A stretch of 64,000 bases of DNA, from NCBI GenBank assembly GCA_028707085.1, contig JAQTUW010000001.1, positions 57,030 through 121,029 on the forward strand, given 5' to 3'. Of this stretch, positions 1 to 64,000 are shown one piece after another. The number at the start of each line of letters is the position of its first letter. Positions within the stretch are counted from its first letter, which is position 1. Under the pieces are notes generated by a model. The model did not search any database and had not been told where the DNA came from. It saw only the letters and a list, made by a program, of their open reading frames with translations. Made by a program: the position numbers and the translations under genes. Source of the DNA: Methylococcales bacterium. Lineage in GTDB: Bacteria; Pseudomonadota; Gammaproteobacteria; Methylococcales; Methylomonadaceae.

Positions 1-270
1 GGACAGGTGCCGCCGGTCAGCTCCACCAAATCCCTGACCGGCCACGCCCTGGGTGCGGCCGGCGTCAACGAGGCCATTTATTCCTTATTGATGATGCAGG
101 AGAACTTCCTCAGCGCTTCCGCCAACATCACCGAACTCGACCCGGAAGCGGCGGGCATGCCGATTGTCAGGGAATTTACCGACAATGTGACCTTAAACAC
201 CATCATGTCCAATAGCTTCGGCTTTGGCGGCACCAACGCCACGCTGATCTTTCAGCGCTTTAACGGCTAA
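1..270 (+). CDS. fabB: 3-oxoacyl-ACP synthase I, C-terminal fragment (the gene starts upstream of the window)
   Basis: Frame 1 is open from base 1. The C-terminus [23 protein letters not shown]...[19 protein letters not shown] is typical of KAS I/II and closest to the FabB tail as I recall it. Confidence 0.85.
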
Positions 271-316
271 TTGAAACAGCCGCGGCTAGCCATGCCGCGG
301 CTGCGCCAAACTATCT

Positions 317-1174
317 ATGTCAGAGCAAGAACAAAAATCCAGAACCCAGTTCAACAAATTGCAGAAGCGCCTGCGACGCTGTGTCGGCGAGGCGATAGCG
401 GATTACAATATGCTGGAGCAGGGCGACAAGGTCATGGTCTGCCTGTCCGGCGGCAAGGACTCCTACACCATGCTGGATATTCTGCTCAATTTGCAGAAAA
501 CCGCGCCCATCGATTTTGAAATCATCGCCGTCAATCTGGATCAGAAACAGCCCGGTTTTCCGCCGCATGTCCTGCCCGAGTATCTGACTGCCCTGCGGGT
601 ACCGTTTCATATTATCGAACACGACACCTACAGCATCGTCAAACGCATCATTCCCGAAGGCAAAACCACCTGCAGCCTGTGCTCCAGACTGCGGCGCGGT
701 TCCCTATATGGTTTTGCCAGAGAGCATGGCGTCAGCAAGATCGCCCTGGGCCATCACCGGGAAGACATTATTGAAACCTTTTTTCTGAACATGTTCTATG
801 CCGGCAAATTAAAGGCCATGCCGCCCAAGCTGCTCAGCGACGACAAGCAAAATATCATTATCCGCCCCTTGGCCTATTGCCGGGAAAAAGACATCAACCG
901 TTTCGCCGCCTTCAAGAAGTTTCCCATCATCCCCTGTAATTTATGCGGGTCGCAGGAAAATCTGCAACGGGTGGCTATGAAACAGATGCTGGGCAACTGG
1001 GACAAGCAATTTCCCGGACGGCTGGAAACCATATTCGCCAGCCTGCAAAATATAGCCCCTTCACAGATGGCGGATACCGGCCTGTTTGATTTTGCCGGTT
1101 TGCAACGTGATCCAGACTCCAGCCTGCGGCACATCGCTTCGGAAGAGTACGGATTGGACATCCTTGAACGTTAA
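317..1174 (+). CDS. ttcA: tRNA 2-thiocytidine(32) synthetase TtcA (PP-loop ATPase)
   Basis: It has the PP-loop motif [12 protein letters not shown], the conserved [10 protein letters not shown] block, and CxxC pairs ([18 protein letters not shown]). Confidence 0.9.
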
Positions 1175-1188
1175 TTTGATGGAACATA

Positions 1189-2241
1189 ATGATGAAAAAA
1201 ACCATTCTGGTCACGGGCGGCGCCGGCTATATCGGCAGCCATACCTGCGTTGAGCTACTGAACAACGGTTTTGAGGTGGTGGTGCTGGACAACCTTAGCA
1301 ACAGCAAAATCGAATCCATACGCAGAATAGAAAAAATCACCGGCCGTAGCGTCGCTTTTCATCAGGCCGATGTCCGGGATCTGCCGTTGCTGAAGCAGAT
1401 TTTTCAGCAATATCACATCAGCGCCGCCATCCACTTCGCCGGGCTGAAAGCCGTCGGCGAATCCTGCCAGCAACCTCTGAGCTACTACAAAAACAATCTG
1501 GACAGCACCCTGGCGCTGCTGGAAGCCATGGATCAGGCCCAGGTCAAAAATCTGGTGTTCAGCTCCTCTGCCACGGTTTACGGCGACCCGCATAGCGTGC
1601 CGATACTGGAAAGCTTTCCGTTGCAAGCCACCAACCCCTACGGCCGCACCAAGCTGTTCATAGAAGAAATGCTCCGTGACGCCAGCAACGCCGACTTGCT
1701 GAACAATAGCGAACAGCCCTGGAAAATCGCCATATTGCGTTATTTTAATCCGACCGGTGCGCACCACAGCGGCCTGATAGGCGAAGACCCCAACGGCATA
1801 CCCAATAATCTGATCCCTTATCTTTCCCAGGTGGCCATCGGCAAGCTGGAAATTCTGTCCATTTTCGGCAACGACTATCCCACCCACGACGGCACGGGGG
1901 TGCGCGATTACATTCATGTTGTCGATCTGGCCCAGGGCCATATCAAGGCCCTGCAATACCTGCTGGCGCAACCCGCCGGCGCGGTGCTGTGCGAAGCCTA
2001 CAACCTAGGCACCGGCATCGGCTACAGCGTACTGGACATGGTAAACACGTTCCATAAAGTTTCCGGCCGCGATGTGCCTTACAGAATTACCCCGCGCCGC
2101 AGCGGCGATGTCGCCGCCTGCTACGCCGACCCGGCTCTGTCCTATCAAAAACTGGGCTGGAAAGCGGAAAGAAACCTGGAAGAAATGCTGGCCGACACCT
2201 GGCGCTGGCAGACCAGCAACCCGGACGGTTACGGCGAATAA
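1189..2241 (+). CDS. galE: UDP-glucose 4-epimerase
   Basis: The N-terminal Rossmann motif is VTGGAGYIGSH. The SDR catalytic region is SSSATVYG...NPYGRTK. The 350-aa length and overall similarity fit GalE. Confidence 0.9.
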   Translation: MMKKTILVTGGAGYIGSHTCVELLNNGFEVVVLDNLSNSKIESIRRIEKITGRSVAFHQADVRDLPLLKQIFQQYHISAAIHFAGLKAVGESCQQPLSYYKNNLDSTLALLEAMDQAQVKNLVFSSSATVYGDPHSVPILESFPLQATNPYGRTKLFIEEMLRDASNADLLNNSEQPWKIAILRYFNPTGAHHSGLIGEDPNGIPNNLIPYLSQVAIGKLEILSIFGNDYPTHDGTGVRDYIHVVDLAQGHIKALQYLLAQPAGAVLCEAYNLGTGIGYSVLDMVNTFHKVSGRDVPYRITPRRSGDVAACYADPALSYQKLGWKAERNLEEMLADTWRWQTSNPDGYGE

Positions 2242-2315
2242 GGCGTAAAGCGGGGCGGAAGCCGTGGCAAGGCAGGGCCGGCAGCCATGCTTCGGCTTCG
2301 GATTGAGGGTTTGCA

Positions 2316-2343
2316 TTGACAAAATTCTGTAATTTAATACAAT
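2316..2343 (+). promoter_or_regulatory. Sigma70-type promoter candidate for tRNA-Leu
   Basis: TTGACA (2316-2321) and TACAAT (2338-2343) are separated by a 16-nt spacer. The site lies about 25 nt upstream of the tRNA 5' end. Confidence 0.45.
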
Positions 2344-2368
2344 GACGAATTCAATCTTTTACAAGATT

Positions 2369-2455
2369 GCCTCGGTGGCGAAATAGGTAGACGCACGGGA
2401 CTTAAAATCCCGCGGCCGAAAGGCCGTACCGGTTCGATTCCGGTCTGAGGCACCA
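2369..2455 (+). tRNA. tRNA-Leu (anticodon UAA), class II with a long variable arm, CCA encoded
   Basis: The acceptor stem GCCTCGG pairs with CTGAGGC. The anticodon stem CGGGA/TCCCG carries the loop CTTAAAA. The variable arm is CGGCCGAAAGGCCG, the T-arm is ACCGG-TTCGATT-CCGGT, and the 3' end is ACCA. Confidence 0.9.
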
Positions 2456-2528
2456 TTTAAATCAATAAGTTAGATTAATTTATAATGTCGTAACAAAATC
2501 GACTGCAACGATTGTTAAAAGTTCATAA

Positions 2529-3030
2529 TCACCGGATCTGCGAAATTCGGTGAATATTTTTTTTCTCCTTCCCAATATTCAGCATTCCAGAGATTCTAGC
2601 CGCATCTGCGGAAAGATGCTCAGGCGCCAAATGCGCATAACGCAAGACCATTTCATAGCATGACCAACTGCCTAATTCCTGTAGCACATGCAAGGGCGTT
2701 CCGGCTTGTACATGCCAACTTGTCCAAGTATGCCGCAGGCCATGCCAACAAAAGTTTTCAATACCTAAACTTCTGACAATGTTTCGCCAGTTCTCGGTAC
2801 CCGCTTTGGGTGCTTGCCAATTTGATTTCTAATAATCGCGATAGCATCTTCATTAAGCGGAACCCCTAATCATTTTATTGTTTTAGACTCGTCAGCATGC
2901 ACCCACATCAATTTATTTTGCATGTTGATCTGCGACCATTCCAAAAAACAGACGTTAGCCTCTCGCAATCCAGTTGCAAGCATGAACGCGGCCATATCCC
3001 GTGTATGATCTGGAATCGGCAAACAACAGC
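2529..3030 (-). pseudogene. Tyrosine recombinase (phage/P4-type integrase) remnant, N-terminally truncated and frameshifted
   Basis: Three different minus-strand frames carry consecutive integrase segments. These are LPIPDHTRDMAAFMLATGLREANVCFLEW, GVPLNEDAIAIIRNQIGKHPKRV, and WRNIVRSLGIENFCWHGLRHTWTSWHVQAGTPLHVLQELGSWSCYEMVLRYAHLAPEHL (the catalytic HxLRHT...Y region). It lies immediately 3' of tRNA-Leu. Confidence 0.75.
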
Positions 3031-3094
3031 AAGGTCTTATCGGCCGAACAGAAACACAGCCCGCCATAGCTTTCCACCAGGGTTTTGAGCTCCG

Positions 3095-3315
3095 ACTTGG
3101 ACTGTATTTACCGATCCAGGTATGCAGGGTATTAACATTGATTCCAAGGTCTTTGGTGGTCTGGGTGATAGGTTGATCAGATTCGTTGGCAAGCTTAACT
3201 GCGGACTCTCTGAATTCGGCTGTATAGGTTTTGGGTTTTTCTTGGCTCATTTGGGCTCACACTCGGTTTACATTATTTTAAAGTGTGTGTTCGGTTTAGT
3301 GTAGCCACATCAATA
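3095..3315 (-). mobile_element. IS3-family insertion sequence remnant (orfA HTH N-terminus only)
   Basis: MSQEKPKTYTAEFRESAVKLANESDQPITQTTKDLGINVNTLHTWIGKY is a typical IS3/IS911 OrfA helix-turn-helix. The reading frame then runs directly into integrase-derived sequence (chimeric ORF 2870..3250). No orfB is present. The element boundaries are approximate. Confidence 0.55.
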
Positions 3316-3366
3316 TTTGCAAGCCCCAATGTCTAGTCAAGGACGCGCGGTGTCGGGTCTTGCCTT

Positions 3367-6069
3367 TTATGGAAAGCGGGTTGTTGAGGATGCGTCTGGA
3401 ATGTCGGCGGATTTGGATAAACTGCCTTTCAACAATAACATTGCAACCAGCGCCGTCCAGCCGGTTTGGTGGGACGCGCCTAGCCCTTGACCTGTTTCGG
3501 CATGAAAATATTCGTGGAATAACAATTGATCCCGCCAGTCAGGATCATGTTGCAGAGGATGGTCGGCAGGATAGGCCGGGATCATGCCGTCGGTGTCGCG
3601 CCGAAACAGGTCGATCAGTCTTTGCGCCAGACAAACGTTGATTTCCGCCAGGGTCAAGGGGGTTTCCGCCAGTCCCGGGGCGGACACTTTAAAATTATCG
3701 CCAAGATAGCGGTAAAACTTTTCCAATGTTTCAAGCAGCGAATAATTGGTCGGAAACCAGATCGGTCCGCGCCAGTTGGAATTGCCGCCGAACAGGAATG
3801 AATCGGATTCGCCCGGCGCATAGTCGATCAAGGCCTGACCGATACCCGGCATCAGGCCAAGATCGCGCTGCCGGGCGTGAATCTTGCTGAGGCTGCGAAT
3901 GCCGTAAGCCGATAAAAATTCCTGTTCGTTCAACAGATGCTGCAAGATGCCCGGCAGTATGCCATGATCGACCAAAGACAGCAGATGCTCGCCTTTTTCG
4001 TTGGTCATTTCCGGGCAGGCGCAAATCGTGTGACCGTCGAACATGCCGCCGCGATGCGCATAAAGCATGGCCCTAAAGCGTGGCGCATGGTTCAATATTT
4101 CGGCATCGACCACCTCGGTGGCGAACAGGGGAATAACGCCCACCCAGGAAAACACATCCAGGCGCTGATACTCGCCGGACGGGGTCAGAATCAGATCCTT
4201 GAAAAAGTGGTCTTTTGCATCCCATAATGAAACGCCATGCGGGCCATACCCGGCGATGGCTTTGCCGATCGCCAGAAACTGAGCGTAGCATTGAATGGCG
4301 ATGTCTTCGTAATCGCGTCCGGCCGCGGTCAGCTCCAGCGCCATCATGGTCATATTCAGGGCGGACATGGCCATCCAGCCGGTAGCGTCGGCCTGTTTCA
4401 GCCGATAGCCGGCCGGCAGCGGCCTGGAGCGGTCGTACACTGAAATATTGTCCAGCCCCATAAATCCGCCTTCGAACAAATCGTGCTGTTCGCTGTCTTT
4501 GCGATTCAGCCACCAGGCGTAATTCAGCAGCAGTTTATTCAGCATGCGCTGCAAAAAATTAAAATCCGCGCGTCCATGGCGTTCGCGTTCGGTACGAAAC
4601 ACCGACAAGGCCGCGGCGGCATGGAAAGGCGGGTTGGTATCGTTAAAATCCCATTCGTAAGCCGGCAAATGGCCGTTGGGATGGAGATAGCGCTCGTTTA
4701 ACAGCAGTTCCAGTTGCCGTTTGGCGAATTCGATGTCGATGACTGCATAGGCTATCGCCTGATAAGCCACGTCCCATCCGGCAAACCACGGGTATTCCCA
4801 GCAATCGGGCATGGCGATAATGTCATGCGCTTGCAGATGCCGCCACTGGCGGTTGCGTATCCCTATCCGCTGTTTGGGTGGCTGGATTTTGTCGCCATCC
4901 TGCCAGCGCGCCACATCAAAGTGATAATACTGCTTGTTCCAGATCAGGCCGGCCATGGCCTGGCGAAAAATTCGCCTATCCTGTCCGGCCGTCATGTCCG
5001 GCAAAAAGGCTTGATAAAACTGGTCGGCTTCCTGGCGGCGTTGGTTTAAAACCGCTTCGAAATCCGACCGGGTTAGCGTCGTCTGTTCGCTGCTCAAAAC
5101 CAGATCGATGCTTTCCGTTGCGCCGGGTTCGATGCTCAGCGCATGCCAGGCCGCGCTTTTGCTGCCTTTTTGAGCCGGATTGACGGCTTGCTGCTCGCCG
5201 TTGACCACGGCGCGATGAAACGCGTCCTTGAGGTAAGGGGTGGTATTGGCCTGCCCCCATAGCGTCTGGGTGTTGCTGTCGTTTTCCGTAAACAAAAGCC
5301 GGGCGGTCTGGCGGCCATGCAAACGGTACGAACCCAGACCGGAGCAATAGCCTTCGATGGCCCAGGCCATCCCTTCGCCGGGATCGCCGGCTACCAGTTG
5401 CGGGCGCTGTTGGCCGTCGCCCCAGGACCAGACGTTGCGATACCATAAAGTCGGCAGCACATGCAGGCTTGCCGCTTGCGGGCCGCGATTGGCGATGTTG
5501 ACGCGGCAGAGAATGGTTTCGGGGCTGTGTTTGGCATAGATGATATCGATGTCGAAGTAGCGGTTTTCCGCAAAAACGCCGGTATGCTCCAGTTGAAAGG
5601 GTGGCGTGCGGCGGTCGCGGCGACTATTTTCCTGGATGAGTTGCTGATAGGGAAAAAGGCTTTGCGGGTATTTATAACGGTAATGCAGATAGCTGTGGGT
5701 AGGCGTTGCATCCCGATAAAAATAAGCTTCTTTAACCTCTTCGCCGTGGTTGCCTTGCCGATTGGTCAAACCGAAGGCGCGTTCTTTAAGGATGGGATCG
5801 ACGCTATTCCAGAACGCTAGGGCGAAACACAGGCGCTGCTCTGTGTCGCAGAGGCCGCCCAGCCCATCTTCGTTCCAGCGGTAGGCGCGAGAGCGGGACT
5901 GCTCGTGGGTAAAATAGTCCCAGGCCTCGCCGTCGGCGCTATAGTCCTCGCGAACTGTGCCCCAGGCGCGTTCGGCCAGATACGGCCCCCATAATTGCCA
6001 GTCTTGCTGGCCGGCGGTTTGGGCTTCAAGGCGCTGGCGTTCGACCAAGGGCGGTTTGTTATTCATCAT
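3367..6069 (-). CDS. Large cytoplasmic GH63/MGH1-like glycoside hydrolase (glucosidase family)
   Basis: This is a 900-aa uninterrupted ORF. The N-terminus WQLWGPYLAERAWGTVREDYSADGEAWDYF and the (alpha/alpha)6-type C-terminal region resemble the conserved bacterial 'glucosidase' family. The call comes from recall, not from an alignment. Confidence 0.6.
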   Translation of the reverse strand: MMNNKPPLVERQRLEAQTAGQQDWQLWGPYLAERAWGTVREDYSADGEAWDYFTHEQSRSRAYRWNEDGLGGLCDTEQRLCFALAFWNSVDPILKERAFGLTNRQGNHGEEVKEAYFYRDATPTHSYLHYRYKYPQSLFPYQQLIQENSRRDRRTPPFQLEHTGVFAENRYFDIDIIYAKHSPETILCRVNIANRGPQAASLHVLPTLWYRNVWSWGDGQQRPQLVAGDPGEGMAWAIEGYCSGLGSYRLHGRQTARLLFTENDSNTQTLWGQANTTPYLKDAFHRAVVNGEQQAVNPAQKGSKSAAWHALSIEPGATESIDLVLSSEQTTLTRSDFEAVLNQRRQEADQFYQAFLPDMTAGQDRRIFRQAMAGLIWNKQYYHFDVARWQDGDKIQPPKQRIGIRNRQWRHLQAHDIIAMPDCWEYPWFAGWDVAYQAIAYAVIDIEFAKRQLELLLNERYLHPNGHLPAYEWDFNDTNPPFHAAAALSVFRTERERHGRADFNFLQRMLNKLLLNYAWWLNRKDSEQHDLFEGGFMGLDNISVYDRSRPLPAGYRLKQADATGWMAMSALNMTMMALELTAAGRDYEDIAIQCYAQFLAIGKAIAGYGPHGVSLWDAKDHFFKDLILTPSGEYQRLDVFSWVGVIPLFATEVVDAEILNHAPRFRAMLYAHRGGMFDGHTICACPEMTNEKGEHLLSLVDHGILPGILQHLLNEQEFLSAYGIRSLSKIHARQRDLGLMPGIGQALIDYAPGESDSFLFGGNSNWRGPIWFPTNYSLLETLEKFYRYLGDNFKVSAPGLAETPLTLAEINVCLAQRLIDLFRRDTDGMIPAYPADHPLQHDPDWRDQLLFHEYFHAETGQGLGASHQTGWTALVAMLLLKGSLSKSADIPDASSTTRFP

Positions 6070-6111
6070 GGCGTCTCTAAACCTGGTCGGGCGCTCACCA
6101 CCTAGTTCGCA

Positions 6112-7602
6112 TCATTCCATTTCCATGGCTTTTTCAATGCGTTTGCACAGGGTCTTTAAAATCTTGATTCGGGCGAAATTCTTGTCGTTGGCTTCGACCA
6201 GCGTCCAGGGGGCGTTGTCGCAACTGGTTCTGTCCACCATGTCGCATACCGCGTGTTCGTATTCATCCCATTTTTCCCGGTTGCGCCAGTCTTCCGGGGT
6301 GATTTTAAAGTGCTTGAAGCCGGTGGCCTCCCGCGCCTGAAAGCGCGTCAATTGTTCGTCCTTGCTGATGGCCAGCCAGAATTTGATCAGCACTACGCCG
6401 TTGTCGGTCAACTGGGCTTCGAAGTCGTTGATTTCGTTATAGGCGCGCATCCAGTGCAGTTTGCTGCAGAAGCCCTCCACCCGCTCCACCAGCACCCGGC
6501 CATACCAGGAGCGGTCGAAAATGGTCAGCCGGCCTTTGCCGGGGATGTGGCGCCAGAAACGCCATAGATACGGCTGGGCGCGTTCTTCTTCGCTGGGCGC
6601 GGCTATGGGAATGATCTCGTAATAACGGGCGTCCAGAGCGCTGACGATCCGGCGGATGGCGCCGCCCTTGCCGGCGGCGTCGTTGCCTTCGAAAACCACG
6701 ATCACCGACAGGTTGGCGAATTTGCGGTGGCGGGTCAGTTCAGCCAGTTTGCCGTGATATTTTTCCAGTTCCGCCTCGAACGCCTCGTCCGGAATTGTTT
6801 GGGTCAGATCCAGGGTGTGCAGAATGTCCAGATTGTCGATGGGTGGCATGGGCAGCGGCGCATGCAGTTCGGTCGGCGGGGTTTCCGGTTCGTCCAGGCG
6901 TTTGCGGATGGCGTTCAGCAAGATTTCGCCCACCGTCAGGACTCGGTAGTGCGGATCGTGGCCCTCGACGATTAGCCACGGGGCTTCGGCTGTGCTGGTC
7001 TGACGGATGACCTGTTCATGCACAGCCCGGAATTTGTCGTACTGTTTATAGCGTTTCCAGTCGCGATCGGTGACCTGCCAGCGGGTGGCCGGGTTTTCCT
7101 CCAGCAGTTTAAGCCGCTTTTTCTGCTTGTCTTTGGATAGATGCAGCCAGAATTTAACCAGAATCACGCCTTCGTCGGTCAGCATTTTTTCAAAGCGCCG
7201 GGTCTGCTCCAGAGTCTGTTCCAGCTCGGCCTCCTTGGTGCGCCCGGCCACCCTGTCCAGTATCGGCCAGGTGTACCAGGAGCCGAGAAACAGTCCGATC
7301 CTGCCTTTGGGCGGCAGTACCCGCCAGAATCGCCACATCATGGGCCGTTCCCGTTCTTCGGCGCTGGGTTCGCCCATGCCGTGGGTTCTGATGAAACGGG
7401 CGTCCATCCATTTGTTCAGCAGATTGACGGTTTCGCCGCGCCCCGCGCCATCCAGACCGGCAACGATAACGATGACCGGATATTTGCCAGCCGCTGCCAA
7501 ATCCATTTGCGCCGTCAGTAGTGCTTCCCGTAGCGCGGGAACCTGCTGATCGTAGCTGGCTTTGTCTATTTTGTGTCCAAGTTCCGCTGATTCAAACATC
7601 AT
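6112..7602 (-). CDS. pap: Two-domain polyphosphate kinase 2 family protein (polyphosphate:AMP phosphotransferase type)
   Basis: The protein has two tandem PPK2 domains, each with a Walker-A-like motif (GLDGAGRGETV and GNDAAGKGGAI) and a repeated WRFWR..P.KG...F.RSWY block. Its 496-aa length matches class II PPK2/PAP. Confidence 0.8.
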   Translation of the reverse strand: MMFESAELGHKIDKASYDQQVPALREALLTAQMDLAAAGKYPVIVIVAGLDGAGRGETVNLLNKWMDARFIRTHGMGEPSAEERERPMMWRFWRVLPPKGRIGLFLGSWYTWPILDRVAGRTKEAELEQTLEQTRRFEKMLTDEGVILVKFWLHLSKDKQKKRLKLLEENPATRWQVTDRDWKRYKQYDKFRAVHEQVIRQTSTAEAPWLIVEGHDPHYRVLTVGEILLNAIRKRLDEPETPPTELHAPLPMPPIDNLDILHTLDLTQTIPDEAFEAELEKYHGKLAELTRHRKFANLSVIVVFEGNDAAGKGGAIRRIVSALDARYYEIIPIAAPSEEERAQPYLWRFWRHIPGKGRLTIFDRSWYGRVLVERVEGFCSKLHWMRAYNEINDFEAQLTDNGVVLIKFWLAISKDEQLTRFQAREATGFKHFKITPEDWRNREKWDEYEHAVCDMVDRTSCDNAPWTLVEANDKNFARIKILKTLCKRIEKAMEME

Positions 7603-7892
7603 TTGTCTATCCGCTGTAAAGTGTGGCGAGGCGTCATCGATTCGGCGCGAGGGTAAAAACCGGCATTCGGTCAGTGAATACTATAGACTCACAAAACTTT
7701 AGACAAGCCTTGCCTCAAGGCATAAAATCCCGACGACGGACACGCTCATCGCAGAATGTCCGTTGAGCCCTTTTGTCCGCCGGGTGCGGATATTGTGGAT
7801 TAAATAAGGAATTTGATGCGCGGAAACCATGCAAACAGCATTCGGCATTGTTTCACGCGCGGTCACTCATTAAAAAAATATAGGATATTGAT

Positions 7893-8318
7893 ATGACAAC
7901 CTGGGTCGTAGTAGCAGATAGCAGCAGAGCGCGGTTTTTCGTGCGCGAGAGTCACAGTGAATTTTTACAGGAGCTGGACGGCGTCGTTCACCCCGAAGGC
8001 AGAATGCACGGGCAGGATGAATTCACAGACCGTCCGGGCGGCATCGCCGGCAGTCATGACGAGGGCAATCACCGTTTCGAAGCGGAGACCAGCTTCAAAG
8101 AGCACGAAGCCGAGGTTTTTGCCGGACAAATCGCCGACAGACTGGAGCATGGCCGGGTCAATCATGATTACCGCAAGCTTATCCTGGTCGCGCCGCCGGC
8201 CTTTTTAGGCGTGTTGCGGCAAGTGCTGAACAAGCATATTCTGGAACTGGTGAGCGGTTCCATGGATAAAAATCTGGTCGGCGAGGACGCTGAGGAAATT
8301 CGTAAACATATTCTCTGA
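7893..8318 (+). CDS. Host-attachment-protein family protein
   Basis: The N-terminus TWVVVADSSRARFF and the 141-aa size match this family as I recall it. Confidence 0.55.
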   Translation: MTTWVVVADSSRARFFVRESHSEFLQELDGVVHPEGRMHGQDEFTDRPGGIAGSHDEGNHRFEAETSFKEHEAEVFAGQIADRLEHGRVNHDYRKLILVAPPAFLGVLRQVLNKHILELVSGSMDKNLVGEDAEEIRKHIL

Positions 8319-8411
8319 TCCGTTCCAGACCGAGAGGATGAAAAATCGGCGAGCTGCCGCCCTTCCTGGAGGCGGAGGGCAGCTTGCCGGCATAGATCGC
8401 GACGGTCGCGG

Positions 8412-9188
8412 TCAATGATCGTAGCGGATTTTATTATCGGTCGATTTATTGAATACCGTGCCTAGCATATGCTGCTCTTTGAGCAGCAGGGCGGTTTCTT
8501 TCAGGTCATTGATATTGGTCTGGCCTTCGTCAATCACCAGCAGAACGCAATCCACAAGTGGAGCGAAACCCAGCGCGTCGTCCTGATCGAGGATGGGGGG
8601 CAGGTCAAAAATAATGATTCTGTCCGGATAGCGGTTTTTCAGCTCGCTGACCAGTCGCAGCATTTTCGGGGCGTGCAGCATTTCGGTGGAATTGAGCATG
8701 GGCTGTTTGCCGGCGGGCAGGATCACCAGCCGCTCGATTCCGGGGTTGATGAGTATGCTGTCGAGTTCGGTATTGTGCAGCAGATAATCGCTTAAACCGG
8801 CTTCAACATGCAGGCCGAATAATTTATGAATAGTGGGATTCTTGATGTTGGCGTCAACCAGCAGGGCCGTGCGGTTGAGTTCCATGGCGATGCTGATGGC
8901 CAGATTGGCGGCTGTCAGGCTGTTGCCCGTGCCGTGACTGGTGCTGGTGATGGCCAGCGTGTTCCAGTTGAGCGGATCCATGGTCTGCAGGCAGCGAGTG
9001 CGCAGCATGCGGTAGGATTCCAGCCACTTGCCGGGCTGATGAGCCGATATGAGTCTGTTGGCTTTCAGGGTGCTTTCCTTGACGGCCGACACCCGGGTCT
9101 GGCTGTAAACAATGTTGATGACGTCCGGAATGCCGCCGGCAGCCGTCAACGGACTGTTTGCTTCCTCAACTGTCTGATTCGAGTTCAT
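8412..9188 (-). CDS. BY-kinase-like (CpsD/CapB / PEP-CTERM-locus tyrosine autokinase-like) P-loop protein with degenerate Walker A and A'
   Basis: ITSTSHGTGNSLTAANLAISIA...LLVDANIKNP...IIIFDLPPIL aligns with the BY-kinase motifs Walker A, A' and B. It is the last gene of the export operon. Confidence 0.7.
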   Translation of the reverse strand: MNSNQTVEEANSPLTAAGGIPDVINIVYSQTRVSAVKESTLKANRLISAHQPGKWLESYRMLRTRCLQTMDPLNWNTLAITSTSHGTGNSLTAANLAISIAMELNRTALLVDANIKNPTIHKLFGLHVEAGLSDYLLHNTELDSILINPGIERLVILPAGKQPMLNSTEMLHAPKMLRLVSELKNRYPDRIIIFDLPPILDQDDALGFAPLVDCVLLVIDEGQTNINDLKETALLLKEQHMLGTVFNKSTDNKIRYDH

Positions 9189-9204
9189 GTATTTTCCCGT
9201 TTAA

Positions 9205-10950
9205 TTAGAAAGTGCCGATGATGCGCAGCAGCTTGTACCAGAATACGTCCAGCGGCATGACGATAAAGTGAAAGGCTATGACTGCGGCGATACTGCCGGT
9301 CAAACCGATAAGCAGCAAGGTTTTCCGGTGGTTTTTGCGATTTTCGCTTTCCTTGTGGTTTTCCAGATAAGGAATGGTGGCCAGTGGCGGTACACCCAGC
9401 AACTGGGTGATGGTTCGTTCGGAATGGATATTGGAATCCAGTACTTCCGCCATGGCCAGCGCGCCGAAACCGCCGGCGATCGCCACCACAAAACCCAGTA
9501 TCAGAATGACCATGCGGTTCGGGCTATACGCTTCCAGGGGTTCCTGTGGCGGGTCGATCAGGGTGAAACGTTCGCCTTTCTTCTGAATTTCCAGTTGCTG
9601 GGCAATCTGGGCTTCCATTTCCCGGGCGTCGACGCCACGGTAGCGGTTATTGGTGTTGTCCAGTTCCTGCAGCATATCCATGTATTCTTTTTCGATTAGC
9701 GGCGCTTCGCGCATGTTTTTGCGTAGCTTCTCCAGTTTCTCGTTCAGCATGGTGCGGCTTTGCGCCAGGGAGCGGATATCGCTGTCAACGGCCGCCAACT
9801 GGGTCTGGGTGGAAATGTAGGCCGGATTGTCCGGTTTGATTTCGTTATTGGTAAATTCCTGGGTTTTGGTGTCGAGAATGGCCTGTTGCAGGGCGGTGAT
9901 TTCCTTTTGCAGCTTTTGAACGTCAGGATGCTTGTCGGAATATTGTTTTAACAGCGAGGTATAAGCGCTTTTTTTCTCCGTCAGTTCGGCATTTAGACTG
10001 GCTATGTCGGCGCTGGAGCCGATCTGTTTCTGCAAGGATTCGATTTCATGCTTGATTTTCACCAGATCCGGATGGGTTTCGGAATAACGGGAAATCAGAG
10101 AGGGATACTGGGCCTGCAATTCCTTGAGCCGGTCATGCATATCGAACACCTTTTGGCCGACTGCATTGGTGGCGGAGGTGTTGGGGTCGATCTGGGCGAG
10201 TTGGCCTTCCAGATAAAACTTGTGTTCTGCGGCGGAGCGTTCCTGGCTGTCCAGCAGCATCAACTGGTTGTTGATGGTGGTGATTTCCTGCTGATTGATG
10301 GAGTTGGCTTCCGGCAGGCGATTGAGGTTGTTTTTCTTGAACTCGGCGACCTTGGCCTGAATTTCCTGGATGCGTTCCTTCAGGTGGCGTTTTTCTTCAC
10401 TGAGGAAGATGGCGGCGTTGTCTGCCGATTCGGTACGGGATTTGATGTTTTCCTTGAGAAAAAGCGAAACCAGTTCGTTTGCGACTTTTTGGGCCAGCGA
10501 AGGGGAAGGGCTATCGAAGGCCAGTATAAAGGCGATGGTGGCTTTGGTGGGCACGCCGTTACGCGGGTCGATCACGTCCGCGCTGACGGTTTCCACCTTG
10601 ATGCTTTTGCGCATTTTATCCAGAATACGTTCTTCGGTCTTGGTTTTCAGATCCGCGGCGTAAAGATCGTATTTTTTGATGATTTCCATCAGATTGACGC
10701 GGGACATGATGCGCTGGCTGATGATCTGGATACGCTGGTCGGCGAAGGTGGTGACCGTGGAGCGCACCAGTTCCGAAGGAATTTCCTGTTCCTCGATCAG
10801 AATGGTGGCTGTCGAGCGAAAAACCGAAGGCAGCACCACGGAAAGAATGATGCTCAGTAAAAAGATAGCCAGAAAAGGGATAATGACGAATTTTTTGCGT
10901 CTTTTGATTATTTTTAAATAATCTTTAATATCGGGTGCTTGATTTTCCAC
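9205..10950 (-). CDS. Polysaccharide chain-length determinant (Wzz/PCP family, PEP-CTERM-locus type)
   Basis: The N-terminus is IKDYLKIIKRRKKFVIIPFLAIFLLSI followed by a TM segment. A long coiled-coil periplasmic region follows, and a second TM lies near the C-terminus (MVILILGFVVAIAGGFGALAMA). Confidence 0.75.
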   Translation of the reverse strand: MENQAPDIKDYLKIIKRRKKFVIIPFLAIFLLSIILSVVLPSVFRSTATILIEEQEIPSELVRSTVTTFADQRIQIISQRIMSRVNLMEIIKKYDLYAADLKTKTEERILDKMRKSIKVETVSADVIDPRNGVPTKATIAFILAFDSPSPSLAQKVANELVSLFLKENIKSRTESADNAAIFLSEEKRHLKERIQEIQAKVAEFKKNNLNRLPEANSINQQEITTINNQLMLLDSQERSAAEHKFYLEGQLAQIDPNTSATNAVGQKVFDMHDRLKELQAQYPSLISRYSETHPDLVKIKHEIESLQKQIGSSADIASLNAELTEKKSAYTSLLKQYSDKHPDVQKLQKEITALQQAILDTKTQEFTNNEIKPDNPAYISTQTQLAAVDSDIRSLAQSRTMLNEKLEKLRKNMREAPLIEKEYMDMLQELDNTNNRYRGVDAREMEAQIAQQLEIQKKGERFTLIDPPQEPLEAYSPNRMVILILGFVVAIAGGFGALAMAEVLDSNIHSERTITQLLGVPPLATIPYLENHKESENRKNHRKTLLLIGLTGSIAAVIAFHFIVMPLDVFWYKLLRIIGTF

Positions 10951-10951
10951 G

Positions 10952-12346
10952 CTATTTCACCTGACGGTTGATTTGGGGTTGGTAAATAAATTGGAGTTGC
11001 ATGTTGTTCCCTACGGCATTCAGGTTTTGCAACGTGTAGTTTTGATCCATGTAAGTGTAGCTAAGCTGAAAATACATCTCGGGCGTCCATTTCCATTTGA
11101 TATTGGGAGAGATCATGTTGAGTGTCCGGTTATTCAGGTTGACATAGGCTGAACTGGTGTATAGGCCGGCCACATAGTCGGAGATCAGATAGGTATAATT
11201 GAACCCGGTATTCCAGCGTTCCGAGACATTGTAGTCCAGCGAGGCGGAAATCTGGGAGGTCTGTTGCTGGCTGCCGGTACTGGCCGGGTTTAATTGCTGA
11301 TTATAACTGATATTGATGATGCCTTTTTCCAGATCGCGTTTCACGCTGGCCGAATAGAGTTTGCCGTTGGTAGTGCTGGTTACGGTTTCGTAGCTGTCCG
11401 GGCAGGTCAGGAGCGGAGACAGATGGCTGCAGTTCAGTCCGGGCACCTGGTTGGCGATATTGCTTTTGCTGTTGGAGTCGCGCAGGCCGGCGCTGCCGGA
11501 AATCAAGGTTCTTTCGTCAAACTGGTAACTGAAACCAAGCTGATAGCTAAGCGTTTTTGAATTTTGTTTATAGGTGTATTCGACAGGCAGGCTGCTGATA
11601 CCTAGATAGTTGCCGGTATCGATGGTATTGCCGGCGTCATAGATCGTATAGCCGGTGTTGAAGTTGAACGACAGTTTTTCGTTGTAACGGTGGGTGGCGA
11701 TGGCGTTAAGAGTGCTGTTGGTATAATCAAAGTAGCCGGTGCTGGGGTGCGAGGCAAAGTTTACGGCGGTATAGGAGCCGGTAAACTCCAGCGAGTTGGT
11801 TTCTGTCAGTCTATAAATAACGTCCGGCTTGATGGTTTCCGATTCGCGCGGCACTTGGGTAGTCAGATTGCCGGAGCCGTTCACTCCAAGTTGGGAGGCC
11901 AGCGAAGATTCATAGCCGTATCGACCGGTCAGTGTGGTGATCCACTTCTCGTTACGATAAGTGTGAGTGAAGCTGGCGATTCTTTCCGAGAAATTCAGCG
12001 AAGTCTGATCGTCATACAGCAACTGGTTCCAGTTCAGTTTGACCTGTAGTTCATTTTCGGCCGCCAGATAGCCGAGAATGAAGCTGGGCGAAAGGGTGGT
12101 GATCAGATTGCTGCGTGTCGGTTGAAGCTGCATGCGCAAATTGTCGGTATAGCGTTGGGTGACATCGATTTCCGGCTGGTAAATCCAGTCGAAGGCGTAG
12201 CCGTCATGCATGCCGGATAGCCACGCAGCCAGACAACACGCCAGCCGTAGTCCGGCAAAGCGTGGATTCGGAATGATGCGGCGGCCGGTTTCAGGCGTCG
12301 GCTGCCGGCTGCCCGAATATATTTCCGCTTTATATTTCATAAGCAA
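10952..12346 (-). CDS. Putative outer-membrane beta-barrel protein associated with PEP-CTERM/EPS export loci
   Basis: The sequence is Tyr/Asn/Ser/Thr-rich with alternating beta-strand-like periodicity throughout. It is embedded between the Wza-like and Wzz-like genes with 1-nt and 20-nt gaps. The family assignment is from recall. Confidence 0.5.
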   Translation of the reverse strand: MLMKYKAEIYSGSRQPTPETGRRIIPNPRFAGLRLACCLAAWLSGMHDGYAFDWIYQPEIDVTQRYTDNLRMQLQPTRSNLITTLSPSFILGYLAAENELQVKLNWNQLLYDDQTSLNFSERIASFTHTYRNEKWITTLTGRYGYESSLASQLGVNGSGNLTTQVPRESETIKPDVIYRLTETNSLEFTGSYTAVNFASHPSTGYFDYTNSTLNAIATHRYNEKLSFNFNTGYTIYDAGNTIDTGNYLGISSLPVEYTYKQNSKTLSYQLGFSYQFDERTLISGSAGLRDSNSKSNIANQVPGLNCSHLSPLLTCPDSYETVTSTTNGKLYSASVKRDLEKGIINISYNQQLNPASTGSQQQTSQISASLDYNVSERWNTGFNYTYLISDYVAGLYTSSAYVNLNNRTLNMISPNIKWKWTPEMYFQLSYTYMDQNYTLQNLNAVGNNMQLQFIYQPQINRQVK

Positions 12347-12366
12347 CCCATCCTGATTGAGCGCGA

Positions 12367-13131
12367 TCAGGGTACGGTGACGGTATCCCCAGGTTCCAGC
12401 AAGATATTTTGTTCGAGATCTTCGCCTTTGATTACGTCGCTGTAGTCGAAAGGAAAGACCAGGGTCTGGTTGCCGTTACGGCGGAGGATGCTGATCGAGC
12501 CTTCCGATGCGTAGACGGTCAGTCCGCCGGCCAGACTCAGCGCCTGCAATACGTCAATTTTGCGGGCGGTGAAATATTGGCCCGGTTTTGCCACCTTGCC
12601 GATGACGAAGATGGTGTTGCCCTGATTATTGAGCAGCTTGACCGTGATGGAAGGTTCGGAAATATAATCGGAAAGTTTTGTGGTCAGAATGTCCTTGATC
12701 TGGGTGGTGGTTTTACCGCCGACATTGATGGTGCCGATCAGCGGAAAGATGATATTGCCGTCCGGGCTGACCAAGTATTGCTGATCCTGAAGCCCTTCCT
12801 CCTTCCAGACCGAAATCAGCAGGGCGTCGCCCGGCGCGATCAGATAGTGGCTTAGGCTGCTGCCGCCGTCTTCCGCCGGAGCGGGTGCGGTTTCAGTGTT
12901 TGCCTGCGGCGAGGTGGCGGGAGCTGCGTCGGTGTTTGTCTGAAGCGGGGTGATGACGGGCGCCGGTTCGCTGGCGGCGGCCGGTTCTGGCGAGGTGGTT
13001 CCGGCGGACGAGCCGACTTCCTGAATGACCGTATCACCCGGTATGGCTGTCTCGGTGGTCAATTCCGGCGCGGCTAAAACTTGATAAGAAAACAGCAGAC
13101 ATAAGGAAAAAAAGGTGGTTGTCTGTTTCAA
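12367..13131 (-). CDS. Polysaccharide export protein (Wza-like: Poly_export + SLBB domains)
   Basis: It has a signal peptide and a Pro/Ala/Thr-rich linker. These are followed by YLIAPGDALLISVW...DGNIIFPLIGTINVGGKT...GKVAKPGQY...LQALSLAGGLT, which is characteristic of the family. Confidence 0.8.
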   Translation of the reverse strand: MKQTTTFFSLCLLFSYQVLAAPELTTETAIPGDTVIQEVGSSAGTTSPEPAAASEPAPVITPLQTNTDAAPATSPQANTETAPAPAEDGGSSLSHYLIAPGDALLISVWKEEGLQDQQYLVSPDGNIIFPLIGTINVGGKTTTQIKDILTTKLSDYISEPSITVKLLNNQGNTIFVIGKVAKPGQYFTARKIDVLQALSLAGGLTVYASEGSISILRRNGNQTLVFPFDYSDVIKGEDLEQNILLEPGDTVTVP

Positions 13132-13339
13132 AATGTATCCCTATGATGTGGAGATTTAAAAATTCGTTCCCTGGAGCCTGCGGCATACGATCTGAATTTT
13201 GCCGGTGGAATGCGGATGCCGGCAATTGATCAGGGCAAAATCGGTCGTGGCGGCAGGTGGCCAAAAAATTCCTGATAAAAGGAAACTCTGGCATTCTACC
13301 GGAGGAATTTTACAACAATGTGATAATGAGAGTAAATTT

Positions 13340-13690
13340 ATGAATATCGATGACTTTTTACAGCGCGTCAGAGCCGAAGATGCGCCGGCGTTTCAGGACA
13401 CCATGGCGGTTATCGCTGCAAATTATCGTTACAAACCGACCGCATTCAGCAACGGCCTGACCGAGCCTTTGCTGAATGCGGCAGGTTGTAACGAAGGTTC
13501 CTGCAAGATTTTTGCCTTTGCCGGCCTGCATGGCCTGACCAAGGAGCAGACCCTGGGGTTGTTCGGCGATTATTACCGGCGGGATGTGCTGGGCAATCCG
13601 GATGGCGAGGATCATCGGAATATTCGTATCTTCATGCGCGACGGCTGGCCGGGTATCGTCTTTAGCGGCGAAGCTTTACATGCGCTGTGA
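13340..13690 (+). CDS. HopJ type III effector family protein (function unknown)
   Basis: MNIDDFLQRV....YKPTAF.NG......NAAGCNEGSCKIFAFA..HGL...QTL..FG.YYR.DVL..P.G.DH.NIR.F resembles the HopJ/PF08888 family. The start was moved to the internal ATG at 13340. Confidence 0.6.
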   Translation: MNIDDFLQRVRAEDAPAFQDTMAVIAANYRYKPTAFSNGLTEPLLNAAGCNEGSCKIFAFAGLHGLTKEQTLGLFGDYYRRDVLGNPDGEDHRNIRIFMRDGWPGIVFSGEALHAL

Positions 13691-14751
13691 CGGCGATGCA
13701 GATCGATGTCCTGATCGTTGGCCAGGGGCTGGCCGGCAGTTTGCTGGCCAGGGAGCTGATACGGCGACAATGCCGGGTGCTGGTGGTCGATAGCGGTACG
13801 GAAAATGCCTCGCAGGTGGCAGCGGGGCTGATCAATCCGGTCAGCGGCCAACGCCTGGTGAAGCATCGGACGGTGGACAGCTGCCTGCCGGCGGCGATGG
13901 CGGCGTATCGGCAACTGGCCGCCGAGTTCGGGCAGCCGTTTTTTGTGGAATTGCCCATGCTGCGGATATTGCAGTCGGCCATGGAGCGCGAGTATGCAGC
14001 CAAACGCCTGTTACAGGCCGATTATCAGCCTTATTTGAGCGGCTGGGCTACCGAGCCGCCGGGAATCAGCGCCCCTTACGGGGTATTGCGCCAAACCGGC
14101 GGCGGATATTTGCGTACCCGTCTGTTGTTGAGCCGTTTGCGGGCGTTTTTGACCGGCATGGGCAGTTTTCGGCAGACTGGGCTGGCTTATGAGGAATTAA
14201 GGCTATACCCGGATTTGCAATGGCGGGCGGTCAGGCCCCGGCATGTGGTGTTTTGCGAAGGCCATCAGGCGCTTGCCAATCCCTGGTTTGGCGGCCTGCC
14301 GTTTCAGTTGGCGAAAGGCGAGATTCTGGCTTGCGAATCCGCCGCCGAAATACCGCAGTCCATACTCAATTATGGCAAGTGGCTAATTCCGCTGTCCGGG
14401 CGGCGATTTAAAACCGGCGCCAGTTTTGAAACCCGGCAACCCGACGCCATACCCACTGCTGATGCCAAAGCTGAGTTACTGGCTGCGCTGGCTAAGGCCG
14501 GCGTCAATGGCGGCGCGGTAAGCGTTTACGAACATAAAGCCGGTATCCGTCCGGCGACGCTGGACAAGCAACCGCTGATCGGCAGCCACCCCCGGCATGC
14601 CGGGTTGCATATCTTTAATGGCTTCGGCTCGAAAGGCAGTCTGTACATACCCTGGTACGCCCGGCAGCTTGCCGATCTGTTGCTACAGGGCCATCCCTTG
14701 CCGGATCACGCCGATATCAAACGCTATCATGAAACGCATTTCCCTGCTTGA
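13687..14751 (+). CDS. FAD-dependent oxidoreductase (DAO family; MnmC oxidase-domain-like / YurR-like candidate)
   Basis: It carries the N-terminal dinucleotide fold IDVLIVGQGLAGSLLARELIRRQCRVLVVD and the C-terminal H.GFGSKG motif. The GTG start overlaps the hopJ stop (GTGA). An alternative ATG lies at 13696. Confidence 0.75.
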   Translation: MTAMQIDVLIVGQGLAGSLLARELIRRQCRVLVVDSGTENASQVAAGLINPVSGQRLVKHRTVDSCLPAAMAAYRQLAAEFGQPFFVELPMLRILQSAMEREYAAKRLLQADYQPYLSGWATEPPGISAPYGVLRQTGGGYLRTRLLLSRLRAFLTGMGSFRQTGLAYEELRLYPDLQWRAVRPRHVVFCEGHQALANPWFGGLPFQLAKGEILACESAAEIPQSILNYGKWLIPLSGRRFKTGASFETRQPDAIPTADAKAELLAALAKAGVNGGAVSVYEHKAGIRPATLDKQPLIGSHPRHAGLHIFNGFGSKGSLYIPWYARQLADLLLQGHPLPDHADIKRYHETHFPA

Positions 14752-15307
14752 AACGGCGCATGCCATGGTCGGCGGCTGTCTGTGGGCGGGTGGCGTCGCG
14801 ATCGACGCTACTGTGGGCAACGGACATGACACGCTGTTTCTGGCCGGTTGCGTGGGCGAACAGGGGCGCGTATTCGGTTTCGACATTCAGGCCAGGGCCG
14901 TAGCCAGCACCCGGCAGCGGCTGCTGGCGGAAGGAGTGGCGCAAAGGGTCAGCCTGTTCCACTGTAGTCATGCCCTGATGACCGAATGTCTGCCGGCCGA
15001 GGCGGGCGGGCGGGTCGGAGCCGCAATGTTCAATCTGGGCTATTTGCCCGGCGGCGACAAGACGCTAGTCACTCATGCCGGCGCGACGCTGGCGGCGCTG
15101 GATGCGGCAGGCGGATTGCTGGCCGCAGGCGGGGTGATGACTGTGCTGGCCTATCCTGGGCATATAGGCGGCGCAGCCGAAGCCGGAGCGGTTGCCGACT
15201 GGTGTCGCGAGCAGGCTTTACGGCGGCGGTTCGCCGTGGAGCTGATCGAGAGCGCTTATCCGCAGCCTGCCGCGCCACGGTTGTTTGTGATCCGTAAGCA
15301 GTCGTGA
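14729..15307 (+). CDS. SAM-dependent methyltransferase of the YtqB/MnmM family
   Basis: AIDATVGNGHDTLFLA, GRVFGFDIQ, FNLGYLPGGDK and LAYPGH match Bacillus YtqB (MnmM) motifs nearly residue for residue. The start overlaps the upstream gene by 23 nt. Confidence 0.75.
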   Translation: MKRISLLETAHAMVGGCLWAGGVAIDATVGNGHDTLFLAGCVGEQGRVFGFDIQARAVASTRQRLLAEGVAQRVSLFHCSHALMTECLPAEAGGRVGAAMFNLGYLPGGDKTLVTHAGATLAALDAAGGLLAAGGVMTVLAYPGHIGGAAEAGAVADWCREQALRRRFAVELIESAYPQPAAPRLFVIRKQS

Positions 15308-15676
15308 AATGATCAACGCAAGGCAATAGCGAACGTGTATTGCGCCGGATGGAAATGTCGTAAATATTCAGCATAACTAATTAAAAAATAACTACAAAAC
15401 TATAGAGCTATCGCTATTGCGCTATAATATGCGCATATTATGTTTGCGGCAACAAATTAAAATCGCCGAAAGGGTTATTTTGTAAAATTATGTTAGTTTT
15501 GGTAAATAAATGTAATTTATTAAAAATAGCATGCTATTTAAGCGACTCCTTTTTAAGGAGGGGCGTTAAGTCATATTGCGGTAATAATTTTATTATAGAG
15601 TTGATAGATTGATTGGATATGGTTCAATCAATCAGTTTATTATCAGTTCACTTTATATATATTTGGCAGAATTTTT

Positions 15677-17233
15677 ATGCGCATTACACTTTTGAGCCGA
15701 ACCATACGCTCGGTTTTGACGGCAGGTATAACCTTTAGTCTTTTGTCCACCGCGGCGCATGCCGATCTCGGCGCTAGCGGCGGCTTTACCGTAGGGGATT
15801 TGGTGGTCAGCACCGTTTCCGGCTCCACTCTGGACGCCGCATCGGCCATCACCCTGAACCAGTTCGCATTGAGCGCCAACGGCACGGTCGCGACCGCAGC
15901 CGGCAGCCTGACTTTGCCGCAGACCGCCAGCGGCAATAATGCCGCCATTTCCGGCGAATACGGTTCGGCCTCGGAAGGTTTGCTGCAGCAGTCGGTCAAC
16001 GGCGGCTATCTGACCATGATGGGCTATGGCGTCAATGCCGATACCTTTAATGCCTATACCGATGTGACGACTTCGCCTTACGGCACGCTGGCGCTGGGTC
16101 AGACCACCAGCCTGACCGCCGCCGACCAGAGCGGTACCGCATACACCACCGTATCCCGGGTGGTGGCGCTGATTGGTTCGGATGGCAGCGTCGACACCAG
16201 CACGGCGCTGACAGGCGTCTTCAACACCAATAATCCGCGTAGCGTGGCGACGGTGGACGGCAGCTCGTTTTATGTATCCGGCCAGGGCGTGACCGGCGAC
16301 ACCACCCAGGGGGTGTTCTATACCACGCTGGGCGCCACCACCGCGACGGCGATCGACACCAGCACCAATACCCGCGCGGTCGAAATCGTCAATAACGGCG
16401 CCTCGAATACCCTGTATGTATCCCGCGATTACAATCCGCCCGGCTCGCAATCGCCGACCAACCTGCCGCAATCCAATATCGACAGCCTGACCACCGCCAG
16501 CGGCGCGCTGCCGACTTCTGCCGCCGGCGTCACCCAGACTATTCTCACGCCCGGCGTCGATTCTTCCAAGGGTAATCAGGCATCCATCAATCTGACGGTG
16601 GCGACGGAAAATGGCGTCAACAATAGCCGGGTAGGCAGTTTCGTCTATCTCAGTCCCGAGCAGTATTTTTTCGCCAGCGTCAACGGCGGAACCGATAACG
16701 TCATGTATGTCACCGATAGCGGTCAACCGAAAAACGGCAGCGTCGATGCCGCCGCGCTGGGCGAGGGCGGTCTGCAGAAGTGGGAGTTGGTCGGCGGCGT
16801 CTGGACGCTGGAATACGATCTGGTGGCCGGATTGAACCTGGTCGATAACGCCACTGCCAATAGCGCTACCCCCACCGCCCCCGGCGTCACAGGACTGTTC
16901 GGTCTGACCGGGCAGGTGGTGACTGTTGACGGCCAGCAGGAAGTGCAGCTTTTTGCGACCAGCTATGGCCTGAACGAAATGTCGCAAAGCTATCTGTATG
17001 GCATTACCGATGTGCTGAGCAACACCACCATTACCCAGGCAAATGCTTCCGGTGAAACATTCAGCACGCTGTACACCGATACGACCGGCGCCACGGAATT
17101 GCGCGGCGTGGCGTTTGCCCCGACGGTGACCAGCACCGTCGACGCCTCTGTCCCGCTGCCGGCCAGTCTGGTGATGATGCTCACCGGCCTGGGTGTCACC
17201 GGCGTTTTTGCCCGCCGCGGCAAACGGGCTTAG
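15677..17233 (+). CDS. Secreted PEP-CTERM-anchored protein (Cys-free, Thr/Ser/Gly/Ala/Asn-rich)
   Basis: The signal peptide ends at ...LLSTAAHA. The extreme C-terminus VPLPASLVMMLTGLGVTGVFARRGKRA is a PEP-CTERM sorting signal: a Pro motif, a TM helix and a basic tail. Confidence 0.8.
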   Translation: MRITLLSRTIRSVLTAGITFSLLSTAAHADLGASGGFTVGDLVVSTVSGSTLDAASAITLNQFALSANGTVATAAGSLTLPQTASGNNAAISGEYGSASEGLLQQSVNGGYLTMMGYGVNADTFNAYTDVTTSPYGTLALGQTTSLTAADQSGTAYTTVSRVVALIGSDGSVDTSTALTGVFNTNNPRSVATVDGSSFYVSGQGVTGDTTQGVFYTTLGATTATAIDTSTNTRAVEIVNNGASNTLYVSRDYNPPGSQSPTNLPQSNIDSLTTASGALPTSAAGVTQTILTPGVDSSKGNQASINLTVATENGVNNSRVGSFVYLSPEQYFFASVNGGTDNVMYVTDSGQPKNGSVDAAALGEGGLQKWELVGGVWTLEYDLVAGLNLVDNATANSATPTAPGVTGLFGLTGQVVTVDGQQEVQLFATSYGLNEMSQSYLYGITDVLSNTTITQANASGETFSTLYTDTTGATELRGVAFAPTVTSTVDASVPLPASLVMMLTGLGVTGVFARRGKRA

Positions 17234-17269
17234 GCAGGAATTTGCCGCGCAAACCTGCACGGTGGCCTG

Positions 17270-17299
17270 AAAACCCCGCCTTGACGCGGGGTTTTTTTT
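17270..17299 (+). terminator. Rho-independent terminator of the PEP-CTERM protein gene
   Basis: The stem CCCCGC (17274-17279) pairs with GCGGGG (17286-17291) around a 6-nt loop. It is followed by 8 T and preceded by an A-tract. Confidence 0.75.
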
Positions 17300-17453
17300 G
17301 TCCGGGGCGGGGTTCTCCGTTCGGGCGTCCGGGAAGGAAACGATTAGCCCGTTCCCGCCAACTTGCCGATTGTAAACAGATTTTAATGTGTTTCCCCGGA
17401 TATCCATCCAATCTGCTATCATGGCCGGTCTTTTATTTTACATGCTTTAAAAT

Positions 17454-17765
17454 ATGTCCGAATTCAATAATGTCAGCATCGTCAAACAGGCGAATGTTTA
17501 TTTCGATGGCAAGGTCAACAGCCGGACGATCCGTTTTGCGGACGGCGCGGTAAAAACCCTGGGTTTCATGCAGCCTGGCGAATATACCTTTAATACGGCT
17601 GATCCAGAGTTGATGGAAATTCTGACGGGCGAAATGGATGTGCTGCTGCCAGGTGGCGAAACGATAACCGTCAAGGGTGGAGAATCCTTTAATGTGCCGG
17701 GTAATGCCCGGTTCACAGTGCAGGTCAGAACGGCCAGCGACTATTGCTGCTCGTTTCTCAAATAA
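17454..17765 (+). CDS. ppnP: Pyrimidine/purine nucleoside phosphorylase PpnP (DUF1255/YaiE)
   Basis: The protein is 103 aa. ANVYFDGKV.SRT......G.KTLG.M.PGEY.F.T...E.MEI..G...V.LPG matches the YaiE/PpnP cupin. Confidence 0.85.
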   Translation: MSEFNNVSIVKQANVYFDGKVNSRTIRFADGAVKTLGFMQPGEYTFNTADPELMEILTGEMDVLLPGGETITVKGGESFNVPGNARFTVQVRTASDYCCSFLK

Positions 17766-17771
17766 GCGCGG

Positions 17772-18248
17772 ATGGAGGAACGGGTCGCTATTTTTGCTGA
17801 TGTGCAAAACATTTATTACACCACTCGCCACCGATACCAAAAGCATTTTAATTACAGCGCCTTTTGGCGACAGGCGGTTGCAGACAAACAGCTTGTCGCC
17901 GCGTTCGCCTACGCCACTGACCGTGGTGACGCCAGACAGCAGGGGTTTCAGCAGATTCTGAAAAATATCGGCTTTACCATCAAGCTAAAACCCTATATTC
18001 AGCGTAGCGACGGCAGCGCCAAGGGCGACTGGGATGTGGGCATCACACTGGATGTGCTGGATTGCGCCAGACAGGTGGATAGGGTTATTCTTTTATCCGG
18101 TGACGGCGATTTTGATTTGCTGTTGCTGAAAATTCGTCAGGAATATGGCGTAAAGACCGATGTATATGGCATTGACGGGTTGACTGCGCCGTCCCTGATC
18201 AGGGCGGCGGATAGGTTTGTGCCGATTGCGCATGGTTTGCTGATGTGA
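17772..18248 (+). CDS. NYN-domain (LabA/DUF88-like) protein
   Basis: VAIFADVQNIYY...DWDVGITLDVLD...VILLSGDGDF are the conserved acidic motifs of NYN/LabA nucleases. It starts 7 nt after ppnP. Confidence 0.7.
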   Translation: MEERVAIFADVQNIYYTTRHRYQKHFNYSAFWRQAVADKQLVAAFAYATDRGDARQQGFQQILKNIGFTIKLKPYIQRSDGSAKGDWDVGITLDVLDCARQVDRVILLSGDGDFDLLLLKIRQEYGVKTDVYGIDGLTAPSLIRAADRFVPIAHGLLM

Positions 18249-18344
18249 AGATTGAAAATACCCGGACGTATCATGGCCGGCGATTTGTGGGTGTTATGCT
18301 TGCAGGGGGTGGCAGTGCGGGATTTTAGTGACCGGTTATGCAGG

Positions 18345-18647
18345 ATGAATAAAAAAATGCTATTTTTCGTAGTGGCGTTGCCTTTGCTGACGCCGCCTGC
18401 GACCGCGATGGCCGGAGACAGTTCAAGGATGGAATATTTGAGTGATGAATTGCAGTTGACCGCGGATCAAAAGGCCAGGCTGGAAGCCATTTTTAACGAA
18501 AAACACGAAAGATATCGCGCCATACGTGAAGAAACCCAGACCAGAATCAGGGATGTTTTAAGCGAAGAGCAGCTCGATGCGTGGAATAAGCTCAAAAAAC
18601 AGAGCTTCGACCGGCGGCATGGCGGTATGGGCGGGCTTGAGCAGTGA
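18345..18647 (+). CDS. Periplasmic Spy/CpxP-like (LTxxQ motif) protein
   Basis: The signal peptide is MNKKMLFFVVALPLLTPPATAMA. The LQLTADQKARLEAIF and LSEEQLDAWNKL repeats resemble LTxxQ-family chaperones. The start was moved to the internal ATG. Confidence 0.5.
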   Translation: MNKKMLFFVVALPLLTPPATAMAGDSSRMEYLSDELQLTADQKARLEAIFNEKHERYRAIREETQTRIRDVLSEEQLDAWNKLKKQSFDRRHGGMGGLEQ

Positions 18648-18717
18648 ACCGAAAGTTGTACGGCCTGTCCGCTTCAATAGTTTAATAATTTGCATTTAAG
18701 CAGCGTTTTTATAGCCA

Positions 18718-19338
18718 ATGGCCGAATATTTTGAAATTCATCCCGTTAATCCCCAGCCGCGCCTGATTCAGCAGGCGGTCGAGATACTCCGGTGCGGCGG
18801 GGTGATTGTCTACCCTACGGAAACATCCTATGCGCTGGGCGCGCATATCGGCGACAAGCAGGCCATGGATACCATACGCCGTATTCGCAGATTGGACGAT
18901 ACGCATAACTTTACTCTGCTATGCACCGATCTGTCGCAGGTTTCGGCTTTCACCCGGATGGGTAACGACGCGCATAGACTGATCAAAAAACTGACGCCCG
19001 GCCCGTTTACTTTTGTACTGGATGCGACACGGGAAGTGCCGCGGCGTCTGCAGCACGCCAAAAAGAAGACCATAGGCGTACGGGTGCCGGAGCATCGCAT
19101 CGCCTTGGCGTTGCTTGAACAGCTTGGCGAACCCTTGCTGACCAGCACGCTGATCCTGCCTGGCGAGAAATACGCCATGCAGGATCCTTACGAGATCAGA
19201 AAAAAACTTGATCATGAACTGGAATTGATTATCGATGGCGGCATCGTCGAATATCAGCCTACAACTGTAATCGCCTGTTCCGATAATGTTATCGAAATTG
19301 TCAGGCAGGGTATCGGCATTGCGCCGATGTTGGAGTGA
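18718..19338 (+). CDS. YrdC/Sua5-fold threonylcarbamoyl-AMP synthase family protein (YciO-like, 206 aa)
   Basis: The protein contains VIVYPTETSYALGA...A...I..IR........FTLLC.DLSQ. Its size and motifs match the YciO subgroup. Confidence 0.8.
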   Translation: MAEYFEIHPVNPQPRLIQQAVEILRCGGVIVYPTETSYALGAHIGDKQAMDTIRRIRRLDDTHNFTLLCTDLSQVSAFTRMGNDAHRLIKKLTPGPFTFVLDATREVPRRLQHAKKKTIGVRVPEHRIALALLEQLGEPLLTSTLILPGEKYAMQDPYEIRKKLDHELELIIDGGIVEYQPTTVIACSDNVIEIVRQGIGIAPMLE

Positions 19339-19341
19339 GAG

Positions 19342-19998
19342 ATGATGGATGATTTGTCGCTGATGCAACGCATCGCGGTATGGATTTTGCCGGTGGTGTT
19401 CGCCATTACCGTGCATGAAGTGGCGCATGGCTGGGTAGCCCGATATTATGGCGACAACACGGCGCATAGGTTGGGGCGGTTGACGCTGAATCCGCTCAAG
19501 CATATCGATCCGCTAGGCACGCTGATCATTCCGGGTTTGATGTTGATGACTTTTACCGGTTTTGTATTCGGCTGGGCCAAGCCGGTACCGGTTGATCCGC
19601 GTAATTTTAAAAATCCCAGGCGGGCGATGATGATGGTGGCGTTGGCCGGGCCATTGTCCAATGTGGCGATGGCGGTGGGCTGGGCGCTGCTGGCGCGGGT
19701 CGGGGTGATGTTTCATCAAGTTGCCTATGTTTCCATGCCTTTGATTTATATGGGCGTGGCGGGCATCAGCATCAATCTGATCCTGGCGCTGGTGAATCTG
19801 CTGCCAATACCGCCGCTGGACGGCAGCCGGGTGTTGTCCGGGATGCTGCCGGATTATTGGGCTTGGCAGTTTAGCCGGCTGGAACGCTATGGCTTTATTA
19901 TCCTGATGCTGCTACTGGTGACCAATGTGCTGGGCGTGATTTTGGCCAGCCCACTGTATGCCGCCACCAGGCTGTTATTCAGCCTGGCGGGCATGTAA
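19342..19998 (+). CDS. Site-2 protease family (peptidase M50) membrane protein
   Basis: It has the HEVAHG zinc motif in a TM helix, the LLPIPPLDGSRV motif, and a polytopic hydrophobic profile. Confidence 0.8.
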   Translation: MMDDLSLMQRIAVWILPVVFAITVHEVAHGWVARYYGDNTAHRLGRLTLNPLKHIDPLGTLIIPGLMLMTFTGFVFGWAKPVPVDPRNFKNPRRAMMMVALAGPLSNVAMAVGWALLARVGVMFHQVAYVSMPLIYMGVAGISINLILALVNLLPIPPLDGSRVLSGMLPDYWAWQFSRLERYGFIILMLLLVTNVLGVILASPLYAATRLLFSLAGM

Positions 19999-20055
19999 TT
20001 GGCGGTGCCGCTTGAGTGCTCATGATTGCCGAGCCCGGCCTGAATCCGGGCGTCC

Positions 20056-20871
20056 ATGATCGGCGGGCTGGTTGGACAGCAGATGGAAGAGCCGGTAGCG
20101 CCTTTGGCGCTGGTGCTGGGTCAGCCCTACCAGGATGCGCCGACTGATCTGTATATCCCCCCCGACGCGCTGGAAGTGTTTCTGGATGCGTTCGAAGGGC
20201 CGCTGGATTTGCTGCTGTATCTGATTCGCAGGCAGAATCTGGATATTTTCAATATCCCGATTGCTCAGATTACCCATCAATATATTGCTTATATTGAAAT
20301 GATGGATAGCCTGCGTCTGGAACTGGCGGCGGAATATCTGGTGATGGCGGCCTTGCTGGCGGAAATCAAATCCGGAATGCTGTTGCCAAGACCGCAGGAC
20401 AGCGAGGAAGAGGAAGAAGACCCTAGGGCGTTTTTGATACGCAAGCTACAGGAATACGAAGCGATTAAAAAAGTTGCCGGGCAGATCGACTTGCTGCCCA
20501 GACAGGAACGGGATACCTTTAACGTCATGGTCGACGTGTCCGCCCTTAGCGTAGCCAGGCCCTTGCCGGAAGTGCAGATTAAAGACATACTGCTGGCTTT
20601 TCAGGATGTTCTGAAACGTGTCGAGCAGCTTACCCATCATCAGATAACCAAAGAACCTTTATCAGTCCGTGAACGAATGGCAGCCATTTTGGAAAAACTT
20701 GACGGGTCAGATAGCCTCGCTTTCGCAGCGTTATTTACCCGAAGCGAAGGAAAAAACGGCGTGGTTGTCTCGTTTCTTGCCGTCCTTGAACTCAGCAAGG
20801 AAGGAATCATCGACATTCTCCAGCTTGAACCCTACGCAGAACTTAGCGTCAGAGTTCGAACCGCAAGCTGA
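20056..20871 (+). CDS. scpA: Segregation and condensation protein A
   Basis: FEGPLDLLLYLIRRQNLDIFNIPIAQIT is the ScpA signature. It is followed directly by scpB. Confidence 0.85.
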   Translation: MIGGLVGQQMEEPVAPLALVLGQPYQDAPTDLYIPPDALEVFLDAFEGPLDLLLYLIRRQNLDIFNIPIAQITHQYIAYIEMMDSLRLELAAEYLVMAALLAEIKSGMLLPRPQDSEEEEEDPRAFLIRKLQEYEAIKKVAGQIDLLPRQERDTFNVMVDVSALSVARPLPEVQIKDILLAFQDVLKRVEQLTHHQITKEPLSVRERMAAILEKLDGSDSLAFAALFTRSEGKNGVVVSFLAVLELSKEGIIDILQLEPYAELSVRVRTAS

Positions 20872-21124
20872 CGCTACGCTTGTTGATGTTACCGATTCAG
20901 TTGCCATTTCAGACGATGTTGTTGCCGAAGTTAAATCCAAACCAAAACCCAAATCTCGGCCCAAATCCGCAAAACTGGAGCCGACGCCGCCGGAAAAGAC
21001 CGTATTGCCGCGCAGAAGGCCGCCGAGACTGCCTGCCGGTCTGGCATGCGGCGTCGGACATGCCGGGGGTGTCGGGATGGAGTCGCCAGCGCTCGATGTG
21101 GCCGGCGTGGGCGCGGAGTGTGGT

Positions 21125-21751
21125 ATGCAGACCAAGCACATAGTGGAGGCCATCCTGTTTGCGGCCGATCGGCCGATGAGCGTCCGCCAGATTCAGCAGG
21201 TGTTTCCCGAACTGGAACAACCCGCATTGCATGAAATTCAGGCGGCCATCGATGCGATCAGCACCGATTACCTGCATCGGCCGGTAGGGCTTAAACTGTT
21301 GGCCAGCGGCTACCGGTTTCAGGTCAGGGAAGGGCTGGCTTACTGGGTAAGCCGGCTGTTTGCGGAAAAACCCGGGCGTTATTCGCGGGCCTTGCTGGAA
21401 ACGATCGCCATTATCGCCTACCGCCAGCCGGTCACTCGCGGCGAAATCGAAGATATTCGCGGCGTTGCAGTCAGTTCAGGTATCATTCAGACCTTGCTGG
21501 AAAGAGAGTGGGTGCGGGTCATAGGCCATAAGGATGTACCCGGGCGTCCTGCCTTGTATAGCACCACCAGACAATTTCTGGATTATTTTAATTTAAGTTC
21601 CTTGTCCGAATTGCCCGCCATGGAAGAGCTGGTCAATATTGATTTTAGCCATACGCATCAACCGCCACTACAGCAGGAAAAAAGTGAAAGACCGCAAACC
21701 GATCAATCCGAAGCCGACACGCTCAAAGCCGCAGAATCCAAAACCGAATAA
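21125..21751 (+). CDS. scpB: Segregation and condensation protein B
   Basis: IVEAILFAADRPMSVRQI...ETIAIIAYRQPVTRGEIEDIRGV....I..LLER.WV...G.....GRPALY.TT..FL..F.L are ScpB winged-helix motifs. The start is uncertain: ATG at 21125 or at 21077. The 20669 start in the ORF track overlaps scpA and is rejected. Confidence 0.8.
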   Translation: MQTKHIVEAILFAADRPMSVRQIQQVFPELEQPALHEIQAAIDAISTDYLHRPVGLKLLASGYRFQVREGLAYWVSRLFAEKPGRYSRALLETIAIIAYRQPVTRGEIEDIRGVAVSSGIIQTLLEREWVRVIGHKDVPGRPALYSTTRQFLDYFNLSSLSELPAMEELVNIDFSHTHQPPLQQEKSERPQTDQSEADTLKAAESKTE

Positions 21752-22538
21752 AAGCCGGGCCGCGCCTAAAATTGCGCCCGCCATTCAACGCGAGGCAGCC
21801 GATGGCGGGGAGCGGATTCAGAAGCTGCTGGCCCGGGCCGGGCTGGGTTCCAGGCGCGAAATCGAACGCTGGATAGAAGAAGGGCGGGTCACTGTGAACG
21901 GCAATCAGATACAGCCTGGCTATCATTTGCAGGCGGGCGATTATTTGCAGATCAATGGCCGGGTGGTAAAATGGGACAAATATGCCGGGCAGCCGACCCG
22001 GGTGCTGGTTTATCATAAGCCGGCGGGCGAAGTGGTGACCCGGCGCGATCCGGAAGGGCGGCCGGTGATTTTTACCCAGTTGCCGCGGCTGGCGGTCGGA
22101 CGCTGGATCGCCGTGGGCAGGCTGGACATCAATACCTCCGGTCTGATCCTGGTGACCAACAACGGCGAGCTCGCCAATCGGCTGATGCATCCTTCGCGGC
22201 AGGTGGAGCGGGAGTATGCAGTGCGGATACTGGGCGAGGTGGATGAGGCCATGCTGGAGCGTTTGCGTAGCGGCGTGGAGCTGGAAGATGGGCCGGCGCA
22301 CTTCGATGCGATTCGCTTCCATGCCGGTGAAGGGGCAAACAAGTGGTTTTACGTGACGGTCAAACAGGGGCGTAACCGGCTGGTCAGGCGTTTATGGGAG
22401 TCGCAGGGCGTCAAGGTCAGCCGGTTGATGCGGGTGCGTTACGGGGATGTGGTGATGCCGGAACGGATCCGGGCGCATTCCTTCTATGAGCTGGAAGCCG
22501 TGGAATTGCAGGCATTGATGCAGTTTGTGGATTTGTAA
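21684..22538 (+). CDS. rluB: 23S rRNA pseudouridine synthase RluB-type (S4 domain + RsuA/RluB catalytic domain)
   Basis: It has the S4 domain ERIQKLLARAGLGSRREIERWIEEGRVTVNG and the catalytic GRLDINTSGLILVTNNGELANRLMHP. There is no ATG, GTG or TTG between the scpB stop and the S4 domain. The start is therefore placed at GTG 21684 (AGGA 7-10 nt upstream), with TTG 21639 as the alternative. Confidence 0.8.
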   Translation: MKDRKPINPKPTRSKPQNPKPNKSRAAPKIAPAIQREAADGGERIQKLLARAGLGSRREIERWIEEGRVTVNGNQIQPGYHLQAGDYLQINGRVVKWDKYAGQPTRVLVYHKPAGEVVTRRDPEGRPVIFTQLPRLAVGRWIAVGRLDINTSGLILVTNNGELANRLMHPSRQVEREYAVRILGEVDEAMLERLRSGVELEDGPAHFDAIRFHAGEGANKWFYVTVKQGRNRLVRRLWESQGVKVSRLMRVRYGDVVMPERIRAHSFYELEAVELQALMQFVDL

Positions 22539-22615
22539 GTCCGGTCTCTCTTCCAGAATCCGATTCATGCGCGGCGGTTCGGGGAGAAGGGAACTGGTAG
22601 TCAGGGGATCGCGGA

Positions 22616-22870
22616 TTATTTTTTGGCCAGTCTCAGTCGGCGTTGCCGCTCTTCCATCCATTCCTTTTTGCGGATGTCGGTGCGTTCCAGCAAAATATCC
22701 AGAATCTTCAAGGCGTGCTCAGGCTGGGCCTGATCTTCAAAAACCGCTCTGGTCGCCGCCCAGGCCAGCACCATGGTTTCCGTCAGTTCGGCGGCGACTT
22801 CATCCATGAAGGGCGGAATGATATTCCCTTCAATCTCTATCTTCCGGTCGAATGGATCATCAATTTTCAT
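22616..22870 (-). CDS. Hypothetical small protein (84 aa)
   Basis: The call rests on an ORF only. It is convergent with rluB and has an acidic N-terminal half and a basic C-terminus. No family was recognised. Confidence 0.35.
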   Translation of the reverse strand: MKIDDPFDRKIEIEGNIIPPFMDEVAAELTETMVLAWAATRAVFEDQAQPEHALKILDILLERTDIRKKEWMEERQRRLRLAKK

Positions 22871-23688
22871 GGGGGCTTTCGCTGAATGCCGTGAACAGGC
22901 GGGCCGCTAATACTGGGCCTGTAAGGGGAAGAGGTAAACTCCGGTTCTCCTGAAGCATAAATTTTAAGGTCTGGTTTTCCATGTGATCAATCACGAAAGC
23001 GGTAATGAGCGGATAGCATGGCATGAGCATTCTATGCAGGCAATGGTGTAATGCCTGACGGTATGGGCTTGGCTGCTATAAAAGGTTTCACTATATTAGA
23101 GCATCAGTCTGATTGTCATAAAAAAATTATGGCCTGTGCAAAAAGTCGGCGGTAAACATCGATGTATAAGCTTCGACTGGATAGTTGCAATGGCTGTCCT
23201 TACTGTTTTGCGCCAAATTTGCGAGATTCAGACATTGAATAGGCTAGCTGTTCGAGGGAGGATGGGCGCTGGCTGGAAAGATAATGAGAGATATGCATTT
23301 TGGCCGATTATGCTATGGGTATCAAGTAATGTGCCGTGCGATTTCCATTAATGTAATCAGGCTATTTCTTAACAGCCGGGCGCATTCTTTTTTAGAAATG
23401 CGCATCAACAGAACAACTGTTTGTATTCTATATTTATGCCTAATTCCGGCCTGTCGTTTTAATTGGACAGGCAGTCGAGCGCAGAACGCTTTATGAAGTA
23501 ACATAATTACTTTCAATTATATCCTGATTATCCTTGCTTTAGCAATGGATAAGCTGCATTCAATAGCGATCACCTGCGTCATAGTACCTTCGGGCATTAA
23601 ATCGGTCAACTGCGGGTTGCGAGATAATTGCCTTGCAGTGACGGATTTTTTAGAACAGTATTATCACTTTCAAAATGAGTGTTCAGCC

Positions 23689-24993
23689 ATGTTGTCAACC
23701 CGTTATTCCATCTATAGGCAAATTCTGACACGCCTGCTTTGGGGCTGGTTTTTTCTGTGTATCGTTTTGGGAGCCGGGATTCTATGGCTGGAAATGCAGC
23801 GGGTGGGGAAATTGGTTCATCAACTGGCGCTAACTGAATCATCGGTTCTGAGCGGAGAGGATGCGCAAAGCTTTCTGGCCGGCAATGCGCAGTCCACGGC
23901 GCATTTATCCCGTCTGGCGGAGCAACTGGTGGACAAGCATTTTTTGATGGTGGAGCTGTTCGACCGGAACAAGGACATGAAGCTGGAGGTCATGCGCCAG
24001 GGGCATGCCGATGCGCAGCATCTGATCGAGGCTTACCGGCGTCAGTTTCCCAGACCCGATGGTTTTTCGCACGATCTGCATTTTATGGACGGGCAGTTGT
24101 GGATGGTGATCGTCATGCCTTTGCAGGGTGTCGGGCAGATTCAGCCTATCGGCTATTTCGAGGGCGTGTATCAGGTCGATCAGGCGACTTTTAACGATAT
24201 CAGGCGCAATGTCCTGCGCACCCTGATACTGGTGGGGATGGGCATTTCCTTTACCATTTTGCTCATGTATCCAGTCGTGCTGGCGCTGATCAAAGGCGGT
24301 ATGACGCTATCGGCCCGGTTGTTGCAGGGCAATCTGGAGCTGCTGAATGTACTGGGTTGCGCCATTGCAGAGCGCGATTCCGAAACCAATAGCCATAATT
24401 ACCGGGTATGCTATTACGCATTGAAGATGGGCGAGACTTTGGGGCTAAGTGGCCAGGCTCAGCGCAATTTGCTGGCAGGGGCTTTTTTGCATGATGTCGG
24501 CAAAATCGGTATTCGCGATCCCATACTGTTAAAACCGGGCAAACTGACCGATGAAGAATTCGAAATAATGAAAACCCATGTCTCGCTGGGGGTGGCGATC
24601 ATTAAAAAATCGAGTTGGCTGAGCGGTGCGCGCGAGGTGGTGGAGTTTCATCACGAAAAATACGACGGCAGCGGTTACCTGCAAGGTTTAAAAGGCGACG
24701 CCATACCGCTCAATGCCCGGATATTCGCCATTGTGGATGTGTTTGACGCCTTGACATCCGCCCGCGCCTATAAGGGTTCCTGGTCAGTTTCCGACGCGAT
24801 TTCTGTGCTGGAAAATGGCGCGGGCAGCCATTTCGATCCGAAGCTGGTGCGGGTTTTTGCTGGTCTGGCGGCGCAGCTTTATGAATTCATAGGCGAACTG
24901 GAGCCGAATCAGCTTGAAGCCGTGATGCGCCCCATCATAGGCCCTTATTTTTTAACCCTGCCGGAGCCGGAGGGCGCGGCAGGGCAGCCTTGA
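23689..24993 (+). CDS. Membrane-anchored HD-GYP domain protein (c-di-GMP phosphodiesterase family)
   Basis: Two TM segments flank a putative periplasmic sensor region. They are followed by FLHDVGKIGIRDPILLKPGKLTDEEFEIMKTHV and HHEKYDGSGYLQGLKG, which are the HD and GYP signatures. The start was moved to ATG 23689. Confidence 0.85.
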   Translation: MLSTRYSIYRQILTRLLWGWFFLCIVLGAGILWLEMQRVGKLVHQLALTESSVLSGEDAQSFLAGNAQSTAHLSRLAEQLVDKHFLMVELFDRNKDMKLEVMRQGHADAQHLIEAYRRQFPRPDGFSHDLHFMDGQLWMVIVMPLQGVGQIQPIGYFEGVYQVDQATFNDIRRNVLRTLILVGMGISFTILLMYPVVLALIKGGMTLSARLLQGNLELLNVLGCAIAERDSETNSHNYRVCYYALKMGETLGLSGQAQRNLLAGAFLHDVGKIGIRDPILLKPGKLTDEEFEIMKTHVSLGVAIIKKSSWLSGAREVVEFHHEKYDGSGYLQGLKGDAIPLNARIFAIVDVFDALTSARAYKGSWSVSDAISVLENGAGSHFDPKLVRVFAGLAAQLYEFIGELEPNQLEAVMRPIIGPYFLTLPEPEGAAGQP

Positions 24994-25534
24994 GCCGGCG
25001 GTGGGCGTCGATAAAATTTAATAAGGGCTGAATGGCGGCCGGACTGATCCGACACGAATAACCGGAATTAATTTTTTGTCGCGGGAATGGTTCGGCGGCT
25101 AGGGTATTGCTGTCGGGTACGCGCCAACTGCTCAAGAAAGTAGGTGTCGTAATGCCAGCCAATACGCGGCGGGGGCGGTGTGCGGGGGGTTGGTATTGAA
25201 TTTATCAAATTGTCATGTAGGGTCAGTGGTTGAAAATTACCCTGACGGTCAATGCAGTCTTGCCATAGGCTGTTTTAAAATTGACCCGGAGGGCGGATGG
25301 AAAAAAGTTTGCTAATGCTAAATTGGATTAATCGGTGAAGACCTGCGGTTCGGTCTGGCTGCTATAAATTGTGACGGGCGGTATCCGTGAAAAAATCAGC
25401 GCCGACCGTCTGGCAGTCTGTATCTTGCTTTGGCGCGAATTATAGTCCTAAATGTGATTTTGTAAAGCATTACCTGAAACTTGACCGGCCGCTCCATCGG
25501 GCTTGCGCCTGCTTTAACGGCCTTGACGGTGGTT

Positions 25535-26266
25535 TTAGCTTTCGGGAGAAGCCGCAAACCACATCTGATAAATGCTGAGCAATATTTGCAAGCCCATTGA
25601 AAATCCCATTAAGGCTCCGCTATAAATAACCACGTAAGCAAATGAAGGCGTAGACTTGGTTATAAACCATGATACGACATCCAGCAGCATCGCGGCGAAA
25701 GGAATGATCACAGCTATTCTTTTGACATAAATATTCATGTCACAAAGCAAAAAGATTTTTCCGATAAAAAATAAAATGAACGCAATGCCAAATAGATGAA
25801 TATGCGACAAGCGCACTAAAGTGGGGATTGTGGCGCCGCCGGCATGGGCGACCTCGGATACTGTCGCGTAATGGGTAAGATCGGGTAATGAGGGGTTAAC
25901 GCTAGGGGTGTGGCACAAAACACAGTCACGATTCAGTATCGGGGCCACTTTTTCGATATATTCGGGTTCATTCGCGCCGTGTTGTATCCATTGCAGAATA
26001 ACATCCTGGTCGCTTTTAAATTTCAGGTTGGGTTCCATAATGCCTTTAATCGCCGTACCCAGGCGAGTCTGCCTGGGGGAGCCGTGATAGTGGATGACAA
26101 CATCTTCAACCGAAAGTCCGGCTTTGCCATCCAGTCCCTGAAAAGTGTAATACAAATTGGTCAGAGCCGCGATATAACCCAGCCCTATGGTAAGCAGGAA
26201 TACGGTGTTTAAAATTCTTTCGCTGACGGAAATGTCTTTAAAGCGGGTATGGCGAACTTTGAGCAT
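25535..26266 (-). CDS. Polytopic membrane protein with one CxxCH haem-c motif in an extracytoplasmic loop
   Basis: TM1 is ILNTVFLLTIGLGYIAALTNLYY. A loop of about 110 aa contains RDCVLCHTPS, and three further TM helices follow. It lies 111 nt downstream of the cytochrome-porin gene on the same strand. Confidence 0.6.
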   Translation of the reverse strand: MLKVRHTRFKDISVSERILNTVFLLTIGLGYIAALTNLYYTFQGLDGKAGLSVEDVVIHYHGSPRQTRLGTAIKGIMEPNLKFKSDQDVILQWIQHGANEPEYIEKVAPILNRDCVLCHTPSVNPSLPDLTHYATVSEVAHAGGATIPTLVRLSHIHLFGIAFILFFIGKIFLLCDMNIYVKRIAVIIPFAAMLLDVVSWFITKSTPSFAYVVIYSGALMGFSMGLQILLSIYQMWFAASPES

Positions 26267-26318
26267 AATGAGGTCTGAGCGATGATTATGGAAGCGTTAA
26301 GTTTCTGTAAGCGGCGAC

Positions 26319-26349
26319 GGGCAAGGCATTCTGCCTTGCCCGCATTTTT
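26319..26349. other. Intercistronic GC-rich stem-loop between the two haem-protein genes
   Basis: GGGCAAGGC (26319-26327) pairs with GCCTTGCCC (26333-26341) around a 5-nt loop. The T-run lies on the plus-strand side, so it is not a classical terminator for the minus-strand operon. Confidence 0.4.
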
Positions 26350-26376
26350 GCGATAACCGGTTCCGGTTGGTTCTGA

Positions 26377-27732
26377 CTAGAACGCCAGTGCGCTATTGAC
26401 CATGAAGGTGTTGTTATCCTGAGCGCCGGCGCTGGCCCCATTGAATTGAGTGTAGGCAATATATTGTAGGTAAGTGCGTAAATTCATCAGGTATGCATAT
26501 TCATGCGATTTACCGAACGGTACATAATCCAGTTCCACAGTGTAGGATTCGCTGTTTGGCCGGGCTATGGCGTTACCCGAATAAAGCGCGGCGTCCGTTG
26601 AGCCGGTCGTTTTGTAATAGGCGAGGTTAATCCCATAGGTTTGTTCGAAGGTATACGTGGCGTTGAATCTAAATGTGGTCAGATAAGTGTTGCCGCTGGA
26701 ATTAACGCCACCGGTAAGCCGGCTTGCCGATAAATTCTGATCTTCATAGATATAAGTCGTTTTGGCTTCGAAGATATGCCGGGTATTACCCATGTATTGA
26801 TAGGTGGCGTCGACCCCGACATCGGTGTATTTGTCCATGCCGCTACTGGTGACGCGTCCAGGCAGCGATATATCGGCGATCATGCCGTACTGGCCAACTG
26901 ATAAGTAATGCCCTTGCCAGTCTTGTTGCAACGCCACGCGCCAGTATGGTGCGGGGCTGCCCACGGTCAACTGGCTGGAGCCGGTGATGCCGAATGCGTT
27001 CTGGGCATTGCCGGAAAACGAACCGTAAGCGCCGGCTTCCAGATATAGAAGATTGTTAATCATGGTATAAGCCGTCGCGCCGCCCACCAGATGAGAAAGC
27101 CCGCCGTCAATCAATGTGGCGGCGCCGGGGAGAGGTTCGATCGAGTTGCCGGTATAAGGATATCCCCAGGCCGGCGTGGAATTCCATAAGTCCTGTACCG
27201 TAGGATTGTTGTTTAACGAGATGCCGTAGGTTACTGGCATGTCGAACATTTCCAATTGGTCGGCAAAGCGGACATCGCTACCGCCCAGACTGAGCTGATC
27301 CGCATAGCCGTCATAATCGATGTGGCTGTATGCGCCAACCTTGCCGTAAATTCGGCCTGCATAAAACAGCGATGCTTCGTCGAAAGTGAAGTTGTTGTTT
27401 TTATTGTAACCCGGCAGCAGGGTGCCGGGGGCCTGATCTGCCTGGGTATTGGTGAATGAGCCCGTTACCGTCGCGCTTAATGCAGGCATTTTGGCTGCAA
27501 TGCCGCTGCCGCCGCCCGCAGTGTAACCGTTAAGTTTAAAGTCGCGACCAAGAGGCGTCAGGTTAGGCCCGTAAGCCTGGGTGTGGCAGACGCTGCAGGC
27601 TTGACCTGTTTGCCTGGAAAAACTAGGTAGCGCCTGTGCTGTTGGGGTTGTCAGCACCATGACTGATGCGACTGTCAGGAGCAATGCCAGGACATAATTC
27701 AAATTGTTGCTGCGCTTAACTGCATATTGCAT
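26377..27732 (-). CDS. Outer-membrane beta-barrel protein with a single N-terminal CxxCH (fused monohaem cytochrome-porin architecture)
   Basis: The signal peptide ends ...TPTAQA. It is followed by LPSFSRQTGQACSVCHTQAYGPNLTPLGRDFKLNGYT, which contains the only two Cys in the protein. About 380 aa of alternating Tyr/Gly/Thr-rich beta-strand-like sequence then ends in a terminal aromatic (...NSALAF). Confidence 0.6.
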   Translation of the reverse strand: MQYAVKRSNNLNYVLALLLTVASVMVLTTPTAQALPSFSRQTGQACSVCHTQAYGPNLTPLGRDFKLNGYTAGGGSGIAAKMPALSATVTGSFTNTQADQAPGTLLPGYNKNNNFTFDEASLFYAGRIYGKVGAYSHIDYDGYADQLSLGGSDVRFADQLEMFDMPVTYGISLNNNPTVQDLWNSTPAWGYPYTGNSIEPLPGAATLIDGGLSHLVGGATAYTMINNLLYLEAGAYGSFSGNAQNAFGITGSSQLTVGSPAPYWRVALQQDWQGHYLSVGQYGMIADISLPGRVTSSGMDKYTDVGVDATYQYMGNTRHIFEAKTTYIYEDQNLSASRLTGGVNSSGNTYLTTFRFNATYTFEQTYGINLAYYKTTGSTDAALYSGNAIARPNSESYTVELDYVPFGKSHEYAYLMNLRTYLQYIAYTQFNGASAGAQDNNTFMVNSALAF

Positions 27733-28028
27733 AAAACATTCCGGTTTTGTTGAGAATTGCCGCCACGCATTGGCGGATAAAGGTTATTTTGATGTATATT
27801 AATAATCTAATTGTGAAATTAGATTCATTTTTCCCGTAAGCAAATAGTATAAAAAATATGTTTACGGCAACATATATTTGCAAATTTATATGACAATAAT
27901 GTTAATGTTTGATTAATATTTTATTTGGTAACCTTTCGGCTGGCTTGCAATGGACTTTGGTATTAAACGCTAGTTGAAACGGATTGTCATAATAGGGATG
28001 TGTTTATAATATTTATCCTTTTTAATCA

Positions 28029-28346
28029 TTAACGCCAATACGCATTCCCCCAGATGTCGTATTTTGTTTCGGCGCAAGTTTTGTTTGCATTTGCCGACAC
28101 AAGGCGATATGAACCACCAAGTTTCATTGTTCCTGCCACCTTGCTGTGTTTGTCACAAAGGGGAATAACATACCGACCGCAATCGATTATGCTGACCTTT
28201 TGCACAAGCGCACCTACAGTCGCGACTTCAAAGCATGATTTCTCCGCACAACAAGTCGCTTTTTCACAGCTATATTTTTCCCAATGAGCGAGCCAGCTTT
28301 TGCATTTGCATCCGGCAAACCGACCATTAATATTTTTTACCTTCAC
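28029..28346 (-). CDS. Small Cys-rich protein (9 Cys in 105 aa), putative Zn-binding, family unknown
   Basis: The spacing GCKCKSWLAHWEKYSCEKATCCAEKSC...DCGRYVIPLCDKH suggests zinc knuckles of treble-clef or HNH-like type. The gene sits in a visibly AT-rich islet. Confidence 0.5.
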   Translation of the reverse strand: MKVKNINGRFAGCKCKSWLAHWEKYSCEKATCCAEKSCFEVATVGALVQKVSIIDCGRYVIPLCDKHSKVAGTMKLGGSYRLVSANANKTCAETKYDIWGNAYWR

Positions 28347-28652
28347 ATCTCTCCTTTCAGCTATTTATTAGGCCGGTCTAATGACTAAATTTCCTATTAT
28401 GACTTATGGTGAGAAAATGGAATACGGTACTTGCGCGGTGTCGTGGTTAAACGGGCCACGTTACCAGGTAATCCCAGCTCGATATTATTTCATTAGGATA
28501 TCTCGTGGCGGCCGTAACGGTTGGGCCATGCTCTGCCGACTGACTTCGTTCAGATGAGGTACCGCACTAATCAGGATTCTTAAAGCATGAATCGCGCCAA
28601 TATATAGATAGCTGATAATCAAATATTTTTATTTGAATTGAAAATATAAAAA

Positions 28653-28687
28653 CATACTATATTTGCAGTGACTGCAAATATAGTATG
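28653..28687. repeat. Perfect 35-bp palindrome (17-bp arms, 1-nt centre)
   Basis: CATACTATATTTGCAGT g ACTGCAAATATAGTATG was read directly. It lies in the divergent intergenic region between 28346(-) and 28928(+). Confidence 0.9.
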
Positions 28688-28840
28688 CAAGAATGGTATG
28701 CAATTGCCGGGCGGCGGCCTGAGTCAAAAAATAAAATCACTAAATAACCATAATATAATATTGGTAATTATTTCTATATATAAGCCGGAATGGGCGGCAG
28801 TGGCCTGAGAGATGCGAGACGGACAGTTCGCTTAGTGGAT

Positions 28841-28895
28841 GTCGTAGCGCGAATCCTGATAGAATCTTCGGACGCGGCTATCGACCTCTGTTTTT
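28841..28895 (+). terminator. Terminator-like hairpin plus T-run in the 5' leader of the DUF1624 gene (possible attenuator)
   Basis: GTCGTAGCGCG...CGCGGCTATCGAC forms an imperfect stem with two bulges. It is followed by CTCTGTTTTT and ends about 33 nt before ATG 28928. Confidence 0.3.
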
Positions 28896-28927
28896 GATGT
28901 CCCGATAAAGAAATCCTTCCGGATCGG

Positions 28928-30139
28928 ATGGGCAGGCTAAATGGCATACAGGATCATTACGCTTTGAATACCGAATCATCATCAGGAAGACTTGCTTCCA
29001 TAGACATTCTGCGCGGACTGGTCATGGCCTTAATGACGCTGGATCATACCCGCGATTTTTTCAGCAACGCCCATTTCAGCCTGACCAATCTGGACAAAAC
29101 CACGGTGGCGTTGTTTTTAACCCGCTGGATTACTCATTTCTGCGCGGCGGTGTTTGTTTTTCTGGCCGGCTCCAGCGCCTATTTGTGGGTGTCGCGCCGT
29201 GGGCCCGGCGCGCCCATCAGTTCGTTTTTGTGCAAGCGCGGCCTGTTGCTGCTGGTTTTGACCACTACCGTTGAAGCCTGGGCGTGGAATTTTCGGCACG
29301 ACTTTCAGCATCTCAACGGCGGCGTGCTTTGGGCGATAGGTTGGTCCATGATCGTCATGGCCGGTCTGGTCAAACTACCGCTGGGCTGGATTGTGGGCGT
29401 CGGAAGCTCGATGATAGTTCTGCATAACGCATTCGACCCGCTGGAATCCGCAAGCCTGGGCGTATTCGGCCCCTTGTGGGCGGTGCTGCATACCGGCCAG
29501 GCGCTCAAGCTGGGCGGCGGCTGGGAGCTTAACCCCTATTATCCGTTGATCCCTTGGATAGGGGTGATGGCTGTGGGTTATGGTTTTGGCAAATGGATGA
29601 GCATCAGTCGGTTGCGCACCCGGCGGCGTTTGCTGGCGCTGGGCTGTTCCCTGATAGCCGCGTTTTTCCTGCTGCGCCTGAGCAATCTCTATGGCGACCC
29701 AAAGTCCTGGCAAGTCTTTCCTGATCCGGTCTTTACGGTTTTATCCTTTATCAATTGCCAAAAATATCCGCCGTCGTTGCTGTATTTATTAATGACGCTA
29801 GGCCCGGCGATCGTATTTCTGGCTTTGGTCGAGGGCGGCGCGTTAAATTGGCTGGGATTTTTGCGCGTATTCGGCAAAACGCCGCTGTTTTTCTATCTTT
29901 TTCATTTATACCTGATCCATCTCGCGGCGCTTGCCGTTGCGGCGTTCGACAACGGGCCGGTTTCGGCGTTGGCCGGCGGCGGCATCTGGTTGCCGGAATT
30001 GCCCAAAGAATACGGATACGGCTTGCCGACAGTTTATCTGTTATGGTTGCTGATGTTGCTGATGCTGTACCCGATTTGCCGTGGATTCGAAACCCTAAAG
30101 GCAAACCGGCCGCATTGGGGTTGGCTTAAATATCTGTAA
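28928..30139 (+). CDS. DUF1624 / heparan-alpha-glucosaminide N-acetyltransferase-like polytopic membrane protein
   Basis: RLASIDILRGLVMALMTLDHTRDFF is the family's N-terminal signature. The protein has about 10 hydrophobic segments. Confidence 0.7.
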   Translation: MGRLNGIQDHYALNTESSSGRLASIDILRGLVMALMTLDHTRDFFSNAHFSLTNLDKTTVALFLTRWITHFCAAVFVFLAGSSAYLWVSRRGPGAPISSFLCKRGLLLLVLTTTVEAWAWNFRHDFQHLNGGVLWAIGWSMIVMAGLVKLPLGWIVGVGSSMIVLHNAFDPLESASLGVFGPLWAVLHTGQALKLGGGWELNPYYPLIPWIGVMAVGYGFGKWMSISRLRTRRRLLALGCSLIAAFFLLRLSNLYGDPKSWQVFPDPVFTVLSFINCQKYPPSLLYLLMTLGPAIVFLALVEGGALNWLGFLRVFGKTPLFFYLFHLYLIHLAALAVAAFDNGPVSALAGGGIWLPELPKEYGYGLPTVYLLWLLMLLMLYPICRGFETLKANRPHWGWLKYL

Positions 30140-30437
30140 CTTACGACAAATGGGGACAGACTGTCGTTGAAATTGGTCACATAATTTAAAGTCGGTGAAG
30201 GATAAGGTTGGTCTGTCTGGCTTCTCGCCGAGGTATTTAAAATAGTGCTGATATGCGTGGTTTGCACGATCTCAAAAAAGCTCGGCGGAAATGGGTTAAA
30301 CCCTATCCTTACATTTCAATGATAGGACTTCTAGTCTTGTTCCCAAACTTTTCTGAACAAAATTGCCTGGCGTTGATCAACTGTTAGCAGTATAAGACTA
30401 ACGCGCTAAACCCGATATCGATTCAGTTGAGGTAAAA

Positions 30438-30818
30438 ATGATGAACACATTATTCCGTTCCCTGCTTTTGTTTTTGATGTTTACCGGTCTTGCGGCCGCT
30501 GGCGAACAGGCCTTTACCCAGGCCGCTTTCGATAAGCTGCAACAGCAGGGCCAACCCATACTGGTTTCCATTCATGCCGACTGGTGTCCGGTCTGCCGCG
30601 CCCAGGCGCCGATTATCGGCAAATTGCTTAAGGAAGGCGATTTTCAGAAAATAAACGCCCTGCGGGTGGATTTCGACCAGCAAAAGCCCGTGGTGCACGC
30701 CTTCAGGGCCAGTACCCAGAGTACACTGATTGTCTTCAAGGGCGGTAAAGAAGTGGGGCGCAGCGTGGGCGACACCAGCGAGGCGGGCATAGCCAGTCTG
30801 CTTAAAAAAGCATTGTGA
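30438..30818 (+). CDS. Secreted thioredoxin-fold protein
   Basis: It has a signal peptide and the active site HADWCPVCRAQ (CxxC). Confidence 0.8.
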   Translation: MMNTLFRSLLLFLMFTGLAAAGEQAFTQAAFDKLQQQGQPILVSIHADWCPVCRAQAPIIGKLLKEGDFQKINALRVDFDQQKPVVHAFRASTQSTLIVFKGGKEVGRSVGDTSEAGIASLLKKAL

Positions 30819-30830
30819 CGAGGTAGCCCC

Positions 30831-31559
30831 ATGTTTGCCGAAATAGCTGTTTACGGGCTCAGCATCGTAGCCGGAGCCTTATCTTCCCTGTCGCCCTGTG
30901 TGCTGCCCTTGCTGCCCATCCTGGCCGGAGCTGCGCTGAACACCCATCGCCTGGGGCTATACGCTTTGGCCGCCGGTCTGGCGCTGTCGTTCACCATCAT
31001 CGGTTTGCTGCTGGCGACCATGGGCAGCGTACTGGGCCTGGATCAGACCCTGCTGCGCCATATCGGAGCCGTGCTGCTGATATTGTTCGGCGCCATATTG
31101 ATGTCGGAACGCCTGCAGCATCTGTTTGCCGAGGCGACAGCCGGCCTGGGTGGCGCGGGACAGTCGTTGCTGGAGCGGGTTTCCGCCGACACCTTGCAGG
31201 GCCAGTTTTTTCTGGGGCTGATACTGGGCGTGGTGTGGAGTCCCTGCGTCGGGCCGACGCTGGGGGCGGCCATCGTCATGGCCAGCCAGGGCGGCCATCT
31301 TTTTCACACCGCATTGGTCATGCTGCTGTTTGGCGTCGGCGCGACTTTGCCGCTGATCCTGCTGGGTACGCTGTCGCAGCAGGTCGATAAAAACAACAAG
31401 GCCAGGCTGCTGCTGACCGGCAAAACCGGCAAGATGGTGCTGGGCGGACTGCTGGCCGCTGTGGGTCTTTTGATCCTCGGCGGGCTGGACAAAGTCTTTG
31501 AAGCCTGGGTGTTGAATCATTTCCCGGAATGGCTAATCCGCCTGACCACGGCGGTCTGA
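30831..31559 (+). CDS. Cytochrome c biogenesis CcdA/DsbD-type transmembrane thiol-disulfide transporter
   Basis: The SLSPCVLPLLP and VWSPCVGPTLG motifs (conserved Cys in TM1 and TM4) are present. It is adjacent to the thioredoxin gene. Confidence 0.8.
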   Translation: MFAEIAVYGLSIVAGALSSLSPCVLPLLPILAGAALNTHRLGLYALAAGLALSFTIIGLLLATMGSVLGLDQTLLRHIGAVLLILFGAILMSERLQHLFAEATAGLGGAGQSLLERVSADTLQGQFFLGLILGVVWSPCVGPTLGAAIVMASQGGHLFHTALVMLLFGVGATLPLILLGTLSQQVDKNNKARLLLTGKTGKMVLGGLLAAVGLLILGGLDKVFEAWVLNHFPEWLIRLTTAV

Positions 31560-31745
31560 TCGGCGGTCACAATCCGGCGCGGCCTGAAGTACGGCGGCTG
31601 CCCGGATTTTCCGTTTGCAACCTGGTTTTGCAGCAAGTCGGAAGTCATTCGCCGTGTGTTCGTTAGCGGTTCGCCACAGATCAAAAGCCTGTGCATGATT
31701 AACCCTAACCGTTTTGCCTTCCAGCATGAGCATTAAAAATTAACT

Positions 31746-31773
31746 TTGCAAAAACAGTGCCTGTTTATATAAT
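31746..31773 (+). promoter_or_regulatory. Sigma70-type promoter candidate for rpsF-rpsR
   Basis: TTGCAA (31746-31751) and TATAAT (31768-31773) are separated by a 16-nt spacer. The site lies about 85 nt upstream of the rpsF ATG. Confidence 0.45.
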
Positions 31774-31858
31774 GGGCGGCTATTTGGGGCAGTCTGCGCC
31801 AAATCCTTGCTTCACCGCCCTTGCTGGCGGGAGGCTTTTTTAACCGAAAGGAGAAATC

Positions 31859-32278
31859 ATGCGACATTATGAAATCGTCTTCCTGGTACACCCTGATCAA
31901 AGCGCTCAGGTTCCTGCCATGATTGAACGTTACAAATCCACCGTTGAAGATGCGAGCGGCAAAATTCACCGGCTGGAAGACTGGGGCCGTAGACATCTGG
32001 CCTATCCGATCAAAAAAATTCACAAGGCGCATTATGTGCTGATGAATATCGAATGCGACCAGACCACGCTGGAAGAGCTGGAAAGCGGCTTCCGTTTTAA
32101 CGACGCCATTCTGCGCAGTATGACCTTGCTGAAAAAAGAGCCGATTACCGGGCCTTCCGCCATCGCCATCAGTGGCAATGACGGCCAAAAAACCTCTAGC
32201 CGGGTAAAAGAGGAAGTAGAAGAAGTCAGCGTGGAAGAAGTGGAAGTGGAAGCGGAAACTGAAGCCGCTACGGAATAA
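31859..32278 (+). CDS. rpsF: 30S ribosomal protein S6 (with acidic C-terminal tail)
   Basis: [15 protein letters not shown]...[20 protein letters not shown] is the canonical S6 sequence. Confidence 0.95.
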
Positions 32279-32301
32279 TAATACTGGAATCGAGAATTCA
32301 T

Positions 32302-32532
32302 ATGGCACGTAATAATATCAGACGTAAAAAAGGCTGTCGTTTCAGCGGTGAAGGCGCAATCGTGATCGATTATAAAGATCTTGATCTGCTTAGCGAGTAC
32401 ATTACCGAAACCGGCAAGATCATTCCCAGCCGCATCACAGGCACCAGTGCAAAATATCAAAGACAGTTGACATCGGCCATCAAGCAGGCCAGATTCATTG
32501 CGCTGCTGCCGTTCTGCGACGCACATAAATAA
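32302..32532 (+). CDS. rpsR: 30S ribosomal protein S18
   Basis: [50 protein letters not shown] is the canonical S18 sequence. Confidence 0.95.
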
Positions 32533-32552
32533 ACGCTAAAGGGAGTAAAGTC

Positions 32553-33464
32553 GTGCAATTTCTGGCGGCCTATATCATGAAAGGGCGGATGCAGGCCATG
32601 ATTGTCGCATCGACGCTGGCGATTTTGTCGCTGCTTTTTCTCCCGATCAGTATTGTAAGTTCGGCCACGGTCGCTCTGGTGACCTTGCGGCTGGGCAGTC
32701 GCGAAGGCCTGTATGTGCTGCTCAGCGGTTGCGCGGCGGCGGCGGTGTTGAGCCTTTTGCTGTTTGCCGACGATCACTTTGCACTGATGCGGCTGGTGTT
32801 GTGGTTCTGGCTGCCGGTCTGGCTGATCGCCATCAGTCTGCGCGAAGGGCGGCAACTGTCCGGATCAATGGAAATCGCTGTGCTGCTGGGCGTACTCGGC
32901 GTAATGGGCTTTTACTGGCTTCAGCCCGATCCGGCTGCATTCTGGCGTGGGGTGCTGGCTGTGGTGGCGCCTTTGATGTTTCAGGGGCAACCCGATGCGG
33001 CGGCAGATAATCTCAAGGCGTTTATTGAGATGATCGCCTATTACATGACCGGCGGTTTTGCCGCGGCAAGCGTGTATATGCTGCTGTTCGGCCTGCTTCT
33101 GGCAAGATGGTGGCAGGCGGGGCTTTACAACCCGGGCGGATTCCGGACGGAATTTCTGGGTTTGAAAGGCCACAGCTATCTGGCCGTCGCCACATTGCTG
33201 GTAACGGCTCTGATCTGGCTGTCTGGCGGAGAACTGGCCGAGATGAGCGCGAATGTGCTGATTGTGCTGTGCGTGTTTTATACCTTTATCGGCACGGCGG
33301 TGTTGCACTGCTCGTTTGCAAACATGAAAGGCAGTCGCTTCACAGTGCCGTTTTTATATTTCACGCTGTTTACCATTCCGCATGTTCTGGTGTTGGTGGC
33401 GCTATGCGGTTTATGTGATACATGGCTGGACTTACGAAATAAACTCAAACCAAACGGGGCGTAA
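32553..33464 (+). CDS. Polytopic membrane protein (DUF2232-like) between rpsR and rplI
   Basis: It is a hydrophobic 303-aa ORF with a GTG start 21 nt after rpsR. The family call is from recall of the conserved rpsR-X-rplI arrangement. Confidence 0.55.
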   Translation: MQFLAAYIMKGRMQAMIVASTLAILSLLFLPISIVSSATVALVTLRLGSREGLYVLLSGCAAAAVLSLLLFADDHFALMRLVLWFWLPVWLIAISLREGRQLSGSMEIAVLLGVLGVMGFYWLQPDPAAFWRGVLAVVAPLMFQGQPDAAADNLKAFIEMIAYYMTGGFAAASVYMLLFGLLLARWWQAGLYNPGGFRTEFLGLKGHSYLAVATLLVTALIWLSGGELAEMSANVLIVLCVFYTFIGTAVLHCSFANMKGSRFTVPFLYFTLFTIPHVLVLVALCGLCDTWLDLRNKLKPNGA

Positions 33465-33510
33465 ATCCCCTGACTTTTCGACAAAATGTCGATATACGAG
33501 GTATGTAAAG

Positions 33511-33957
33511 ATGGATGTTATTCTTCTCGAGAAAACAGCAAACCTGGGTAACCTGGGTGACAGAGTAACCATTAGAAACGGTTACGCCAGGAATTACCTG
33601 ATTCCACAGGGCAAAGCCGTTGCGGCCACCCCTAAAAAAATCAAGGAATTCGAAGAGCGCCGCGCCGAGCTGGAAAAATTGTCGGCCGAAAAGCTGGCGG
33701 CAGCCACCGCCCGCGGCGAGGAATTGAGCAAACTGACTATCGTTATCACCCATAAAACCGGTGACGAAGGCCGTCTGTTCGGTTCTGTCGGTACCCAGAG
33801 CGTTGCCGATGCGATTACCGCCGCCGGCATTAAGGTGGACAAACACGAAGTCCGCATGCCGAAAGGCGTGATCCGCCATGTCGGCGATTACGATATAGAC
33901 ATCAATCTGCATACCGATGTGGTTGTCACGCTGCCGATTAAAATCGCGGCCGAATAA
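33511..33957 (+). CDS. rplI: 50S ribosomal protein L9
   Basis: MDVILLEKTANLGNLGDRVTIRNGYARNYLIPQGKAV is the canonical L9 N-terminus. The start was moved to ATG 33511. Confidence 0.95.
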   Translation: MDVILLEKTANLGNLGDRVTIRNGYARNYLIPQGKAVAATPKKIKEFEERRAELEKLSAEKLAAATARGEELSKLTIVITHKTGDEGRLFGSVGTQSVADAITAAGIKVDKHEVRMPKGVIRHVGDYDIDINLHTDVVVTLPIKIAAE

Positions 33958-33963
33958 TCGGGC

Positions 33964-34908
33964 ATGATCATCGTAACCGGCGGCGCCGGTTTCATTGGCA
34001 GTAATCTGGTTTTGGCGCTGAACGCCCGTGGTTACGATGATATTCTGGTAGTCGATCATTTGCAGAACGGCGTCAAATTCCGCAATCTGACCGATTGCCG
34101 CATCGCGGATTATCTGGATAAAAGCACTTTTCTGGCACGTTTGCAGCAGGGTGCTTTTGCCGGCTTGCCGGTACAGGCCGTTTTCCATCAGGGGGCCTGT
34201 TCAAGCACCACTGAGTGGGATGGCCGCTACATGATGGAAAACAATTATGAATACAGCAAAATACTGTTTCATTATTGCCAGCAGCAGAAAATCCCCTTCA
34301 TTTACGCTTCCAGCGCGGCTGTTTACGGCAGTGGCAGGCAGTTCAGGGAAGACCTGGATTACGAATCGCCGTTGAATGTCTACGGCTATTCAAAATTCCA
34401 GTTCGACCAGTATGTACGCAAATATTTGCCGGCTTTGAACGCGCAAGTGGTGGGCCTGCGCTATTTCAACGTCTACGGTCCGCGTGAGGCCCACAAGGGC
34501 GGCATGGCCAGCGTGGCCTATCATCTCGACCGGCAGATCAGGGAGGCCGACGGCCTGCGTTTGTTCGCCGGCTGCCACGGCTACGCGGACGGCGAACAGC
34601 GCCGTGATTTCGTTTATGTCGGCGATGTCGCCGAACTCAATCTGTGGTTTCTGGAGCATCCCGAGGTCTCCGGCATTTTCAATGCCGGCACCGGCAGCAG
34701 CCAGACCTTTAACGACGTGGCGAACGCGGTGATAGCCTACCACCGGCGCGGCTTTATCGAATACATTCCTTTCCCCGAACATTTGAAAGGCTGTTACCAG
34801 AGCTTTACCGAAGCCAACCTGGAACAGTTGCGGGCCGCAGGCTGCGATCTGGTTTTCAAAACCGTCGAGCAGGGCGTGCCGCTGTATATGGAATGGCTAA
34901 ACCGCTAA
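33964..34908 (+). CDS. hldD: ADP-L-glycero-D-manno-heptose 6-epimerase
   Basis: [19 protein letters not shown]...ILVVD.L..G.KF.NL, SSAAVYG and YGYSK motifs are present. The length is 314 aa. Confidence 0.9.
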
Positions 34909-37137
34909 ACCATCGCTGGCAGTTGTTTCGATTCTCTCGATCAATTCCACGATTTGCTTGTCCAGCATGAACCTCAACGTCCATTCCATGGCCAGATCGG
35001 CCGGTAAACGGGTGATGCGATGGTGTTCGGCATAGCTTTGGTGAAGCCGTTCCCGGCTTTCGGCGATATTGCCGCCGATTTCCGGGATTTCGCCTTGCAG
35101 CACTCGCGCGGCATTCTCCAGAGCGGTCGCCAGCGATGCGTCAAAGGCGCGGCTATGCTGTTGCAATTCCTCGGGAAAATCGCTAAATCGCTGGCCGCTG
35201 AGCAAGCGGTAGCGTTTCCTTATTTGCAGCAATCCGGACAAATGGCTGGCGTCTTTGACAATCATTCTCAGCGTCGTTCGTTGGTGGGCCTTGTCCGGCA
35301 ACCGCGCATCCGGCTCCAGCAGGGCGTGAGCAATCAAGTCCTGGGCGGCAGCCAGATCTTTTTCCGTAGACAAGCGTAAGGGCAGGGTGTATTTCAGCAA
35401 ATGACCGGGATCGGGCAGCCGGATGGTGAACCGGGAAAGACTGCGCAATGCCGATACGCAATGGTGGCGGGCCAGCACGATCGAACGCCTTGGCCATAGC
35501 GCATAGTCGAGCACCCCCATGACGATCAGGCCAAGCAAAATCCCGATAACCCGGTCTCGCGGCAGATACAGATCGGTTACCTCTCCAAAATCATGCAATA
35601 TAAACAGGGCAAACGAAAAGCCGAGTTGCCTGCCCAGATAGGCGATCCGTTCGCTGCCAGCGGTAATCCAGGCGGCGATAGCCCAGAATGGCGCGGTCGC
35701 GAGAGCAAAACCGACGATGGTATCGAGTTGAGACTGCAAGACCAGCACATAAAAGTAGGCGCACAACCCGCCCAAAGCCGCGCCCGACACCCGCAATAGC
35801 GATAGCCTATAGTCCGCGCCCAGGCTGGTCTGGGCGGCGACCAGACAGGTCGGGATGGCGGTATTGATGGCCGGCCAGCCCAGGCTTTCCACAATCAGCG
35901 CGCAAAGCATGGCTCCCAGAGAAAATTTAATCCCGAATTGCAGGCTATCGGCGTGCGTCGCCCAAAACGCATAGCCCAACCAGGCCGGCAACCCATTCTC
36001 GGCCTGATCGGCCAGGATTTTTTCTTCCGCGCCATGCCGTCCGGATAGCGTTGCCGGTTGATGCAGGTCGTGCATCAATCCGGCAATCCGTTGCAAAGCG
36101 CGCCACAAGGCTGTCAACAGCGTCGGGTTGGTTTGTCCGGAATAGCCGAACAACACTTCGTCGGCCAGCAAGCTATTTATTTGCGCGGACACATCGCGCG
36201 AGGCCATGACGCCCAGCCGCAGTTCGACGCAGGCGTTCAGCAAGGCCAGGTAGACATTCAATTTTTCCCGGGTCATCGGCTGGGCGCGGTATTCCGCGGC
36301 CAGAACCTGATCCAGCCAGCCGGCAAACTGCGACAAGCCATCTATTTCCAGCAGCAGGGCCAGATAAGTATCATGGCGGGCATGCAGGGCGGGATGGATG
36401 GCTTCCGCATTGGCCAGCAAGCTCAGCGATTTGCCGAAGCCGCCTGCGCTCTGGTATTTAGGGGTTTCCGGCTCGGGCGGATGCACGCCGCTGTCGGCTA
36501 GGCGGATATTGAAAATGTGTTCTACCGTCGCCAGTTGCGCCGAGATATGCGACTTCAGCAATTTGAGCGGATCCTGGGGTTTGATGGCCAGATGCACCAC
36601 GGTCCACGAACCCAGCGCCAGCACGCCTATGATGGGGATATTCCACAGGGCCAGATAGATATCCGCATCCGGCGTACTCGGGCTATACAGTATTGCTATC
36701 GAATACCAGAGCGCAATGCCGGTAGGCCAAGCGATCAGCCGGGCATGAAACAGCGCCATGGCCATGATGATGAAAGACAGGCAGAACAACAGCCACGGCT
36801 CGTTGCCGGCAAGCATTAAAGTCAATACCGATAACAGGGTGGTCACCATAAGGTAGCCCAGTTGGCGGACGCCGAACACCAGCGATTGGCCGGCATTCGC
36901 ATAGGCGTCATAACTCAGGCAGACCAGTAGCGCAATCGCCCCTAACGGCGGCACATGCAAAGCTTGGCTGACGATGGCGATGGTGAATGCGACGACGAAT
37001 AACCGCAATGCGGCGACCCGCCGTTCCGGAAAATCTTTCAGCTCGGCCTTGAGAAACTGGGTCAGGCTGGTTCCGAACCAGCTTTTGCCGCGACCGGGAT
37101 GCGGCGGCGTCGCGTGCCGGTCGCCAGCGTTGCTCAT
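34897..37137 (-). CDS. FUSC-family (fusaric-acid-resistance / AaeB-like) efflux pump membrane protein
   Basis: The 746-aa protein has two hydrophobic multi-TM blocks separated and followed by helical cytoplasmic regions. Its start overlaps the upstream HlyD-family gene by 4 nt. Confidence 0.75.
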
Positions 37138-38318
37138 GGCGGCGACAAGGCTTTGCCGGCCTGTTCAGCGCTGGAAGGTTGCGGATATAGTTCGGCGGGG
37201 CGATCGAAAACGGTGACAAAAGCGGTCATGCCCATGCGTAGCGGATGTTCGGGGTCACGCTCCCGTACCTCGATCCTGACCGGAAAACGCGATGCCAGAA
37301 TCACCCAGTTCAGCGTGCGTTGAACTTCCGGCAGCACGCCCTGCAACTTGATATTATCCGGCGAGTTGGCCCAGCCGATGCCGGTCACCACCCCTCGGTA
37401 ACGTTTGCCCGGATAACCGACCAAAAAGACTTCGGCTTCCTGGCCGGGGGTGATGGATTTTAGATAGGTTTCCTTGAAGTTGGCGATAACATACCAATGG
37501 CGGTCGTCGACCAACGCGAACATCTGGGCGCCGGCCTTGGCGTATTCGCCTTCACGTGTGTTTAGATTGGTGACGTAGGCGTTGAAAGGCGCGCGTACGT
37601 AACAGTATTCCAGATCCAGTTCGGCGGCGGTCACCGAGGCTCTGGCCGCTTCGATCCGGGCATTGATATCGCCGAATTGCGCTATCAGCGATACGGCGCT
37701 ACGTTTATCGCTTCTGGCTTCCGCGATCGCGCTGCGGGCCGACAACTCTCTGGCCTGGGCGTCGGCCAACGCCGCGCGTGAAGCCGCGTAACGGGATTGG
37801 GCCTGTCTGAGCTGATCCTGGGTAACGTACTGTTTTTCGGCCAACGGCTCGAGACGCTCAAGATAGTTATGCAGATAGGCGTCATCCGCTTCTATCCGGT
37901 TGACTTCGGCGCTGGCGGCGGCGCGCTGGTGTTCGAGGCGTTCGATGGCGAACTCCGCCGAACCGCTGGAGGCGCGCCGCGAATCCACCTCTTTTTCAGC
38001 CAGCAGCAATTCGGCCCTGGCCTTGTCCAGCCTGGCTTGGTAAGGTCTAGGATCAATGACATACAGCAAATCGCCCTGCCTGACATATTGATTGTCTTCG
38101 ACATGCAAGGCCACGATACGGCCGCTGACTTCCGGCGCGATGCCGACAATGTTGGCCCGCACCATCGCATCGTTGGTGCGCGGATTTTGATAGTTGATAC
38201 GCCACACCTGCATGCCGGCCAGCAAAGCGCCCAGCACGATTAAAATGCCGAGGATTCGTCCGAACAGCATCCGCTTTTTAAGGTTTATGGCTTGAGGATC
38301 GATTTGATTGTTTTCCAT
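37134..38318 (-). CDS. HlyD-family efflux periplasmic adaptor (AaeA/EmrA-like)
   Basis: It has a single N-terminal TM, the motif DAMVRANIVGIAPEVSGRIVALHVEDNQYVRQGDLLYVIDPRPY, a coiled-coil hairpin and a beta-barrel C-terminus. The start was moved to ATG 38318. Confidence 0.85.
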   Translation of the reverse strand: MENNQIDPQAINLKKRMLFGRILGILIVLGALLAGMQVWRINYQNPRTNDAMVRANIVGIAPEVSGRIVALHVEDNQYVRQGDLLYVIDPRPYQARLDKARAELLLAEKEVDSRRASSGSAEFAIERLEHQRAAASAEVNRIEADDAYLHNYLERLEPLAEKQYVTQDQLRQAQSRYAASRAALADAQARELSARSAIAEARSDKRSAVSLIAQFGDINARIEAARASVTAAELDLEYCYVRAPFNAYVTNLNTREGEYAKAGAQMFALVDDRHWYVIANFKETYLKSITPGQEAEVFLVGYPGKRYRGVVTGIGWANSPDNIKLQGVLPEVQRTLNWVILASRFPVRIEVRERDPEHPLRMGMTAFVTVFDRPAELYPQPSSAEQAGKALSPP

Positions 38319-38335
38319 GGGAACCGTATCTGCTC

Positions 38336-38605
38336 TTACCCGGCGTAAAACAACAGCCAGATCGCAAAGGTGCATAAAGCCCAAAGGCTGGGGGCGATCA
38401 ACAAGGGCGGCCCCAGATAGGGCGCCAGCCGGTAGCGCGCCAATTGCCACATCAACACCATGCTTGCCGCCAATCCCGCCAGAATGCAAATGATCCAGGC
38501 CGGCCAGAACGAGCCCTCAATACTTAGCATCGGATCGCAGGCGGTCAGTAAAGTAGCGGCAATCGCCCCGGAAAAGGCTTTGGGTAACCGGGCGACCAAT
38601 CTCAT
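38336..38605 (-). CDS. Small membrane protein, DUF1656/AaeX-like
   Basis: Two hydrophobic helices are present (FWPAWIICILAGLAASMVLMW and LLIAPSLWALCTFAIWLLFYAG). It sits in the position of aaeX upstream of the adaptor. The start is ambiguous: ATG 38605 (which would give a lipobox-like LLTAC) or ATG 38530. Confidence 0.5.
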   Translation of the reverse strand: MRLVARLPKAFSGAIAATLLTACDPMLSIEGSFWPAWIICILAGLAASMVLMWQLARYRLAPYLGPPLLIAPSLWALCTFAIWLLFYAG

Positions 38606-38651
38606 GGCGCGCGCCCGCCGGCCGGGATCGGGCTGGCGCGCAGCATGCGGG

Positions 38652-39128
38652 CTATTCCTGAAATTCATGGGCAGGCTCTTCCACATCATCGCCACGCGCA
38701 GTGACGACCGCCCTGTGCAGCCGCACCAGATCGGCCTCCAGCCTGGAGACTTCTTCCGGGGTATAATCATCGAACAGCCGATTGATAAATACCAGGTGCT
38801 CGGGGAAAGTCCGTTCGTATATCGCCTGCCCGGCCTCGGTCAGGCGGATGATTTGACTGCGACCATCCTTTTTGGAGGCCAACCTTTCGACGAGCCCTTT
38901 GTCTTCCAGACGGCTGACCACCCCGGTCAGCGTGCCTTTGGTGATCAATGTTTCCTCGCCGAGTTTTTTGGGCTGCATGCCGGGGGTATTGCCCAAGGTA
39001 ATAATCACGTCGTATTGCGGCAATGTTAAGTCCAGCGGGTGAACATGCCGTGCCGCATAAGACAAAAAAGCCTGGTGCGTGCGCAGCAACTGGCGCAAGA
39101 CGGTTGGAAATGTCGATTGAGAAAGCAT
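38652..39128 (-). CDS. MarR-family transcriptional regulator
   Basis: The winged-HTH region is LTLPQYDVIITLGN...TKGTLTGVVSRLEDKGLVERL...DGRSQIIRLTEAG. It heads the efflux operon. Confidence 0.85.
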   Translation of the reverse strand: MLSQSTFPTVLRQLLRTHQAFLSYAARHVHPLDLTLPQYDVIITLGNTPGMQPKKLGEETLITKGTLTGVVSRLEDKGLVERLASKKDGRSQIIRLTEAGQAIYERTFPEHLVFINRLFDDYTPEEVSRLEADLVRLHRAVVTARGDDVEEPAHEFQE

Positions 39129-39143
39129 AATATCAAGTAATTG

Positions 39144-39155
39144 TTCTAATTAGAA
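39144..39155. promoter_or_regulatory. 12-bp perfect palindrome TTCTAATTAGAA, candidate MarR operator
   Basis: The sequence was read directly. It lies 16 nt upstream of the marR-family start codon. Confidence 0.35.
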
Positions 39156-39229
39156 TTATATAATAGCGACAAGAAATCTTGCTCACAACAAAAAACTGTT
39201 CGGTCGCATGGGCCGCTGACAGCGGTTTG

Positions 39230-40834
39230 TCAGCGCGGAACATGTTCATCCGGCAGTTCGCGGTCGGTGAGCAAATCTTCTCGGTTTTCCCCGCCGGAAA
39301 CATACACCAGCGTCGCCGCCGAGTGTAATAAGGCGGCCCGGGAATCGATTTCGGTATAACGGGCTCGGGCCAAATCCTTTTGGGCCGACAACAGTTCGAT
39401 CACAGTGGAAAAACCGTGATGGTAGGATTCCCGGGTGGCGGCGTAGGATTCCTCGGCGGCTTTCAGCAAAGCCAGGGCAAACTCGCGTTTTTCCAGCGAA
39501 GTCTTGGTGTCGGCATAGGCTTTCCAGATATCGCGCATGATTTCCAGGCGCAAGGCTTCAAGCCGGGCTTTGGAAGCCTGCTGCTTTGCCTCCGCTTCAT
39601 GCACGGCATTGCTACGTTCAAAGCCGTCGAACAAAGTCCATTCCACATTCAGCATTGCGGTATCGACCAGATTGCTCCCGGAATAAGTTTGGTTGCCGGG
39701 CGGATTGGTATGCACATTGCCCCAGTATTGGTTGCCGACCATGCCGCGCAGGGAAATCTTCGGCCAGAAGTCAGCCCTGGCTTTTTTTACGTCGGCTTCG
39801 CGGGCGCGCAATTCGGCGAGGCGGGCCATCAAATCCGGACGTTGCTGCAAAGCCTGATCGATAATCTTTTCCACAGACTGTTCCAGCTCCACCGGCAAAG
39901 GCAGTTTGGTCAGGTCTATGAGCTGTAGGGAATAAGCGGGCGAAATGCCGAGGTTGGTCATTAGCTCGGCCCGGATCTGGGTGACTGCGCCGCGGGCATC
40001 CTGATGATCGTAACTGGCTTTGGCCTGCTCTTGAATCGCCAGTAACAAATCCGGTTTTGTGGCGAGCCCTCTGTCGAGTTTTGCCTGGACAGACGTGGCA
40101 TTGGCCTTTGCCGCCTCAAAGGTTTGTTGCGCGGCGGTGACTTTGGCCAGTGCGGCCTGATAGCTAAAAAAACTGCTGGCGACCCGATAGGCGATGTCCT
40201 GATGGGTGCGGTCGAAAGCAAAATTGGCCTCGCTAAGATGGGCGTCGCCGGCGTTTACCAGGGCTTCCCGGCGGCCGAAATCAAACAGTGTCCAGGCCAG
40301 ATCCAGGCTGCCGTATGCGGCGTAACCATGGCTGACCAGCGGGCCGCCGGGGATGGGGAAACTGGTTTTGAAAGATTGGCCGAAAGCCATGGCCGTCAAA
40401 GTTGGATACCAGCTGCTGCGATTGCGCTCAAGCCGGGCGGCGGCGGCTTTTGCGTTCTCCCAGCTGATTTTGGTTTCCGGATGAGCGTGCAGGGCCAAAT
40501 CGACCAGCGCGGGCAAATCATAGGTTAAGCGGGTATCGATAACGTCATCTTCAACTGAACGGCTGGATGGGTTTAATGGCTGGCCGCCGGTTTTGGCCCG
40601 GAAATCATGCCTGTCGCCGGCCGTCGCCCAGCCCGCTGGCGAGTCATGGTCGGCAAGCAGCGACGGGGGCTGCGGCATGCAGGCCGTCAACATCAGCATG
40701 GCCGGAATCGTCAAGCCGCCAACGCAGCCGCTCAGGCATGACCGCAACGCCAGGGTACGATCCGGCCTGCGACATGGCAAGGCTGGCAAAAGCAAAAAAA
40801 CCTTGTTTAATAGTCGATTGAGTCGTAGAAGCAC
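39230..40834 (-). CDS. Outer-membrane efflux lipoprotein (TolC/NodT family)
   Basis: It has the lipobox LMLTAC and two OEP repeats with the characteristic coiled-coil heptads. The start codon is uncertain because the leader before the lipobox is long. Confidence 0.85.
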   Translation of the reverse strand: MLLRLNRLLNKVFLLLPALPCRRPDRTLALRSCLSGCVGGLTIPAMLMLTACMPQPPSLLADHDSPAGWATAGDRHDFRAKTGGQPLNPSSRSVEDDVIDTRLTYDLPALVDLALHAHPETKISWENAKAAAARLERNRSSWYPTLTAMAFGQSFKTSFPIPGGPLVSHGYAAYGSLDLAWTLFDFGRREALVNAGDAHLSEANFAFDRTHQDIAYRVASSFFSYQAALAKVTAAQQTFEAAKANATSVQAKLDRGLATKPDLLLAIQEQAKASYDHQDARGAVTQIRAELMTNLGISPAYSLQLIDLTKLPLPVELEQSVEKIIDQALQQRPDLMARLAELRAREADVKKARADFWPKISLRGMVGNQYWGNVHTNPPGNQTYSGSNLVDTAMLNVEWTLFDGFERSNAVHEAEAKQQASKARLEALRLEIMRDIWKAYADTKTSLEKREFALALLKAAEESYAATRESYHHGFSTVIELLSAQKDLARARYTEIDSRAALLHSAATLVYVSGGENREDLLTDRELPDEHVPR

Positions 40835-41289
40835 GTTATTCCATAAAAATTCAGCACTTTTAGGTCAGATTTATTATAACAAATGAACTGTTATGCCCGG
40901 AAAAGACCAAAATCATAGCGCAGGCAAGTGAATCGGATGTTTGCGCATCTCGATGAAAATAACCGGTTATTTTTAGTTGGCGCCCGTGGTTCGATGCGGG
41001 AAAAGTCTATCACCAATTAGTTAGTATTAGAACTTATTTGTTCTGGTAAGAACTATTAGTTTTTGAACTACATCACGATTTTTGCTATTTTCAGTGCATG
41101 CAAAAAAATTCCGCATAGCGATGGCAAATGTTGGGAGGCAATCTTTTAAATTACAAAATTTATCAGCTTCGAAGCAGGGATGCCGACGGCGGACAAAATT
41201 TCCGCAAGATGGGCGGGATTTGTTAATCTATACCCAAAACGCCGCCTGTCGGCGGCAGACAAATATCCACAAGCAGCAGGAGGACTGTC

Positions 41290-41511
41290 ATGTTGGTGCG
41301 TACGTTAGGCCTTATCGTTATCTTTGTGCTGCTTCAGACCCAGGCTTACGCCGTGGACGATGCCGCCCGGCCAAAATCAGAGCCGTCGGCGCCGGTCACA
41401 GGGCAGGGCAAGCCGCCGGCCAGCGCAACCCGGCCGGCGAAAAAATCAGCCAGGCCGCCTGGAAAGGCGTCACCGGCCACGCCTGTCGATTGTCGAATTG
41501 AAAACTGCTGA
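41290..41511 (+). CDS. Small secreted Pro/Ala/Lys-rich protein ending in C-x4-C
   Basis: A strong SD (AGGAGG) lies 7 nt upstream. The signal peptide is MLVRTLGLIVIFVLLQTQAYA. The low-complexity mature part ends ...PVDCRIENC. Confidence 0.5.
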   Translation: MLVRTLGLIVIFVLLQTQAYAVDDAARPKSEPSAPVTGQGKPPASATRPAKKSARPPGKASPATPVDCRIENC

Positions 41512-41533
41512 CCGCCGCCGTAAGGAAAAAACC

Positions 41534-42568
41534 ATGCTCAGCCTGCGTTACATAGCGCCCGCCCTGTTCGCGGCAGCCGCCTGTTTGTCGCCCATGTCCG
41601 CCACCGCCCGGCCGGAGTGGAACCACGGCGCGCAGACCGAAAACGGCCAGGGGCCGGACGGCGCAGGCTGGGGGCATATCGACGCGGAAGAAGACGCGGC
41701 GGCCAGGGGCCATCTGTTTCCCTATGCGGAATGCAGCCTGGGCAGCCATCAATCGCCGATCGCCATCAATCTTACCCAGCACCCGGTCGCCGTCAATCCC
41801 GGCCCCAAACTGGAGCCGCCGCAAGCGGATCACAACCTGCCGGTCGAGGCGCTGGCGCATCCGCTGCAGTTTCGCATCCATTACGACCGTTCCGACAGCA
41901 GCCGCGAAGGCCTGGAAGTGGAAGCAGATCTGCACAACCATTTTGTGTTCGAAAATAACGGCCACGGTATTCAGATCGCTTTTTCAAAAGGTTACCGCGG
42001 CCGCCTGAGCATCGGCCACGACACCTACCATCTGCTACAGTTTCATTTTCACACTCCCAGCGAACACCTGTTCCTGACCGGCCACAGCCAGAACCCGCAC
42101 ACGGTACACTACGATGGCGAAATCCATTTCGTCAACCAGAGCGACGACGGCAGGCTGGCGGTAGTGGCCGTGCTGCTGGACGGTCACGCCGCCAACAGCC
42201 ACAGCGAATTCGACCGGTTGATAGACCGGCTCAGCCATTTTCACAGCCTGGAAGAAACCGGCGCCACGGCTTTTTGCACCGAAGCGGATTGCAGCGGCAT
42301 CCGCCTCAACCCCATGAAACTGATTCCGCACGCACATGCCGTTTACACTTACCAAGGCTCTCTGACCACGCCGCCGTGCAGCGAAAACGTCAACTGGTAC
42401 GTGCTGGACAAACCTCTGCCGGTCTCTGATCGCGCCATCCACGCCCTGAACCACATGTTCCCGTACAGCAATCGCTTCACCCAGAAAGTTGACGGCCTGG
42501 GCGCGGCGGAACCCAGACAGGTGCATGCCTTTCCCTATCACCCAGCGGTTCAGCACGTGCGGCGCTGA
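41534..42568 (+). CDS. Alpha-class carbonic anhydrase (secreted, extended form)
   Basis: The protein contains HQSPIAINL, FHFHTPSEH, GEIHFVN and YQGSLTTPPCSENVNWYVL. The signal peptide is MLSLRYIAPALFAAAACLSPMSATA. The start is set at ATG 41534 rather than the upstream frame extension. Confidence 0.85.
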   Translation: MLSLRYIAPALFAAAACLSPMSATARPEWNHGAQTENGQGPDGAGWGHIDAEEDAAARGHLFPYAECSLGSHQSPIAINLTQHPVAVNPGPKLEPPQADHNLPVEALAHPLQFRIHYDRSDSSREGLEVEADLHNHFVFENNGHGIQIAFSKGYRGRLSIGHDTYHLLQFHFHTPSEHLFLTGHSQNPHTVHYDGEIHFVNQSDDGRLAVVAVLLDGHAANSHSEFDRLIDRLSHFHSLEETGATAFCTEADCSGIRLNPMKLIPHAHAVYTYQGSLTTPPCSENVNWYVLDKPLPVSDRAIHALNHMFPYSNRFTQKVDGLGAAEPRQVHAFPYHPAVQHVRR

Positions 42569-42684
42569 TGAGTGGGTAGGCCGATCAGGACATTACGGCA
42601 GGCTGGATAGGCGCACAAATATTTATTAGCGTCATTCTTCCGGATACAGTCCGGCTTGGGCAAATTGCGCAAAACCTGGGTAGA

Positions 42685-43866
42685 ATGGCAAAAGATCGCC
42701 GCATTGGAGGCGCAGCATACATGGCAAGCATCGGGCTCTGCATGATCGTCAAAAACGAGGCGCATATCATCCGCCGCTGTCTGGAAAGCTGTTTGCCGCT
42801 GCTGGATTATGTGCTGATAGTCGATACCGGCTCCAGCGACGGCACCCGGCCATGCATCCGCGATTTTCTGCACGCAAATGGCCTGCCCGGAACAGTGCTG
42901 GATGAACCTTGGCGCGATTTTGCCCATAACCGCAGCTTCGCCCTGCAAAAACTCCGCGAATGCGCGGACATCGACTACGGGTTGATGATAGACGCCGATG
43001 AGGTGCTGGTTTATGACCAACACTTCAGCGTCAAAGCCTTTAAACAGCAGCTAAACCAGGATTTGTACGACCTGCAAACCCGTTATGACGGCATAAGTTA
43101 TACCCGGCCGCAGTTGTTCAGCAACCGGCTGCCGTTTTATTTCAAAGGCGTGCTGCACGAATATCTGGACATCGACCAGCCTTTCCGGCGCGAGACCGTC
43201 AACGGATTCTTCAACCGTCCCATACAGGATAGCGCCCGCTCCCGAAATCCCGACAAATTCCGGGATGACGCCGCCGTGCTGGAAAAAGCCTTGCGCGAGG
43301 AAACCGACCCCTTTCTGATTAGCCGTTATAGCTTTTATCTGGCTCAGAGTTACCGGGATTGCGGCGACAGGCGGCAAGCCCTGCAAGCCTATCTGCGCCG
43401 GGCGCGACTGGGCGGCTGGGAGGAGGAGGTGTATTACAGCCTGCTCAGCGCCGCTCGCCTGATGGAAAGCCTGGCTTATGCGGAGGATCAGACCATTCAG
43501 GCCTATCTGGCGGCTTACGAAATCCTGCCGGCGCGGCTGGAAGCCCTGCACGACGCCATCCGCTGTTGCCGGCGGCACGGCAAATACCGGCAGGCCTATC
43601 TGCTGGGCAAACACGCTTTATCTCTGCCGGTTCCCCGGGAAGGTCTGTTTCTGGAACAGTGGATCGCCGATTACGGCCTGCTGGACGAGTTTTCGATAGC
43701 GGCCTATTGGGCCGGCCATGACCGGGAATGCTTCGACGCCTGCGCGAAACTATTGAAACTGGCTAGCCTGCCGTCGGCCTACCGGCAGCGAGTGCGGGAA
43801 AACGCCGGTTACGCCATCGACAGGCTCGGTCAGCCCGGTCTGGCAAAACGCTTGCCGCCGGGCTGA
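42685..43866 (+). CDS. Family-2 glycosyltransferase domain fused to TPR-like helical repeats
   Basis: The GT-A N-terminus is GLCMIVKNEAHIIRRCLESCLPLLDYVLIVDTGSSDGT with a downstream DADE. The C-terminal half is helical-repeat-like. Confidence 0.7.
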   Translation: MAKDRRIGGAAYMASIGLCMIVKNEAHIIRRCLESCLPLLDYVLIVDTGSSDGTRPCIRDFLHANGLPGTVLDEPWRDFAHNRSFALQKLRECADIDYGLMIDADEVLVYDQHFSVKAFKQQLNQDLYDLQTRYDGISYTRPQLFSNRLPFYFKGVLHEYLDIDQPFRRETVNGFFNRPIQDSARSRNPDKFRDDAAVLEKALREETDPFLISRYSFYLAQSYRDCGDRRQALQAYLRRARLGGWEEEVYYSLLSAARLMESLAYAEDQTIQAYLAAYEILPARLEALHDAIRCCRRHGKYRQAYLLGKHALSLPVPREGLFLEQWIADYGLLDEFSIAAYWAGHDRECFDACAKLLKLASLPSAYRQRVRENAGYAIDRLGQPGLAKRLPPG

Positions 43867-43873
43867 ACAGTTC

Positions 43874-44407
43874 TCAGCGCGAACGTTTGGCGATTTCGGC
43901 TTCCAGCGCCTTGTGGCGCAAATCGATGTAATTGCTGCCCACCCATTGCCAGAAGGTGGCCGCTGCATCCGGATCCTTGCTCAACAACTTGACCGAGATC
44001 GCGCCTATGCTGCTGATGTCGGTGATTTCCGCCTCGATGTCGATGGTCGGTTTATTCTTGATGAGCCGCTTGTCGGTCTCGAAGCGCAGGTTCACGATCT
44101 CGCCCTTGCGAAACAGAATGTCGCGCTTCAGGCCGCCAAAGAATTGCAGGCGATATTCGGGCACGGACTGAAACCCCACCACGAATTCGTTATGCCAGCG
44201 GAAGGGCGGGCAATTGATGGGGCCGCTGGCTTTGGGAAAATGAATGGTATAACCGTCGTCCACCCTGGCTTTTACGAAACCGCGGGTATAAATCTGCCGA
44301 CAGTTGGTCAGCACTTCGTCGCCGGGTTCGAACTTGTATGCGCCGCTGGCCGGCAGACTGCACAGGCCAAGCACTAAGGCGAAGCAGAAGGTTTTTATTG
44401 GTTTCAT
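43874..44407 (-). CDS. Hypothetical secreted protein
   Basis: The signal peptide is MKPIKTFCFALVLGLCSLPASGA. No family was recognised. The start was moved to ATG 44407. Confidence 0.45.
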   Translation of the reverse strand: MKPIKTFCFALVLGLCSLPASGAYKFEPGDEVLTNCRQIYTRGFVKARVDDGYTIHFPKASGPINCPPFRWHNEFVVGFQSVPEYRLQFFGGLKRDILFRKGEIVNLRFETDKRLIKNKPTIDIEAEITDISSIGAISVKLLSKDPDAAATFWQWVGSNYIDLRHKALEAEIAKRSR

Positions 44408-44812
44408 ACCGTACTCCCTGAGAAACTTGTTTATTATAATTAACCGGCTGTCAACCGCCGGAGGGGTTGGCGGATAGCGCGTCAATCGCTATGTATAGAG
44501 CAGTACCCCCACCACACCGTTTATTGAGTACAGCTTGCCCCGGATCCCGTTTTCATCGTCCGACGGATGATGATGGACACAGCCGCCATGCAGTTTGAAA
44601 CTGTAGGCTGGGAAAGTCAAGAATCCGCTGCCCGGCTTAATGGCGGCCGGCAGGCTTTCGGTTCTGGCGACGTATCTGGGCGGTTTAGGCGCGGACGATA
44701 GATTATTGTCGATTTGCGAACCGAAAACCGATACCTTATAGCGCAGCAGATACCGCACCGGCCGCATTGAAACCCGGCCGGGCAACAACCAACCTTTTGG
44801 AGACGCCGCCTC

Positions 44813-45235
44813 ATGCAGTTAGAACGTTTTAATCAGCTTCGCGAAACCTACAGGAACTGGGTTGACGAACTGGGCAGCCTGTTTATCGAGGCTTTTCATT
44901 ATCTGGCCTTGTTCGTGATCGGCGCCAGCATCCTCTGGTCGGCCATCGTCGCCTTCGGCGGCATGATCGCCCAAGGCAACGCCACCATCAGTGACATCCT
45001 GCTACTGTTCATCTATCTGGAATTCGGAGCCATGGTGGGGATATATTTCAAAACCAGCGCCATGCCGGTCACCTGTCTGATCTACATCGCCATAACCGCG
45101 CTGTCCAGAATGCTGATCGGCGATATTCAGGCCCATCACCAGATCGATATGGGGATTTTACTGGTCTCCGCCTCGATACTGCTGCTGGCCGTTTCCACCC
45201 GCGTGATTCGCAAGCCGACTTCGGACAATAGCTGA
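44813..45235 (+). CDS. psiE: Phosphate-starvation-inducible protein PsiE family
   Basis: The protein is 140 aa with 4 TM segments. The LLLFIYLEFGAMVGIYFKT...LIYIAITALSR pattern matches PsiE. Confidence 0.75.
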   Translation: MQLERFNQLRETYRNWVDELGSLFIEAFHYLALFVIGASILWSAIVAFGGMIAQGNATISDILLLFIYLEFGAMVGIYFKTSAMPVTCLIYIAITALSRMLIGDIQAHHQIDMGILLVSASILLLAVSTRVIRKPTSDNS

Positions 45236-45336
45236 TCGGTTTTTTAATAATGGTTCGGCGACGGTCCGTCGCTGGGCAGGGCGAACGATCCGTCGCACGG
45301 CAACCTTTTTCTGAATTTATTGTTACAGGGGGCGTT

Positions 45337-45723
45337 ATGAGTCTATCGGCGATTGCAATTTTGTTGATCATCGGCCTGGTGTCGGGTGTCGCGGCCGGAC
45401 TGTTCGGCATCGGCGGCGGGGTGCTGATCGTGCCGGGACTGGTTTATCTGGCCGGATATTCGCAACATGCCGCCATCGGCACCAGTCTGGCGGTATTGCT
45501 GCCGCCCGTGGGGTTGGCCGCGGTGATCGAGTTCTACCGGCACGGCAATGTCGAGCTTAGGGCGGCCTTCATCGTGGCGGCGGCGCTGCTGGTGGGCGCC
45601 TGGGGCGGCGCGGTGATCGCCAACCATCTGTCCGGCCAGTATTTACGGCTGGGGTTCGGGATTTTTATCGTCGCGCTCGGCTTTTCCCTGATCTACGAAG
45701 CGGTCAAAAACCTGTCCGCCTAA
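45337..45723 (+). CDS. TauE/SafE-family (sulfite exporter-like) half-size membrane protein
   Basis: The GLVSGVAAGLFGIGGGVLIVPGLVYL motif is present. The start was moved to ATG 45337. Confidence 0.7.
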   Translation: MSLSAIAILLIIGLVSGVAAGLFGIGGGVLIVPGLVYLAGYSQHAAIGTSLAVLLPPVGLAAVIEFYRHGNVELRAAFIVAAALLVGAWGGAVIANHLSGQYLRLGFGIFIVALGFSLIYEAVKNLSA

Positions 45724-45734
45724 GAGCAGGCCGT

Positions 45735-47273
45735 TCAAAACTCCAGATGCACCCGCAGGCCCAGCACATGCACCGGGCCGCGGTCGGCGTTATAGCCTGG
45801 ATTGTTGATGAACTGATAATCCGCCGTGGTCCATACCGAACTCAGCAAATGGTATTTGTAATAAATATCGAACACCTGTTCCGGACTGTAATGGATGTTG
45901 CCGTCGCCGATGAACTGATCGATGCCGCCCATCTGCAAATATTGCACATGGCTGGCGGACAGCATGTTTTGCGCCAGGCCGACGCCGACGGCGTCCTTGT
46001 GCCGGTTCCACAGCCGGCCATGAAACACGGCGCCTAACGATAGCGAACGGTCGGTGGATGTGTAGTTATAGACTTCGGTATTGCCGTCGCTATACATGCC
46101 GCGAAAAAAAAAGCCGATGTCGGCGGTCAGATACTGCTCAATATTGACGCCGACGCCGAATTTGTCATTGGCCTTGCGCACCCAGCACACATCCGGGGCA
46201 TTGGTGTTGCCGGAGCCGTAATTCCAGGTAGTGCAATCGGCGGCGTTTTTGGCCGGGTCGGCCTTGAAGGCGGCAATGGCGTCGCTGAAGCTGCCGGCGT
46301 TGACATGGTTATGGTAACCCAGGATGCGGATAGAACCATCCTGATCGAACAGCCGGTGTTTGTGCTCCACTTCGATCTGGTCGCCGTAAAATTTAAAGGC
46401 CCTAAAGTCTATGTCCAGACCGTTGGGGTTTTTGGGTGGCAGAAACCGCCCGGCTCGAAACGCCCAGTCATCGTAATAGAATTCCCCGGCCAGTCCAATC
46501 GTGTAGCCATGCACGTCGGCGGCAAAGTCGTAGGCGGCGTTGGTCATGAACGACATGTTGAAAAACTGCTGGCGCAAATCGCCGGCAAAGGTGTTTTTAT
46601 CAAAGATGTCCAGCACGCTCATATCGCCGAAGGACACCACCAGCCGCCGGCTGTCGATGTTCTGGGCCAGTTGCATCGGCCCGGAACTTAGATGGCTGCT
46701 TTCTCCGCCAAAACCGACAGTCTGCCGCAGATAGGCCCGCGACCGATACCAGGTGGGCTGTGGCGTGCCGGCTTTCTGAAATTCAAAATCCTGTATCGAG
46801 CCGCCCAGGCCCTTCAGGTTTGAAAAAGGCGTTTCAGAAATCATCTCCGGCGCGCCATACAGCTCTGTGCCGTCCCACAGCTTCAGCCCGCCGTAAAAAT
46901 CCACGCTGGCGGTAAAGGCGTTCTGCGCCTGGGGCAGCAACGAGTTGGGGCTGCCGTTCAGATTGGTGTAGGCCGCCGGAAACGCCGGATGCCATTGCGA
47001 TATATAAGTGCCCTGGCCGTATGCGTTCCAGCGTTCATCCTCCATGTCGTGCCAGTCAAAGTCCGACAGCAACTGCATGAAGGAAAAGTCCGGCAAATTA
47101 TCGATGGGAAACTGCTCGGCGGATGGCAGGCGGGTATCGGCGGCGGCAATGCCGGCCATGCAAAACACCAATAGCCGGAATCCTGCGCACAGCAGCGTAC
47201 GGGCTATTATCCGCGGCAGAACGGCGATCAACACCGCGCCTTTAAAATCCGTAAACCGCAACACGTCATGCAC
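45735..47273 (-). CDS. Carbohydrate-selective porin, OprB family
   Basis: The C-terminal signature is INNPGYNADRGPVHVLGLRVHLEF, and the body has beta-barrel composition. The start is uncertain. Confidence 0.75.
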   Translation of the reverse strand: MHDVLRFTDFKGAVLIAVLPRIIARTLLCAGFRLLVFCMAGIAAADTRLPSAEQFPIDNLPDFSFMQLLSDFDWHDMEDERWNAYGQGTYISQWHPAFPAAYTNLNGSPNSLLPQAQNAFTASVDFYGGLKLWDGTELYGAPEMISETPFSNLKGLGGSIQDFEFQKAGTPQPTWYRSRAYLRQTVGFGGESSHLSSGPMQLAQNIDSRRLVVSFGDMSVLDIFDKNTFAGDLRQQFFNMSFMTNAAYDFAADVHGYTIGLAGEFYYDDWAFRAGRFLPPKNPNGLDIDFRAFKFYGDQIEVEHKHRLFDQDGSIRILGYHNHVNAGSFSDAIAAFKADPAKNAADCTTWNYGSGNTNAPDVCWVRKANDKFGVGVNIEQYLTADIGFFFRGMYSDGNTEVYNYTSTDRSLSLGAVFHGRLWNRHKDAVGVGLAQNMLSASHVQYLQMGGIDQFIGDGNIHYSPEQVFDIYYKYHLLSSVWTTADYQFINNPGYNADRGPVHVLGLRVHLEF

Positions 47274-47559
47274 TCGTCAAGGCAGGGTGAAGAAAGCGGA
47301 CATGATACATAAAACGATAATCATTATCAATTGCAAGGAATAGGCGCATCTCCTGCTTTCCCTGACGCCGCGTGTCGCCGAAAAAAAGTAATCACTAAAC
47401 TTAAAATAGCGGCATAAAACGCCGGCTTTGTATCGAAAAAACGCTTTAAAACCCGCAATGCCCCAGCCTCGATTCGCACAGGCAAAAAAACCGCCGCCTA
47501 AATTCGGCCAAGTCTTTTTCAATCCGCTAGAATAACCGTTTTATCCACGAGCCAGACTG

Positions 47560-49398
47560 ATGCGGATTCAGGCATTACCCACTCAATTGATCAATCAGAT
47601 AGCCGCCGGGGAAGTGGTGGAGCGGCCTGCCTCCGTGGTCAAGGAACTGGTGGAAAACTGTTTCGACGCCGGCGCGGGCCAGATCCATATCGACATTGAG
47701 CAGGGCGGCATGCGCCAGATCAAAATCCGCGACAACGGCTGCGGCATCGACAAGGACGATCTGGCGCTGGCCCTGTCGCGCCACGCCACCAGCAAAATCG
47801 CATCGCTACAGGATCTGGAACAGGTTCTGAGCATGGGCTTTCGCGGCGAAGCCCTGCCCAGCATCAGTTCGGTCGCCCGTCTCACCCTGATCTCCAGAAC
47901 CGCCGGCGCAGACTGCGCCTGGCAGGTCAGCGCCGACGGCAGCGAGAAAAACTTCGATCCGCGGCCCGATCCCCACCCGCCCGGCACCACGGTGGAGGTG
48001 CGCGACCTGTTTTACAACACCCCGGCCCGCCGCAAATTCCTCAAAACCGAGAAAACCGAATTTGCCCATATCGAAAGCCTGATCCGGAAGCTGGCGCTCA
48101 GCCGTTTCGATATAGGGTTTGCGTTGCAACACAACCAGCGCGAGGTGCTGAACTTAAAACCGGCGGCCAGCCTGGCGCAGCAGGAAAAGCGCGTCGCCGC
48201 CATTTGCGGTTCCGGTTTCACCGAAAATGCGGTGCATATCGACTTTGCCGCCTCCGGCCTGCGCCTGCGCGGCTGGGTCGGTCTGCCGACCTTTTCCCGC
48301 AGCCAGCCGGATATGCAGTTCTTTTACGTCAACGGCAGGCTGATCCGCGACAGACTAGTGGCGCATGCGGTCAAACAGGCTTACCAGGACGTGCTGTATC
48401 ACGGCCGGCAGCCGGTGTTCGTGCTGTATCTGGAACTGGAGCCGGCGCTGGTGGATGTCAACGCCCATCCGGCCAAAACCGAAGTGCGTTTCCGGGAAGG
48501 GCGAATGGTGCACGATTTTCTGTTTCAGGCCCTGCACCGCAGTCTGGCGGAACAACGCCCCGGCCAGCCGCCCGTCATTGAGGTCGTGGCCCCGGCGGAA
48601 GCCGGGCCGGTAGCGGCAACCTCGCCGCCCAGACAGATCCCGCTGCCGATGACGGCCGTGCTGCCCGCGCCGGCCAGCCCCCGCCATCCCGCCGCTGTCG
48701 GCTACCGGCAGGATACAGCCGGGACGGTGGCGCAACGCTATGACCAGCAGATAAAAAATTACAGCAAGCTTTATTCGGAAACTGAAGCCGCACAACCGGC
48801 TGGCGAACAGGCCATGCCGCCGCTGGGCTTTGCGCTGGCGCATATCCACAGCATCTATATTCTGGCGGAAACCGCCAATGGCGTGATTCTGGTGGACGCC
48901 CACGCCGCCCACGAACGCATCACCTACGAGCGCCTGAAACAGCAGCATCAACAGCGCAGCATGGTCTCTCAGCCGCTGTTGTTGCCGCTGAAAATCGCGG
49001 TCACGGCGGCGGAAGCCGATCTGGCGGAACAGGAACAGGCCTTTTTTATGGAGATAGGTTTCGAACTGAACCGTTCCGGGCCGGAAACCCTGCTGTTGCG
49101 CGCCACGCCGGCGCTGCTGGCGAAAACCGACGTAGACCAATTATTGCGCGACATGCTGGCGGACATGCTGGCCATCGGCTTCAGCCGCCGGGCGGAGGAA
49201 AAAATCAACGCCATCCTCGCCAAAATGGCCTGTCACGGCGCGGTGCGCGCCCAGCGCAAGCTGAGCCTGGAGGAAATGAACGCCCTGCTGCGGAAGATGG
49301 AGCAAACCGAACGTATCGGCCAATGCAACCACGGCAGACCCACCTGGGTGGCGCTGAGCCATCAGGATCTGGATCGGTTCTTCATGCGTGGCCAATAG
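47560..49398 (+). CDS. mutL: DNA mismatch repair endonuclease/ATPase MutL
   Basis: The protein contains IAAGEVVERPASVVKELVENCFDAGA, DNGCGI, FRGEALPSI and the C-terminal dimerisation domain. Confidence 0.95.
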   Translation: MRIQALPTQLINQIAAGEVVERPASVVKELVENCFDAGAGQIHIDIEQGGMRQIKIRDNGCGIDKDDLALALSRHATSKIASLQDLEQVLSMGFRGEALPSISSVARLTLISRTAGADCAWQVSADGSEKNFDPRPDPHPPGTTVEVRDLFYNTPARRKFLKTEKTEFAHIESLIRKLALSRFDIGFALQHNQREVLNLKPAASLAQQEKRVAAICGSGFTENAVHIDFAASGLRLRGWVGLPTFSRSQPDMQFFYVNGRLIRDRLVAHAVKQAYQDVLYHGRQPVFVLYLELEPALVDVNAHPAKTEVRFREGRMVHDFLFQALHRSLAEQRPGQPPVIEVVAPAEAGPVAATSPPRQIPLPMTAVLPAPASPRHPAAVGYRQDTAGTVAQRYDQQIKNYSKLYSETEAAQPAGEQAMPPLGFALAHIHSIYILAETANGVILVDAHAAHERITYERLKQQHQQRSMVSQPLLLPLKIAVTAAEADLAEQEQAFFMEIGFELNRSGPETLLLRATPALLAKTDVDQLLRDMLADMLAIGFSRRAEEKINAILAKMACHGAVRAQRKLSLEEMNALLRKMEQTERIGQCNHGRPTWVALSHQDLDRFFMRGQ

Positions 49399-50355
49399 AT
49401 GCGCGATCGCGATAAACCGTCCGCCATCCTGCTGATGGGGCCGACGGCCTCCGGCAAGACCGCGCTGGGCGTGGCCATGGCTCAGGCTTTGAATGCGGAA
49501 ATCATCAGCGTGGATTCGGCGCTGGTCTACAAAGGCATGGACATCGGCACAGCCAAACCCGGCATGGCCGAACGCGGCGGAGTGCGGCATCACCTGATAG
49601 ACATCATCGATCCGGTGGAAAGCTTTTCCACCGGTCAGTTTCGTGCCCAGGCCCTGGCGCTGATGGCCGACATACAACGGCGCGGCAAGCTGCCCATGCT
49701 GGTGGGCGGCACCATGCTGTATTTTAGCGCCCTGACTCAGGGACTGGCGCAACTGCCGGCGGCCGACGCCGAAATTCGGCGCAGGCTGGAAAACGAACTG
49801 CATACCGCAGGCAGGGAAGCCCTGCACGCCCGGCTGGCGGCCATCGATCCGGCGGCGGCGGAACGCATCCACGTCAACGACCCGCAACGGGTGCAGCGGG
49901 CGCTGGAAGTGTATGAAATCAGCGGCCGGCCGATCTCCAGTTTCTTTCAGCCCGGCCAGGCCGCCGAGCACCCGTTTAAGCTGATCAAATTTATCATCGC
50001 CCCCGCGCAGCGCGCCAGCCTGCACCAAAAAATCGCCCAGCGTTTCCAGGCCATGCTGGCGCAAGGCTTTCTGGACGAAGTGCAGGCCCTGATGCGGCGT
50101 GGCGACCTCAACGAAACCATGTCTTCCGTTCGTTGCGTCGGCTACCGCCAGGCCTGGTCGTATCTAAAGGCGGAATGCGACTACGCCACGATGCAGGACA
50201 AAGCCATCGCCGCCACCCGGCAACTCGCCAAACGCCAGTTCACCTGGCTACGCAAGGAACAAAACGCCTGCCAGCTACTGAGCGAAGCCGACGACCTGCT
50301 TGAACAGGCCCTGCGGCATTATTATGCGCAACTGGCGCAAAGCGGCACACAATAA
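49399..50355 (+). CDS. miaA: tRNA dimethylallyltransferase
   Basis: The protein contains the P-loop LMGPTASGKTAL, the motif ISVDSALVYKGMDIGTAKP and VGGTMLYF. Its start abuts the mutL stop. Confidence 0.95.
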   Translation: MRDRDKPSAILLMGPTASGKTALGVAMAQALNAEIISVDSALVYKGMDIGTAKPGMAERGGVRHHLIDIIDPVESFSTGQFRAQALALMADIQRRGKLPMLVGGTMLYFSALTQGLAQLPAADAEIRRRLENELHTAGREALHARLAAIDPAAAERIHVNDPQRVQRALEVYEISGRPISSFFQPGQAAEHPFKLIKFIIAPAQRASLHQKIAQRFQAMLAQGFLDEVQALMRRGDLNETMSSVRCVGYRQAWSYLKAECDYATMQDKAIAATRQLAKRQFTWLRKEQNACQLLSEADDLLEQALRHYYAQLAQSGTQ

Positions 50356-50367
50356 TCGCGCCGTCCC

Positions 50368-52433
50368 TTACAATTCAGCCAGTCTGGCCGTAACCCAGTC
50401 ATGGTTGTTCTGGAATTCCGCAAACGCCGGGGATTGTTTTACCAGTTCAGCCAGAAGCTGCTCGGCTTGCCGGTAATAGTCTTTGGCTGGCTGAAGCTGG
50501 CTGGTTTGCTGGTAAAACTCGCCTAATTTGATGTAAGCAACCGCCAGGCCGTTTTTAAAGCCGACATGCTCCGGATAGGCGTGATGCAGTGCCTGACTCA
50601 ATTTGGCATGGTCTGCAAAATACCGCAAAGCGCGTGGCAAATTGCAGAGGGTTAACTGATAATTCCCCAGTCTTTCGCAAAGGATAGCCAGGTCTTCATC
50701 GGCCTGATCCAGGTGTAAAACCAGTTGCCCGTCATAATGGGCGAACAGCCCGGCCTGTTGATAATCGGCGTTCGGCATGTGTCCGCTGCTGGGTTCATAT
50801 TCCAGTTTGTTTATCAGCCCTTTAATCAGGCCCCGGCCATCTTCCAGCAAACGCGGCTGATTTTTGCGCAGCACAATCTCCTGCACCACCGGGCTGATTT
50901 TAAATTCCGTTCCATCCTGTCTATCCAGCCAGCCTTTTTGGGACAGGTCGAGCAGGGCGGTTTCCTGTCCGGCCAGATTCGGCAGCAGCGCTTCCAGGCT
51001 GGCGTAACTGATAAATTCCGCAGGTAGCAGCGAAAACACCGACAGCAACGCGGTCTCCACCTCGCTTAATTCACTCAAATCGTACATCGCCGCAATAACC
51101 GCTTCCGGCGTGGTTTCGCGTAAGGCCACATGCCCGGCGCATGATAGTCGATACCCACTTCGGTATGGTTCAAACTTAATAAACCGTGCTGTTGCAGATC
51201 GTGGAGCAGGTCGGCAAGCCGGTAACGGACTTTAAGGCCATTGCGCTTGCTCAGGTATTTCACCAGCAGTTTTATGACCAGGGTGTTATAACCGACAGCG
51301 GCCAGTATTTGTTCCAGCAAACCGTCTTCGCCGGCGTCATGCTGAGGGTAAAAGCGCTTGAACAGATCGGCCGCCGCAGAAGCGGGCAAGGCGGCGATTT
51401 TATAAGCGGGCAGATGTTCAAATACGGTAATACGGCTGGTGAGCAGGATATGAAAATTCGGACAGCGGCGCAAGGCAAGATAATAATCCGTCAGCTCATT
51501 AAGCTTATTGGCGTTGTCGATGACTAATAGACTGGGCTTGGCCAATTCCAGTAAGGCGGTCAAAATAGCCTCCAGGCGTTCGTTTTCAGTACAATGAGCT
51601 TAAACTCAAATCTGCAAGGGCGGGGCCCAGCCCCAACAAGGCGTCCAGCAGACTGGTTTCGGCAAATACCCAGGCCATGTGCTTATAATTTGAACGATGC
51701 TTATGATAATAATGCGCCGCCAGCGTGGTTTTGCCGATGCCGCCTTCGCCATTCACCAATAATAAAGGCCGGCCGCTTTGCAGATTGTCCTCAACGGCTT
51801 TGATATCCGCTTCCCGGCCTATGAATTCCTCGGAAAGAAATGGCGGGGTGTTGAGGATTTTGCGGATTTTTTTATCACCATAATTAAAAAAATGGACATG
51901 ATCGGCTTTTTCAATATAAGACCCTTGTGTGTCCTGCCGTATGTGACGCTGTTCCTCTGCCATAAATGATGTCCGATTAAGCAGTAGGCAGTGTAATTCT
52001 TTTGCCGGTGGAAGGCTATTGGTTATTTATGGTTATATTCCCGGCAGTTTCGATATATTGGCATTTCTCGCCTTGTGTGATTGTTCGGGTTGGTTCAGGC
52101 TTGACGGTTGGGTCTTTAAAATAGGTGAAAATAAACGGTTTTTTACTTATCCTTGAAATGCCCAAAAGCCGTTTCAAATTCTTCAGCAGTGTACATGCCG
52201 ACTTTATTGCAAGCCAGCAGTACAAAAACATCGGCTTCGGCAATTTTTTTGTTGTACTCATCCTGGGATCGAGTTAGCGACATCCGCGTAGTCAAATCTT
52301 CCCAAATATCCAAATCCAAAACTACGGCCTGATCATGCCACAGCTTGTTTTTACGGGAAATCTCAGTTTCAAACTGCTGGCGCTCGGCTTTCAGTTTGTT
52401 TGATGAGGCTAGAAAGAGTTTGATGTGCTGCAT
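50368..52433 (-). pseudogene. Degraded STAND NTPase: TIR-like N-terminal domain, NB-ARC P-loop NTPase, TPR-like repeats, broken by at least 4 frameshifts or stops
   Basis: Five consecutive minus-strand ORFs lie in frames 2,1,0,2,0. The N-terminal domain is IKLFLASSNKLKAERQQFE...ADVFVLLACNKVGMYTAEEFETAF, continued in another frame by KKPFIFTYFKD. Walker A is LLLVNGEGGIGKTTLAAHYY. After a frame change come ENERLEAILTALLELAKPSLLVIDNA (Walker B) and HILLTSR. A helical-repeat C-terminus follows. Confidence 0.65.
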
Positions 52434-52650
52434 AATATTTTTTTTGACAAGCGATTAACGCGGGTTATCCCATTGTTATTTGTGAATGGTTAGTCATAAA
52501 TTGCGTTGAGTCTTAAAAACCAATGTTGGGTCAACAGCCTATTGCTTTGCAAATCCCTGCGTTCGCCATGAGCTTATCTAAGCGTAATTTTTCGAGGCTC
52601 CCTTGCAACAGCGCTGTTGAAAAACAAGACCGCGCTTACGCCGTATTTCA

Positions 52651-52760
52651 TTTATCCACTGTTTAATTGCTGAACAATTTTAAAATACCGCATTAAATCA
52701 ATATCTTAATACCGCTTGCCACGGATTGGCCACAAACTTATCCACAGTTTTTGTGGATAA
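52651..52760. promoter_or_regulatory. Cluster of DnaA boxes: two perfect consensus boxes as an inverted pair plus one 8/9 box
   Basis: TTATCCACA (52738-52746) and TGTGGATAA (52752-52760) are separated by 5 nt. TTATCCACT lies at 52651-52659. AT-rich sequence lies between them. Confidence 0.5.
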
Positions 52761-52887
52761 CCGGCTTTTAAACTTTGGCTTTAAAATTTGTTGCGGAAAC
52801 AATGCGCTTGCAGGATGGCCAACACGTCGCCAGCGGCGCGGCGCGGTTTTTGAACCGCGCAAAACCACTGGCCCGGCGTGTAACGAT

Positions 52888-53673
52888 TTATGGTTGAAAA
52901 ACCGTCTGAAAAAACTGCCGCATCGCCGCCCAGGATTTTTGATCCGCTTCTGGATTGTAGGCTATCGGTAGATTGTTGGCTTTGCCGAGCCGGTCTGCGT
53001 CGGGGTTGGTAAAACCATGTTTGGCTCCCGGATAGTTCACAAAGCGGTATTTTGCGCCTGCTCGCGTCATTTCCCGCTCAAAGTCGGCGATACTCCCGGC
53101 GGAGACCAGGCTGTCGTCGGCGCCGTTCAGCACTAAAATTTGCGCCTTGACCATGCCGGGTTCGGCGGGTGTTTTTGTGACCAAATTGCCGTGAAAACTC
53201 ACCACCGCAGCCAGATCGACGCCACTCCGCGCCATGTCCAGCACCACTGACCCGCCGAAACAGTAGCCAATCGCCGCAATTTTGGCGGCATCGACCCCAG
53301 GCTGTTTTTCCAGAAAAGCCTTCGCGGCCAGAAACCGCTGCTTTTTCAGGTCGGCATTTTCAAGAACGCTATTCATAAAGCCGGCGGCGTCACTGGCGTG
53401 CTCGCTGCTTTTGCCGTCGCCATACATATCCACGGCCAGCGCGGTATAACCCAGGTTCGCCAGCATCCGCGCCCGTTCGCGGGCATAATCGTTCAGGCCC
53501 CACCATTCATGCACCACCAGCACGCCCGGCTGCTTCTCGCCTTTGGCGTCATTCCGAACCAGATAGCCTTTCAGCACTGTATCGCCCGCCTTATAATCGA
53601 CGTTTTCTTCGTGTAATGCCGCTTGCAGGCCGGAACTGAAAAGTAAGGCCAGTAGTATCAGGTAGTGTTTCAT
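52888..53673 (-). CDS. Secreted dienelactone hydrolase family protein
   Basis: It has a signal peptide. The motifs are GVLVVHEWWGLNDY and IGYCFGG (nucleophile elbow, Cys type), with a downstream GAKHGF. Confidence 0.85.
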   Translation of the reverse strand: MKHYLILLALLFSSGLQAALHEENVDYKAGDTVLKGYLVRNDAKGEKQPGVLVVHEWWGLNDYARERARMLANLGYTALAVDMYGDGKSSEHASDAAGFMNSVLENADLKKQRFLAAKAFLEKQPGVDAAKIAAIGYCFGGSVVLDMARSGVDLAAVVSFHGNLVTKTPAEPGMVKAQILVLNGADDSLVSAGSIADFEREMTRAGAKYRFVNYPGAKHGFTNPDADRLGKANNLPIAYNPEADQKSWAAMRQFFQTVFQP

Positions 53674-53960
53674 GCTTTGAACCTGTTATGGGTGGTAATG
53701 AAATTGATAATACCTTATTTTGCCGGACAGGCCTCCTGGTAGTCCGCCAATTTTGTTTTGACGAATAGGCTAATCTGCTGCCGGGGTATTCCGCCAGAGG
53801 ACGCCGTGAATACATCCATGTAGGCTGGAGTCGGCATCCATGCCTCCTAAACCTCTGTCAAAATACCCTGGCAGCAGATGGGCGGCTCTTATCCGTCATT
53901 ATAACATTGGCGGACTACTACGCTGGCGACATTGTCTGACCGGCCTGTATAATAAACGGC

Positions 53961-55088
53961 GTGATTAAATCAATACAACAAATTCCGACCAGTCCGGCTT
54001 TTATTGTGGATGCCGGGCGTATCGAAGCCAATCTGCAAATCCTGTCCGCCATACGCCGGGCCTCCGGCTGCCGAATACTGTATTCGATGAAAGCCCTGCC
54101 GCTGGTTCCGGTGCTGGAATGCCTGTTCGCACTGGACGGGGTGTCCGCCAGCTCGCTGTTCGAAGCCAGGCTGGCCAGACAGGTATTGGGGGAGGGGGCG
54201 GATATTCATCTGACCACGCCGGGTCTGCGCGGCCATGAATTTGCCGAACTGGGCGATTTGTGCAGCCATATCAGTTTCAATTCCCTGCCGCAATTTCAAA
54301 ACCTCAACGGTCTGGCGAACGGCTATTCCAAAGGCTTGCGCGTCAATCCGAAGCTACCGTTCGCCGCTGACCGGCGTTATGATCCCTGCCGCCCGCATTC
54401 GAAACTGGGCGTGGACATCAGTCTGCTGGACAAATGCCTGCCGGCCGGGGTGGAAGGCCTGCATTTTCATACCATGTTTTCCGGCCTGGATTTTCAGCCG
54501 CTGTTAACCGTTGCGGCGGTCATGGAAGGGCTGCTCAGGCAGTCGCCGCAACTCAAATGGCTGAACATGGGCGGCGGCTATCTTTATCCGCAGATTGCCG
54601 ACGCCGGCCCGCTGATTGCGCTGATCGGCCGGCTGCGCGGCGAATTCAATATTCAGGTCTATCTGGAGCCGGGCAAGGCGCTGGTCGGCAACGCCGCATA
54701 TCTGCTGACCACGGTGCTGGATCGTTTCGACAGCGACGGCAAAACCGTCCTGGTGCTGGACACCTCGGTCAATCACCACCCGGAAGTGTTCGAATATGGG
54801 TTGCAGCCGGCGCTGCTGGAAGCGGACGGGGAGGGCGCGGAACAATCGGCGATCCTGGCCGGTTCAAGCTGCATGGCGGGGGACGTGTTCGGCGAATACC
54901 GCTTTCGGCGGCTGCCGGCTGTCGGCGAGCGGCTGGTGTTCCGGGATGTCGGCGCTTACAGCCTGATCAAGGCCAGCCGCTTCAACGGCTACAACCTGCC
55001 GGACATTTATATGCTGGAGGCGGACGGGGCGCATCTGTACCGGCAGTATGGCTATGAAGACTACCGTCGGCAATGGGATAAGCGCTAA
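53961..55088 (+). CDS. nspC: Carboxynorspermidine/carboxyspermidine decarboxylase
   Basis: The 375-aa length, the N-terminus PTSPAFIVDAGRIEANLQIL....SGCRILYSMKA and the C-terminal GAYS...FNG pattern are typical of NspC. The call is from recall of the family. Confidence 0.8.
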   Translation: MIKSIQQIPTSPAFIVDAGRIEANLQILSAIRRASGCRILYSMKALPLVPVLECLFALDGVSASSLFEARLARQVLGEGADIHLTTPGLRGHEFAELGDLCSHISFNSLPQFQNLNGLANGYSKGLRVNPKLPFAADRRYDPCRPHSKLGVDISLLDKCLPAGVEGLHFHTMFSGLDFQPLLTVAAVMEGLLRQSPQLKWLNMGGGYLYPQIADAGPLIALIGRLRGEFNIQVYLEPGKALVGNAAYLLTTVLDRFDSDGKTVLVLDTSVNHHPEVFEYGLQPALLEADGEGAEQSAILAGSSCMAGDVFGEYRFRRLPAVGERLVFRDVGAYSLIKASRFNGYNLPDIYMLEADGAHLYRQYGYEDYRRQWDKR

Positions 55089-55099
55089 GCGCCCAACAC

Positions 55100-55567
55100 T
55101 TATCCGCTTCCGCAGCCGCCCTGCACCACCGTTACCCATTGCCGGGTTTTCAGCAGCCGCGACTCATGCTCGGCAATCACCAGCACATGGCTGCTGGCCG
55201 CCATCTTGATCCGGGCGGCGATATAGGCCGAAACCGTATCGGCCAGTTCAAATTCGGCTGTCAGCGGAGTAGGGTTGTTTTCCACCAGAATATAGACCCG
55301 GCGGATATTTTTCAGCGCGCTGCTGATGGTGACCGGCACGGCCGCGCCATCTTCGGCGATGTCCGGTACGGACAGCGTGATCGCCGGGCTATCGATCAGC
55401 GGCTGCCCGGCAAACAGCCCGGCAAGGGCGTCGTCAAGCCGGCTGGCGCTGAAATACTCGGCCAGCCGGGCGGCGACCGCGGAATCCGGCCATAAGCCGG
55501 ACAGCAGCCAGCCCAGCCAGCCTAGCCCCTGTCTGAGAAAAAGTCGGCGGCTTGAAAGCAAGTGCAT
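55100..55567 (-). CDS. SoxY-like sulfur carrier protein (Tat signal, C-terminal GGCGSG)
   Basis: The twin-arginine leader is SSRRLFLRQG. The body is Ig-like. The C-terminus ...VTVVQGGCGSG resembles the SoxY GGCGG swinging arm. No soxZ is adjacent. Confidence 0.65.
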   Translation of the reverse strand: MHLLSSRRLFLRQGLGWLGWLLSGLWPDSAVAARLAEYFSASRLDDALAGLFAGQPLIDSPAITLSVPDIAEDGAAVPVTISSALKNIRRVYILVENNPTPLTAEFELADTVSAYIAARIKMAASSHVLVIAEHESRLLKTRQWVTVVQGGCGSG

Positions 55568-55668
55568 ATTTATTGATGTGGATCAAAAAAATAAACAAGC
55601 CATTTAGTATCCTTTGCTCCGTTGAAATTATTCAGCACCATCTAAACAACAAATAAGGAAGGTACAAA

Positions 55669-55863
55669 ATGAGTGAAGTTCAAGAAAAAGACAATTTCTG
55701 GCTCTATATTGGCATCGCTGTTGTATTGTTTGCCGGTGTGATCTTTATGGTAAAAAACTCCGAGCACGATAAATATGCATCTGCTTCAAAAGCAATCGCA
55801 GAAGACTCAAGCAATTCAGCTTACCGTAACGACGTGCTGCACAGCCAGGGCGCACAAAAATAA
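55669..55863 (+). CDS. Small single-TM protein (64 aa), hypothetical
   Basis: An SD-like AAGGAAGG lies upstream. The single TM is FWLYIGIAVVLFAGVIFMV. A clean terminator follows. Confidence 0.45.
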   Translation: MSEVQEKDNFWLYIGIAVVLFAGVIFMVKNSEHDKYASASKAIAEDSSNSAYRNDVLHSQGAQK

Positions 55864-55961
55864 TGAATCATTATACCAAAGCCGGCAGCCTGCCGTCGCC
55901 GGTTTTGGGAAGGTGAGAGCGTGAAGATTATACTCCTTTAAAAGTGATTAGCGTGCGGGAC

Positions 55962-56004
55962 TGAGCTCTGATGAAACGACTGTTTTGTCAGAGCTCATTT
56001 TTTT
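55962..56004 (+). terminator. Rho-independent terminator
   Basis: A 10-bp stem, TGAGCTCTGA (55962-55971) pairing with TCAGAGCTCA (55988-55997), is followed by 7 T. Confidence 0.75.
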
Positions 56005-56321
56005 AGGTTCAGGTCGAAGATTTAGGCCGAAAGACTGCGTTGCGGCTCAAAATCCGCTCAGCGCAAACCGCAGGCCCATCCCGCGCCGCCAAACCAATTG
56101 CCGCAAATACAAACCGGGATTGCTGCGCAAAGCAGCCCAAGCCCGCGCGCCGTCTGGCCGCGCAATTGCAGCCACGGCTGTGGCTGGTTTTAAATTCCCG
56201 AAAATCCCGAAAAAAATTCAAATAGTCTGTAACAAAATCGCTGTTTCGCCGACTGATGCATCAGGAAAGCAAACCATGCTTTCCTCTTTGTCCATCAATT
56301 CAACCCGAGAGGCTTAACAGC

Positions 56322-56651
56322 ATGAACAAAAAATCCCTAGCGCTGACGCTTGGCGGCGCAGTCGCCACCATATTGACCGCCAGTCCATTGGTTCACGCCC
56401 AGGAAAATCCGTTCGGCATGCAAAAAATCAGCGCTTCGCAAGCCCTTGCCCAGGCTGATGCAAAAATGCCCGAGGGCGGTTGCAGCGCCGCAAAAATGCC
56501 GGAAGGCAAATGCGGCGAAGGCAAGTGCGGGGCCAGTAAAAATAAAATGAAAGAAGGCGGCTGTAGCGGCGCGGCCAAATCCGGTCAAAAAATGAAAGAG
56601 GGCGGATGCAGCGGCAAAATGAAGGAAGGTGGTTGCAGCGGCAAAATGTAA
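56322..56651 (+). CDS. Secreted Cys-repeat RiPP precursor of the HvfA / EGKCG-bufferin type
   Basis: The signal peptide is MNKKSLALTLGGAVATILTASPLVHA. The core region carries six Cys in the repeats KMPEGGCS, KMPEGKCGEGKCG, KMKEGGCSG (x3). It lies immediately upstream of the DUF692/MNIO gene. Confidence 0.75.
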   Translation: MNKKSLALTLGGAVATILTASPLVHAQENPFGMQKISASQALAQADAKMPEGGCSAAKMPEGKCGEGKCGASKNKMKEGGCSGAAKSGQKMKEGGCSGKMKEGGCSGKM

Positions 56652-56714
56652 ACAAGCCAGGCCGCCAATAAACGTTATTGACGGCCTGCTCTTAAAATTC
56701 AGCGGGAGATAACA

Positions 56715-56849
56715 ATGTCAGTCATGTGCAAAATGAATAATCAATGCAGCCAGAAAAAAGGCCTGTGCAGCCATGAAACAATGATGCTGGCCGTGATGGC
56801 GGCGGGGGTGTTAGCGGCCATCGGGCACTGGGTTCTGGGCTGGTTCTAG
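56715..56849 (+). CDS. Unlisted 44-aa ORF: Cys-containing N-terminus plus one TM helix
   Basis: The product is MSVMCKMNNQCSQKKGLCSHETMMLAVMAAGVLAAIGHWVLGWF. GGGAGA lies 6-11 nt upstream of the ATG. The stop is 7 nt before the MNIO start. The ORF is below the size cut-off of the supplied track. Confidence 0.45.
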   Translation: MSVMCKMNNQCSQKKGLCSHETMMLAVMAAGVLAAIGHWVLGWF

Positions 56850-56856
56850 AAAATCC

Positions 56857-57690
56857 ATGCAATCCTTTAATATCTGCGGCGGCGGACTGGGGCTGCGCCG
56901 CGAATTTTTACCGGCTCTGGAGGCGGGCGTGCCGGACGCCATCCGGTTTTTTGAAGTCTCGCCGGAAAACTGGATGGATGTGGGCGGAAATCCAGGCAAG
57001 CTGTTTCGCCGTTACACCGAGCAGCATCCCTTCGTGGCGCACGGCCTATCCTTGTCGATCGGTGGCCCTGCGCCGCTGGATAGAACCTTTTTGCAACGCC
57101 TGAAGGTTTTTCTCGATGAGCATGATTTCGTACTCTATACGGAACATTTAAGTTATTGCAGCGATGCCGGCCATCATTACGATCTTTATCCCATCCCGTT
57201 TACCGGGGAAGCTGTGCGCCATGTTGCGGAACGGCTGCGCATGGCCCAGGATATTCTGGAGCGGCCTATCGCCCTGGAAAACGCTTCTTACTATGTTCAG
57301 CCGCCATTAGCCGAAATGGATGAACTGGCGTTTATCAACGCGGTATTGGCCGAAGCCGATTGCCCTTTACATCTGGATGTGAATAACATTTACGTCAACA
57401 GCCTCAATCACCATTACAATGCCGCCGAGTTTTTAAAGGGCTTATGCGGCGAACGCATTGTTTATGGGCATGTCGCCGGACACGATCAGGACAAGTCGGG
57501 GATGATAATCGACACCCATGGTCAGGCGGCTTGCCAACCGGTTTGGGAATTACTGGATCTGGCGTATCAAAATTTCGGCGTATTCCCGACTTTACTGGAA
57601 CGGGATTTCAACATGCCGCCTTTTGCCGGGCTGTTAACGGAAGTGGAACAGATCGCCAGGCTGCAACAGCGTTATGGAGATGGATCGTGA
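56857..57690 (+). CDS. DUF692 / MNIO (multinuclear non-haem iron oxidase, MbnB/HvfB/BufB-like) RiPP-modifying enzyme
   Basis: The protein contains GLGLRREF, FFEVSPENWM, HGLSLSIGG, YTEHLSYC, ALENASYY, LHLDVNNIYVNS and GHVAGH, which are TIM-barrel DUF692 motifs. Confidence 0.9.
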   Translation: MQSFNICGGGLGLRREFLPALEAGVPDAIRFFEVSPENWMDVGGNPGKLFRRYTEQHPFVAHGLSLSIGGPAPLDRTFLQRLKVFLDEHDFVLYTEHLSYCSDAGHHYDLYPIPFTGEAVRHVAERLRMAQDILERPIALENASYYVQPPLAEMDELAFINAVLAEADCPLHLDVNNIYVNSLNHHYNAAEFLKGLCGERIVYGHVAGHDQDKSGMIIDTHGQAACQPVWELLDLAYQNFGVFPTLLERDFNMPPFAGLLTEVEQIARLQQRYGDGS

Positions 57691-58460
57691 TGGCTTTTCA
57701 AACCGTGCAGCGGCAGTTTTTAGCCCATTTGCGTAATTCCGAAAAACAGCCCTTACCCGCTGGTTTTGCCGAACAGGGCGCGGCAGTTTACGCCGAACTG
57801 CTGTATAACAAATTCAATGACAGCCTGGAACTGTGCTTTCCGCTCAGCCGGGAGATTTTGGGCGCGGCGGGCTGGCGACGACTGGTAAAGGATTTCATAG
57901 CGGATCATTGCTGTACCTCGCCTTACTATCGGCAGATTCCCGACCAGTTTATCCGTTATTTGCAAACTGAACGCTGTAGTCCATCCGATCCGCCGTTTTT
58001 ACTGGAATTGGCGCATTTTGAATGGGTGGAGCTGGTATTGGCGGTTACGGTAGCCGAACCGGTTCCGGCGTTTACCCCCGGCATGGCGGCGGACAGCCTG
58101 CAATATCGGCCGCTGTTCGCACCGATTTTCCAGCTGCTGGATTATGGCTATCCGGTGCAACGCATTAACGCCGGCTACCAGCCGGCCATCCCCCCCGATC
58201 AGGCCACGCATATTTTAGGGTTCAGAGATCGGGACGACGCGGTGCAATTTATCGAACTGCAACCGGCGACCGCCCGGCTGCTGGACATTTTAAAATCCGC
58301 CGCCTGCACTGTCGCGGAAGCGGTAACCCAAATCGCCGCCGAGCTGGGGCATCCCGATCCGGCCGCGCTGTCCGGTTTTGGCGTCGAAACCATGATCAGC
58401 CTGATGCGGCAAGGCGCTATACTTGCCCTGATAGCTCAACCGGAGTCACGCCATGAATAA
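57690..58460 (+). CDS. DUF2063 partner protein (HvfC/BufC-like)
   Basis: The N-terminus FQ.VQRQFLAHLRN....P......G.AVYAELLYNKFNDSLELCFP is characteristic of DUF2063. The ATG shares a base with the MNIO stop (TGATG). Confidence 0.75.
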   Translation: MAFQTVQRQFLAHLRNSEKQPLPAGFAEQGAAVYAELLYNKFNDSLELCFPLSREILGAAGWRRLVKDFIADHCCTSPYYRQIPDQFIRYLQTERCSPSDPPFLLELAHFEWVELVLAVTVAEPVPAFTPGMAADSLQYRPLFAPIFQLLDYGYPVQRINAGYQPAIPPDQATHILGFRDRDDAVQFIELQPATARLLDILKSAACTVAEAVTQIAAELGHPDPAALSGFGVETMISLMRQGAILALIAQPESRHE

Positions 58461-59013
58461 AACCGTCTCTTCGACAGACTGCGCTGTTTGCCCCATGCTG
58501 TTGACGCTTCGGGCTTTGTGGGCCATGATCCGCAAAACCTGGCGCTGGCTCAATAACGATGCCGGCGCTTACGCGCCGTTATTGCCGAGGCTGCTGCTGG
58601 CTTACGAGTTTCTGGAGGCGGGGCGGGAAAAATTATCCGCCGAAAACTGGTTTTCCGAACTGGCGTTTCCGTTTCCATTTAATTTATTATCAGCGGACGT
58701 AAACTGGGAGTTGTCTATCGGACTGGAAATCATCGCCCCCATCGCCCTGATTTTAGGCATTGCCACCCGCTTTTTCAGCGCGGCGCTGGCTGTGCTGACG
58801 ATAGTCGCCATTGCCGTAGCGCATTGGCCCGGGCAATGGCAGTCCCTGGCCGAATTGTGGCGTGGTTACGCCATTACCGACCAGGGTTACGGCAATTACA
58901 AGTTACCTTTAATGTATTTGTTCATGCTGATCTCCCTGCTATTGAGCGGCGGCGGCCGGTTAAGCATGGATGCCTGGCTGGCCTGCCGAATGAAACAGTT
59001 TAACGATGGATAA
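58453..59013 (+). CDS. DoxX-family membrane protein
   Basis: It is a four-helix hydrophobic protein containing LLPRLLLAYEFLEAGREKL. It overlaps the upstream gene by 8 nt. Confidence 0.7.
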   Translation: MNKTVSSTDCAVCPMLLTLRALWAMIRKTWRWLNNDAGAYAPLLPRLLLAYEFLEAGREKLSAENWFSELAFPFPFNLLSADVNWELSIGLEIIAPIALILGIATRFFSAALAVLTIVAIAVAHWPGQWQSLAELWRGYAITDQGYGNYKLPLMYLFMLISLLLSGGGRLSMDAWLACRMKQFNDG

Positions 59014-59569
59014 AAACCAGTTGCATACCCACCGCGAAGTATTGTTCCGCTATGCCCTGTTGCAAGTGCGTAACGAAGCCGCTGCGGAAGACGCTGTGCA
59101 GGACACCCTGCTGGCCGCCTTTCAATCAGGCGACAGTTTTCGAAACGAATCGGCTGTCAGAACCTGGTTGATCGGCATTCTGAAACATAAGATCGCCGAC
59201 CACCACCGCGCCGCCGAAAAAATACATAGCCTGGCGGAGCATGGCGATGGCGATGAATCCGATCCGGACGCAGCCGTCGAAAGATTGATTTTTGACGACA
59301 AAGGCCATTGGATCGGTACGCCCGGCGCCTGGAAGGAGCCTGATCACGCCCTGGAACAAAGCGAGTTCTGGGCGATTTTCGACTGGTGCCGGCAAAACCT
59401 GCCGCCGCCGCACGCCAGGGCGTTCATGTTAAGGGAGATGGTCGGCCTTGAAACCGATGATATTTGTTTGGACATGCAGATCAGCCACGGCGCCTGCCGG
59501 GTTTATTTGCACAGGGCGCGGCTGGTATTGCGGGAATGCCTGGAACTGCGCTGGTTTAATTCTAATTGA
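59006..59569 (+). CDS. ECF-type RNA polymerase sigma factor
   Basis: Region 2 is FRYALLQVRNEAAAEDAVQDTLLAAF...RTWLIGILKHKIADHHR. A region 4 HTH is present. It overlaps the DoxX gene by 8 nt. Confidence 0.85.
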   Translation: MDKNQLHTHREVLFRYALLQVRNEAAAEDAVQDTLLAAFQSGDSFRNESAVRTWLIGILKHKIADHHRAAEKIHSLAEHGDGDESDPDAAVERLIFDDKGHWIGTPGAWKEPDHALEQSEFWAIFDWCRQNLPPPHARAFMLREMVGLETDDICLDMQISHGACRVYLHRARLVLRECLELRWFNSN

Positions 59570-59751
59570 ACAATATGAAGAACTGTAAAGACATTAGCGG
59601 ACTCGTTTCGGAAAGCATGGATCGACCTCTGACATTCCGGGAGCGCTGGGCCGTGCGCCTGCATTTTTTCATGTGCCGCTCCTGTGCGCGGTTTCAGCGA
59701 CAAATCCGCTTTCTGCGCAAGATGGCCAGCCGTTACCAGCCCGGGGATTAA
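59566..59751 (+). CDS. Short zf-HC2 (ZAS-type) anti-sigma factor without a TM segment
   Basis: The H-x3-C-x2-C motif is HFFMCRSC. The gene overlaps the sigma factor gene by 4 nt. Confidence 0.7.
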   Translation: MNNMKNCKDISGLVSESMDRPLTFRERWAVRLHFFMCRSCARFQRQIRFLRKMASRYQPGD

Positions 59752-59787
59752 CCGTCACGGCGTCTAATCCGCCTGCCTGCGCATGGT

Positions 59788-60528
59788 TTACGCCTGCGCC
59801 GAGACTACCGCGTTTAACAGGGAGATGGCCTTGCGCATGCCGGTTTCCAGATTTTTTTCGATTTCCGCCATGCTGATCTCGCCGGCGGCCAGTCCAGCGC
59901 CCCAGTTGGCCACCACCGAAATATTGGCGTAAGCCATGTCCAGTTCTTTGGCCAGTGCGGCTTCCGGCATGCCGGTCATGCCCACCAGGTCGCAGCCGTC
60001 TTTAGCCAGTCGCGCTATTTCCGCCGCTGTTTCCAGTCTTGGCCCTTGCGTACAGGCGTATGCGCCGGTAGCCGTGATGGCGACGCCTGCCAGAGCGGCG
60101 GCGGCGATAAGCCGTTCCCGCAGGCTTTGGGTATAGGGATAAGAAAAATCGATATGGGTGACATGATCCTGCTCGCCGTCAAAAAAAGTATGTTCCCGGC
60201 CATAACTGTAATCGATGATCTGATCGGGTATGGCGATATGCCCCGGCGTCATGGCCGCACTGACGCCACCCACCGCGGCAACCCCGATGATGCTGTCGGC
60301 TCCCAGTTGCTTTAGGCCCCAGATATTGGCCCGATAGTTGATTTTATGGGGCGGAATGCGGTGCGGATTGCCGTGTCTGGCCAGAAACAGCAGTTTTGTC
60401 CCGTTCAGTTCCGCTCGCAGATAGTCTGCGGACGGCTCGCCGTACGGGGTTTGCAGTTTTATCCTGTCTATGATCTCAAGATCATCGATCTGCGTCAGGC
60501 CGGTACCGCCAATAATTGCCAGTGTCAT
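59788..60528 (-). CDS. mtnP: S-methyl-5'-thioadenosine/-thioinosine phosphorylase
   Basis: The protein contains IIGGTGL, FLARHG..H.IPPH.INYRANIW.LK.LG and GMTGMPEA, which are PNP/MTAP family motifs. Confidence 0.85.
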   Translation of the reverse strand: MTLAIIGGTGLTQIDDLEIIDRIKLQTPYGEPSADYLRAELNGTKLLFLARHGNPHRIPPHKINYRANIWGLKQLGADSIIGVAAVGGVSAAMTPGHIAIPDQIIDYSYGREHTFFDGEQDHVTHIDFSYPYTQSLRERLIAAAALAGVAITATGAYACTQGPRLETAAEIARLAKDGCDLVGMTGMPEAALAKELDMAYANISVVANWGAGLAAGEISMAEIEKNLETGMRKAISLLNAVVSAQA

Positions 60529-61082
60529 AAAACTTCCTTGCAGGCATAGACGCCGTCTGCGTTTCTAAGATAGCCCTTGTAGTCCATGCCATAGCCGAAC
60601 AGGTAATGGTTCTCCACAGTCAGGCCCACAAAGTCGGCTTGTACCGGTTTTTCGGTTCCCAGCATCTTGTCCAGCAGAGCGGCGGTATACACCTTGCGCG
60701 CGCCCTGTTCCAGACAGTAATCAACAATGGCCCGTAAAGTGTAGCCCTCATCCAGAATATCGTCGATGATCAGAATGGTTCTATCCGCCAGCGGGGTGGT
60801 CGGTTTGAACAACCAGTGGATTTTCGCCGAGCCGGCGGTGGTGTTCCGGTAACGGCTGGCGTGTATGCTGTCCAGCATCAGCGGGAAATCCAGTCGCGGC
60901 AGCAATTTGCCGGTGGGGATGATCCCGCCGTTGATGACGCAGAGCACCAGCGGATTGCTGTCCTGTAATTGTGCGGTAATTTCGGCCGCCATTCTGTCCA
61001 GCGCGGCTTCCACCTGCTGGCTATCATATAGGCGGATGGCGTGTTTGCGGATATGGTTTATTTCATCAAGCATGGGATTCAC
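60525..61082 (-). CDS. hpt: Hypoxanthine-guanine phosphoribosyltransferase family protein
   Basis: The PRPP loop is ILIIDDILDEGYTL. It has a GTG start and overlaps mtnP by 4 nt. Confidence 0.8.
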   Translation of the reverse strand: MNPMLDEINHIRKHAIRLYDSQQVEAALDRMAAEITAQLQDSNPLVLCVINGGIIPTGKLLPRLDFPLMLDSIHASRYRNTTAGSAKIHWLFKPTTPLADRTILIIDDILDEGYTLRAIVDYCLEQGARKVYTAALLDKMLGTEKPVQADFVGLTVENHYLFGYGMDYKGYLRNADGVYACKEVL

Positions 61083-61095
61083 AAAGTTGTCTGAT
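61076..61095. repeat. Direct repeat copy 1 (GATTCACAAAGTTGTCTGAT), spanning the hpt start codon
   Basis: It is an exact 20-bp match to 62114..62133, read directly. Confidence 0.95.
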
Positions 61096-61196
61096 TGTTT
61101 TAGGGTTCTTCGAGCTGCTGAGTGCCGGAGAGCTCTGCCGATGCGTCAGGGCCAAGGTTTCGAGGTTAGCTGTTATAATGTTTGGCTAATCCTTAA

Positions 61197-61363
61197 CTAG
61201 GAGCCTGTCCGAGAATAGAAAACCTACTGCGGAAAAGCCCTTTTGGCCGGATTTCCTGCGCATTTTCGTTAAATAGCGCAACTATTCCGCCTCAAATGCC
61301 CAAAAAATTCAACTCAAAATGGCTTTCCCTCGCTACGGCTTCTATTCTCGGACAGGCTCCTAG
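61197..61363. mobile_element. MITE-like element (~167 bp) with perfect 24-bp terminal inverted repeats including CTAG ends
   Basis: The left end CTAGGAGCCTGTCCGAGAATAGAA (61197-61220) is the exact reverse complement of the right end TTCTATTCTCGGACAGGCTCCTAG (61340-61363). No ORF lies inside. The CTAG at both ends is compatible with an IS5-type 4-bp target duplication. Confidence 0.75.
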
Positions 61364-61693
61364 CGCGATAAGCATTTCAGTGGATTTTATAGTCTTTTGC
61401 CTGTCATCAAAGGTTACTTCGTCATTAAGAAAATAATCGGCAGTTGTTCTACGATCCTTGAGATTTTTAAGCATGTATCCGATTTGCCGGTCTGTGGAAC
61501 TTGGACTTTTGACCAGACTATCTATCAATTGCGAATGAACGCCGCCTGATATGTTTTTATTGGCAAGAAACTTTTCGGAACAATGGTGGTAGGCGGCATA
61601 ATAAGCCCGGCTAATGGCGTTTCGGTTATTTATTTCATTATAGGCAGGCAGGTTTTTAGCAAAACTCAGGAATTCGTCTTTGTTAATTGCCAT
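61292..61693 (-). CDS. HEPN-domain-like protein whose last 24 codons are supplied by the MITE
   Basis: RNAISRAYYAAYHH and RRTTADY are typical of the HEPN helices 1-2 and the conserved R..(A/S)DY block. The reading frame enters the MITE at LGA (61363). Confidence 0.6.
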   Translation of the reverse strand: MAINKDEFLSFAKNLPAYNEINNRNAISRAYYAAYHHCSEKFLANKNISGGVHSQLIDSLVKSPSSTDRQIGYMLKNLKDRRTTADYFLNDEVTFDDRQKTIKSTEMLIALGACPRIEAVARESHFELNFLGI

Positions 61694-61700
61694 GCCGGAT

Positions 61701-61949
61701 CTATCTAAATGAAATCGAAAGCCTGCCTAAATCGAAATTCTCCGCTTCAGCAAATTTTTTGAACAGTTCAAAGTTCATGTCAACTGTAGTATTGACATCA
61801 GCATTGGTTTCAAGTCTTCTAAGTAGGCCGTCGTCGACCGGAATGACGGAAACAGATTCAATTTTAACTGAGTGTCCTACGCTCACTTCATCCACAAATC
61901 TGGCGGCTTGAGCCAATGCTTCCGTTGATACCCCTAAATCCAGAATCAT
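61701..61949 (-). CDS. Hypothetical 82-aa protein, upstream partner of the HEPN gene
   Basis: It lies 7 nt upstream of the HEPN gene on the same strand. It has no nucleotidyltransferase (GS-x-ARG / DxD) motif and no recognised family. Confidence 0.4.
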   Translation of the reverse strand: MILDLGVSTEALAQAARFVDEVSVGHSVKIESVSVIPVDDGLLRRLETNADVNTTVDMNFELFKKFAEAENFDLGRLSISFR

Positions 61950-62103
61950 CCTGGCTTCTGACTTTTTTTCTCACCCGGTTGTAAATCTGCTATTGGTAAA
62001 AGAGTACCACAAATTGCCTGTTTGCCCCCATTCCCGGAATACATGCTTTAATTTTCAGTTGGCGTGCGCATAGGCATGCCTCCCCGTAGGGTCTGCCGAA
62101 ACC

Positions 62104-63120
62104 CTAAGCACTCGATTCACAAAGTTGTCTGATCCGGCCGGAAACCGCCAGCCAGGCATCTGTGAGCGCTAATTGTTCGCGATCGAGTTCATGCCGGCCT
62201 TTCATGTAGTGCATGCGGCGCAGTCTGTCCGGGTTGTCGCGTAGCGGCAGGCTGTCCAGCACCTGTTCTGCGGCGGCGGGCTGATTGCAGACCAGCAGCA
62301 TGTCGCATCCTGCCTGCCGAGCCAGACCGGCGCGTTCCGGAAAATCGCCGATGCTGGCGGCGCCGGCCATGCTCAGGTCGTCGCTGAAGATGGCCCCGTC
62401 AAAACCCAGTTCCTGGCGGAGTATCCGCTGCAGCCAGATTTCCGAAAAACCGGCCGGCAGTTTGTCCACTTGCGGATACAGCACATGCGCTGGCATGACG
62501 GCTTCCAGGCCAGCGGCGATCAGTTGCCGGAACGGTGTTAAATCCTGGCGACGGATAGTGTCCAGATTGCGCTCGTCAACCGGTAGGGTGAGGTGAGAAT
62601 CCGGGGCTACCGCGCCGTGGCCGGGAAAATGCTTGCCGGTGGCCGCCATGCCGGCCCGGCGCATGCCCTGGCGAAACGCCCCGCCCAGATCCGCAGCCTG
62701 CGCCGCGTCCCGAGAAAAGGAACGGTCGCCGATAATTTCGCTGACTCCGCAATCCACATCCAGCACCGGCGCGAAACTGAAGTCCACGCCGACCGCCAGC
62801 AGTTCGGCGGCCATCAGCCAGCCCGCCGGTTCGGCCAGGTCGGGCTGTTGCGCATAGCGGGCGGCGGCCGGCAAGCGGGTAAAGCCGTGTCGAAAACGCT
62901 GCACCCGGCCGCCTTCCTGATCAACGGCGATTAAGATGTCGCCATTGCGGGCGTTGCGGATGTCTTTGATCAGGCCCTGTATCTGCGCCGGGGTTTCGAA
63001 ATTCCGGGCAAACAGAATTAAGGCCCCGGTATTGGGATGGGCGATTTTTTCCCTGTCCAGCGCATTGAGGCTCTGACCCTCGATGTCTAGCATGACCGGG
63101 CCGATAGCGAGTTGTTTCAT
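62104..63120 (-). CDS. nagZ: Beta-N-acetylhexosaminidase (peptidoglycan recycling)
   Basis: The protein contains GPVMLDIEG, LILFARNF, IAVDQEGGRVQRF and KHFPGHG, which are GH3 NagZ motifs. Confidence 0.9.
   Translation of the reverse strand: MKQLAIGPVMLDIEGQSLNALDREKIAHPNTGALILFARNFETPAQIQGLIKDIRNARNGDILIAVDQEGGRVQRFRHGFTRLPAAARYAQQPDLAEPAGWLMAAELLAVGVDFSFAPVLDVDCGVSEIIGDRSFSRDAAQAADLGGAFRQGMRRAGMAATGKHFPGHGAVAPDSHLTLPVDERNLDTIRRQDLTPFRQLIAAGLEAVMPAHVLYPQVDKLPAGFSEIWLQRILRQELGFDGAIFSDDLSMAGAASIGDFPERAGLARQAGCDMLLVCNQPAAAEQVLDSLPLRDNPDRLRRMHYMKGRHELDREQLALTDAWLAVSGRIRQLCESSA
62114..62133. repeat. Direct repeat copy 2 (GATTCACAAAGTTGTCTGAT), inside the last codons of nagZ
   Basis: It is an exact 20-bp match to 61076..61095. 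Confidence 0.95.
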
Positions 63121-63233
63121 GATAGTATCGGTAATATGGAAAATATTTTAACCATGTCATTATATGAGGAATTGCTGCCGGCCAACGGATTTTATTGGCC
63201 GCTGCAACTCGCCTGAATACAGCTTGAGAGCCA

Positions 63234-63269
63234 TGCGCCATCAGCATGGCTGCCCATGCTGATGGCGCA
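63234..63269. other. Strong stem-loop (16-bp perfect stem, 4-nt loop) between the P-type ATPase gene and nagZ
   Basis: TGCGCCATCAGCATGG ctgc CCATGCTGATGGCGCA was read directly. There is no U-tract on the minus strand. Confidence 0.4.
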
Positions 63270-63325
63270 GAACGGCGCGGCGACAATGGTCTGGCTTGCC
63301 GCGCTTTGTCGTGAATGCGGATTGC

Positions 63326-64000
63326 TTAGGGCAGATCCGTGCGTTTGACGTGTCTGAAACGTTTGCCCGGCAGACTGATTCTGATATTTCTGAGCAGGCT
63401 GCCGTCTCCGTCTTCCAGGCGGCGGTACACCCATAATTTCATGCCGTCTTCTATGAAGACCCAGAACAGGCAATAGGCCCAGATCCAACCGATGTATTCC
63501 CAGGAAATCGGCGTGACCAGCCAGCCGTATCTGGACATCAGCACTGCAAAAACCTTGGTGATGATAATCGAAAACAGCAATAACGGATTGGGAAACGGCC
63601 GGAACAGAAAAAAGCGCCGGGTGCGGGCCACAAACAGCGTCAGATGGCCGGCGACCGTCAGTTTCAGAAAAATAATGGTTTGCAGTTCAGCCAGGCCGAC
63701 ATGGAAATAATTTTTGGCGATAATCAGCATCAAAAAGGTTTCGATGACGCCTATTAGTCCCAGCGAGGTTGATACGGTCAGCACCTTGTGCATATCCCAG
63801 CGCACCGGGGTCGGCGACAGCCAGGTATTGTCCTTGGCGATGGTCAGAATCGGCAGATCGTTCAGCAATGCCAGCATAATGATCATCACAGCAGTGATCG
63901 GATAAAAGTTATAGATCAGAATCGCCAACACCATGAATAACATGATACGGATGGTTTCGGTGATCCGGTAAATGGCATAGGCGTTCATCCGCTCGAAAAT
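63326..64000 (-). CDS. P-type ATPase, C-terminal membrane domain (plasma-membrane H+-ATPase-like); the gene continues beyond the window
   Basis: IFERMNAYAIYRITETIRIMLFMVL....PITAVMIIMLALLNDLPILTIAKDN is typical of the TM5-TM6 region of P3-type ATPases. The frame is open to base 64000. Confidence 0.8.
   Translation of the reverse strand: MFERMNAYAIYRITETIRIMLFMVLAILIYNFYPITAVMIIMLALLNDLPILTIAKDNTWLSPTPVRWDMHKVLTVSTSLGLIGVIETFLMLIIAKNYFHVGLAELQTIIFLKLTVAGHLTLFVARTRRFFLFRPFPNPLLLFSIIITKVFAVLMSRYGWLVTPISWEYIGWIWAYCLFWVFIEDGMKLWVYRRLEDGDGSLLRNIRISLPGKRFRHVKRTDLP

Follow-up and report, generated by a model that had tools for sequence, protein, structure and literature searches.

A Cyc2-family cytochrome-porin and a conserved neighbouring membrane cytochrome as possible ends of an extracellular electron-exchange route in Methylococcales methanotrophs

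The rus operon of Acidithiobacillus ferrooxidans has the gene order cyc2-cyc1-orf-coxBACD-rus, and for the transfer of electrons between Cyc2 and the inner membrane only hypotheses exist, even in model iron oxidisers. MtrAB, MtoAB and PioAB resemble Cyc2 in joining a porin with c-type haem as an outer-membrane electron route. For Cyc2 PV-1, from Mariprofundus ferrooxydans PV-1, both Fe2+ oxidation and a redox potential of +208 mV have been reported (PMC8406198). According to the criteria of Keffer et al. 2021, a Cyc2 protein starts with a signal peptide, is at least 365 aa long, contains one CXXCH close to its N-terminus with a PxL shortly downstream, and ends in a 16-strand OprO/OprP-like barrel; the upstream motif (A)xPxFAR[Q/K][T/Y] was stated to be unique to Cyc2, and a structural match to OprP was also published for Cyc2 (PMC8406198). 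Genes designated "cluster 2 cyc2" have already been published for Methylobacter, Crenothrix and Allocrenothrix (PMC6344600, PMC12211021, PMC12810054, PMC13641074), and dissolved organic matter upregulates cyc2 in Methylobacter S3L5C (PMC12211021).

We examined a 64-kb window, which is the whole stretch of DNA analysed, from a Methylococcales bacterium. The ORF calls recovered two genes on the minus strand at the positions given by an earlier sequence-only reading:

26377..27732, minus strand: cyc2-family gene (gene 1), an ORF of 451 aa, with the stop codon counted in the coordinates.
25535..26266, minus strand: gene 2 (P2), an ORF of 243 aa assigned to PF27139, with four predicted TM helices and a putative periplasmic monohaem c-type domain.

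These are the only ORFs of at least 90 aa in the window that contain a CxxCH, and the same scan found no multihaem ORF. A second cyc2, a second P2 and a soluble cytochrome c were looked for across the window and none was found; nor do any cox genes lie within 15 kb around the pair. Judged by the CxxCH ORFs of the window and the cox genes near the pair, the cluster of cyc2, cyc1, coxBACD and rusticyanin that marks a rus operon is absent from the locus, as is the separate multihaem protein in a 26-strand porin that marks a porin-cytochrome complex. MtrAB, MtoAB and PioAB place a separate decahaem protein in a 26-strand barrel, whereas gene 1 would carry one haem fused to a 16-strand barrel. Two other nearby candidates were rejected as members of the unit: a 105-aa Cys-rich ORF upstream (28029-28346) has no homolog in any fetched locus, and a thioredoxin and CcdA-like pair is not conserved near cyc2-P2 elsewhere.

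The gene 1 product matches a Methylococcales MAG protein annotated "cytochrome C" at 100% identity, and the following features were located in it:

27631..27732, minus strand: signal peptide, residues 1-34, with a basic n-region, a hydrophobic core and an AQA cleavage motif, judged by inspection.
27607..27633, minus strand: ALPSFSRQT, residues 34-42, the counterpart of the signature motif AxPxFAR[Q/K][T/Y] published for Cyc2.
27583..27597, minus strand: putative haem c attachment site CSVCH, residues 46-50, with C46, C49 and H50 invariant in 27/27 homologs.
26380..27483, minus strand: beta-barrel porin domain, residues 84-451, with 16 predicted strands and a C-terminal Phe (...ALAF).

AF2 predicted a helix at residues 11-27, within the signal-peptide region, and the AQA directly precedes Leu35. 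The CSVCH lies about 12 residues into the mature chain, and its Cys46 and Cys49 are the only cysteines of the protein. Gene 1 departs from the strict Cyc2 pattern at one residue, Ser39, where the consensus has Ala. The exact PSFARQT form is present in 6 of 27 close homologs, PSFARQ[T/L/M] is also exact in the Nitrosospira, Electronema and Competibacteraceae homologs aligned, and P36, S37, R40, Q41, T42 and G43 are invariant among the 27. The sequence PNL at residues 56-58, of which L58 is invariant, follows His50 by five residues (four in PV-1). When the Cyc2 PV-1 tryptic peptide QTGAACLSCHFQTFPALNAFGR was aligned with the haem peptide of gene 1, QTGQACSVCHTQAYGPNLTPLGR, the two had common tryptic boundaries and the same RQT-xxx-CxxCH spacing.

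The AF2 model of gene 1 (pTM 0.69) contains 16 strands by DSSP, with barrel pLDDT mostly 65-87; the haem segment, residues 26-82, has pLDDT below 50 and is unreliable. Foldseek matched the model to the 16-strand porins OmpT, Omp32, OprP and OmpF (E 6e-9 to 1e-6, prob 1.00), with E 3.8e-8 for OprP 2o4v. An exhaustive representative search showed that the gene 1 family is large (3075 clusters at E <= 1e-3), and the best 150 of these clusters are too close to gene 1 to include a validated Cyc2. We therefore compared the family profile with a Zetaproteobacterial Cyc2 profile, built from relatives of PV-1 Cyc2 that were retrieved via its MS peptides and including proteins of M. ferrinatatus and M. 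aestuarium. The two profiles were matched by hhalign with a probability of 98.9% and E 1.8e-17, and the global version aligned 352 columns at 20% identity (probability 99.3%), a level of about 20% being the one published between Cyc2 clusters. The similarity was strongest exactly in the segment of the CxxCH and its motif.

Searches of Pfam (a set without PF27139), NCBIfam and PDB sequences with both proteins and their family profiles gave no significant match. The lack of a Pfam or NCBIfam model for gene 1, together with a barrel that resembles general and phosphate porins, is what would be expected if gene 1 encoded a common porin for anions or phosphate, with a CxxCH that arose by chance and binds no haem. 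We regard this as very improbable, since across the 27 homologs the CxxCH and its neighbouring Cyc2 motif vary little or not at all and persist in relatives from other phyla with identities down to 43%, the profile similarity to Cyc2 peaks precisely at the haem segment, and the protein has no cysteines other than the haem-motif pair.

Because the profile-profile match, the PV-1 haem-peptide match and the 16-strand porin model all point to the same family, gene 1 is established, by sequence and model comparison, as a genuine Cyc2-family fused cytochrome-porin; its product would carry attached haem and probably resides in the outer membrane. Length, signal peptide, single CXXCH, PxL, 16-strand barrel and homology to validated Cyc2 are all found in it. 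Like the Cyc2 proteins of FeGenie clusters 1-3, such as Cyc2 of M. ferrooxydans PV-1, A. ferrooxidans Cyc2 and Leptospirillum Cyt572, it has a signal peptide and a single N-terminal CxxCH, with AxPxF(A/S)RQT three residues ahead of the first Cys, then PxL, and a 16-strand, OprP-like porin about 400 residues long that ends in Phe. It differs from known Cyc2 in having Ser for Ala in the motif and one extra residue between CxxCH and PxL, in its host, which is an aerobic methanotroph and not a known iron oxidiser, and in its neighbour, which is a gene for a putative 4-TM cytochrome rather than the cyc1 or lipoprotein genes found beside known cyc2. The sequence-only reading had described a signal peptide followed by one early CSVCH holding the only cysteines and by about 380 residues of barrel-type sequence ending in Phe, all of which agrees with these results, and it had gone no further than a Cyc2-like architecture, so that the homology now established exceeds its claim. 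The barrel of 16-18 strands for which it had proposed a test by structure prediction was obtained with 16 strands, and conservation of the CxxCH, whose absence would have counted against it, holds in 27/27 homologs of gene 1 and 20/20 of gene 2. Together with the 76/76 wider relatives of gene 2 that keep the motif and the recurrence of the adjacency in 55 independent loci, these figures speak against coincidence.

A homolog with 65% identity to gene 1 is present in Methylobacter tundripaludum SV96, with further homologs in Crenothrix, and the family occurs in several copies per genome, as published for strain S3L5C. The family is found in the same taxa as the published cluster 2 cyc2 of methanotrophs and probably corresponds to it. 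Gene 1 is thus not new, because methanotroph Cyc2 homologs have already been published. The searchable text of the published methanotroph cyc2 papers makes no mention of the downstream membrane cytochrome, and a full-text literature search for aq_1264, PF27139 or Cyc2 N-terminal sequence strings found no paper. Within the text that could be searched, the conserved pairing of cyc2 with P2 appears to be undescribed.

P2 has 1129 homologs, and a precomputed match to PF27139 (Aq_1264_TM) exists for an identical protein and for all 120 homologs listed. To our knowledge, Aq_1264_TM is an uncharacterised family. Two features of the protein bear on its possible function:

25910..25924, minus strand: putative haem c attachment site CVLCH of P2, residues 115-119, invariant in P2 alignments.
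25787..25807, minus strand: SHIHLFG motif, residues 154-160, located where TM2 of P2 meets the periplasm; it may supply axial ligands to haem or a metal.

AF2 modelled P2 with low confidence (pLDDT 49); the four long helices predicted (residues 14-42, 147-174, 179-205 and 207-237) concur with the hydropathy peaks. The N-terminal segment contains five K/R residues, and therefore loop 43-146 should be periplasmic according to the positive-inside rule. Helices, hydropathy and charge thus bear out the earlier proposal of a 4-TM protein with CVLCH in an extracytoplasmic loop. The CxxCH is invariant in 20/20 homologs and in 76/76 wider metagenome relatives, and it is followed by PSL with the same five-residue spacing as in gene 1; a third Cys is present at residue 175. 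S154, H155, H157, L158 and G160 are invariant across P2 orthologs and paralogs of about 33% identity, SHxHLFG is present in 75/76 of the metagenome relatives, and the motif may provide haem or metal ligands. Met77 and the CxxCH are likewise invariant across the paralogs of about 33% identity, and Asp196 is an invariant intramembrane residue.

The best likeness that we obtained for the P2-family stretch Y..xIxPIφxxxCxxCH was to PccH of Geobacter sulfurreducens (4RLR), a periplasmic monohaem cytochrome required for electrode electron uptake (PMC13591261). The family matches to PccH were sub-threshold (Pfam, 8/34 members, best E 1.2e-4; PDB 4rlr, E 0.43), the likeness was not significant for the window P2 itself, and the matches of the family to Cytochrom_C and Haem_bd were also weak and sub-threshold. 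P2 would be like PccH in being a monohaem, periplasm-facing protein. PccH is soluble, whereas P2 would be anchored by four helices and has additional conserved YxG, SHxHLFG and DxxSW motifs. From its sequence, P2 looks like an inner-membrane-anchored monohaem c-type cytochrome with a periplasmic haem domain of about 105 residues. Instead of carrying electrons, P2 could be envisaged to act in maturation or assembly, for example by handling the haem or copper of an oxidase or of Cyc2 with its conserved His-x-His, Met and Asp residues. The invariant HxH at the membrane edge and the intramembrane Asp196 would suit such a role, as would the housekeeping-like distribution of P2 and its location beside haem-copper oxidase genes in two unrelated arrangements. 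We nevertheless consider it improbable, because a CxxCH that does not vary and has a PxL behind it is characteristic of proteins with covalently bound haem c, the weak similarities of P2 point to electron-transfer cytochromes (PccH, class I), and P2 matches no known assembly factor family.

The region between the two genes, and that upstream of cyc2, contains two further features:

26318..26342, minus strand: intergenic GC-rich hairpin of the GGGCAAGGCAG...CUGCCUUGCCC type, with a stem of 11-12 bp, between cyc2 and gene 2.
27869..27896, minus strand: sigma-70-like promoter candidate TTGTCA-16-TATGTT, a weak candidate from a consensus scan with 9/12 matches.

The promoter candidate precedes the cyc2 start by about 137 nt, and the AT-rich intergenic region of 1.2 kb in which it lies has no more promoter-like matches than expected from shuffling. 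The spacer between the genes is 110 nt, and not 111 nt as first given; the GC-rich stem-loop reported with it is real. The whole spacer folds at -28 kcal/mol (z = -2.2). The sense strand of the window hairpin lacks a U-tract, a T-run being located on the opposite strand, and the structure is likely an attenuator or a 3'-end stabiliser. Hairpins of -15 kcal/mol or lower were found in 46 of 52 orthologous cyc2-P2 spacers, compared with 7% of shuffles, and 19 of the 52, all of them among the 46, have a U-rich tail at the hairpin. P2 stands alone in related genomes, presumably with its own promoter, and together with the hairpin between the genes this weakens the claim of co-transcription. Of the two-gene operon that had been proposed, adjacency was upheld (55 loci), but shared transcription was called into question.

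Of 71 methanotroph-type cyc2 loci, 55 have a P2 ortholog as the next gene downstream of cyc2, in the same orientation. The pair was found in at least 12 unrelated flanking contexts with constant order and strand, arguing that it has been retained or is moving as a unit. Other cyc2 copies have a P2-family paralog as neighbour: in 4 loci the two genes converge, in 2 the paralog follows cyc2 on the same strand, and in 1 it precedes cyc2. In 8 loci a class-I cytochrome c of about 100 aa with a signal peptide is encoded just upstream of cyc2-P2, and 4 Methylomicrobium loci have the order cyc2-P2-coxB(COX2 plus cytochrome c)-coxA-coxC-cytochrome c. These oxidase and soluble-cytochrome additions are limited to a few lineages. 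A general association of P2 with haem-copper oxidases was considered and is unsupported, clear links being confined to two lineages (Methylomicrobium and loci L168-170); locus L083 has one short COX3-like fragment near P2. In the rus operon too, the gene for outer-membrane Cyc2 precedes one for a c-type cytochrome associated with the membrane, and the Methylomicrobium relatives are also rus-like in that genes for a cytochrome c oxidase follow in the same orientation; P2, however, is a putative monohaem 4-TM protein unrelated to Cyc1, the dihaem c4 cytochrome of the rus operon.

Each gene is also found without the other, so that the co-occurrence of the two genes, which the sequence-only reading had raised as a matter to survey, is frequent but not strict. 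Seven methanotroph-type loci have cyc2 and no P2, and P2 is absent at all of the Nitrosospira, Electronema, Thermodesulfobacteriota and Competibacteraceae cyc2 loci examined. P2-type genes were looked for next to Zetaproteobacterial cyc2 and none was found, the neighbours there being genes for haem-less lipoproteins. Conversely, P2 orthologs of 81-84% identity with no nearby cyc2 lie beside exbBD or are divergent from a COX2-COX1 cluster. The isoamylase-uvrC context contains P2 with cyc2 in L166/L027 and P2 without cyc2 in L171-173, and in the wider P2 clade a cyc2-like neighbour was seen in only about 5 of 80 metagenome loci, P2 often following priA. Mean identity is 80% for P2 and 58% for Cyc2; that P2 is much the more conserved fits a housekeeping role of its own.

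These results raise the possibility that the adjacency is a matter of history. P2 would then be a widespread housekeeping membrane cytochrome that, for example, feeds or assists a terminal oxidase, and cyc2 would have landed or been retained upstream of it in methanotrophs, the two genes being independent and separately transcribed. The P2 orthologs that exist without cyc2, the isoamylase-uvrC context known in both states, the location of most of the wider clade away from cyc2, the conserved hairpin or terminator between the genes and the far higher conservation of P2 are all in keeping with this explanation. It is rather unlikely in our judgement, given that the pair recurs in at least 12 unrelated contexts and never in another order or strand, that extra cyc2 copies adjoin P2-family paralogs in three further arrangements, and that genes for an oxidase or a further cytochrome c accompany the pair in some loci.

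We favour, with moderate confidence, the reading that in Methylococcales methanotrophs Cyc2 forms the outer-membrane end and P2 the inner-membrane end of a single route of extracellular electron exchange. The Cyc2 porin would presumably admit small soluble redox species to the haem, candidates being Fe2+ and the quinone-like groups of humic substances or dissolved organic matter. A tethered P2 domain of about 105 residues is unlikely to span the periplasm alone, and the soluble cytochrome c gene upstream in 8 loci suggests that a shuttle is needed. Electrons would most likely cross between Cyc2 and P2 via the periplasmic cytochrome c pool, and any contact or electron transfer between the two proteins is inferred. 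The minimal outer-to-inner electron path proposed at the outset should be taken with reservation, as neither gene strictly needs the other and a shuttle is suggested. That P2 is a dedicated inner-membrane partner of Cyc2, the first to be identified, which with a periplasmic cytochrome c would make a complete two-membrane route, is a more tentative proposal that we think doubtful.

As to the direction of flow, we lean towards an inward one, from an external reductant to Cyc2, periplasmic cytochrome c, P2 and a terminal oxidase, because some related loci also encode a soluble cytochrome c ahead of the pair or a caa3-type oxidase behind it, in a manner resembling the rus operon. An O2-limited methanotroph might instead send electrons outward from P2 through the periplasm to Cyc2 and on to Fe(III) complexes or humic quinones, an option raised by authors of the methanotroph papers (PMC6344600, PMC13641074). 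Cyc2-bearing Methylobacter MAGs originate from anoxic hypolimnia, and the sequences contain nothing that fixes the direction. However, the Cyc2 proteins that have been characterised act as Fe(II) oxidases and their potential is rather high (+208 mV; PMC8406198), the related loci tie the pair to an O2-reducing caa3 oxidase instead of a quinol dehydrogenase of the CymA, ImcH or CbcL type, and P2 has no recognisable quinol site. Outward flow therefore seems to us somewhat unlikely.

If the link between the two genes is positional only, the locus adds one more Cyc2 homolog of an already catalogued type beside a member of the widespread, unstudied cytochrome family Aq_1264_TM. A conserved and strongly constrained P2 next to cyc2 is a concrete candidate for study, as are the optional soluble cytochrome c and caa3 oxidase modules, and the role of methanotroph Cyc2 bears on methane consumption in oxygen-poor, iron- and humic-rich lakes and wetlands. 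If the linked route is real, aerobic methanotrophs would draw electrons from Fe(II) or reduced humic substances into the respiratory chain, or discharge them outward once O2 is gone, and inward electrons could possibly spare reductant for methane monooxygenase.

The sequence-only reading had proposed a two-gene operon for a fused cytochrome-porin and a four-helix protein with its own CxxCH, which together might carry electrons between the outer and the inner membrane. The two genes are the only CxxCH-bearing ORFs of at least 90 aa in the whole window. Both products match proteins encoded on a single contig of a Methylococcales MAG with 100% identity.

27732-26377, minus strand: gene 1, cyc2-family ORF, 451 aa
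26266-25535, minus strand: gene 2 (P2), membrane-protein ORF, 243 aa

The layout described for gene 1 was found as proposed, with a signal-like N-terminus ending in AQA, a lone CSVCH (residues 46-50) that contains both of the protein's only cysteines, and a C-terminal Phe. Gene 2 likewise has four long predicted helices with which the hydropathy peaks agree; given this match and the basic N-terminus, the loop spanning residues 43-146, which carries CVLCH (residues 115-119), was assigned to the periplasm. The third Cys of gene 2 is residue 175. The spacer holds the expected GC-rich stem-loop, a 12-bp hairpin, and is 110 nt long rather than 111 nt; no U-tract follows the hairpin on the sense strand of the window spacer.

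Sequence searches of Pfam, NCBIfam and PDB with gene 1 gave no match. A word-indexed search returned more than 5,700 homologs, and the family comprised 3,075 clusters at 50% identity in an exhaustive search; 27 homologs show little or no variation in the CxxCH and in P-S-F-[S/A/T]-R-Q-T-G. According to Keffer et al., a Cyc2 is 365 aa or longer and carries CXXCH near its N-terminus, preceded by AxPxFAR[Q/K][T/Y], a sequence that they called unique to the family, and followed by PxL; its porin is OprO/OprP-like with 16 strands (PMC8406198). The haem peptide identified by mass spectrometry in Cyc2 PV-1, the validated iron oxidase of Mariprofundus ferrooxydans PV-1, is QTGAACLSCHFQTFPALNAFGR (Table S1 of PMC8406198), and its counterpart in gene 1 is QTGQACSVCHTQAYGPNLTPLGR; the tryptic boundaries are identical and RQT stands equally far from the first Cys, but gene 1 has one additional residue ahead of PxL. 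Ser39 of gene 1 departs from the strict motif, which has Ala at this position; the exact motif is present in six close homologs and in more distant ones. Concatenated PV-1 peptides were used to retrieve Cyc2 proteins of Zetaproteobacteria, M. ferrinatatus and M. aestuarium among them, and 29 of these proteins were aligned. Profile-profile comparison of this set with the methanotroph gene 1 family gave 98.9% probability (E 1.8e-17), and the global alignment of the two families (352 columns) showed 20% identity, which is the level found between Cyc2 clusters (PMC8406198). AlphaFold2 predicted 16 strands for gene 1 (pTM 0.69), and Foldseek matched the model to 16-strand porins including OprP; the haem segment, which may plug the barrel, was modelled with low confidence. 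The earlier claim had been one of Cyc2-like architecture, to which the profile match and the PV-1 haem peptide add homology. We conclude that gene 1 is a Cyc2 of the kind already catalogued in methanotrophs.

Cyc2-like genes of Methylobacter were published in 2019 (PMC6344600), "cluster 2" cyc2 has been recorded in Methylobacter genomes (PMC12810054) and in Allocrenothrix (PMC13641074), and Methylobacter sp. S3L5C has two cyc2 copies, the expression of cyc2 being raised by dissolved organic matter (PMC12211021). We infer that these published genes belong to the same family as gene 1. Our genome scan detected gene 1 homologs in Methylobacter (including M. tundripaludum SV96 and M. luteus), Methylovulum, Crenothrix, Methylomicrobium and Methylomagnum. 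More distant homologs (43-45% identity; loci L070-L075, L077, L078 and L080) were found in the ammonia oxidiser Nitrosospira, in the cable bacterium Candidatus Electronema, in a Thermodesulfobacteriota MAG and in Competibacteraceae. Those whose sequence was inspected carry the exact PSFARQ motif, and neither a P2 gene nor another CxxCH gene adjoins cyc2 at these loci.

Gene 2 was assigned to Pfam PF27139 (Aq_1264_TM), and a literature search under either name found no paper. Across orthologs and paralogs with only ~33% identity, the invariant residues of P2 are Tyr60-x-Gly62, Gly75-x-Met77, Cys115-x-x-Cys118-His119, Ser154-His155-x-His157-Leu158 with Gly160, and Asp196-x-x-Ser199-Trp200, and the CxxCH was kept in all 76 full-length relatives of a metagenome sample. 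P-x-L comes after the haem site with the spacing seen in gene 1, and the sequence flanking this site gave weak, sub-threshold matches to Geobacter PccH, class I cytochrome c and the Haem_bd domain. From these sequence features we read P2 as a putative inner-membrane-anchored monohaem c-type cytochrome, in which Met77 or His155/His157 could provide the sixth haem ligand; the structure model of P2 was poor and adds no further detail to this reading. At loci L009 and L011 (~7370-9900), two more P2-family paralogs follow cyc2-P2 on the opposite strand, which places three family members consecutively.

Evidence for a link between cyc2 and P2 came from 80 genome loci found using gene 1, 71 of methanotroph type and nine of an outgroup. 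In 55 of the 71 methanotroph-type loci, cyc2 is followed directly by a same-strand P2 ortholog (62-89% identity), with gaps of 14-414 nt, and the pair occurs in at least 12 different neighbour sets. Additional cyc2 copies adjoin P2-family paralogs: four loci have the paralog convergent with cyc2, two have it downstream in the same orientation, and one has it upstream. At eight loci (L036, L043, L045-L048, L051 and L053), cyc2-P2 is directly preceded by the gene for a ~100-aa secreted cytochrome c of class I (for example L043:5074-5385, with a signal peptide and a Pfam Cytochrome_CBB3 match, E 2.6e-12), which makes a set of three genes, one each for the outer membrane, the periplasm and the inner membrane; no homolog of this cytochrome is encoded in the window. 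In four Methylomicrobium loci (L062, L064, L065 and L066), cyc2, P2, coxB, coxA, coxC, a 150-aa ORF and a cytochrome c gene follow one another on one strand (for example L064:5956-13359), and the coxB product is COX2 fused to cytochrome c. This order resembles that of the rus operon.

Other loci favour the main rival, to which we give substantial weight, that the adjacency is positional and P2 has a housekeeping role of its own. P2 orthologs without a nearby cyc2 adjoin exbBD or are divergent from a COX2-COX1 cluster, and an isoamylase-uvrC context holds cyc2-P2 in some genomes and P2 without cyc2 in others. At L168-L170, the cyc2-less P2 ortholog is divergent from a 47-aa ORF, COX2, COX1 and cytochrome c, so that P2 adjoins a haem-copper oxidase in a second case independent of the Methylomicrobium loci. 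Crenothrix polyspora (L164 and L165; 3449-4778) has an intact P2, and the cyc2 ahead of it is broken into two reading frames, which reflects either decay to a pseudogene or faulty assembly. In the wider P2 clade, a cyc2-like gene adjoins P2 in only ~5 of 80 metagenome loci, and priA often precedes P2. Conversely, cyc2 occurs without P2 at seven methanotroph-type loci and all nine outgroup loci, and the genes downstream of Zetaproteobacterial cyc2 encode haem-less lipoproteins. A strong spacer hairpin was present in 46 of 52 loci, compared with 7% of shuffles, and had a U-rich tail in 19, from which it is probable that gene 1 is expressed separately from gene 2 or at a higher level. Conservation is also much stronger in P2 than in Cyc2, with 80% against 58% mean identity to the respective window protein.

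The surroundings of the pair in the window are as follows.

23545-24993, plus strand: HD-GYP (c-di-GMP phosphodiesterase-type) gene
25439-25466, minus strand: near-consensus sigma-70 site (TTTACA-16-TATAAT, 11/12), just past the P2 stop
28029-28346, minus strand: Cys-rich ORF, 105 aa, GTG start, in the AT-rich region upstream of cyc2
28928-30139, plus strand: HGSNAT-like membrane gene
30438-30818, plus strand: secreted thioredoxin (WCPVC)
30831-31559, plus strand: DsbD_TM/CcdA-like membrane protein

The last two genes lie on the opposite strand to cyc2, ~2.7 kb from its start, and encode two thiol-reducing proteins of a type that serves cytochrome c maturation; this pair is not conserved near cyc2-P2 at other loci. 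Neither a Pfam match nor a homolog in the compared loci was found for the 105-aa ORF, which thus is probably not part of the cyc2-P2 unit. Transcription from the sigma-70 site would enter the convergent HD-GYP gene at its 3' end and could yield an antisense or small transcript. An HD-GYP gene also flanks a P2 paralog in Methylobacter locus L001, and in Methylomicrobium loci, too, cyc2 has the HGSNAT-like gene next to it on the upstream side. At 24000-30000 the GC content falls to 0.49-0.51, compared with 0.53-0.59 in the adjoining sequence; this dip and the variety of neighbours that the pair has elsewhere hint that the region has moved between genomes.

P2 belongs to a family of probable membrane cytochromes that is widespread and unstudied, and Methylococcales keep P2 downstream of cyc2 preferentially, not obligatorily. 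A functional link between cyc2 and P2 is the most likely explanation; the direction of electron flow, contact between Cyc2 and P2, and even haem attachment are inferred. Cyc2 would form the outer-membrane end and P2 the inner-membrane end of one electron-exchange route, which would also use soluble periplasmic cytochromes, and we lean towards electron uptake through this route that would feed a terminal oxidase.

Follow-up and report, generated by a model that had tools for sequence, protein, structure and literature searches.

Organization of the locus

The window (the whole 64,000-nucleotide stretch of DNA that was analysed) comes from a Methylobacter-like methanotroph of the Methylococcales. 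Seven co-directional genes occupy positions 56322-59751 of its + strand, as determined from the list of open reading frames and from reading the sequence, and they form an HvfABCX-type MNIO RiPP operon, a type that also goes by the names oxazolin, Buf_EGKCG and captophorin. The 5′ boundary of the operon is set by a terminator-like hairpin that ends the upstream unit (55962..56007, + strand) and consists of a 16-bp stem and a loop of 4, followed by the T-run TTTTTTTAGG. In order, the genes encode an HvfA-like precursor of 109 residues (56322..56651), a mini-protein of 44 residues (56715..56849), an MNIO enzyme of the HvfB family (56857..57690), its DUF2063 partner (HvfC / PME1; 57690..58460), a DoxX membrane protein of the HvfX family (58453..59013), an ECF sigma factor of the TIGR02943 family (59006..59569), and a cytoplasmic ZAS anti-sigma factor of 58 residues (59575..59751). 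Curated NCBIfam cut-offs are passed by the MNIO enzyme, the DUF2063 partner, DoxX, the ECF sigma factor and the anti-sigma factor. An earlier note on this DNA had placed seven genes on one strand, and all of the reading frames were found where it put them. The 1-nt TGATG overlap and both 8-nt overlaps that it described also stand, but its 4-nt overlap requires the anti-sigma gene to start at a TTG (59566). The profile searches that it proposed for the four core proteins gave scores above cut-off with the HvfA repeat-domain, HvfB-family, HvfC and HvfX models.

The precursor and the hairpin behind it

The precursor begins with a Sec-type signal peptide whose cleavage site is likely just behind VHA; next come a conserved ENPF segment and six Cys residues in the order EGGCS-EGKCG-EGKCG-EGGCS-EGGCS-EGGCS. 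The core matches the earlier description exactly (KMPEGGCS, KMPEGKCGEGKCG and three copies of KMKEGGCSG), with all six Cys inside repeats. Its score on the HvfA repeat-domain model NF050137 (21.6) exceeds the cut-off of 19.5, and that on the strict HvfA equivalog model (20.2) falls short of the required 95. An in-frame ATG at 56256 was rejected as the precursor start, as it is not the conserved one. The EGGCS repeats had been singled out as unusual. They are real, but comparison of related precursors shows that the Methylococcales as a group have EGGCS repeats surrounding a single EGKCGEGKCG pair, and non-Lys EGSCG repeats were already present in NgoA, a characterised precursor. The FonBC enzymes accept Ala, Arg or Thr before Cys, and only Gly or Ala after it (PMC13097082). 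This tolerance and the EGSCG repeats of NgoA make EGGCS a plausible substrate. Counting against modification, Cys stands in a Gly-Cys-Ser context at four of its six positions, and a Ser after Cys lies outside the range accepted by FonBC.

Directly 3′ of the precursor stop codon is a stem-loop (56658..56688, + strand; -19.4 kcal/mol, z = -2.1), and a GC-rich hairpin is found at this position in all but one (L024) of the 34 distinct Methylococcales sequences that were folded. A short T-run follows the hairpin in many relatives. The T-run in the window is weak, and the listing of terminator-type hairpins for the window includes 56658..56688 on the - strand only. The stem-loop probably acts as an attenuator, ending some of the transcripts before they reach the enzyme genes, and termination there may be weak because the window lacks a good T-run.

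The modifying enzymes and DoxX

With Pfam MbnB_TglH_ChrH (PF05114) the product of 56857-57690 gives 324 bits, and with the HvfB-family model NF003818 it gives 393.5 bits (cut-off 360), bearing out the DUF692/MNIO assignment on which the earlier note had hinged its reading; the BufB model is not passed (246.8 against 310). The enzyme shares 58% identity with FonB, 49% with NgoB and 44% with HvfB, and matches PDB 3BWW (4.5e-71). Its RR at 14-15 and its ERDF motif align with Arg15/16 and Asp249/Phe250 of FonB, and the residues are identical; in FonB, Arg15/Arg16 and Phe250 are substrate contacts and Asp249 is catalytic (PMC13097082). The FonB product has been demonstrated to carry 5-thiooxazoles, which now replace oxazolone/thioamide as the product chemistry for this group of MNIO enzymes (PMC13097082). 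The heterocycle/thioamide chemistry at Cys put forward in the earlier note has thus been superseded in its oxazolone/thioamide form for HvfB-type enzymes. Copper binding has been demonstrated for oxazolin, fontiphorin, gonophorin and bufferins.

The partner protein, which combines a DUF2063 domain with an NGO1945-like C-terminal domain, scores 243 on the HvfC model NF050145 (cut-off 142), is 35% identical to FonC, and matches PDB 3DEE. DoxX scores 122.5 on the HvfX model NF050144 (cut-off 80) and has an N-terminal extension bearing a C-x-x-C motif that is conserved in Methylococcales DoxX proteins. In Caulobacter, neither modification nor copper protection needs DoxX.

The sigma factor, its anti-sigma factor and the promoter

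The sigma factor matches Sigma70_r2 and r4_2, and scores 204 bits on TIGR02943 (cut-off 162). The anti-sigma factor matches zf-HC2 and scores 77.5 on the ‘antisigmaE’ model NF052368 (cut-off 50). Because all of its relatives begin M-x-x-C and the stretch upstream of that start is not conserved, the true start is most likely the ATG at 59575, predicting a protein of 58 residues and a 5-nt gap after the sigma gene; the TTG at 59566 is disfavoured on the same grounds. Cys4, His30, Cys34 and Cys37 occupy positions identical to the ligands of Neisseria MseR (PMC2893595). In N. meningitidis, MseR (NMB2145) shares an operon with MNIO genes, and HrsE of H. influenzae (67 aa) governs the hvf/doxX operon (PMC2893595, PMC7907618). 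A short ZAS protein with no membrane anchor, considered unusual when its length was taken as 61 aa, is therefore the norm for this system. The documented inducers of ZAS-type sigma factors are oxidants (HOCl, H2O2) rather than copper (PMC7907618). Oxidants failed to induce meningococcal sigmaE, however, and the inducing signal is for that reason uncertain.

Upstream of the precursor gene is an ECF-type promoter (56229..56257, + strand), with the -35 element GTAAC at 56229-56233, a 16-nt spacer, and the -10 element CGACTGAT at 56250-56257. An A-tract 5′ of the -35 (56210..56216, + strand) may be an UP-like element; an A-run is present there in nearly all related loci, and the sigmaE promoters of Neisseria are likewise AT-rich at this place (PMC2893595). 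Among 38 Methylococcales loci, 24 keep the GTAAC-N16-CGAC motif, found here at 56229-56253, in an equivalent position near -92 relative to the precursor ATG, and their spacers diverge; the remaining 14 have the form GTAAGGAAT-N12/13-CGACTGAT, so that one of the two forms is found in every locus. The second form is similar to the consensus for sigmaE of Neisseria, GTAAGGTT / CGTCTAA spaced by 12-13 nt (PMC2893595). The motif is not enriched within the window (3 matches against 1.0 expected, with at least 3 in 10 of 100 shuffles), and its significance comes solely from conservation in related loci. This conservation gives the promoter much better support than the ‘weak evidence’ with which it was first proposed. 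The predicted mRNA 5′-end forms a hairpin (AGGAAAGCA/TGCTTTCCT; 56263..56285, + strand) whose 8 predicted pairs are retained across 20 sequences, with compensatory change at one pair (GC:7, GU:7, AU:6). A56263 is 6 nt past the -10, the same spacing as that of the mapped Neisseria start site.

A conserved membrane mini-protein

The earlier note recorded the presence of an extra mini-ORF between the precursor and enzyme genes, and this frame encodes a conserved protein of 44 residues. It is preceded at 5 nt by a Shine-Dalgarno sequence (GGGAGA, 56704..56709, + strand), and is separated by 7 nt from the MNIO gene, for which no ribosome-binding site is obvious. The mini-ORF is under purifying selection, with a dN/dS of 0.10-0.20 at a pS of 0.5-0.7 and indels that are in frame only. 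Cys, His and Met are abundant among the N-terminal 22 residues of the product (MSxMC-x5-C-x6-C-x-HE), and the C-terminal part is a single membrane helix predicted at 19-40. There is no Pfam or NCBIfam match to the protein, and no description of its family was found in the literature. The family comprises 323 profile matches of about 43 residues, Cys/His/Met-rich, that retain the motif and the C-terminal helix; clustering of family members at 50% identity gave 21 clusters. About half of the distinct members are in or beside MNIO clusters, with two precursor classes, and about one-fifth adjoin ECF sigma genes. The gene may lie before the precursor gene, between the precursor and MNIO genes, or after the partner gene, and stand-alone copies also occur. 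The mini-protein is the genuinely interesting point of the locus, and our best guess is that it is a cytoplasm-facing helper in metal or thiol handling.

Proposed working of the operon

With a probability of roughly 0.8, the operon regulates itself and serves to make a 5-thiooxazole metallopeptide that works in the periplasm and belongs to the HvfA / oxazolin / Buf_EGKCG (‘captophorin’) type. Observed here are the identities of the genes, the conservation of the promoter and of the hairpin, and the selection on the mini-protein and its linkage to these clusters; homology suggests the other steps. The zinc-binding anti-sigma factor would keep the sigma factor in the cytoplasm until thiol-reactive stress (oxidants such as HOCl and H2O2, possibly copper) breaks the Cys4/His30/Cys34/Cys37 site. 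The freed sigma factor would transcribe the operon from GTAAC-N16-CGACTGAT, and since its own gene is included, the circuit would have positive feedback. The hairpin behind the precursor gene would allow precursor mRNA to accumulate above enzyme mRNA. In the cytoplasm, the MNIO/DUF2063 pair would turn all six precursor Cys into 5-thiooxazoles (-4 Da each), and the peptide, exported by Sec and freed of its signal peptide, would bind copper in the periplasm. DoxX and the mini-protein would act at the inner membrane.

A possible but clearly less probable reading is that the operon serves mainly in envelope defence against oxidants or reactive sulfur/chlorine species, with the thiooxazole peptide as a redox/thiol buffer and copper binding secondary. 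RpoE2, which co-controls msrAB, is induced by HOCl, H2O2 and paraquat, ZAS anti-sigma factors of the same type sense thiol oxidation, and the C-x-x-C of Methylococcales DoxX is conserved. The slot and regulon mates in relatives (CMD/AhpD-like, thioredoxin-like and DsrE-like proteins, DoxX, and a SoxA/TsdA-like cytochrome c) point the same way. However, all characterised products of this enzyme group bind copper and bufferins give copper protection in vivo; moreover, the two roles are not exclusive, since copper stress itself oxidises thiols.

The mini-protein could also be placed elsewhere in the scheme. A part in the sigma/anti-sigma switch, for example as a membrane-side metal or oxidant sensor acting on the cytoplasmic anti-sigma factor and not in peptide maturation, is unlikely: its gene does lead a mini-sigma-anti-sigma unit in several lineages, is divergent from the pair in seven other loci, and in these settings is preceded by a sigmaE-type promoter of its own, but a promoter for the sigma factor is expected of any regulon member, and the protein is absent from most sigma/ZAS-linked clusters, elsewhere accompanies the unrelated NrsF-type anti-sigma, and in one case is remote from any regulator. 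Slightly less probable still is a second, non-secreted MNIO substrate, whose three cytoplasm-facing Cys would become thiooxazoles in a membrane-anchored metal site. The near-invariance of these Cys, their small flanking residues, the usual adjacency to a precursor or MNIO gene, the stand-alone copies (as with bufferin precursors), and the tandem precursor genes known from such clusters would suit this role. Against it, the mini-protein lacks a signal peptide and the conserved ENPF-type segment found ahead of the core in the true precursors of these loci, none of its Cys is in an E-G-x-C-G/S context, the roughly one-fifth of distinct members beside sigma/anti-sigma genes have no MNIO gene in the DNA examined, and others neighbour a peptidase, DUF302 or thioredoxin-like gene. 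That the frame has no protein function, being a chance ORF or a short upstream frame serving only to bring ribosomes to the MNIO gene, is very improbable; the strong GGGAGA, the 7-nt gap and the missing site ahead of the MNIO gene would fit, but the low dN/dS (0.10-0.20 at a pS of 0.5-0.7), the whole-codon indels, the motif and helix retained across 323 members, the variable gene position and the stand-alone copies contradict it.

Comparison with known systems

A close counterpart is the single autoregulated operon of Neisseria (NMB2140-NMB2145 / NGO1948-1943; gonophorin ngoXABC with sigmaE and MseR), which has the same gene set: DoxX, a Sec-targeted Cys-repeat precursor, an MNIO enzyme, a DUF2063 partner, an ECF sigma factor and a short cytoplasmic ZAS anti-sigma factor. 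The promoter architecture is alike (GTAAG/C ... CG(T/A)C), and each precursor combines repeats that have Lys before Cys with repeats that do not (in Neisseria, EGKCG with EGSCG). The two operons differ in that DoxX comes first in Neisseria and fifth here, where it has the N-terminal C-x-x-C extension, in the EGGCS repeats with Gly before and Ser after Cys, and in the mini-protein, which is not reported from Neisseria.

The fontiphorin cluster fonABC of Fontimonas thermophila is the biochemically best-studied captophorin and supplies the closest characterised enzyme, FonB (PMC13097082). FonA shares the EGKCG repeats but has (E/A)GKCG-type sites only, and the sigma/anti-sigma pair, DoxX and mini-protein present here are not listed for that cluster. 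H. influenzae hvfXABC (oxazolin) has the same four core families and a similar control pair, with an RpoE2-dependent hvf/doxX operon and RpoE2 restrained by the small soluble ZAS protein HrsE. This pair is encoded elsewhere on the chromosome, whereas here it is within the operon, and HvfA has EGKCG sites only. Bufferin 1 clusters (bufABCD with SigF/NrsF; gig operons), which have a copper-protection role, also combine an MNIO enzyme, DUF2063 protein, DoxX and Sec-targeted Cys peptide with an ECF sigma gene nearby, and some (six loci) have a homologue of the mini-protein. Their precursor is a folded DUF2282 domain and their anti-sigma factor the membrane protein NrsF, in place of the repeat peptide and cytoplasmic ZAS protein found here. 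The locus is an ordinary member of an already known system, a bacterial cluster for a secreted, modified copper-binding peptide with its own stress switch; what is new is a variant of that system and an accessory gene, that of the conserved 44-residue membrane mini-protein.

Operon layout and gene identities

The operon occupies the plus strand of the window and comprises a precursor gene (56322–56651, 109 aa), a mini-ORF (56715–56849, 44 aa), an MNIO gene (56857–57690, 277 aa), the gene of its DUF2063 partner (57690–58460, 256 aa), DoxX (58453–59013, 186 aa), an ECF sigma factor (59006–59569, 187 aa) and an anti-sigma factor ending at 59751. All seven ORFs were found where an earlier note, made from the sequence alone, had placed them, as were a 1-nt TGATG overlap of the partner gene with the MNIO stop codon and two 8-nt overlaps. 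A further 4-nt overlap and a 61-aa anti-sigma factor both require a TTG start at 59566, which was rejected, as the in-frame upstream extension is not conserved in relatives. Since the protein begins M-x-x-C in every relative, the likely start is ATG 59575, giving 58 aa and a 5-nt gap. An ATG at 56256 was also rejected as the precursor start; it lies inside a conserved 5′ leader hairpin, and the relatives all begin MNKK.

The source is a Methylococcales MAG whose nearest loci come from Methylobacter, and the operon is flanked by housekeeping genes: mutL, miaA, a purine/MTA phosphorylase-family gene, a phosphoribosyltransferase and a family-3 glycoside hydrolase. The phosphoribosyltransferase gene is followed downstream by two adjoining small minus-strand ORFs (61292–61693 and 61701–61949; 133 and 82 aa). 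The opposite strand carries, just ahead of the operon, a lone SoxY-family gene (55100–55567, minus strand; PF13501, 97 bits), the product of which has a twin-arginine-like N-terminus and a C-terminus reading VVQGGCGSG; no other sox genes were present among the nearby ORFs scanned.

Profile searches identify the core proteins. The product of 56857–57690, previously called a DUF692/MNIO enzyme, passes the HvfB-family model NF003818 (393.5 bits, cut-off 360) and Pfam PF05114 (324 bits, cut-off 25), and the DUF2063 and DoxX identities held equally, the partner passing the HvfC model NF050145 (243 bits, cut-off 142) and DoxX the HvfX model NF050144 (122.5 bits, cut-off 80). The partner consists of a DUF2063 (PF09836) N-domain and an RRE-like NGO1945_C (PF22106) C-domain, and the sigma factor passes TIGR02943 (204 bits, cut-off 162). 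Relatives with solved structures are 3BWW for the MNIO and 3DEE for the partner. The MNIO misses the cut-offs of the BufB-type model NF050167 (246.8 against 310 bits) and the MbnB-type model TIGR04159 (22 against 325 bits), the methanobactin partner MbnC is absent, its place being taken by the DUF2063 protein, and the precursor, which has no Pfam match, is neither a DUF2282 nor a 6/12-Cys bufferin 1/2 precursor.

In Methylococcales, DoxX/HvfX is extended at its N-terminus by about 40 aa that include a conserved C-x-x-C (TDCAVCP in the window, 58453–58575), seen also in the comparison loci L001, L004, L013, L016, L020, L024 and L075; the more distant DoxX partners in L026, L045, L055 and L081 are without it. 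Many Methylobacter loci have a 129-aa CMD/AhpD-like gene (PF02627, C-E-Y-C motif) between the precursor and MNIO genes (L010, 5585–5977; also L008, L012, L016, L018, L054, L074 and L077–L079). In some loci this gene replaces the mini-ORF, and in L008, L074 and L077–L079 the two co-occur.

The mini-protein is the product of a real gene

The mini-ORF had been listed as an unusual extra, and it proved to be both present and under selection. Of 57 genome loci, 16 have a homologue in the corresponding slot, every one of them in a Methylobacter-like genome. Their dN/dS is 0.10–0.20 at pS of 0.5–0.7, length differences are in whole codons, and a strong ribosome-binding site (GGGAGA) precedes the window copy. 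The mini-ORF is thus a real gene, and it leads on to a new accessory small-protein family. In two Methylobacter MAG loci (L006, 4239–4382; L044, 5859–5990) the ORF is frameshifted with loss of the membrane helix, which could reflect assembly error or gene decay.

A word-indexed search seeded with the mini-protein alone recovered no sequence but its own, and relatives emerged from exhaustive and profile searches: exhaustive phmmer against 1.84 billion representatives gave 21 clusters, and a profile search gave 323 proteins at E ≤ 1. The 120 matches listed are 37–50 aa long and lack both a Pfam domain and an informative name; database members are all unnamed or ‘hypothetical’ bar two evidently spurious JGI labels. 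For the locus search, a 19-sequence alignment offered no stretch conserved enough, and a 7-sequence alignment worked. The 44-aa protein had no Pfam or NCBIfam match at E ≤ 0.1, and stray Pfam matches of 19 members at E ≤ 10 (Dicty_CTDC, WBP-1, FixS) were rejected as composition artefacts. The family consensus matched none of 72,556 plasmids.

The family signature is M-S-x-M-C, five or six residues, C, five or six residues, and G-(M/L)-C-x-H-E-K-M-M, followed by about 20 hydrophobic residues that often end in GH(W/F)xxxW(F/Y). On average there are 7.2 Met, 3.3 Cys and 2.3 His per 43 residues. The mean net charge of +1.7 on the N-terminal tail, against about 0 at the C-terminal end, suggests an N-in, tail-anchored topology. 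In AlphaFold2 models built from a 99-sequence alignment only a membrane helix at residues 19–40 is confident, the N-terminal 18 residues being of low confidence.

Neighbours and possible role of the mini-protein

The neighbours of the mini-protein gene are not random. In a sample of 92 loci with 63 distinct mini-protein sequences, about 32 are found within or next to an MNIO cluster, among them clusters of the EGKCG type in Methylococcales and of the DUF2282 (Buf1) type; examples are L062, L069 (annotated Novosphingobium), L092–94, L103–109 and L142–150. There the gene may precede the precursor, separate it from the MNIO gene or follow the partner gene. About 14 adjoin an ECF sigma gene, mostly with a ZAS anti-sigma gene alongside, and the remainder have M48 peptidase, DUF302 or thioredoxin-like neighbours or stand alone. 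The motif GTAAGG(A/T)TT-N12-CGAC precedes the gene where it heads units in the ZAS lineages, and also the stand-alone copy in L071; of 67 distinct upstream regions, 14 have it, compared with a 2.3% background for a looser pattern.

Several roles can be weighed against this distribution. Were the mini-ORF a mere translational leader, its varied gene position and stand-alone copies would be hard to accommodate, and this reading is disfavoured. The mini-protein might alternatively be a normal MNIO substrate, which is less likely because it lacks a signal peptide, an ENPF-type leader segment and the E-G-x-C context. We prefer to see it as a co-regulated helper at the inner membrane face, handling copper or thiols, possibly together with DoxX. 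In a published survey of MNIO clusters, the unannotated ORFs that RODEO detected formed no conserved families, and searches of the accessible portions of published texts and supplements returned no description of the mini-protein family. The fuller proposal is that the mini-protein is the first member to be noticed of a hitherto undescribed tail-anchored, Cys/His/Met-rich family forming a dedicated part of thiooxazole-metallopeptide pathways, as either a relay on the cytoplasmic side, for copper or thiols, to DoxX or the export machinery, or a second, membrane-bound MNIO substrate. This proposal is tentative, with a probability of roughly 0.3. If true, a relay or second-substrate role would help to explain DoxX function or the coordination of modification with Sec export.

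A separate lineage with the mini-protein and a sigma/ZAS pair (L125, L110, L108 and L114) also encodes a DsrE-like protein and secreted N-P-C-A-x-K repeat proteins, some of which have a fused SoxA/TsdA-like cytochrome c domain (L125, 891–1499 and 1598–1861; L110, 1147–1734 and 1833–2114; L108, 4051–4770; L114, 2231–2959). The N-P-C-A-x-K proteins could represent a distinct family of periplasmic proteins with Cys repeats, controlled by a sigma factor of the same type.

Precursor repeats

The precursor is Sec-targeted; it begins with MNKKSLALTLGGAVATILTASPLVHA, continues QENPF and then carries KMPEGGCS, KMPEGKCGEGKCG and three copies of KMKEGGCSG, with all six Cys inside repeat units, exactly as first read. 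It narrowly passes the HvfA repeat-domain model NF050137 (21.6 bits, cut-off 19.5) and fails the HvfA equivalog model NF050188 (20.2 bits, cut-off 95), and a few of its close relatives are already named HvfA family by NCBI. Only two of the six Cys sites are EGKCG. The EGGCS repeats regarded as unusual are real, but they are not specific to this locus: all Methylococcales relatives share a core of E(G/A)(G/A/S)CS, EGKCG, EGKCG and two or three further E(G/A)GCS. Among the 120 closest database relatives, the order small-K-K-small-small-small occurs in 82 and small-K-K-small-small in 20, with 327 occurrences of EGGCS against 232 of EGKCG. Precursor sites in Thiobacillus and other lineages are exclusively (E/D)GKCG.

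EGGCS is therefore a lineage-specific repeat variant, and it is a plausible candidate MNIO substrate, since FonBC, the fontiphorin enzyme pair of Fontimonas thermophila, tolerates Ala, Arg or Thr at the Lys position, and the gonophorin precursor NgoA has EGSCG sites (PMC13097082). After Cys, FonBC accepts just Gly or Ala (PMC13097082). With Gly-Cys-Ser beside Lys-Cys-Gly in one peptide, the Methylococcales precursors offer a natural test of substrate range. The strings EGGCS, GGCSG and CIHEK had no match in the available portions of the supplements of two survey papers, a weak negative. Precursors in L025 (5589–5990) and L037 combine E/DGKCG-type sites with EF-hand-like DxNKDGxV segments and match the ‘second type’ of Buf_EGKCG proteins (PMC12452194).

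Promoter and RNA elements

Upstream of the precursor, GTAAC-N16-CGAC at 56229–56253 had been offered as weak evidence of an ECF-type promoter. The site exists, and the word weak no longer applies, as a promoter motif is conserved in position in 38 of 38 related loci, in one of two forms. In 24 Methylococcales loci it reads GTAACAA-N-(C/T)CGAC(T/C)(G/A)AT, with divergent spacers, at about −92 from the precursor ATG; the remaining 14 have GTAAGGAAT-N12/13-CGACTGAT. This latter form resembles the Neisseria sigmaE consensus of GTAAGGTT and CGTCTAA with a 12–13-nt spacer (PMC2893595), and the predicted −35 has an A-tract before it, as in Neisseria. Within the window the motif is not enriched (three matches against 1.0 expected), and the other two matches, at 27523 and 28440, were given no weight. 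A scan of 55500–60200 for sigma-70 promoters and terminators gave counts equal to chance. By analogy with Neisseria, the operon would be autoregulated from the GTAAC promoter.

A56263, 6 nt past the −10, corresponds to the mapped Neisseria start site and opens a conserved hairpin (56263–56285; arms AGGAAAGCA and TGCTTTCCT) of eight pairs at what is predicted to be the 5′ end of the operon mRNA; one pair is compensatory. This hairpin may be an mRNA stabiliser or a regulatory element. Loci of the second promoter group have a longer 5′ stem with an inner helix inserted. Another hairpin follows the precursor stop codon (56658–56688; −19.4 kcal/mol, z = −2.1), and a GC-rich stem occupies this position in 33 of 34 distinct Methylococcales sequences folded (the exception being L024), many with a short T-run after it. 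It probably acts as a partial terminator that raises the ratio of precursor to enzyme.

Comparison with known systems

EGKCG-repeat precursors with MNIO, DUF2063 and DoxX genes form a described class that includes oxazolin/HvfA, Buf_EGKCG, fontiphorin, gonophorin, bulbicupramide and the ‘captophorins’. Judged by its sequence, the window operon is a member of this HvfABCX/Buf_EGKCG/captophorin class of MNIO-PME1 thiooxazole RiPPs, and so of an already described kind. Compared with the proteins whose sequences PMC13097082 gives, the MNIO shares 58% identity with FonB, 49% with NgoB and 44% with HvfB, and the partner shares 35% with FonC. The equivalents of FonB Arg15/Arg16 and Asp249/Phe250, which are tied to substrate choice and catalysis (PMC13097082), are identical in the window MNIO (RR at 14–15 and DF of the ERDF motif). 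The modification, originally described as oxazolone/thioamide, has since been revised to 5-thiooxazole for HvfA, FonA and NgoA (PMC13097082). Homology to FonB, NgoB and HvfB suggests that each precursor Cys would become a 5-thiooxazole, with a loss of 4 Da and an absorbance near 305 nm, and that the product would bind copper. More broadly, the expected chemistry, export, copper binding, inducing signal and autoregulation follow work in Neisseria, Haemophilus, Fontimonas and Caulobacter.

The regulatory genes also have precedents. The Neisseria meningitidis operon NMB2140–2145 consists of DoxX, three genes that were unknown at the time, rpoE and the ZAS anti-sigma factor MseR; it is co-transcribed and autoregulated, and Cys4, His30, Cys34 and Cys37 of MseR matter for function (PMC2893595). 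Through the identical gonococcal operon, two of the unknowns are now recognised as an MNIO (NGO1947-type) and the DUF2063 protein NGO1945; the third, going by the gonophorin cluster, is the precursor. In Haemophilus influenzae, the soluble 67-aa HrsE restrains RpoE2, on which induction of the doxX/hvf operon by HOCl depends (PMC7907618). The window anti-sigma factor, encoded directly after the sigma gene, passes NF052368 ‘antisigmaE’ (77.5 bits, cut-off 50) as well as zf-HC2, and within its 58 aa it has H-x3-C-x2-C, an N-terminal Cys and no hydrophobic stretch; a PDB sequence search with it gave no match. The absence of a membrane anchor had been taken as unusual, but it is the rule for this system, as Cys4, His30, Cys34 and Cys37 are placed as in MseR. 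Sigma genes were not listed for the Buf_EGKCG class in its published survey; in the loci sampled here the sigma/anti-sigma pair is common. It follows DoxX in the window and in L001, L006, L009 and L014; Methylomonas, Thiobacillus and others have it ahead of the precursor.

Roughly half of the Pseudomonadota reference genomes carry MNIO-PME1 clusters, as do several pathogens, and the window operon touches on the role of DoxX, Cys modification before Sec export and the switching signal. Methanotroph methane monooxygenase needs copper, and we speculate that a periplasmic copper-buffering peptide could matter for methane oxidation. Set against the known systems, the kind of operon and the type of anti-sigma factor are already described and the repeats are in part a clade-wide trait, whereas the mini-protein family goes beyond what is known, as a candidate new component found with two precursor classes, in alpha- and gammaproteobacteria, and mostly unannotated.

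Follow-up and report, generated by a model that had tools for sequence, protein, structure and literature searches.

The genes nagZ, hpt and a PNP/MTAP-like gene lie in succession on one strand of the 64-kb window (the whole stretch of DNA analysed here), all three still intact. Between nagZ and hpt lie the two copies of a short direct repeat and the DNA that they bound. The features, in window coordinates, are:

59788-60528, same strand as nagZ and hpt: PNP/MTAP-like gene, next after hpt and overlapping it (synteny)
60525-61073, minus strand: hpt, hypoxanthine-guanine phosphoribosyltransferase, intact (NCBIfam PRK09162, E=5e-74)
61068-61095, unstranded: repeat copy 1, hpt side, perfect core 61076-61095 (matches the junction of relatives, …GTGAATCCCATGCTTGA…)
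61096-62113, unstranded: inserted foreign DNA, 1,018 bp between the perfect repeat copies (absence from relatives, low GC)
61096-61185, unstranded: 90-bp arm, from repeat copy 1 to the original HEPN stop codon (homolog search negative)
61100-61112, plus strand: left subterminal inverted repeat, TTAGGGTTCTTCG (exact 8-mer inverted match)
61197-61363, unstranded: MITE, 167 bp, with 49-nt imperfect terminal inverted repeats and CTAG at both ends (relatives elsewhere)
61292-61693, minus strand: HEPN-fold (UPF0332-type) gene, present form 133 aa (phrog_5176, E=8e-23)
61701-61970, minus strand: last ~89 codons of a partner gene, a 3' fragment with an 82-aa ORF at 61701-61949 (tblastn, phmmer)
61971-62113, unstranded: 143-bp arm, from the truncated gene to repeat copy 2 (no ORF; homolog search negative)
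62097-62107, minus strand: right subterminal inverted repeat, CGAAACCCTAA on the plus strand (exact 8-mer inverted match)
62104-63120, minus strand: nagZ, beta-N-acetylhexosaminidase, intact, with an altered C-terminus …ESSA* (NCBIfam PRK05337, E=1e-134)
62106-62133, unstranded: repeat copy 2, nagZ side, perfect core 62114-62133 (repeat comparison and junction reading)

Insertion at a conserved gene overlap

The first-pass annotation had proposed that the DNA between the repeats is an insertion, to be checked against empty sites in related genomes, and all of the junctions that we read lack it. An overlap of nagZ and hpt (ATGCTTGA, with NagZ ending ...ESHA*) was read directly in 13 Methylococcaceae loci that include the closest relatives. 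The gene calls of these closest relatives (L140-L143) have an 8-nt nagZ/hpt overlap with the insert absent, and in about 40 Methylococcaceae loci the coordinates put nagZ, hpt and the PNP gene directly next to one another. The two insert genes were found in none of 80 related nagZ loci. When 61096-62133 (one repeat copy plus the 1,018 bp) is removed from the window, NagZ ends ...IRQLCESHA* and overlaps the hpt ATG, as had been foreseen; this equals the junction read in the 13 loci, and the reconstructed junction aligns base for base with those of the relatives. These observations support an insertion that is specific to this lineage and that split a conserved nagZ/hpt overlap.

The insert has a GC fraction of 0.40-0.44 against 0.55-0.65 in its flanks, a drop of 15-20 points, and because of this difference we consider it foreign. 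Searched whole, it had no DNA match among phage records, and among plasmid records its MITE alone matched. Two short independent contigs (Logan, SRR22315508) span both junctions, L081 and L096 with 100% identity to 61339-62180 and 59958-61225 respectively, which rules out an assembly artefact.

Both flanking genes end or begin at the repeats. Copy 2 encodes the NagZ end as first described, ...IRQLCES, followed here by SA*. This ...ESSA end occurs in the window NagZ only, among the 120 NagZ homologs listed; group relatives mostly end ...HA. The GTG in repeat copy 1 (at 61082) had been taken as the hpt start, but it is merely the longest-ORF start; the conserved start is the ATG at 61073-61071, just beyond the perfect 20-mer, and the hpt product called in L096 has 182 aa. 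We found no record identical to the exact NagZ or the 185-aa Hpt sequence. The nearest NagZ relatives are just 78-79% identical, so that there is no strain-level filled/empty polymorphism to compare. Nothing was integrated at the nagZ/hpt junction in about 45 related genomes, and it is thus no recurrent integration hot spot.

Gene content of the insert

The HEPN gene has been altered at its 3' end by the MITE that the first-pass annotation had named, which proved to be a real element at 61197-61363 with 49-nt arms. The MITE is short and non-coding, has terminal inverted repeats and a precise target duplication, and occurs in dispersed copies: it has relatives in L015 and L024, and along its full length it matches a Pseudomonas plasmid at 78%. 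It is a secondary insertion into the HEPN 3' end, replacing the last codons of that gene. Its excision in silico yields a HEPN ORF of 114 aa (…LIALVKD*, stop codon 61186-61188), equal in length to the closest homolog, and the final 23 codons of the present 133-aa ORF come from reading on into the MITE. The part that is homologous to relatives is 61364-61693, and the homologs, of 114-121 aa, are named UPF0332 (JGI).

The HEPN-like character assigned to this gene holds at the level of fold and profile; its single-sequence match to Pfam PF05168 falls below threshold (13.1 bits, cutoff 22; 20.1 bits for the homolog L089), and its 3' end is MITE-fused. Membership of the HEPN superfamily is indicated at the sequence level by the homolog names and by the family profile A1, which matches the PDB HEPN domain-containing proteins 9xbd and 9xbc (E=8e-8 and 7e-7). 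The AF2 model of the protein (pLDDT 90.7, five helices) predicts an all-alpha helical bundle of the HEPN fold, UPF0332/PF05168 type. Its top Foldseek match is 2hsb (AF0298 HEPN/UPF0332; probability 1.00, TM 0.67, with an E of only 0.02), and further matches include several HEPN, HepT and HEPN-MNT entries. The invariant residues are R24, R29, H36, H53, R69, R82, D86 and Y87. The conserved C-terminal motif R82-x3-D86-Y87, which aligns with RNRSDY of 9xbd, has no His, and the R29-x6-H36 pair, although present, lies in an earlier helix, so that RNase activity cannot be inferred. PADLOC and NCBIfam assigned no named defence or toxin-antitoxin family, giving only weak similarity to HEPN_IX and PDC-M05B. 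While a single-sequence search of viral contigs found no HEPN relatives, a profile-based search found them on 42 IMG/VR contigs. They are not enriched near viral contig ends (24% in the outer 10%, 20% expected), which gives no support to an att-proximal location of the HEPN gene.

The 82-aa ORF had been described as a gene of its own, but tblastn and phmmer identify it as the 3' fragment of a longer one. Full-length partners have about 241-249 aa, with a TPR and an alpha/beta domain. When they were aligned to the window by tblastn only their residues 153-241 matched, and in an exhaustive phmmer search relatives of 243-249 aa matched at residues ~161-241; homology reaches up to an in-frame TGA at 61971-61973 and no further. 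In the AF2 model of the full-length partner P0131 the TPR helices occupy residues 1-163 and the alpha/beta domain residues 168-242. By these alignments the 82-aa ORF is a 5'-truncated remnant that would encode the C-terminal alpha/beta domain alone, the whole TPR domain being lost. This domain is rare, with just 9 matches among 1.84 billion representative proteins in an exhaustive search. Full-length partners gave weak TPR matches only and no nucleotidyltransferase match; PADLOC matched none of four of the five full-length partners and gave P0131 a weak, unrelated REase_II hit (E=0.005). An independently shortened partner of 108 aa occurs in L089 and L090.

The gene pair is associated with phages. 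In full form it lies on the phage contig L098 alongside terminase, portal and Bro-N genes, and Methylomonas sp. AM2-LC carries it within a prophage-like region; the full-length partner homolog L091 matches phrog_17809 (E=2.7e-5). The HEPN gene is directly downstream of the partner across a 7-13-nt gap, in mobile, variable contexts.

No RNA structure beyond that of shuffles and no Rfam family was found in either arm, their exact 20-mers had no match in viral contigs, and no integrase remnant was recognisable in their six-frame translation. Terminator-like sites (none) and promoter-like sites (one) do not exceed chance. The absence of a recombinase from the insert, reported earlier, was borne out, as no ORF of recombinase size fits in it; no integrase showed up either among those ORFs to which the Pfam scan was applied.

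Flanking and inverted repeats

The perfect 20-bp direct repeat GATTCACAAAGTTGTCTGAT was confirmed at 61076-61095 and 62114-62133, and it occurs nowhere else in the 64-kb window. It is the longest perfect direct repeat there (just three others are as long as 16 nt, and these are far apart), and shuffles gave an expectation of 0 occurrences even with 3 mismatches allowed. A common dispersed motif would have told against the first-pass annotation, but the repeat is not one: its exact core had no match in viral contigs and a single one in all metagenome contigs, on L097, a contig otherwise without similarity to the window. We reject the core as a dispersed motif or attP in these collections, and regard the L097 match as unrelated chance.

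Weaker similarity beyond the 20-mer, also described before, does exist, with 25 of 28 positions identical between 61068-61095 and 62106-62133. It is one-sided. Towards the nagZ stop 5 of 10 positions past the 20-mer match, the stop is in the equal codon position, and the similarity ends at the nagZ stop codon, giving ...ESSA* in place of ...ESHA*; on the opposite side only 1 of 10 positions matches, and the perfect core has a sharp edge. Taken alone, the 5/10 match is weakly significant (p about 0.08). For a mutated 30-bp target duplication, five changes would have to fall in the terminal 10-nt block and none in the other 20 (p about 0.008). The earlier proposal of a duplicated target is not upheld, given the sharp edge on one side and, on the other, imperfect similarity ending at the nagZ stop. 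As judged from the junctions of relatives, repeat copy 1 is the native sequence and holds the ATG of hpt (61073-61071) together with the ancestral end of nagZ, and 62104-62113 (CTAAGCACTC) reads as a surrogate nagZ end, encoding SA*, that the incoming element supplied.

The short inverted repeats reported just inside both direct repeats are present as an exact inverted 8-mer, TTAGGGTT/AACCCTAA, at a distance of 4 nt from one perfect copy and 6 nt from the other (p about 0.007 for such a match within 25 nt of each end). They are 8-11 nt long and do not abut the direct repeats, and the outermost bases of the insert are unrelated. A further GGTTTCGAG motif is at 61153-61164; the motif TAGGGTTTCGRG occurs 12 times in the window, where chance would give 7.3, and the two in the arms are no more than suggestive. 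We found no second copy of the insert ends in the 64-kb window, in viral contigs, or around the gene pair at other loci.

Origin of the insert

We propose that the insert is what decay has left of an element that had integrated site-specifically, probably one derived from a temperate phage, and that has since lost its integrase; we put the probability of this reading at roughly 0.55. The element would have integrated into the last nagZ codons by recombination of its attP with an attB core of ~20 bp (ATCAGACAACTTTGTGAATC in gene orientation). Its attP would have borne a look-alike of the remaining nagZ end, as in other elements that target gene 3' ends, and nagZ would for that reason now end ...ES-SA* on element DNA. 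The native end, ...ES-HA* with its overlap of the ATG of hpt, would have stayed with hpt, the two core copies representing attL and attR. One or more internal deletions would then have taken the integrase and nearly everything else, leaving 1,018 bp: two short arms, the 3' third of the TPR partner gene, and the UPF0332-type HEPN gene, into whose last codons an IS5-like MITE later landed, on CTAG.

Several lines of evidence point this way. First, direct repeats bound DNA that is missing from empty-site relatives. Second, the 3' end of nagZ appears to be completed by element sequence at the native length. Third, the one-sided repeat pattern seems a better fit to attL/attR with an element-borne replacement 3' end than to a target-site duplication. 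Fourth, when the putative attP is reconstructed (right arm, core, left arm), the TTAGGGTT inverted repeats are symmetric about the core, the placement expected of recombinase-binding elements, which they may have been. Fifth, the truncated partner gene and the MITE-interrupted HEPN gene are signs of decay, the cargo is of a phage-associated kind, and the GC of the insert is low; e14 and the CIMEs, described below, are precedents. Several points count against the proposal. It needs one or two internal deletions that spared both att sites, the inverted repeats are 30 bp apart in the reconstructed attP whereas the classical tyrosine-recombinase core is narrower, the junction is unoccupied in about 45 related genomes, the HEPN gene is not enriched near viral contig ends, and the 5/10 match is weak taken alone. 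No integrase was found in the insert, and no attP, intact relative of the element or second instance of the arms or core in viral and metagenome contigs or in phage and plasmid records; the mechanism is therefore one that we infer.

A possible objection is that no specific recombination was involved, and that a random foreign fragment of phage or environmental DNA was taken up through illegitimate recombination or during break repair, with the duplication produced by fill-in of a staggered break or by replication slippage. The 20-bp duplication would then have been retained since only insertions that duplicate the overlap keep nagZ and hpt functional, and the nagZ/hpt overlap does imply that selection would filter for such junction-duplicating events. 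The fragmentary cargo with both genes damaged, the lack of a recombinase or of any related element in the searched collections, and the disuse of the site in every other genome examined are all compatible with capture. It leaves unexplained, however, the inverted repeats just inside both ends, and a nagZ end of native length on insert DNA with 5 of 10 bases matching and a stop in the same codon position. Nor are clean 20-bp duplications known to be a routine product of any end-joining route in bacteria. We consider such a capture unlikely, if still worth weighing.

It is quite improbable that the insert is a non-autonomous transposable cassette, similar to a MIC or a large MITE, moved in trans by an enzyme whose long staggered cuts gave a 20-30-bp target-site duplication. 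The flanking direct repeat, the inverted 8-mer TTAGGGTT near both ends and the missing recombinase would suit such a cassette, and transposases that give long, variable duplications exist, those of IS1549 and IS1634 ranging over 8-514 bp (PMC2266710). However, the inverted repeats lie 4 nt and 6 nt inside the ends and are not adjacent to the duplication, one-sided similarity ending at the nagZ stop is not what a target duplication predicts, the cargo is a truncated gene fragment, and no second copy of either end was found in the window or the collections searched. The gene pair at other loci also has neither TTAGGGTT ends nor similar bounding repeats, and hence nothing shows the unit moving as such. 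The intact mobilised two-gene cassette of the first-pass annotation does not survive these findings, its partner gene being 5'-truncated and its HEPN 3' end disrupted.

We regard as very unlikely a further variant in which the ~1-kb unit is a live integrase-less micro-element and not a dead relic. It would consist of an att core and TTAGGGTT recombinase-binding arms, an integrase of a phage or island elsewhere in the genome would still excise and insert it in trans, and its cargo would be a streamlined HEPN toxin with only the alpha/beta neutralising domain of the partner; the shortened 108-aa partner of L089 and L090 is a hint that the C-terminal domain alone might suffice. Ancestral DNA or a chimeric join, for which nothing speaks except the metagenome-type look of the source assembly, is refuted as an origin by the empty site at every junction read in relatives (the 8-nt overlap of L140-L143 included), the GC drop and the junctions in L081 and L096, and has a negligible probability.

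Comparison with known systems

The element e14 in icd supplies a replacement gene 3' end and forms homologous attL and attR, and is itself a defective remnant (PMC6379469). The proposed history of the nagZ insert resembles that of e14/phage 21 in E. coli icd: attL and attR would flank the insert, element DNA would encode the last residues of the target gene with small differences (here …SA* against the native …HA*), and the native gene end would persist as a second copy beyond the insert. The duplicated block differs, however, being 20 bp (perfect) or 28 bp (imperfect) here and 163 bp for e14. In contrast to e14/phage 21, moreover, the nagZ insert is a relic of just 1 kb without an integrase, and no intact parent element or attP was found for it.

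Cis-mobilizable elements (CIMEs), which have lost their integration genes and kept attL and attR, are a recognised class (PMC5704250). The nagZ insert shares with them att-like end repeats, the absence of a recombinase, a site at a gene 3' end and decayed cargo. Its cargo looks phage-derived rather than ICE- or IME-derived, its cis-mobilisation is putative, and none of the elements known to be resident has an integrase that matches it. Like MICs and MITEs, and like IS1634 and IS1549 in its repeats, it is short and transposase-less with passenger ORFs, near-end inverted repeats and a flanking direct repeat; it differs from them in inverted repeats that do not abut, a single known copy, truncated cargo, and a one-sided repeat ending at a stop.

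The gene pair itself recalls HEPN-MNT (HepT-MntA) modules, in which a small HEPN-fold protein is likewise encoded just downstream of a partner gene, in mobile, variable contexts. But the partner here has a TPR and a small alpha/beta domain and no nucleotidyltransferase, the C-terminal motif is R-x3-D-Y and lacks the His of Rx4-6H, and in the window only part of the partner gene is left. Among the papers searched, none ties nagZ to an attB and integrase, and none ties UPF0332 to HEPN.

The nagZ/hpt insert is an ordinary kind of genomic relic and not a new mobile cassette, and it can no longer move by anything that it encodes. In annotation, its 82-aa ORF should stand as a gene fragment and its 133-aa HEPN ORF as a MITE-fused variant. 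The locus provides a worked example of how a family-conserved, translationally coupled nagZ/hpt overlap can be split by foreign DNA with both genes undamaged, because the incoming DNA apparently gave a surrogate gene end while the native end stayed before hpt. It also places on record a rare phage-associated pair, a TPR plus alpha/beta protein followed by a UPF0332-type HEPN protein, of which intact copies are available in L091, L082 and L098. No named family of defence or toxin-antitoxin proteins accommodates either of the two, and the pair is a candidate toxin-antitoxin or anti-phage module.

Insertion at the nagZ/hpt junction

The genes around the insert are laid out as follows.

59788-60528, minus strand, PNP/MTAP-like gene
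60525-61073 (ATG start) or to 61082 (GTG start), minus strand, hpt
61197-61363, MITE of 167 bp with 49-nt arms and CTAG at both ends, interrupting the HEPN gene
61292-61693, minus strand, 133-aa ORF
61701-61949, minus strand, 82-aa ORF
62104-63120, minus strand, nagZ

The perfect 20-mer GATTCACAAAGTTGTCTGAT occurs at 61076-61095 (copy 1, the hpt side) and at 62114-62133 (copy 2, the nagZ side), and searches of the window, exact and with up to 3 mismatches, found no third site; no match at all is expected in shuffled sequence. No other perfect direct repeat in the 64 kb is as long: apart from it, only three 16-mers, spaced by tens of kb, reach 16 nt. Ungapped extension gives 25/28 identity over 28 nt (61068-95 vs 62106-33). 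Copy 2 encodes the ...IRQLCES of NagZ, after which come SA and a TAG stop; in-silico removal of 61096-62133 yields ...IRQLCESHA and a TGA stop, overlapping the hpt ATG as ATGCTTGA.

We found the same empty site in relatives. A scan of nagZ loci, one genome per species, returned 80 loci, and at none of them did we find relatives of the two insert ORFs. By coordinates, some 40 Methylococcaceae (Methylomonas, Methylobacter, Methylovulum, Methyloglobulus, Crenothrix and others) have nagZ, hpt and the PNP gene directly adjoining, and nothing had integrated at the junction in the other genomes examined. All 13 junctions read directly show an overlap between the stop of nagZ and the start of hpt (ATGCTTGA, ATGCTTAA or ATGCTAGA), and our reconstructed site aligns with them base for base. 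Among these are the closest relatives available (L140-L143, 78-79% NagZ identity, the databases holding no nearer strain), which have an 8-nt overlap. Of the 120 closest NagZ proteins, most have ...E[ST]HA as their C-terminus, and one of the retrieved proteins (P0014) has exactly the reconstructed ...LCESHA; the window's NagZ is alone among the 120 in ending ...ESSA. GC content, 0.55-0.65 in the flanks, drops to 0.40-0.44 in the insert. Two independent short contigs (SRR22315508, Logan source) match at 100%, each across a different junction (L081 over 61339-62180, L096 over 59958-61225), so the arrangement is not a chimeric assembly. The empty sites, the GC drop and the junction-spanning contigs exclude ancestral DNA or an assembly artefact, and it is essentially certain that the DNA between the repeats is an insertion of foreign origin. 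The repeat, the insertion and the ancestral junction described in the first-pass annotation thus all stand.

Convergent with the nagZ-hpt-PNP operon, at 59006-59751 on the plus strand, a 187-aa ORF overlaps by 4 nt the start of a 61-aa zf-HC2 anti-sigma-like ORF; by its position the 187-aa ORF may be an ECF sigma factor, and relatives carry a 64-aa gene in the same place.

Two degraded genes

The 133-aa ORF encodes a UPF0332-type protein with the HEPN fold, in keeping with its earlier description as HEPN-like. It matches phrog_5176 (E=8e-23), its homologs are 114-121 aa (several named UPF0332 by JGI), and the family profile hits the PDB entries 9xbd and 9xbc, 'HEPN domain-containing protein' (E=8e-8 and 7e-7). 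In the fold search, the AF2 model (pLDDT 90.7) matches 2hsb (AF0298 HEPN) best, and structures of HepT and HEPN-MNT rank lower; the Pfam HEPN match is sub-threshold. The conserved C-terminal motif is R-x3-D-Y instead of Rx4-6H, so RNase activity is not implied.

Homology to relatives ends at about 61362-61364, the boundary of the MITE, whose presence had also been recognised earlier. With the MITE and one CTAG excised in silico, an ORF of 114 aa is restored, equal in length to the closest homolog; its last residues read ...LIALVKD*, against ...LIALVDN* in that homolog. Relatives of the MITE occur in two related methanotroph MAGs (L015 5377-5539 and L024 ~4048-4072) and on the conjugative Pseudomonas plasmid NZ_CP034782 (140983-141149), where the match spans the full length at 78% identity. 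The restored ORF and these relatives indicate that the MITE is a later, independent event; its CTAG target resembles that of IS5-type elements.

The 82-aa ORF, previously taken for a gene, is present but is a 3' fragment. The partner gene preceding the HEPN gene is 241 aa in three independent lineages (L082/L083, L091-L094 and L087/L088, the last being Methylomonas sp. AM2-LC, where it is annotated as 278 aa), and the window aligns only with residues 153-241 of these, at 61704-61970, with an in-frame TGA directly upstream of the homology. An exhaustive phmmer search of 1.84 billion representative proteins turned up no more than nine relatives, and those of full length have 243-249 aa and align over residues ~161-241. 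The AF2 model of the retrieved protein P0131 (pLDDT 88), whose PDB neighbours are TPR proteins, shows a TPR array (1-163) and a small alpha/beta domain (168-242). Given this layout and the C-terminal limits of the homology, the window keeps just the alpha/beta domain. Reading by eye, we saw no obvious ribosome-binding site before the ATG. With the partner 5'-truncated and the HEPN gene interrupted, degradation of both genes is essentially certain, and the proposed two-gene cassette is not intact.

An independent short partner of 108 aa, with homology from residue ~132, precedes an intact 117-aa HEPN gene in two other loci (L089 4058-4749, L090 334-1025). This suggests either recurrent decay or a C-terminal alpha/beta domain able to stand alone, and given this form that domain might have a role by itself.

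Two further low-GC spots were seen in the window. The minus strand at 50368-52433 (GC 0.44-0.50) holds a row of four short ORFs (96, 125, 162 and 253 aa) that seem to be pieces of a single STAND/NB-ARC-type NTPase gene; the 125-aa one has the P-loop GEGGIGKTT and matches Pfam NB-ARC and AAA_16. Possibly this is another defence-like gene in decay. A compositionally foreign patch (28001-29000, 42% GC) holds a 105-aa cysteine-rich ORF (28029-28346, minus strand) with no Pfam match.

Origin of the gene pair

The HEPN family is present on 42 IMG/VR viral contigs. The full pair (243 aa and 114 aa) lies on a phage contig (L098) that also has genes for a large terminase, a portal protein and Bro-N, and the Methylomonas sp. 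AM2-LC pair is in a prophage-like region, with terminase genes as direct neighbours and a gene for a head-tail connector no more than a few kb away. Neighbours at other loci varied and included a transposase and a restriction-related gene. The pair thus appears to act as a mobile accessory module. Neither TTAGGGTT ends nor long repeats surround it at other loci.

In AM2-LC (CP157005; L087 5001-5273) the partner is intact and the HEPN gene degraded (90 aa, TTG start, 3' end truncated). Upstream of the 241-aa gene in L082 (~1740-1790) and L091 (~1600-1650), whose proteins are only ~50% identical, a conserved motif, GGGCTATTTTTATG[AG]GAAAT, sits ~40 nt before the partner start and is probably a promoter or operator of the module; long palindromic (REP- or MITE-like) sequences lie just upstream in both.

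How the insert may have arisen

A true target-site duplication has both copies identical at birth. Here, similarity beyond the core is one-sided: on the upstream nagZ side identity stops sharply (1/10 matches), and on the nagZ-end side, in gene orientation, GAGTGCTTAG vs native CCATGCTTGA gives 5/10 matches, stopping at the stop codon in its exact native codon position. For a target duplication mutated later, all 5 changes would have to fall in one terminal 10-nt block and none in the other 20 nt (p about 0.008), and the earlier proposal that the insert duplicated its target seems unlikely. The one-sided shape fits an integrative element targeting a gene's 3' end, the classical case being e14 in icd, where a look-alike end is carried in attP and completes the gene (PMC6379469).

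We consider it somewhat better than even (probability roughly 0.55) that the insert is an att-flanked remnant, now decayed, of an element that had integrated here and probably came from a phage. The element would have targeted the nagZ 3' end, its attP bearing a look-alike of that end, and internal loss would have removed the integrase and retained both att sites, as in the recognised class of CIMEs (PMC5704250); the truncated partner would mark at least one internal deletion junction (~61950-61971). The arms (61096-61185 and 61971-62113) showed no homolog, ORF or notable structure. TTAGGGTT inverted repeats lie near the insert ends (p about 0.007), and rejoining the arms around one core gives an attP-like site with these repeats symmetric about it. 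Viral contigs, metagenome contigs, and phage and plasmid records yielded no integrase, attP or intact relative, the junction is unoccupied in the other genomes examined, and the mechanism is inferred from sequence anatomy.

A possible objection is that a stray DNA fragment was captured illegitimately, with selection for events duplicating the nagZ/hpt overlap. This matches the fragmentary cargo and the absence of any parent element but explains neither the surrogate nagZ end nor the inverted repeats, and we think it unlikely. Still more doubtful is the reading first suggested, a TIR cassette mobilised in trans whose insertion made a long target duplication: transposases giving long duplications are known (IS1549 and IS1634, 8-514 bp; PMC2266710), but the inverted repeats do not adjoin the flanking repeat, no second copy of the unit turned up in the window or the collections searched, and the cargo is fragmentary.

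Of the original interpretation, the insertion, the HEPN gene and the MITE survive; an intact mobilised cassette and a target duplication find no support. The insert would belong to a kind already known, the att-flanked relic of an integrated element at a gene's 3' end. For annotation, this means that the 133-aa ORF is a variant fused to MITE sequence and that the 82-aa ORF is a gene fragment.
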